Below are positions 1 to 15,593 of a stretch of DNA of 15,593 bases, piece by piece (the stretch's first letter is position 1; every line of letters starts with the position of its first letter). The translations under genes were made by a program, and so were the position numbers. The notes beneath the pieces were generated by a model. It ran no database searches and was not told the DNA's origin. It worked only from the letters and a program-made list of their open reading frames with translations. Source of the DNA: a virus; UHGV virus genome UHGV-0078853, one strand, 5' to 3'.

Positions 1-576
1 ACCACCGGCCCCGCCAGTAGAATTTTTGTTACCGGAAGCCCCGCCGCCGGTTGCTGCATCTGCTTTAATCAGATGCGAAAATGCTTTGTGCTCACGCAGA
101 TACTTTTTAAATTGCTCTGCGTCGGTGGTGATGACATTACCATCTGCACCTGTGAACTTGGTCACAACGTCATCGCCGTCAAATTCGGTCTTGACCATCA
201 TAGCGATAATATCCGCTGCGCTCTCATCAATCAACATTCCAGACAACTGGCTGATAACTGATTTACGTTCCGCGCCGAGGATACGCTCAGCCATTTTGCT
301 AATCTTACCGTCTTTCTCGGCGAGTACTGGCTCATACTGACTGCGCAACGTTTTCTCGAATGCCTCAAGTTCGCCGTTCTGTTTTGCGCGTTCCTGTTCG
401 GCTTTCAGCTTCGCATCTGCGGCTTCTTTCGCGGCAGCGGCGGCAGCTTTCTTTTCAGACAAGAGCTTCTCGTTGTTAGCTTTAAGACCGGATACCAGCG
501 CGTCAACTTCTTCTTTGGTAAACGTGGTCTTAGTCTCTTGTTGTTCGATAGTTTCGTCTTTCACTTCTTCGCTCAT
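1..576 (-). CDS. putative capsid scaffolding protein, N-terminal 192 codons (3' end beyond window edge)
   Basis: Minus-strand frame is open from 576 down to 1 with no stop. ATG at 576-574 has a GGGGA Shine-Dalgarno about 7 nt upstream. Translation MSEEVKDETIEQQETKTTFTKEEVDALVSGLKANNEKLLSEKKAAAAAAKEA... is charged, Ala/Lys/Glu-rich and ends in a Gly-rich stretch; it is missing from the ORF track only because it lacks an in-window stop. Confidence 0.5.
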   Translation of the reverse strand, partial: MSEEVKDETIEQQETKTTFTKEEVDALVSGLKANNEKLLSEKKAAAAAAKEAADAKLKAEQERAKQNGELEAFEKTLRSQYEPVLAEKDGKISKMAERILGAERKSVISQLSGMLIDESAADIIAMMVKTEFDGDDVVTKFTGADGNVITTDAEQFKKYLREHKAFSHLIKADAATGGGASGNKNSTGGAGG

Positions 577-655
577 CAGTATGTCCCCTGGACGTTGGAA
601 TCCGGGCCACCCGGATTTACATGTCAAGAATAAATTATTCCAACATACAAGGCAA

Positions 656-919
656 CTATTCCAGAATATTCCTCACGTAATCCTGCAACATGAACACTTT
701 AAGTCTCAGTTGCCGTACACATTCTGCGTTCTGGACGTCAATAGCTAAATCCTCGTCCGCGTCGTTACTTGGCAGTGCCAGTTTGCACGGCGGCTGCATC
801 ATCGTCGTATCCGGGGATGGAATTGGCGTTTGCGACGGCGCGGGACTTGAGCTGCACGCGCTCAGGGTCAAAAGTGCACACGCTGCGGCCAGGCGTTTTA
901 ATGTACTTAACGACTTCAC
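656..919 (-). CDS. o-spanin (Rz1-like outer-membrane lipoprotein), overlapped with i-spanin
   Basis: GTG start at 919-917 with AGAGGT Shine-Dalgarno. Signal peptide ends in lipobox LSAC, followed by a Pro/Ser-rich mature region (CSSSPAPSQTPIPSPDTT). It begins inside the upstream gene in another frame and extends 109 nt past its stop. Confidence 0.6.
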   Translation of the reverse strand: MKSLSTLKRLAAACALLTLSACSSSPAPSQTPIPSPDTTMMQPPCKLALPSNDADEDLAIDVQNAECVRQLRLKVFMLQDYVRNILE

Positions 920-1151
920 GGGTGATTACCTCTGATTTCGTCTTGCCTTCGTTATCAGCGGCGGCGGCCTTCGATTCATCCTGCTGCTGCCGTTGTGTTT
1001 TCTTAGCTAACTCAGCCTGTGCTTTCTGCTGTTGCTGCGAAACGAGATTCTCCCGGCCTCCGTTCCAGCCGCTGCGATACTGGTAGATGCCGTGTGCGTA
1101 AGCCAGGATGATGAAACATGCCCCCGCTACGACAGTTGCTTTAAGATTCAT
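765..1151 (-). CDS. i-spanin (Rz-like inner-membrane protein)
   Basis: ATG at 1151 with AAGGGG Shine-Dalgarno. Single N-terminal TMD (ATVVAGACFIILAYA), a Gln/Lys/Ala-rich helical region and a C-proximal Cys; the lipoprotein gene is embedded in a second frame. Confidence 0.6.
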   Translation of the reverse strand: MNLKATVVAGACFIILAYAHGIYQYRSGWNGGRENLVSQQQQKAQAELAKKTQRQQQDESKAAAADNEGKTKSEVITREVVKYIKTPGRSVCTFDPERVQLKSRAVANANSIPGYDDDAAAVQTGTAK

Positions 1152-1175
1152 GTTTCCCCTTTCTCGATAAGTAAA

Positions 1176-1195
1176 GCCCCGCCTTAAAGCGGGGC
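1176..1195 (-). promoter_or_regulatory. GC-rich leader hairpin (GCCCCGC-cttaaa-GCGGGGC) just upstream of the i-spanin start
   Basis: 7-bp perfect inverted repeat read from sequence; on the minus strand it is followed by UUUACUUAUCG and then the spanin Shine-Dalgarno. Attenuator/terminator or stabiliser role is inferred. Confidence 0.4.
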
Positions 1196-1215
1196 GCTAG
1201 TCCTTATCATTTAAA

Positions 1216-1408
1216 CATAGAAACGGCGTAATCTCAGTAAACCAGTTACTTTTTACACAAGCAATAGAGTATGGCCCTTCCGAACGCGTCAGCGTAACTA
1301 CACTCAGGACTTACGTCCCGCTCCGTTACCTGCCCGCGCCGCGGTCGCTTGTTCATACTTCACAAGCTCAGGTGGAGCTTAGCACATTTTTGGTGAAAAG
1401 TCAACTAT
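1216..1408 (-). repeat. copy A of a roughly 190-bp conserved non-coding promoter-leader element (copy B at 12484-12680)
   Basis: Manual alignment with 12484-12680 shows long shared blocks, e.g. caatagag/ctNtggcccttccgaa, aactacactca, ccgcggtcgcttg, cacaagctcag, agcttagcaNattttt, aaaagtcaa. Roughly 75-85 percent identity by eye, direct orientation. Confidence 0.8.
1376..1404 (-). promoter_or_regulatory. putative sigma70-type promoter inside element A (TTGACT-N17-TAAGCT, minus strand)
   Basis: Minus-strand -35 TTGACT at 1404-1399 and -10 TAAGCT at 1381-1376 with a 17-nt spacer. The same hexamers and spacing recur in copy B. The -10 is weak, so strength is uncertain. Confidence 0.4.
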
Positions 1409-1466
1409 TCGAATAGTTTATTCCAACATTTACAATTGAGTGGAATAACTGGAATAATCACAGGCA

Positions 1467-1489
1467 CTAAAAAGCCCCTTTCGGGGCTT
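1467..1489 (-). terminator. intrinsic terminator downstream of the Ig-like gene
   Basis: Minus-strand RNA forms AAGCCCC-GAAA-GGGGCUU followed by a U-run (UUUUUAG), 5 nt after the stop at 1494. Confidence 0.6.
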
Positions 1490-1493
1490 CAGT

Positions 1494-1955
1494 TTATTCT
1501 TGCTTAGTAACCTTCGCTGCTTTACTTACGGCCTCTATACCATCGGCATCAGTGACTTTAACGAAGTATTCACCAACTGCGTTAACCGTCAGAGACAGAG
1601 CCTCTTCCGGGGCGTTTACCACTTCCTTCCCGTCTTTGTACCAGGTCAGCGCATATGGTGCTTTGCCCGCCTTAACTTCGACAGCGATATTTGCGCTGCC
1701 GTCTGCCAGTTCAGCGTCCTGCGGTTGTACGGAGAAATACACATCACCAGCATCCGCCAGGTACTGAATCTCATAAAGCATACCTGCCGCTGGCAGCGCA
1801 ATACCGGTCTTGTCCGCAAACGGCATATCGTCCACTGGTGTTCCGAGTACACTTTCGTCTTCAATAAACACCACGTTCTCGCCAGAGCCAGACACGCGGG
1901 CGTACTGGACTACGCGACGAGACGGTACGTCAGTTACTTTGAAAAAGCCCATCAT
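1494..1955 (-). CDS. Ig-like domain protein (possible head decoration or accessory protein)
   Basis: ATG at 1955 overlaps the upstream stop (TAATG). C-terminal about 60 aa (YALTWYKDGKEVVNAPEEALSLTVNAVGEYFVKVTDADG) resembles bacterial Ig-like (Big_2-type) domains. Confidence 0.55.
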   Translation of the reverse strand: MMGFFKVTDVPSRRVVQYARVSGSGENVVFIEDESVLGTPVDDMPFADKTGIALPAAGMLYEIQYLADAGDVYFSVQPQDAELADGSANIAVEVKAGKAPYALTWYKDGKEVVNAPEEALSLTVNAVGEYFVKVTDADGIEAVSKAAKVTKQE

Positions 1956-3031
1956 TATTCCCCTTTCAGATAATCAGCAACACGTTTATCGAGTTCCGCC
2001 ATCTGCTTAAGCGTGAGCGGATTCCCGAAACCATCTACAGATATTACGCGAAACTCTTCCGGCGATATACCGCTGTTACGGAAAATCTTACCTCGCACCG
2101 GGCCGAGCGCCTGGTCCTGAAACCACGCCGGTTGTTGTTCAAGGAACTCGTAGTAAGTGGTGTCTACGCTTACCTGAGTGCCACCTTCCGCGCCTTTAGC
2201 CGCGCGTTTTGCGCCTTTATCGAGGAAGTCGAACTCGGAACTGATTACCGGAGCCGTGCACGACCGGCAGTTCGGATGGGCAGGGGGCATCGGCCCCTTA
2301 CCAATTTCCCACGTCATCCCGTCTCTGACCCTGCAAATCGTACTGGTGCGGCTGTCAAGCGTTGACACCCACTCGTACTTCTCTATGATGTCGTCGTTCT
2401 GGCGGTACGTCTCGTTACGGGCTTCGTTGGACACGTGAGACAGCGCGGTGCGGATGACGGTAGCGGCGTTACGCTCAGAGATGTCCGCCAGCCCACCGGC
2501 GCCTACTACATTCTTAACAATCTGCCGTGTTGTTTGACCTTGTACAAAGCCCATCTTAACGCCGGTTACAAGACGTGCTACTTCCGTTTCACCCCAACCT
2601 GACATCAGTTTAGTGAAATCAACTGGCTTGCCACTCAATGATAATGGCTGAAACTCAGCAGCGGCCCACACCTGTTCGGCGGTGGGCGTAACAAATTCCG
2701 CATCTACGTTGGCGGTCAGGGTCTTTACGTTCCACTCAGCTTCATACACCGCCAGTTCCTTGAGGTCTTCTGCCAGCTTTGTTTGCCAGTCACCAGTAAG
2801 TCCTGTCAGTACTTCTTCAAGGTCACGTAACAGTTTATTCAGTCGCGCAGTGCTGCGACCGTCGTCGCCGAATAGCAGCACCTGCCGTTTGATTTCGTCC
2901 CGCATCTCCTTAATGAACGGCGCGAGGTCTTTCACCTCACCGGATGCGGTTCGTTGCAGCCATATCTGGTGGCTGATTAGTGATGTAAGTAAGCTCATAG
3001 ATAAACCCTGTGGCGCTAAAGTTAATAGCAT
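1955..3031 (-). CDS. head morphogenesis protein (phage Mu F-like / SPP1 gp7 family)
   Basis: Motifs YEWVSTLDSRTSTICRVRDGMTW and PPAHPNCRSCTAP match the Mu F-like domain; sits immediately downstream of portal. Start is either ATG 3031 (no Shine-Dalgarno) or ATG 2998. Confidence 0.8.
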   Translation of the reverse strand: MLLTLAPQGLSMSLLTSLISHQIWLQRTASGEVKDLAPFIKEMRDEIKRQVLLFGDDGRSTARLNKLLRDLEEVLTGLTGDWQTKLAEDLKELAVYEAEWNVKTLTANVDAEFVTPTAEQVWAAAEFQPLSLSGKPVDFTKLMSGWGETEVARLVTGVKMGFVQGQTTRQIVKNVVGAGGLADISERNAATVIRTALSHVSNEARNETYRQNDDIIEKYEWVSTLDSRTSTICRVRDGMTWEIGKGPMPPAHPNCRSCTAPVISSEFDFLDKGAKRAAKGAEGGTQVSVDTTYYEFLEQQPAWFQDQALGPVRGKIFRNSGISPEEFRVISVDGFGNPLTLKQMAELDKRVADYLKGE

Positions 3032-3041
3032 ACTATAAGAA

Positions 3042-3057
3042 AGCCCCTTTCGGGGCT
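3042..3057 (-). promoter_or_regulatory. hairpin AGCCCC-GAAA-GGGGCU between portal and head morphogenesis genes (terminator-like or stabiliser)
   Basis: Same core stem-loop sequence as the terminator at 1472-1489; on the minus strand it is followed by UUUCUUAUAG. Confidence 0.4.
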
Positions 3058-3067
3058 ATATGTGAAC

Positions 3068-4561
3068 TTACTGCTGGGTGGGGTCTTTTTGCTGCGCCGA
3101 CTGCGGAATCTCCCCAGCCACCTGAGCAACAGCACCTAATGGCAGAGGCGCATCCTCAATAGCGTTCTGAATGTCCTCGTCTGTCCAGTCAGTTACCCCC
3201 GCCTTACGCAACGCAGCATAGTAAGCGGTAGCCGGTAACAGGCCCGCGTTAATATCCGCCATCCACTGCGCGCGGTCCTGAGCGGTCATTGGTTGCAGGA
3301 AGAACTCCATGTTCAGTTTGAACTCAATTTCAGTGCTGTCGCTAATCCCAAGCATACCCGCGACCCAGCGCAACGCATCGGTATACGCCATGCTTACGTT
3401 ACGTGCGATTGTTGCCATAACGGACGTATCAGCGCCGCGTTGCAGGCGTGCCGATTCCGCGGTGATTTGCTGCGTCGGGGTAATAAGCTGTGCACCAATC
3501 TGGATTGCCTGGTTCTCTTTATCCAACATGTTCTGCTTGGCTAGGTTGTTCTCACCGGCCTGGACCAGAAACGCATTGCCGCCGTAACCGATGTTATGGC
3601 CGGAACGTGACCCCATACGCACTCCGTGAGGGTTGGCTTCTTTCCATTGCCCCATGCTCATGTTCTCACCGGGGGCGATGAACAGAGTAGGCTGGCCTAC
3701 GACGAAGCTGGACTCCTCATTGTCCGCGCTGTTGCGGAAGTGCCCGATATTAAGTTCAGCCAACGGCAGCAAAGGTGCATCGTCAGGGGTTGAGTCGTTA
3801 TTCCCTGCACCAATGAATGTGAACGGAATCACCCCGACCGGAATATTACCGAGTTTCGGGAATATTTCGATATAGCCACCTTCCATCAGTGCACCTTTCT
3901 GGTTAAAGCGGTACAGACGCTGGCGATACTGGCCTTCGAAAATATCAAGGACGCGGTATTGCTCGCCGTAGTTGGGGCTGAACTCATCCGCGCCATCGGT
4001 GTACTCGTATTCCTCACGCAATACAACCATAACCACACGATTAACAGACCCGACGCGCTGGAGACGCCAGTTGATGATATTCTCTGCGGTGTAGAAAGCG
4101 ATTGTTGGGTTTAGTAAACCCTCGTTTTGCTCTGCCATGGTAGCTACTTCTACCGCGGGGGCGTCAACCAGCAACCCACCGCGACCAACAGCATCAATCT
4201 CATACAGAGTATCCTGTGCGTGCTGCCACAGGCCAACGCCCGACCCGTCACAGTTAGTGGTCAGGTATTCCATCTGAGACGGAATAATCATCTCGGGGTC
4301 TTTGCGCATTACGCTGCCGACCATGCCTGAAAGCGTTCGCTTGGTGAAGTTGTAGCAAATTGCCCCCGCTTCGTATTCAGCCTGACGCTGGCGACCGTAA
4401 ACCGGGTCCGGCTCGTTCTTACTGACGTCACGTAGATACGATGTCAGGTCGCCAGAAAGAGCATGTCGCACCTTCTGCCACTTAGGGAAATACTCTTCGT
4501 ACTGGCGGTGGCGGGTTTTAACGTTCTGCCCTTGCCCTGCGTTAATGTTTGCGGAAACCAT
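3068..4561 (-). CDS. portal protein
   Basis: 497-aa ORF directly between terminase large subunit and the Mu F-like gene, the canonical portal position; ATG 4561 with AAGAGGA Shine-Dalgarno. Assignment is by size and synteny, not by a recognised motif. Confidence 0.7.
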   Translation of the reverse strand: MVSANINAGQGQNVKTRHRQYEEYFPKWQKVRHALSGDLTSYLRDVSKNEPDPVYGRQRQAEYEAGAICYNFTKRTLSGMVGSVMRKDPEMIIPSQMEYLTTNCDGSGVGLWQHAQDTLYEIDAVGRGGLLVDAPAVEVATMAEQNEGLLNPTIAFYTAENIINWRLQRVGSVNRVVMVVLREEYEYTDGADEFSPNYGEQYRVLDIFEGQYRQRLYRFNQKGALMEGGYIEIFPKLGNIPVGVIPFTFIGAGNNDSTPDDAPLLPLAELNIGHFRNSADNEESSFVVGQPTLFIAPGENMSMGQWKEANPHGVRMGSRSGHNIGYGGNAFLVQAGENNLAKQNMLDKENQAIQIGAQLITPTQQITAESARLQRGADTSVMATIARNVSMAYTDALRWVAGMLGISDSTEIEFKLNMEFFLQPMTAQDRAQWMADINAGLLPATAYYAALRKAGVTDWTDEDIQNAIEDAPLPLGAVAQVAGEIPQSAQQKDPTQQ

Positions 4562-4572
4562 TTGTTGTCCTC

Positions 4573-5823
4573 TTAAAGTGCGAAAGTCACCGGGATGTTG
4601 ATTACTGGTTTAACCACCGGCATCTCGTAAACTACAGGATAGCCGAGAGCATCCGCCATATGGTCAATGATGCCGTCTTTAGCTGGCTCTCCGTTATCAT
4701 CGTATGCCTGCTGCTCCAGCGTCTTCGCTATCTCGGGGCATAAGTGGTCATTAACCCACAGCTTACCTTTTTCCAGTGCGGTATTCACGGCTAAAACACG
4801 GTCTTTAACCGGAGGGTTGGCGGATTTAGCGCGAACATCGAAACCGGCCTGCTGGAGTAACGCAATATCTGAGATTGACGCCGAGTTGGTCTTGCGGTTC
4901 TTGCCGCTGGCGTCCGGGTAAACGACTATGCGGTGGCCCTGCGACTTCCACTTCTCAGTAATTACACGCACGGTGTCCGGCGTATCAAACAGACCTTTCA
5001 GTTCTGCCACCGCGTGCCAGCCGTCTTTACGTTGCACATACACGGCGCTGGCGTTCTTCGTAACGTTGAAGTCCTGCCCGATGTACAGTGTATCGCCCGG
5101 TTGAATTGTCTCTTTGCTGCGGTGCTTGCGACGGTCATACGCATAATACACGCTGCCGGATGTCAGGTTAACGAACTCACCGTTCAGGTACGCGTTAATC
5201 AGTTGCGCGGGGTAAGTCTCGGTCAGTGAGCTAATGTAGTCAGGCGGCAGGAATCGCGCGTTCTCGTGTGTAGAAGCCTGCACCATCGAGTAACTCGGCG
5301 TCGGGTTCTCTTTGAACTTGGCGTAGACGAACTTGAACCCTTCCGGTGTCGTGGTGACAGAGATGTGGTTAGTTACGCCGGGGATAACCAGACGCATACG
5401 GGCGACTATTTTGTTCCACGCCAGCTCAGCTTTCTCACGGCTCAATACATCAAGCTCATCCACGACCGCAGCAGCGATTTTGAAGCCGACTATCGAGCCT
5501 GGGTTATCCATAGAACGGCAGATAACTGTACCGAGCACCGTCTTACCGCGAGTAACCACGACTTCTTTGTCGCCAGATTTAACCAGCACATCGAGGCCGA
5601 GCAGGTTAGCGGCTTCCTCGAATGTCGGGTAGAAGATGTCACGGATAGCCGGGTATGTCGGGCCGAAGTAACCCAGGCGCGTTCCTGGATGCTTGAGCAT
5701 AAACGTAAGCAGGTCAAGGCAGCCAACAAATGTCTTTCCGCTGCCGAAGCCGCCGACATAGGCTTTGTATTTGTTATCGCAATTCAGGAACAGTGCCTGC
5801 GGTGCGGATAGCTGAATACTCAT
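4573..5823 (-). CDS. terL: terminase large subunit
   Basis: N-terminal Walker A GGFGSGKT, a Walker B-like VVDELD, and an acidic C-terminal nuclease-like region; ATG 5823 overlaps the upstream stop as ATGA. Confidence 0.9.
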   Translation of the reverse strand: MSIQLSAPQALFLNCDNKYKAYVGGFGSGKTFVGCLDLLTFMLKHPGTRLGYFGPTYPAIRDIFYPTFEEAANLLGLDVLVKSGDKEVVVTRGKTVLGTVICRSMDNPGSIVGFKIAAAVVDELDVLSREKAELAWNKIVARMRLVIPGVTNHISVTTTPEGFKFVYAKFKENPTPSYSMVQASTHENARFLPPDYISSLTETYPAQLINAYLNGEFVNLTSGSVYYAYDRRKHRSKETIQPGDTLYIGQDFNVTKNASAVYVQRKDGWHAVAELKGLFDTPDTVRVITEKWKSQGHRIVVYPDASGKNRKTNSASISDIALLQQAGFDVRAKSANPPVKDRVLAVNTALEKGKLWVNDHLCPEIAKTLEQQAYDDNGEPAKDGIIDHMADALGYPVVYEMPVVKPVINIPVTFAL

Positions 5824-6365
5824 TCCTCTACCTCACCCATATTCGTTGTTACAATTTTACCTACAGGCTCTGCAACACTAAAAATAATCTCAGTCGGTGC
5901 CGTTTCTTCGGTGGATTCGACTGGTTTCTCTTTACCGAGGCCCAGTTTAGCTGCGGCGAACGTAGCAGAGATGCCCGCGGCCCCTGTCTCAGTGAAATAT
6001 GCCTCTTCCAGCGCCTGTGCTGTTTCATAGGCTTCTGCAAATGCGGGAATCTCACGCAGCCACAGCTTAATAATCGGGATAGTTACGCCGATGTGTGAGG
6101 CGAAGCGGGCCAGTGACGGCGGTTTATCCTGAATCAGCGGACGTTCGTCACCCTTGGACGTAGGCACAAGTTCCCACGACGTGCGGTCGAAGAACTCGAT
6201 TAGCGCGTCGCAATAATCCGGGTCCCACAGCGCGGCGGAATTACGGGATGATTGATAAAGGCTCTGTTTACCGCGCGGTCGTTTACGGCGGCGGTTTGCA
6301 CTAACAGCTTCTTCATGTGCAGCTTGCACCACCTCTGGCGATGGCTGCTTGAGTTTCAGCTTCAT
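5820..6365 (-). CDS. putative terminase small subunit
   Basis: Immediately upstream of and coupled to terL; basic N-terminus (RRRKRPRGK) and a helix-turn-helix-like middle region. Start taken as ATG 6365 (AAGGGG Shine-Dalgarno) rather than the track start at 6404. Assignment is mainly by position. Confidence 0.5.
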   Translation of the reverse strand: MKLKLKQPSPEVVQAAHEEAVSANRRRKRPRGKQSLYQSSRNSAALWDPDYCDALIEFFDRTSWELVPTSKGDERPLIQDKPPSLARFASHIGVTIPIIKLWLREIPAFAEAYETAQALEEAYFTETGAAGISATFAAAKLGLGKEKPVESTEETAPTEIIFSVAEPVGKIVTTNMGEVEE

Positions 6366-6430
6366 AGAATCCCCTTGCATATGCGTCTGACCATCAGAGC
6401 GCATCAGACGCGCCCTACGCGTCTAAAGGG

Positions 6431-6460
6431 ATTATATAAGGTGATTGGGCAGGATGTACA
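6431..6460 (-). promoter_or_regulatory. putative promoter for the terminase operon (TGTACA-N18-TATAAT, minus strand)
   Basis: Perfect -10 TATAAT at 6436-6431 on the minus strand; weak -35 TGTACA at 6460-6455. Confidence 0.4.
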
Positions 6461-6483
6461 GAAAAGCCCTCGGTAGAGGGCTT
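6461..6483 (-). terminator. intrinsic terminator-like hairpin after the micro-gene array
   Basis: AAGCCCTC-ggta-GAGGGCTT 8-bp stem; on the minus strand it is followed by UUUUCUGU. Confidence 0.45.
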
Positions 6484-6486
6484 GTA

Positions 6487-6588
6487 TCAGTTGTATAGGC
6501 CGTGGCGTGGTGCTCTTTTACCGTCGCCACCGTAATGGTCGTTAGCTACGGGAATGGCCCGGGCGTTAGGGATGATTAGTAGTCTCAT
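6487..6588 (-). CDS. hypothetical micro-protein (33 aa)
   Basis: ATG 6588 overlaps the upstream stop as ATGA; translation MRLLIIPNARAIPVANDHYGGDGKRAPRHGLYN; no independent support. Confidence 0.25.
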   Translation of the reverse strand: MRLLIIPNARAIPVANDHYGGDGKRAPRHGLYN

Positions 6589-6743
6589 TTGAAGAAACCA
6601 TCCTTGACAAGCTGACGGTATAGTTTAGCTGCGTAACGCTCTGCCTGGCCTTTGCGCCGAAATATTTTCCCATTAACTGAATACTTATTTAACTCTGGCT
6701 CGTACCAAACTTGGTTGTCGATGAACTCCAGAATACTAATCAT
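6585..6743 (-). CDS. hypothetical small protein (52 aa)
   Basis: ATG 6743 overlaps the upstream stop (ATGA) with a GAGGGGAG Shine-Dalgarno-like run upstream; below the ORF-track size cut-off. Confidence 0.4.
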   Translation of the reverse strand: MISILEFIDNQVWYEPELNKYSVNGKIFRRKGQAERYAAKLYRQLVKDGFFK

Positions 6744-6976
6744 TCCCCACTCCCCTCTTTAGCAATACGTTGCTCTGTTTTAGTAATACCCCGGCGCGTG
6801 AATAACACCGGGCTTGTCTTAACGTGCGTCATCAGACGATTGTTATAAATTACATGGCGTTCACAATCGACGTCTTTGCTGTACTTCGCAATCGTCATTT
6901 CGTTGATGCCGGTTTGTCGGCATGTCTCCGCCATCGTGCCAAATTCTTTAATCAGGTTCGGAATGCTGGTAATCAT
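6740..6976 (-). CDS. hypothetical protein (78 aa)
   Basis: Track ORF 6740-7000; the start is more likely ATG 6976, which overlaps the upstream stop as ATGA. Confidence 0.5.
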   Translation of the reverse strand: MITSIPNLIKEFGTMAETCRQTGINEMTIAKYSKDVDCERHVIYNNRLMTHVKTSPVLFTRRGITKTEQRIAKEGSGE

Positions 6977-7143
6977 CCTAAAAAATTCCTCGTTGTCCAC
7001 ATCGCATTCGGATATTTATTATCACGGTCCTGTACCACAGCAATCATGTTTCCGCGTTGCACCAGGCAGAAGTGCCGTTGTTGTTCACCGTTGTAGCGAC
7101 GCCAGATTGCTTCTTCGATTGCCGCGTTAATGTCACTGAACAT
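6973..7143 (-). CDS. hypothetical small protein (56 aa)
   Basis: ATG 7143 lies 2 nt after the upstream stop, with a GGGG run upstream; translation MFSDINAAIEEAIWRRYNGEQQRHF... Read by hand. Confidence 0.4.
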   Translation of the reverse strand: MFSDINAAIEEAIWRRYNGEQQRHFCLVQRGNMIAVVQDRDNKYPNAMWTTRNFLG

Positions 7144-7145
7144 AC

Positions 7146-7328
7146 TTACCCCACTATCTCATCGCCAAGCCACGCCGTTTCTCGTATATCGTCGACCACA
7201 CAGGCGGCGTGCTCCCGGCTAATTGCAAAAATGTAGAAGCTAAACTTCTTCCCGTCGGCGTCGATATGGTTAACCGAGTAGGGTTTCCACAGGACGCCAT
7301 CGATAACTACGGGTTCAGGCGCTTTCAT
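7146..7328 (-). CDS. hypothetical protein (60 aa)
   Basis: ORF-track entry; ATG 7328 overlaps the end of the upstream gene. Confidence 0.5.
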   Translation of the reverse strand: MKAPEPVVIDGVLWKPYSVNHIDADGKKFSFYIFAISREHAACVVDDIRETAWLGDEIVG

Positions 7329-7563
7329 ACGCTTTACCGCATTTTAAGCATGTGGCTCGATGCACCCCATCAACTAAATGCAGGCGGTAATCATGCTCGC
7401 AGGCGTTCATCTTTTCCTCTTCTCCTCTCAACAACATGAGAAGAACCTTAAATGCGGCTAACTGGTACTCACCGTTAATTGACAGTTGCCCGCCTAACGT
7501 CTGTTTCTCCGACTCAAGCACCAGAATACGGCGCTCGAGCGATGCGATTGTGATTTTAGGCAT
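7315..7563 (-). CDS. hypothetical protein with C-terminal Cys/His cluster (82 aa)
   Basis: Start ATG 7563 with AAAGGTGA Shine-Dalgarno; C-terminus CEHDYRLHLVDGVHRATCLKCGK suggests a small zinc ribbon. Confidence 0.5.
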   Translation of the reverse strand: MPKITIASLERRILVLESEKQTLGGQLSINGEYQLAAFKVLLMLLRGEEEKMNACEHDYRLHLVDGVHRATCLKCGKAYESA

Positions 7564-7741
7564 TGGTGTCACCTTTGTTCAGGTTGAAGCGGTTAATCAG
7601 TTCACGGCGTGTCTCGTATAGCGACTCAACCATTTGCTCGGCTACCGCGATTTTAGTATTCAGGACGTACATCACGTGCCCGATGTCTACGCAGCCGTCA
7701 ACGGCCTCTACCATCATCTTTTCATATTCGCGGTCAGTCAT
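7556..7741 (-). CDS. hypothetical protein (61 aa)
   Basis: Start ATG 7741 overlaps the upstream stop inside the repeated GGAGAGAAGAAATGA junction. Confidence 0.5.
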   Translation of the reverse strand: MTDREYEKMMVEAVDGCVDIGHVMYVLNTKIAVAEQMVESLYETRRELINRFNLNKGDTNA

Positions 7742-7752
7742 TTCTTCTCTCC
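7738..7752 (-). repeat. 15-bp junction repeat (minus strand GGAGAGAAGAAATGA), copy 1
   Basis: Exact 15-mer also present at 7890-7904; each spans a Shine-Dalgarno, the last codons GEKK, and an overlapping stop/start. Confidence 0.85.
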
Positions 7753-7893
7753 CCACATGCGATTGAGATACTTGTTCTTGTCCGGCCCAGGGAAACTGTT
7801 ACGTTTCATCAGTTCCTCGCGTGTCGGGAACGGAGTGTGACTTACTTTACGACCTACGCGTAACGGTTGGCTTATCTGACCTTGTTCGCTCAT
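7738..7893 (-). CDS. hypothetical small protein (51 aa)
   Basis: Hand-translated MSEQGQISQPLRVGRK...NRMWGEKK; start and stop both sit in copies of the GGAGAGAAGAAATGA junction. Confidence 0.4.
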   Translation of the reverse strand: MSEQGQISQPLRVGRKVSHTPFPTREELMKRNSFPGPDKNKYLNRMWGEKK

Positions 7894-7904
7894 TTCTTCT
7901 CTCC
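7890..7904 (-). repeat. 15-bp junction repeat (minus strand GGAGAGAAGAAATGA), copy 2
   Basis: Exact match to 7738-7752. Confidence 0.85.
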
Positions 7905-8039
7905 TGCATAAGCTGCTTTCAGTGTCTGCATCGCGGCGAACCAGAACGCGTCCGCAGGAATGCTGTTGCTCAGGTTACTAACGGCGATGCGTGCCATCAG
8001 TTGCGCATCTTTGAATGCTTCGGTATCTGTGATTTTCAT
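7890..8039 (-). CDS. hypothetical small protein (49 aa)
   Basis: ATG 8039 preceded by GGAGTGGAGAAG; first gene after the promoter at 8073-8101; ends in the GEKK/ATGA junction. Confidence 0.4.
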   Translation of the reverse strand: MKITDTEAFKDAQLMARIAVSNLSNSIPADAFWFAAMQTLKAAYAGEKK

Positions 8040-8072
8040 CTTCTCCACTCCGTTCTCGTTGTCGATGGAGTA

Positions 8073-8101
8073 AATATAGTAGGGTCTAGGGTAGTAGTCA
8101 A
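8073..8101 (-). promoter_or_regulatory. near-consensus sigma70-type promoter (TTGACT-N17-TATATT, minus strand)
   Basis: Minus-strand -35 TTGACT at 8101-8096 and -10 TATATT at 8078-8073 with a 17-nt spacer; about 35 nt upstream of the ATG at 8039. Confidence 0.6.
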
Positions 8102-8123
8102 CTAGTCATTGCGGAAGATAGAT

Positions 8124-8155
8124 AAAAAAAATCCCGGCTGGGTCAGGGCCGGGAT
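8124..8155 (-). terminator. strong rho-independent terminator ending the lysis operon
   Basis: 8-bp stem ATCCCGGC/GCCGGGAT with a 9-nt loop, followed on the minus strand by eight U residues (plus-strand A-run 8124-8131). Confidence 0.8.
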
Positions 8156-8219
8156 GAAACTGGAGAGCAGAGGGATGGAGCAGGAGGTGATTTAAGTATC
8201 GTCGGATTAGTCTTAGGTG

Positions 8220-8297
8220 TCAACCTTCGCCGTAACCGACCTGCTCGTCAATATCGTCACGAGATTTAACTGGGTTGGTGAACTCTTGCAGTGCCAT
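8220..8297 (-). CDS. possible 25-aa micro-ORF downstream of endolysin
   Basis: ATG 8297 with a GGAGG Shine-Dalgarno 5 nt upstream; translation MALQEFTNPVKSRDDIDEQVGYGEG; no other support. Confidence 0.25.
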   Translation of the reverse strand: MALQEFTNPVKSRDDIDEQVGYGEG

Positions 8298-8366
8298 AAC
8301 GGCCTCCATTGGCAAATACGAAAAACTTGGCCTAACCAGAATACTAAACGCCTTCGTATTCGTCCA

Positions 8367-8852
8367 TCATTTAACTGCCCTCCCGATAGCTTCAGCCTCT
8401 CGCCACGGTTTACCGTCGAACAGCGCCAGACGCCCGGCGGTACGGCGACGCAGGCCAAGTAGTGGTTTGCCGTTCTGGTTGATGAACAGCGCCAGCTTAG
8501 CCCGCAGTGTTGCAGTATCACCAGAACGCAGTGCCTTGCCTGTGCCCGTAGTAGACGCAATCACGCCAGCACCTGCGTTATACACCAGGTCACACACCGC
8601 ATCGAACTGTGCCTGTGTAAGCGAATGGTGCGCCGCGGCATCAACCGCAGCTACGGCTTTAGACATATCGCGATTCAGTAACAGGAGGCCTTGCCCCGGG
8701 GTGATGGTCTTACCCGGGGTTACGTCCGGTCCGTAGTGCCCGTAGCCAATAGTCAGGTACTTCTCGTTCGACGTAGCACGATACGCAGTTCCGCAGAAAG
8801 TCTCCCATGCGGCGGTAAAATGCAATCCATTATCTGAAATGTTTCGAGACAC
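8367..8852 (-). CDS. endolysin, phage lysozyme (GH24, T4 e-like fold)
   Basis: Motifs YLTIGYGHYG and FDAVCDLVYNAGAG are typical of phage lysozymes. Most plausible start is GTG 8852 preceded by GGAGGG (7-nt spacer); the track ORF extends to 8903. Confidence 0.8.
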   Translation of the reverse strand: MSRNISDNGLHFTAAWETFCGTAYRATSNEKYLTIGYGHYGPDVTPGKTITPGQGLLLLNRDMSKAVAAVDAAAHHSLTQAQFDAVCDLVYNAGAGVIASTTGTGKALRSGDTATLRAKLALFINQNGKPLLGLRRRTAGRLALFDGKPWREAEAIGRAVK

Positions 8853-9102
8853 GCTTATGCCCTCCGTATGACAGCCACGCCTGGCGAATCTGGCGCAGCG
8901 CAACTAATGTGATTAATGTCTCAGGCAGCGTTGGTGACATGCTGCCCTGTAACAGGTGGATACATCCGGCAGCGCAGACGATAGCAGTCAGGATATAGTG
9001 CACCCGACCAAATAGCCCGTCATCCACGCTCGGATGGTATACATTAAACAGCGATGTGCCGCCGATTGCCAGCATACCGCCGAACCAGAATAACTCATTC
9101 AT
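8830..9102 (-). CDS. holin-like membrane protein (2 predicted TMDs, 90 aa)
   Basis: ATG 9102 with a GGAGG Shine-Dalgarno 5 nt upstream, overlapping the last codons of the upstream holin; two hydrophobic segments and a basic C-terminus. The track ORF (8830-9282) starts too far upstream. Confidence 0.55.
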   Translation of the reverse strand: MNELFWFGGMLAIGGTSLFNVYHPSVDDGLFGRVHYILTAIVCAAGCIHLLQGSMSPTLPETLITLVALRQIRQAWLSYGGHKRVSKHFR

Positions 9103-9403
9103 CTGTGCCTCCTCGACGCGCGATGTATTCTCCAGCGACGATACTGGAGAGACGGGAATAGATAGGCATCCAGAGAATAGCGATGATGAAGCCAAGGCCA
9201 GCGATTTCACGGTCGCCCGCGATACCGAACCATTGAGCCGCGAGAGGTGCGCCAAATACAGCGCAGGCGAAACCAGTAGCAATAAAGCAGAATCCGTCGA
9301 TAGGGCCAGAAATAACGGACTTATGTTGTCGTAGTCCGATGACCCCTCCGGCGAGCGCGGCGGCGAGAAGCCAGCCTGTCACTGTTTCAGTAAATTTATC
9401 CAA
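9095..9403 (-). CDS. holin (3 predicted TMDs, 102 aa), TTG start
   Basis: Three hydrophobic segments and a charged C-terminus (ARRGGTDE). The only in-frame start is TTG 9403, preceded by GGAGGA. First gene of the lysis cassette, upstream of the endolysin. Confidence 0.6.
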   Translation of the reverse strand: MDKFTETVTGWLLAAALAGGVIGLRQHKSVISGPIDGFCFIATGFACAVFGAPLAAQWFGIAGDREIAGLGFIIAILWMPIYSRLSSIVAGEYIARRGGTDE

Positions 9404-9410
9404 GATGAAT

Positions 9411-9446
9411 CCTCCAGGTGCGTATTAAGTACGCAGTAACTGGAGG
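9411..9446 (-). promoter_or_regulatory. interrupted hairpin sequestering the holin Shine-Dalgarno
   Basis: CCTCCAG (9411-9417) pairs with CTGGAGG (9440-9446), with an inner 6-bp stem 9419-9424/9430-9435. On the minus-strand mRNA the holin GGAGG lies in the 3' arm. Confidence 0.45.
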
Positions 9447-9478
9447 ATACCACGGGTAGGAATTATCTTAATAACGGT

Positions 9479-9772
9479 TTATTTATGCCGCCGGATGTAT
9501 TGTCGTCTCTGTGGTTTCGTCGGAATATCATCGTATCCCTGCGATTTCCAGTAATTAAATAACCGATTAGCGATAGCGGCGCGTTCTTGTGTTTTGAACT
9601 CACCGAGATTAACAGCCTTCCCGTTCTGGAATCCACAGGCGCGGATAGCTTTGCGTCTGGTCTGAATCTCCGGGTACAGCGCATTACGGCGGCGCTTGTA
9701 TATCTGTGTTTTAGCTCTCGGCGACAGCGGCGCAAGGCCGCTTCGTTTCAGGATGTCAGTTGCCAGGCTCAT
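9479..9772 (-). CDS. small basic DNA-binding protein, possible AP2-like domain
   Basis: Segment RKAIRACGFQNGKAVNLGEFKTQERAAIANRLFNYW resembles the AP2/ERF-type core (LG-F-T-EE-AA-A) seen in phage AP2 proteins; ATG 9772 overlaps the upstream stop as ATGA. Confidence 0.4.
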   Translation of the reverse strand: MSLATDILKRSGLAPLSPRAKTQIYKRRRNALYPEIQTRRKAIRACGFQNGKAVNLGEFKTQERAAIANRLFNYWKSQGYDDIPTKPQRRQYIRRHK

Positions 9773-9948
9773 AGGTCCAGAATCTCGCGCGCCAATTCAT
9801 CCGTCTTCCAGTCGCACGGACTGTTTACTACCTGCTTAGCAAGCTCACGCAGTTTACGTTCAAGCTCCGCGTAGTCTTCGTATAGGACCCAGCGCCCTTC
9901 CGCGCCCTGAAACATATCGCCGTGGTCGTTTTCGTATCTCTGCACCAT
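9769..9948 (-). CDS. hypothetical small protein, tandem paralog 2 (59 aa)
   Basis: Start ATG 9948 with a GGAG-type Shine-Dalgarno. N-terminus MVQRYENDHGDMFQGAEGRWVLYEDYAELERKL parallels the upstream gene. Confidence 0.5.
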   Translation of the reverse strand: MVQRYENDHGDMFQGAEGRWVLYEDYAELERKLRELAKQVVNSPCDWKTDELAREILDL

Positions 9949-10130
9949 CACTCCACCCCTTCCACATGTGTAACTGACCCACAGTTCGCGCACTCGATGT
10001 AATCCGGGAACTGGTCTTTGTATTTCTGTAACTCAGCTTCGAGTTTCGCGTAATCTTCGTAAAGCACTAACACGCCCTCAACATCAGGAGTAAACCCGAA
10101 TATCTGGTCGTAGGTATATCTCTGTACCAT
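9948..10130 (-). CDS. hypothetical small protein, tandem paralog 1 (60 aa)
   Basis: Start ATG 10130 with an AGGAGA Shine-Dalgarno 7 nt upstream. N-terminus MVQRYTYDQIFGFTPDVEGVLVLYEDYAKLEAEL; C-terminus has a CANCG motif. Confidence 0.5.
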   Translation of the reverse strand: MVQRYTYDQIFGFTPDVEGVLVLYEDYAKLEAELQKYKDQFPDYIECANCGSVTHVEGVE

Positions 10131-10132
10131 AA

Positions 10133-10336
10133 TCACTTCTCCTGATTGCCAAGTCGCTTAGGTGAGCAGATAGCGCGTACCTCCGAATCGTTGGGTTTGT
10201 CACCCTGAAACAGAAAGTGCGCGTTCTCTGCGGCGCGTGCCGCTGACTGGCACGCCTCCATCGAATAAAACGTTTCCGATGCCGCTAGTTGCATCTGGCC
10301 CGCCGACAGTACCCAGATAAATAAGATGCTGGTCAT
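10133..10336 (-). CDS. small membrane or secreted peptide (67 aa)
   Basis: ATG 10336 overlaps the upstream stop (TGATG). Hydrophobic N-terminus MTSILFIWVLSAGQMQLAAS followed by a short soluble region with two Cys. Confidence 0.4.
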   Translation of the reverse strand: MTSILFIWVLSAGQMQLAASETFYSMEACQSAARAAENAHFLFQGDKPNDSEVRAICSPKRLGNQEK

Positions 10337-10881
10337 CAGAAGTATTCCCCGCACGTTTTACATACTTTCGTACCGAACGGCGCGGAGCCACCTGTTATTA
10401 CATAATAGAAACTGTGTTTGCACTCCTGTGTACAGGCTGTTGCCCCATACTCAAGTCCGTCCCACTCACGCTTGCCGCATTCGCAGCAAAACCGGCTACC
10501 GGGCACGTTGTCCTTGTGGCCTTCGGCAATAAACAATCCTGGAGTGATAATCCAATTGTGGTCACATTCCTGCGTATCTTCTTTTCGGCAACCAGATTGC
10601 TCCGAACCGTACGCACCTTTGCGGATAAGTTTGTATGCCTCCACGTCACCAGTAGCCTCGACCAATGCCAGATGCAACTCCTTAACTTGCCCTGTCAGGT
10701 GCGATATGTGCTCAGATTTCTTAATGTTGTCTTCCCGCAACTCCTTAATCTGCGCCGACGCATCACGTAACTGATTCTTAAGTGACTGCACCTCATGCGC
10801 CAGGTCTTCGCTCCGGCTGTTATTTACCTGCTGCCGTAGCTGGTAGATCAGGTACTCGAATATTTCGTTTTTGTTACTCAT
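10336..10881 (-). CDS. coiled-coil protein with C-terminal Cys/His-rich (zinc-binding-like) domain (181 aa)
   Basis: Start ATG 10881 (MSNKNEIF...) with an AAGGGG Shine-Dalgarno. N-terminal half is heptad-like and charged; C-terminal half has CDHNW, CCECG, CTQECKH and CKTCG clusters. Confidence 0.6.
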   Translation of the reverse strand: MSNKNEIFEYLIYQLRQQVNNSRSEDLAHEVQSLKNQLRDASAQIKELREDNIKKSEHISHLTGQVKELHLALVEATGDVEAYKLIRKGAYGSEQSGCRKEDTQECDHNWIITPGLFIAEGHKDNVPGSRFCCECGKREWDGLEYGATACTQECKHSFYYVITGGSAPFGTKVCKTCGEYF

Positions 10882-11011
10882 CAGCTTCACCCCTTTTCTC
10901 ATCCACCCCGACTAGCAGCGATTTAGTGTCGCCGTCACACACCGAAGTGCTACTAATTATTTCGTAAGCGTCTACCAGTTCGCCTAAAGTCCAGCTACCG
11001 TACCGGCCCAT
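10874..11011 (-). CDS. hypothetical micro-protein (45 aa)
   Basis: ATG 11011 preceded by an AGGAG Shine-Dalgarno; its stop overlaps the start of the downstream gene; hand-translated. Confidence 0.3.
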   Translation of the reverse strand: MGRYGSWTLGELVDAYEIISSTSVCDGDTKSLLVGVDEKRGEADE

Positions 11012-11041
11012 CTCTGTCTCTCCTCTCGCTTGTGTAAATGA

Positions 11042-11070
11042 ATAGTAGCCTATTCTATCTTAGTGTGCAA
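11042..11070 (-). promoter_or_regulatory. internal promoter, TTGCAC-N17-TACTAT family (minus strand)
   Basis: Minus-strand -35 TTGCAC at 11070-11065 and -10 TACTAT at 11047-11042; same hexamers, spacing and flanking AATAGGnTACTATTCA as the promoter at 12335-12363. Confidence 0.45.
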
Positions 11071-11076
11071 GTAAAT

Positions 11077-11250
11077 TTATTGGTGTGTTATGGAGTCGAT
11101 GAATGCCAGTAACTCCCTTTCCGCTTCTGCCTCTCTTTCTTCAAGCGACCAGGTAGCGGATTCCTCTGTCGCCGTTGCTAAATCGGTTTTCGCATCAACC
11201 ATCGTGTCGATTAACGTGATTAGTCGTTCAGCCTGTTCTTTAGTAATCAT
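11077..11250 (-). CDS. hypothetical small acidic protein (57 aa)
   Basis: ATG 11250 with an AGGAGA Shine-Dalgarno 7 nt upstream; below the track size cut-off. Confidence 0.4.
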   Translation of the reverse strand: MITKEQAERLITLIDTMVDAKTDLATATEESATWSLEEREAEAERELLAFIDSITHQ

Positions 11251-11384
11251 TGTTGCATCTCCTGCAATAGTCGCTTCGATTGTTGCGTTTGATGAAAGTG
11301 TCGCCTTTTGACGACACTAAGTTAAAGTTGTACGCTGCTGTGTGGCAGCGTAAGTCACTCAGTAAAATCCCAAACTATTGAACA

Positions 11385-11585
11385 TCACACTTCTGGCGGC
11401 TCGGGTAACGGCATCCAGTGCGTCACGTACTTATCGTAGTGATTCCAGAAAGGCTTTCTCCCGTCATCAGGAACTATGTAATAATCGTGCTGAACTGCGT
11501 TATTTAACGTTTCATACACCAGGAACTCTTTATCCGTATACCCATTACCCGGCAGCATCTCACTACACTTAATCCACTCACCCAT
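11385..11585 (-). CDS. DUF551-like phage protein (66 aa)
   Basis: N-terminal WIKCSEMLPG and C-terminal VTHWMPLPEPP match the DUF551 pattern common in phage early regions; ATG 11585 with an AGAGGTG Shine-Dalgarno. Confidence 0.65.
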   Translation of the reverse strand: MGEWIKCSEMLPGNGYTDKEFLVYETLNNAVQHDYYIVPDDGRKPFWNHYDKYVTHWMPLPEPPEV

Positions 11586-11733
11586 ACCTCACACCTCTTT
11601 CAATCAAGGATTGCACACCAGCTTTCCACGCCCGCCACGCGAGACGCGTCTTAACGTTCAGGTACTCTTTCTTTGAACCCTTGTTAACCGGCAGACCCTC
11701 GACCACAGCCCACCGTTCAAATGCTTCTCTCAT
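11578..11733 (-). CDS. hypothetical small protein (51 aa)
   Basis: ATG 11733 overlaps the upstream stop (ATGA); translation MREAFERWAVVEGLPVNKGSKKEYLNVKTRLAWRAWKAG...; stop overlaps the next start. Confidence 0.4.
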   Translation of the reverse strand: MREAFERWAVVEGLPVNKGSKKEYLNVKTRLAWRAWKAGVQSLIERGVRYG

Positions 11734-11908
11734 ACCAGAACCTCACATTCATCCAGATACACGAACAATAACGACCCTTTGTACTCAATCATAAAACCAT
11801 AATGGTTGATGCTGAACGCCGGAAAAACATCACCTACCGAGATACCGAAATCTATAAGCCTGCGGTCAGTTATACGGACAAGCCTGCGGTCAGTTATACG
11901 GATTCGCA
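11730..11908 (-). CDS. hypothetical protein with internal 8-aa tandem duplication (59 aa)
   Basis: Likely start ATG 11908 (GGGAGG upstream); N-terminus MRIRITDRRLVRITDRRLIDFG encoded by a 24-bp tandem repeat. Confidence 0.5.
11857..11904. repeat. 24-bp tandem direct repeat, 2 copies (22/24 identical)
   Basis: agcctgcggtcagttatacggaca followed immediately by agcctgcggtcagttatacggatt; in-frame within the CDS 11730-11908. Confidence 0.9.
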
Positions 11909-12109
11909 TTAACGGCAACCTCCCTCAGAGTCGTCGGCACAAGCATCACGATTCGATGCCGTTTTGATTGCCTGTAAGCTATTTAGCATTTGCTGGCTAT
12001 CCATCGTAATAATTGTAATCCCGTCTGATAAATGCACCTCGTAGCGTTCAGCTACGAAATATATTTCCTCGAAATCATGATGTTTCAGTTCTTCAAATAA
12101 TTCTTCCAT
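11909..12109 (-). CDS. hypothetical acidic protein (66 aa)
   Basis: ATG 12109 with an AAGGGG Shine-Dalgarno; overlaps the upstream stop (TGATG). Confidence 0.5.
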   Translation of the reverse strand: MEELFEELKHHDFEEIYFVAERYEVHLSDGITIITMDSQQMLNSLQAIKTASNRDACADDSEGGCR

Positions 12110-12300
12110 CACTTCGCCCCTTTAAATTTAAAATTGTTGCCGATGAGTTTTAAGTTCTCCTCTTCTACGTATATTTGTGAATTTACCCCTCTCACCTTTT
12201 GCACGGTCACTACGTACTCACCGGGAAATAAATTAGATTTTAATTCAATTATGCCGTGTTCACCGTCGGCGCATTTAACCAACTGACCATTCTTAAACAT
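12109..12300 (-). CDS. hypothetical protein (63 aa), first gene of the leftward early operon
   Basis: ATG 12300 (or GTG 12309) with a GGAG Shine-Dalgarno; translation MFKNGQLVKCADGEHGIIELKSN... Confidence 0.5.
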   Translation of the reverse strand: MFKNGQLVKCADGEHGIIELKSNLFPGEYVVTVQKVRGVNSQIYVEEENLKLIGNNFKFKGAK

Positions 12301-12334
12301 AACCCTCACTCCTCTGTCTCGTTCCGATAAGTGA

Positions 12335-12363
12335 ATAGTATCCTATTATGTTGGGGCGTGCAA
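12335..12363 (-). promoter_or_regulatory. promoter proximal to the early-left operon, TTGCAC-N17-TACTAT (minus strand)
   Basis: Minus-strand -35 TTGCAC at 12363-12358 and -10 TACTAT at 12340-12335; dyad AATAG-N4-CTATT overlaps the -10. Confidence 0.5.
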
Positions 12364-12422
12364 GAGATTAGTTACGTTGCCGTTGTGATTCTTTCGTTTC
12401 TTAAAGGAGTACGCAACGCAGT

Positions 12423-12442
12423 GGGTGGGCGTTAGCCCACCC
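12423..12442. promoter_or_regulatory. stable GC hairpin GGGTGGGC-gtta-GCCCACCC in the early-left leader
   Basis: 8-bp perfect stem with no adjacent U-tract on either strand; lies between element B and the proximal promoter. Confidence 0.45.
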
Positions 12443-12483
12443 CAGCGGAGTGAAGTACTCTCTACCTCACTCACTCACGGCAA

Positions 12484-12680
12484 CTATAGAAACTTTTAAT
12501 TATCAGTGACTTGGGTATTTAGGCGGGATTAACAATAGACTTTGGCCCTTCCGAAAGCGCCAGCGGAACTACACTCAAGTGCCTAATGGCACGCGTTGCG
12601 TTCCCTGCCGCTCCGCGGTCGCTTGCGATATCTCACAAGCTCAGTGAAGCTTAGCATATTTTTAAGTAAAAGTCAATACT
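12484..12680 (-). repeat. copy B of the conserved promoter-leader element
   Basis: See 1216-1408; same blocks in the same order and orientation. Confidence 0.8.
12648..12676 (-). promoter_or_regulatory. putative promoter inside element B (TTGACT-N17-TAAGCT, minus strand)
   Basis: Minus-strand -35 at 12676-12671 and -10 at 12653-12648; identical architecture to the copy-A promoter. Confidence 0.4.
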
Positions 12681-12723
12681 AGTAGCATCTTTTGTATCTT
12701 AGTAACTTTGTGTGGTGTTTTGG

Positions 12724-12752
12724 TTGCTTTTACAAAGTTACCGCCTTATACT
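12724..12752 (+). promoter_or_regulatory. putative rightward promoter for the replication operon (TTGCTT-N17-TATACT)
   Basis: -35 at 12724-12729 and -10 at 12747-12752; AGGAGA Shine-Dalgarno and ATG 12782 lie downstream. Confidence 0.45.
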
Positions 12753-12781
12753 TAGGTACATCTTACATAGGAGAACGTGAA

Positions 12782-12952
12782 ATGACTATCAATGAAGTAG
12801 CTGAACGTATTGGGGTGACACGTCAGACAATTAATAACTGGATTAAGAGTGGAAAGTTTCCTGATTGCAGCGTTAAAGTAATGGGTCGCCGGATGCCGGG
12901 GACATTTGACCGTAATAAAGTTGAAGCGTGGATTAAGGAGAATGTGAAATGA
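12782..12952 (+). CDS. AlpA/excisionase-type helix-turn-helix DNA-binding protein (56 aa)
   Basis: MTINEVAERIGVTRQTINNWIKSGKFPDCSVKVMGRRMPGTFDRNKVEAWIKE matches the AlpA-family HTH pattern. Real start is ATG 12782 with AGGAGA, not the track start at 12692. Confidence 0.75.
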   Translation: MTINEVAERIGVTRQTINNWIKSGKFPDCSVKVMGRRMPGTFDRNKVEAWIKENVK

Positions 12953-13239
12953 AAGGTGTAATTTTCCACGATAAAGAAAATGACAGTGCTTATATGGTTT
13001 ATTTAGTGCAAGGCGAGTACGCGTTATGCTTTAACGTTTCTTGTAAACTGGACTCTTATTCACCGTTTTGCGTTACAGAAGAATTGCAGTTGATTAGTCT
13101 CCGAAGACTCAGCACAATGTCGGCTTCCATCGATGTCTCTGACCACTTAGCGTACGTTTGTCAGTATTTCGGTGATGAGATTGTTGTAGATTATTATCGT
13201 AAGTACGCGCATTTGATGGAATGTCTGGCTAATAGATAA
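12949..13239 (+). CDS. hypothetical protein (96 aa)
   Basis: ATG overlaps the upstream stop (ATGA) with an AAGGAG Shine-Dalgarno; no recognisable motif. Confidence 0.55.
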   Translation: MKGVIFHDKENDSAYMVYLVQGEYALCFNVSCKLDSYSPFCVTEELQLISLRRLSTMSASIDVSDHLAYVCQYFGDEIVVDYYRKYAHLMECLANR

Positions 13240-13296
13240 AAGAAAGCCCCAGCGTTAGAGCGCCGAGGCCAAATTACTTGCCGAGGGAAATATAAC

Positions 13297-14238
13297 ATGT
13301 CCGATGTAATTTTATCCTACTCGTGGTCGCGTCGCAACGCGCGGGCTGAGAAAAAGGATATAAACGTCAGAACCACACACACGGCAACACTGGACGACCT
13401 GAAAGAGTTAATCCAGCCACTCGATGCTGTCCGTGACGGAATTAACCCGAAGACCGCGCCCGGTTATATCACCGCCGCGTGCGACTCGACGCACAGCACT
13501 GTAAAAGACCCGGAAACCGGCGACTTTAAGCAAGCGCGTAAAGGCTTTTTCTATCGCTGTGACGCGTCTGTAAGCAAATCGTCGCTGGCGTATCTGGACT
13601 TCGACAGCGCAACACCAGAAGAGTATCAGGAAGCGGTGCGCTTAGTTAAACGCAGCCGCCGGGGCATGTGTATCTATACCACGGCATCACATACCGACGA
13701 GTCCCCGCGCTTTCGCGTCGTCATGCCGCTGGCCCGTCCGGTTGAAGGTGGTGACATTATCCGTGTTCGTCACGGCTTGCTCGAGCACTTCTTCAAAGGC
13801 ATGGGTGCTGACCGCAGCGGGTTCACTCTGTCACAGCCGATGTATCTGCCGCCGGTTGGCGCTACTGTTATCTGGTCGCGTCGCAACGACCTGATTGACC
13901 CGGACGAGTTACTGGAAGGCATCCCCGCCGTTGACGTTAGCAGCGCATCGGATTACCAGATACCGAAAGAACTGCGAACAGCGTTTACCGATGCGTTTGA
14001 AGCACTGGCGTTCGAGTACGGCGGTATTATGACCCCGCGCGGCCTTAAGATGCCCGCTACGCCGGAACACGCCGAGAACTACAGCGACCCGACACCGCGC
14101 CCGGATGACTTCCTGCTGTGCTTCCCGCGCGAGGGATATGAAGCGCCTAACGTAACCATGATTCACGACACCGACATTACGGCGACCGAGGGCATGTCAC
14201 CGAAAGAGGTGTGGAAGTATGCGGCTGCCGTTCAGTGA
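13297..14238 (+). CDS. replication protein, possible primase or primase-polymerase (313 aa)
   Basis: GAGGGA Shine-Dalgarno; contains LAYLDFDS (DxD-like) and YTTASHTDE (S-H) motifs reminiscent of AEP-type primases, and sits directly upstream of a RecA-fold ATPase. Family assignment is tentative. Confidence 0.4.
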   Translation: MSDVILSYSWSRRNARAEKKDINVRTTHTATLDDLKELIQPLDAVRDGINPKTAPGYITAACDSTHSTVKDPETGDFKQARKGFFYRCDASVSKSSLAYLDFDSATPEEYQEAVRLVKRSRRGMCIYTTASHTDESPRFRVVMPLARPVEGGDIIRVRHGLLEHFFKGMGADRSGFTLSQPMYLPPVGATVIWSRRNDLIDPDELLEGIPAVDVSSASDYQIPKELRTAFTDAFEALAFEYGGIMTPRGLKMPATPEHAENYSDPTPRPDDFLLCFPREGYEAPNVTMIHDTDITATEGMSPKEVWKYAAAVQ

Positions 14239-15568
14239 AGTCGCAGAGGCCATCGGTTGGGGTGCACGTGAATCTGTTTCTTGCAGCCTGGACGACCTTG
14301 AAGACGACGAGGACTCAGAGGAGGACGAGTTACCGGAACCGGTAAAGGCTGATTTCGTCGTTGAAGGGTACATGCCGTCGGATTGCATATGGGATATCGT
14401 CGGGGAGTCCGGTACGTATAAATCCTTCTATACGCTGGGGATGATGTACCTGAGCGCCACCGGATACCGGTTTGCGGGTGCTGACACCCAGCGTTGCCAC
14501 CATTTCTATATCGACGGTGAAGGCGGCGCAGCTACCCGCACCCGTATCGATGCGCTCGCGGCTAAATATGGCGAGGAAGGTAAAGATTATGTACATGTTA
14601 TAGACATGGGTGAAATACTCGGTATGCGAGAGGATAAAAAACTTACAGCACTCATCCGTATGATGCGTGAAACAGCAGGAGAGGAACCGATCGGTATGAT
14701 TGCGTTCGATACCCTCAACCAGACGCTGGCCCTGACGATTGATAAGTTTGATGAGAACAGTTCATCAACTGCAATCGGCATGGGTAAAGTCATCGCTATC
14801 CTTAAAAAAGCGCGTGACGCGACTAAAGCTGCGGTAGGCGTTGTACACCATACACCGAAGGGCGGAAAGAAAGCCCGAGGTAGTGGTGCGCTGTACGCTG
14901 GCGTCGATGTGGAGCTGACAATCGAACGCGCGACAGACCGTCAGATAAATGTATACCACTCTAAATTTAAGCATGGGCCGCAACAGAAGACGGTTGGTAT
15001 GGTGCTTGAGTCGGTACAGTTCCGCGAAGCCCCGCCACCGAAAGAATACCGCGCGGTTGAGTTCCTCGGTAGCACAGAGGAATACGGCACAACCGTTAAC
15101 CTCGACCTGCCTGAGCCGCACAAAGCGCTTGTGCTTATGCCGTGGGGCTTCGAACCGTTCAAGACCGACGAGGAGAAAGAGCGGGAAGAAGGACTGACTA
15201 AGGAAGGTAAAGAAAACGTACGTAGAACCATGGAGAACGCCGTCAACAGTTCGGAAGCCACGATACTGGCGGCGTTTGAACTGGCGGAAGGAACCTACAA
15301 CGGCAACGAAGGTATCACGGTAGCCGCGGCAAATAAGCTCGCACAGTCTGACCCCAACGCGAAGGCGTTCAACTCCAAAGAAGTCATAGAACGCGGAAAG
15401 ATTAAGAAAATGGTTGAGGCGGGGTATCTTGTACCTGGTACGGACGAAAACAATCAGATAATCCCGGGCCGTTACAGATTGAATACCCGAATAACGGACA
15501 ACAAGATTCCGAAGACAATATACGAACCGAATGAAATGCTGACAGTGACAGAGGAGGATTTGGAATAG
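14219..15568 (+). CDS. RecA-fold replicative ATPase/helicase, AAA_25/DnaB-like (449 aa)
   Basis: P-loop-like GESGTYKS, acidic linker DDLEDDEDSEEDE, Walker B-like MIAFDTL and the VGVVHHTPKGG motif typical of this helicase family; ATG 14219 with an AAGAGGTG Shine-Dalgarno. Confidence 0.7.
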   Translation: MRLPFSEVAEAIGWGARESVSCSLDDLEDDEDSEEDELPEPVKADFVVEGYMPSDCIWDIVGESGTYKSFYTLGMMYLSATGYRFAGADTQRCHHFYIDGEGGAATRTRIDALAAKYGEEGKDYVHVIDMGEILGMREDKKLTALIRMMRETAGEEPIGMIAFDTLNQTLALTIDKFDENSSSTAIGMGKVIAILKKARDATKAAVGVVHHTPKGGKKARGSGALYAGVDVELTIERATDRQINVYHSKFKHGPQQKTVGMVLESVQFREAPPPKEYRAVEFLGSTEEYGTTVNLDLPEPHKALVLMPWGFEPFKTDEEKEREEGLTKEGKENVRRTMENAVNSSEATILAAFELAEGTYNGNEGITVAAANKLAQSDPNAKAFNSKEVIERGKIKKMVEAGYLVPGTDENNQIIPGRYRLNTRITDNKIPKTIYEPNEMLTVTEEDLE

Positions 15569-15579
15569 GTAAAAATAAA

Positions 15580-15593
15580 GGGGCGTTAAGCCC
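15580..15593 (+). terminator. probable terminator hairpin, truncated by the window edge
   Basis: GGGGC-gttaa-GCCC... begins 12 nt after the stop at 15568; the 3' arm and any U-tract fall outside the window. Confidence 0.3.

Follow-up and report, generated by a model that had tools for sequence, protein, structure and literature searches.

The window analyzed here is a whole metagenome contig of 15.6 kb. Near its end lies a rightward early/replication operon, in which a gene for a small DNA-binding protein and a gene without assigned function precede two overlapping ORFs of 313 and 449 codons (Table 1). The ORFs and motifs quoted in an earlier note on this DNA are all present where it had placed them. 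The contig ends 25 nt past the last of these ORFs. By nucleotide identity, the contig is assigned to Kagunavirus, the virulent K1G-like siphoviruses of E. coli (Guernseyvirinae): the module is 88-94% identical to Kagunavirus genomes, the rest of the window is up to 95.5% identical to them, and matches at ~92-95% identity span up to 90% of the contig. A phage satellite or an integrated element is extremely improbable as the source of the module. The order HTH, hypothetical, primase, helicase resembles that of PICI/P4-type replicons, and the earlier note had named phage-satellite replicons, beside phages, as carriers of such modules. A satellite context is contradicted by the terminase, portal, capsid and lysis genes carried on the same contig and by the ~88-95% identity to virulent Kagunaviruses; PICI/P4-like elements are integrated and devoid of structural genes of their own. 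Furthermore, a search of 5,426 complete E. coli genomes gave no match, and an integrase was not seen.

Table 1. Features of the module and of the encoded proteins (positions in the window)
Feature	Position	Strand	Remarks
SD and ATG block AGGAGAACGTGAAATGA of the HTH gene	12769-12785	+	Read from the sequence
HTH_17 (excisionase/MerR-type) DNA-binding protein, 56 aa	12782..12952	+	First gene of the rightward early/replication operon
96-aa protein, no assigned function	12949..13239	+	Translationally coupled to the HTH gene (ATGA overlap)
N-terminal fragment of the primase-helicase, 313 aa	13297..14238	+	phrog_3228 positions 1-275, E=1e-92
AYLDFD, putative AEP motif I (hhhDhD)	13588..13605	+	D101 and D103 invariant; aligned by hhalign to All3500 motif I
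YTTASH...RFRVVMPL, motif II region	13675..13731	+	H132 variable, R140 invariant across relatives
D172-x7-Q180-x-M-Y-L-P185, putative motif III Asp and motif IV position	13810..13851	+	Conservation, hhalign
SD-like AAGAGGTG, followed 7 nt later by ATG 14219	14204..14221	+	Read from the sequence
C-terminal fragment of the primase-helicase, 449 aa	14219..15568	+	phrog_3228 positions 321-766, E=1.8e-184
Junction of the 14-bp deletion (GTGYGATGCGACSG in relatives)	14222..14223	+	MAFFT alignment with AV104, phiEc4 and K1ind2
Walker A loop GESGTYKS, residues 62-69	14402..14425	+	Tyr67 (14417-14419) replaces the canonical Gly; K68 and S69 canonical
Other catalytic residues: E101 (GEG), D164 (Walker B), E179 (DEN), H210/H211, R220 (arginine finger)	14519..14878	+	
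Parts of the helicase fragment: acidic linker; RecA-fold core, residues ~39-260; probable winged helix, residues ~345-425, in the C-terminal region			

The first gene starts at an ATG with AGGAG upstream and its product matches the Pfam family HTH_17 (E=1.1e-9, 38.9 bits for a cut-off of 27) as well as phrog_66, "excisionase and transcriptional regulator" (E=3e-11). The label of AlpA-like regulator proposed earlier was not retained, as the score against Phage_AlpA (PF05930) is 14.2 bits, below the cut-off of 21 (E=0.041). At the equivalent position, Jerseyvirus Ent3 carries a gene of 171 nt. The block AGGAGAACGTGAAATGA recurs at 12936-12952, before the 96-aa ORF; the product of the latter matches no Pfam family and no PHROG, and a gene of equal size annotated as hypothetical is found at the same position in AV104 and phiEc4. 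The module carries no tRNA and no Rfam family, promoter- or terminator-like sites are not in excess, and a search for an iteron-like repeat array was negative.

The 313-aa and 449-aa ORFs match consecutive parts of a single 766-position profile, phrog_3228 "replicative helicase-primase", and were for this reason read as one frameshifted gene. At these E-values, the matches are not due to chance. The replication module with primase and helicase announced by the earlier note is supported; the "pair" of proteins it had described comes from one gene, into which a 14-bp deletion particular to this contig has introduced a break. The 313-aa fragment is 98% identical to residues 1-309 of the fused 761-aa relative P0001, its last four residues, AAVQ, forming an out-of-frame tail; both fragments are 98-99% identical to P0001 and otherwise intact, and protein identity to the closest clusters is 92-99%. 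Among the 120 homolog clusters, 118 encode a single helicase-primase of at least 700 aa, with a usual length of 740-762 aa. This single fused polypeptide of ~740-762 aa, a trait of phrog_3228, is not encoded as such on the contig. Taken whole, this is the helicase-primase gene of Kagunavirus and Jerseyvirus, with annotations going back to 2010. Every annotated relative that was inspected has it as one gene: its length is 2268-2286 nt in AV104, phiEc4 and K1ind2, and Jerseyvirus Ent3 carries a version of 2187 nt.

The deletion falls within the linker that joins the primase half to the helicase half and shifts the reading frame, so that the primase half stops four codons further on. The segment containing the SD-like sequence and ATG 14219 codes in frame for PKEVWKY in relatives. 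As this ATG is located upstream of the deletion, the deletion brings it into the helicase frame, which makes a coupled restart possible: the primase half would terminate soon after the deletion and the helicase half could restart at the ATG, which has a good Shine-Dalgarno sequence upstream. Programmed +1 frameshifting restoring the fusion was also considered and judged unlikely, there being no slippery codon before TGA 14236.

The deletion may be real or may be an assembly artefact, since it was found in no other public contig. That it arose from assembly or sequencing, the actual phage carrying the usual intact fused gene, is a serious possibility to which we give somewhat less than an even chance. 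Searches of IMG/VR and of JGI metagenomes returned no copy of the deleted junction; the intact one occurs 7 times in IMG/VR, and the two fragment proteins are limited to this one contig. The contig ends 25 nt beyond the gene, as is typical in a mixed-strain sample, and another metagenome scaffold (L004) also breaks only a few bases away and shows there an N-gap and 50 nt of foreign sequence that matched no phage record. However, a clean loss of 14 bp without a long flanking repeat is atypical of a short-read or de Bruijn graph error, and the two halves are otherwise intact and nearly identical to the fused protein. Alternatively, the deletion is real and primase and helicase work as separate polypeptides, the helicase being produced by translational coupling from ATG 14219; we regard this as possible, if on the unlikely side. 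The break falls in the interdomain linker, only ~5 residues are lost and both domains are complete; AAGAGGTG is found 7 nt before the ATG and the two ORFs overlap by 20 nt. Primase and helicase encoded by separate genes are common in phages (PMC4889955), which also counts in favour of a real split. Against it, the split is a singleton in a family where nearly all related clusters are fused; furthermore, a defective genome helped by a co-infecting wild type would look identical, and expression and viability of the split form are only putative.

The 449-aa ORF matches the Pfam family AAA_25 (PF13481) with E=4e-20 and 72.7 bits for a cut-off of 27, and a profile of 42 relatives matches RSF1010 RepA (1G8Y) with E=1.4e-18 and with the P-loops aligned. 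On these profile matches the C-terminal half is classified as an RSF1010 RepA-like (AAA_25) helicase of the RecA fold, which replaces the "uncertain family" of the earlier note. The catalytic residues outside the Walker A loop are invariant or nearly so among 146 representatives, to the same extent in proteins with Gly and in proteins with an aromatic residue before the Walker A lysine. D164 sits in a Walker B-like IAFDT motif and VGVVHHTPKGG corresponds to residues 206-216 (14834-14866). The C-termini of relatives gave weak matches to RPA_C/HTH_27. A PDB search with the single helicase sequence gave no match. The AlphaFold2 model of the helicase half, built from a Kagunavirus-level alignment, was poor (pLDDT 47.6), and the fold search was therefore uninformative; its Foldseek matches were all RecA-fold proteins, with TM-scores of ~0.2.

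Nearly all P-loop NTPases have a Gly just before the Walker A lysine. In the helicase half, the loop departs from the canonical GxxxxGK[ST] by Tyr67 before Lys68, and the register was confirmed by alignment with SPGGAGKS of RepA. T-Y-K-S is retained in 119 of 120 Kagunavirus clusters and in Jerseyvirus Ent3. The conservation in homologs that had been proposed as a check of this residue is thus observed, and the close relatives do not carry the canonical GxxGxGKS that would have pointed to an error or an inactive copy. Among the 146 nearest representatives at 50% identity, all of which have the Walker A Lys, the preceding position is G in 76, Y in 33, F in 24 and another residue in 13. The aromatic class (Tyr or Phe, once Trp) comprises 59 of them, about 40%, a share that may be inflated because the top-150 representatives were ranked by likeness to a Tyr-bearing query. 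Within this class, Glu, the Walker B Asp and the second His are kept in 59/59 and the Arg finger in 57/59. As the same departure occurs in 59 of 146 relatives, the noncanonical loop does not exclude membership of the RepA-like group. Judged by this conservation, Tyr is native to this helicase lineage and conserved in it, as one instance of a common Tyr/Phe variant of RepA-like ATPases.

A tyrosine at this position could also mark an inactive copy whose helicase-like domain is degenerate and ATP-dead, in keeping with the near-universal Gly and with the PDB profile search, in which no solved structure with an aromatic residue there turned up. In a literature search, no aromatic residue directly preceding this lysine was found described. 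We consider an inactive copy very unlikely: the Tyr is kept across independently sequenced Kagunavirus and Jerseyvirus genomes, including many isolated lytic phages, and Lys, Ser/Thr, Glu, Asp, the two His and the Arg finger are as strict in the aromatic as in the Gly class. Since all catalytic residues are kept in aromatic-class RepA-like ATPases, the enzyme is most likely an active ATPase. Combined, these data make it probable that the module is the Kagunavirus rightward early/replication operon with a primase-helicase gene split, on this contig, by a 14-bp deletion and with the Tyr P-loop in its native state. The kind of module is already known; the split gene and the Tyr P-loop are two modest twists on it.

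The N-terminal fragment is a putative divergent AEP-like primase domain followed by a region equivalent to a Zn-binding/PriCT module. The link to AEPs was seen solely in a family-versus-family profile comparison: with hhalign, a 21-sequence family profile matched 17 All3500 AEP domains, a small, hand-built template, with Prob 95.3% and E 2.3e-8. Controls with reversed profiles and AAA_25 gave 0.1%, the same family profile gave 70.7% against PrimQH, and the profile of the window's own subtype alone was not significant against All3500 (Prob 6.6%). In this alignment, motif I falls on the invariant aspartates of LDFD (residues 100-103), D172 aligns with motif III, and the D-x7-Q/R segment has the spacing of All3500 "D-x7-R-h-h-R-h-P". 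R87, D101, D103 and R140 are invariant in the family alignments; at least 90% of sequences retain D172 and P185. At the motif IV position most relatives have Arg, and the window and its lineage have Gln (Gln180). The relation to AEP primases suggested by the earlier note is supported by the All3500 profile homology. The "S-H" of TTASH (residues 128-132), which it had quoted beside LDFD, is probably not motif II: A-S-H132 matches the sxH pattern, but family members have H, D or N at this position, and the motif II His of All3500 aligns beside invariant R140 and not with H132. Motif II is relaxed in the PrimPol-PV1 supergroup (PMC5862659).

A local HMM of this domain matches, with 44-78 bits, the N-termini of phage proteins with PriCT_1, D5_N, DUF5906 or VapE; overall, relatives of the domain carry PriCT_1/2, D5_N, VapE, DUF5906 or AAA_25. 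Relative P0269 has PriCT_2 (23.1 bits for a cut-off of 22) followed by AAA_25, a relative in phage RSP has PriCT_1 (E 6e-13), and Kagunavirus N-termini of type B contain a CPNxH...CxH...C segment. Other searches were negative. For the domain in the window and in 25 relatives, the sole Pfam or NCBIfam match was one to BT4734-like_N in a single member (E=0.013). PDB searches with the single protein and with two N-terminal profiles gave no primase match, protein homolog searches with the 313-aa sequence and with the N-terminal profile returned almost nothing useful, and HMM and hhalign comparisons with the single sequences of YuA gp26 (PrimQH) and BFK20 gp43 (Prim-Pol) were negative. The AlphaFold2 model of this half from a Kagunavirus-level alignment was poor (pLDDT 33), making the fold search uninformative.

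These negative searches would fit a domain that is not a primase and serves as another metal-dependent or DNA-binding module (an origin-binding initiator or a nuclease), as would an hhalign probability of just 95% with a small, hand-built template, an unconserved motif II His and a Gln in place of the motif IV Arg. Such an identity is unlikely, however, as the DxD shows no variation, the D-x7-R/Q-x-h-x-h-P segment is spaced exactly as All3500 motifs III and IV are, the domain recurs before PriCT_1, PriCT_2 and D5_N, which are companions of primases, and the reversed-profile controls were clean.

Retaining the putative AEP-like assignment, the normal architecture of the enzyme can be proposed from family membership. 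It would be one polypeptide of ~750 aa with four parts. In the primase domain, the DxD and the later Asp would bind metals and conserved Arg residues would bind nucleotide; the second part would be a Zn-binding or PriCT-type module whose ligands are degenerate in the lineage of the window; the RepA-like RecA-fold ATPase should form a ring and unwind DNA 5'->3'; and the C-terminal winged helix would probably pick the origin.

The module has the operon order (HTH, small ORF, primase-helicase) and the GESGTYKS loop of Kagunaviruses and Jerseyviruses with their helicase-primases (K1G ORF34-type, SETP3/Ent3 gp43; phrog_3228), differing by the two ORFs of 313 and 449 aa; a literature search found no biochemical study of a member of this group. 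With the hexameric helicase RSF1010 RepA (PDB 1G8Y/1NLF) the helicase half shares the RecA-fold core, the Walker A Lys, the Glu, the Walker B Asp, the HH pair and the Arg finger. In contrast, RepA is a stand-alone protein of 279 aa with a canonical GGAGKS loop, and the protein in the window has Tyr before Lys, is normally fused to a primase and carries a C-terminal extension of ~190 aa. Corynephage BFK20 gp43 (AEP Prim-Pol plus RepA-like helicase), the example of a RepA-like helicase fused to an AEP given in PMC4889955, likewise combines an AEP-type domain at the N-terminus with an AAA_25 helicase at the C-terminus, and the helicase cores align; it differs by Pfam Prim-Pol (PF09250) and a canonical GPSGVGKS loop, and no similarity between the two N-termini was detectable. 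The All3500-like and PrimQH families, placed in the PrimPol-PV1 AEP supergroup by Kazlauskas et al. 2018 (PMC5862659), share the order Prim, PriCT/ZnBD, RepA (or VirE/D5) and WH, with motifs I, III and IV aligning to those of the Kagunavirus family. This family is far more distant from All3500 and PrimQH than those are from each other (99%), and it departs from All3500 in the unconserved motif II His and, in the lineage of the window, the Gln in place of the motif IV Arg. Guernseyvirinae proteins are not listed in the tables of PMC5862659.

Primase and helicase can act as one chain, as in T7 gp4, or as two, as in T4 gp41/gp61. Unlike the protein in the window, both of these phage systems pair DnaG/Toprim primases with DnaB-type helicases whose P-loops are canonical; the split on this contig would amount to a switch from a T7-like fused to a T4-like separate state. 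If real, it would be a small natural experiment on the need for the primase-helicase fusion, and if it is an artefact, it is a warning for gene calling on metagenome contigs.

The N-terminal domain may represent a widespread phage primase-type domain without a Pfam model, which leaves it unannotated or mislabelled as "helicase" or "VirE". The Gly-Lys-Ser/Thr end of the P-loop is among the most conserved signatures in biology. The Guernseyvirinae helicases examined, which include those of many isolated lytic phages of phage-therapy work, carry Tyr there, and would offer a cheap and testable system to ask how a bulky side chain fits and whether it has any effect on nucleotide choice. A broader view, in which RepA-like helicases with an aromatic residue before Lys form a functionally distinct, so far undescribed P-loop class widespread in phages and other mobile elements and the split allele is a viable natural variant, seems to us doubtful. 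Were the class distinct, the aromatic side chain would help to bind or select the nucleotide or to let subunits communicate; were the split allele viable, it would show that an AEP-like primase and its helicase are able to act as separate chains.

The segment from 12782 to 15568 is occupied by four ORFs on the plus strand, and its DNA is 88-94% identical to Kagunavirus genomes (AV104, phiEc3/4, K1ind2/3, K1G and K1H). Genes for terminase, portal, capsid and lysis proteins lie in the remaining 12.6 kb of the window, where identity to Kagunavirus reaches 95.5%, and a search of 5,426 complete genomes of E. coli found nothing resembling the module. The earlier note had left room for a phage satellite; such an origin is ruled out by the structural and lysis genes present on the window and by the identity to Kagunavirus, and the search of E. 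coli genomes gave it no match. The module is an operon for replication in a virulent K1G-like siphovirus. It is an ordinary one, and the genus is well sampled; two features, the aromatic residue in the P-loop and the split of the fused gene, are of modest interest. In an exact-sequence look-up, the products of the third and fourth ORFs came from one ENA metagenome contig only, the 15,593-bp window. All the motifs quoted in the earlier note are present and are listed with the other features in the table.

Features of the replication module and adjacent early region (window coordinates unless stated)
Feature	Position	Strand	Remarks
Early ORF, 62 aa	11730-11918	-	contains the 24-nt tandem duplication
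GC-rich hairpin GGGTGGGCGTTAGCCCACCC	~12424-12443		inside the 470-bp non-coding region
AT-rich palindrome	12668-12693		inside the 470-bp non-coding region
HTH ORF, 56 aa	12782-12952	+	AGGAG upstream; alternative TTG further upstream gives 86 aa
ORF, 96 aa	12949-13239	+	read from sequence
ORF, 313 aa	13297-14238	+	read from sequence
LDFD (motif I candidate) and S-H (TTASH)	313-aa ORF		sequence motifs
ORF, 449 aa	14219-15568	+	20-nt overlap with the 313-aa ORF, other frame
Walker A, GESGTYKS	residues 62-69, 449-aa ORF		sequence motif
Walker B-like, IAFDT	449-aa ORF, includes D164		sequence motif
VGVVHHTPKGG	residues 206-216, 449-aa ORF		sequence motif

The last two ORFs had been taken for a primase-helicase pair. 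This content was borne out, but not as two separate genes. In PHROGs, the 313-aa ORF corresponds to positions 1-275 (E=1e-92) and the 449-aa ORF to positions 321-766 (E=1.8e-184) of the 766-position family phrog_3228, 'replicative helicase-primase'. A single CDS of 2268-2286 nt is annotated in AV104, phiEc4 and K1ind2, and one of 2187 nt in Jerseyvirus Ent3; the length is at least 700 aa in 118 of the 120 homolog clusters listed. Alignment of the DNA with its relatives revealed that 14 bases (GTGYGATGCGACSG) are absent from the window between 14222 and 14223, so that the linker is about five residues (CDATG) shorter and the reading frame changes. The 313-aa ORF stops four codons past the deletion (ending KYAAAVQ), the helicase coding sequence that follows is in frame with the ATG at 14219, and AAGAGGTG ends 7 nt upstream of this ATG. 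Apart from this, each half shares 98-99% identity with P0001, a fused relative of 761 aa. Judged from the sequence, the two ORFs are thus one gene interrupted by a 14-bp deletion.

A degenerate pattern search for the deleted junction gave 0 matches in IMG/VR and JGI metagenomes and found the intact junction in seven IMG/VR contigs; the split is therefore a singleton, and it may be an artefact. A metagenome scaffold of a related Kagunavirus (ENA; L004:3900-3975, KUNK20-1...scaffold_5899) is broken no more than a few bases from the equivalent of position 14222, with 50 nt unmatched by any phage record followed by a 10-N scaffold gap, resulting in a truncated N-terminal ORF of 316 aa (P0125); this hints at assembly trouble in the region. 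However, a clean loss of 14 bp is atypical of short-read error, and we lean slightly towards the deletion being real DNA. Truncated forms of 456 aa were also seen in two independent records, Escherichia phage CR01 (P0122, WKW35199.1) and a Logan assembly (P0127). Both end right after ...HGDKK (then SPR or FPR), at about the equivalent of position 14630. The frame shifts there in both, inside the helicase domain where a variable insertion lies; a sequencing error in a homopolymer or a recurrent slip could account for it.

The helicase half matches Pfam AAA_25 (E=4e-20), and a profile of 42 relatives matches the hexameric helicase RepA of RSF1010 (1G8Y, E=1.4e-18). As SPGGAGKS of RepA lies opposite the P-loop of the family in this alignment, the register is confirmed and the residue preceding the Walker A lysine is truly Tyr67. 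The T-Y-K-S sequence was found in 119 of 120 Kagunavirus-level clusters and in Ent3; by these alignments it is a fixed feature of Guernseyvirinae, many of which are lytic phages isolated independently of one another. Searched exhaustively with HMMER, 1.84 billion representatives at 50% identity included 8,423 relatives at E<=0.001. Among the best 146 covering the loop, the lysine is present in all and the residue before it is Gly in 76, Tyr in 33, Phe in 24, Leu in 5, Met in 3, Ala in 2 and Trp, Ser or His in one each, a distribution in which the aromatic share may be overstated because the query to which similarity was ranked itself bears Tyr. Once these sequences and the window protein were re-aligned with MAFFT (75 Gly, 59 Tyr/Phe/Trp), the catalytic Glu, the Walker B Asp and the second His were found in 59/59 aromatic and 75/75 Gly members, and the Arg finger in 57/59 and 74/75, respectively. 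On a rough tree the Gly and aromatic states intermingle, with 36 inferred changes versus 46-56 with shuffled labels. The closest outgroups (~32-40% identity) mostly carry Gly (GESNIGKS).

The earlier note had asked whether Tyr is conserved in homologs, and had taken canonical Gly in them as a sign of an error or an inactive copy. Conservation in 119 of 120 clusters and in Ent3 rejects a sequencing variant, and equal retention of the catalytic residues in both classes makes a dead copy very unlikely. We infer that the P-loop with Tyr67 is one case of a common natural alternative. No description of an aromatic residue before the Walker A lysine was found in the literature searched, and a PDB profile search found no solved structure with one; this conserved residue is common in the helicase family, yet apparently undescribed.

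The AlphaFold model of the helicase half has a pLDDT of 47.6, below 50 around the P-loop, and the C-terminal end is its best-predicted part outside the ATPase core. At the C-terminus relatives give weak Pfam matches to RPA_C and HTH_27, and a winged helix probably closes the last 190 residues of the ORF. The gene is a mosaic within the genus. Two types of N-terminal primase domain, ~20% identical, occur among P0001-P0120 (35 clusters of type A, that of the window, and 83 of type B), and three unrelated-looking winged-helix types occur among homologs of 15200-15568; the shuffled combinations A-wh1, A-wh2, B-wh1 and B-wh3 flank a near-invariant helicase core. Type B contains a Cys/His-rich segment (CPNEHLH...RFVCQHTNNGAC) resembling a zinc-binding module. 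In the alignment, the type A equivalent in the window (14053-14160, ~residues 253-288; ATPEHAENYS...LLCFP...IHDTD) has lost most of the type B Cys ligands.

The N-terminal domain of the window and 25 relatives had no match in Pfam, NCBIfam or PDB sequences, and the AlphaFold pLDDT of this half is 33. Its core (~residues 85-190) is widespread and also heads AAA_25 fusion proteins that are more distant; in one AAA_25 relative, P0269, PriCT_2 lies between the domain and the helicase (23.1 bits, cut-off 22). With a local profile, four phage proteins matched in their N-terminal part (44-78 bits): Pseudomonas phage RSP 'primase' (followed by PriCT_1 and DUF5906), Staphylococcus phage QT1 and a Monoglobales phage (both VapE), and Brevibacterium phage LuckyBarnes 'DNA primase' (D5_N and DUF5906). 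These four proteins (L012:2300-4768, L013:2147-4597, L014:2309-4723 and L015:2288-4645, from the Staphylococcus, Monoglobales, Pseudomonas and Brevibacterium phages) are annotated 'DNA helicase', 'VirE' or 'DNA primase', and tblastn gave further matches in Paenibacillus, Clostridioides and other phages. R87, D101, D103 and R140 are invariant across all aligned relatives, and T129, D172 and P185 are kept in at least 90%.

This architecture is the same as that of the PrimPol-PV1 supergroup, in which Prim is combined with PriCT-1/2 or a Zn-binding domain, a RepA/VirE/D5 helicase and a winged helix (Kazlauskas et al. 2018, PMC5862659). A profile of 21 sequences of the N-terminal family was compared by hhalign with one of All3500 (17 domain sequences from the supplement of that paper), giving a probability of 95.3% (E=2.3e-8, 111-139 columns); reversed profiles and an AAA_25 alignment gave 0.1%. 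LDFD is paired with motif I and D172 with the Asp of motif III. Position 180, where most relatives have Arg and the window has Gln, falls on the Arg of motif IV, and both families share exactly the spacing D-x7-R/Q-x-h-x-h-P. Probabilities against PrimQH and PrimHYQ were 70.7% and 7.3%, and defined AEP families reach 99% against each other, so the N-terminal family, scoring below this, forms a distant branch outside the named families. At the level of profiles, a primase-type domain that is widespread in phages but has no Pfam model can be connected to the AEP superfamily, as had been proposed for the 313-aa protein. Of the two primase motifs put forward, LDFD holds and S-H is doubtful as motif II, since H132 varies (H, D or N) and the All3500 motif II His aligns beside invariant R140.

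The first gene product had been called AlpA-like; the AlpA model stayed below its cut-off, and Pfam matched an HTH_17/excisionase-type DNA-binding protein instead (E=1.1e-9). The 96-aa protein is without detectable relatives beyond genus-level annotations in Pfam, PHROGs and the annotated genomes AV104 and phiEc4. A translation-initiation block, AGGAGAAYGTGAAATGA, is near-identical before the HTH gene (12769-12785) and the 96-aa gene (12936-12952), with a looser copy upstream of the primase gene (13284-13313). Divergent early operons are separated by 470 bp of non-coding DNA (12310-12780). Scans of this stretch yielded no tRNA, Rfam family or consensus promoter; it could be the site of early promoters, operators or an origin. 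The early minus-strand ORF contains a 24-nt unit twice in perfect tandem (2.0 copies, 11856-11902), and the peptide RITDRRLV is duplicated with it.

From family membership, the fused enzyme would load at the phage origin, for which it may use its C-terminal winged helix and the aid of the HTH protein; ATP-driven 5'->3' unwinding of DNA would fall to the RepA-like ring, and the AEP-like domain would provide primers for the phage DNA polymerase. In the split contig, priming and unwinding would reside on separate chains, provided the helicase half is translated at all. A Pfam-type model for the N-terminal domain would better many phage annotations.
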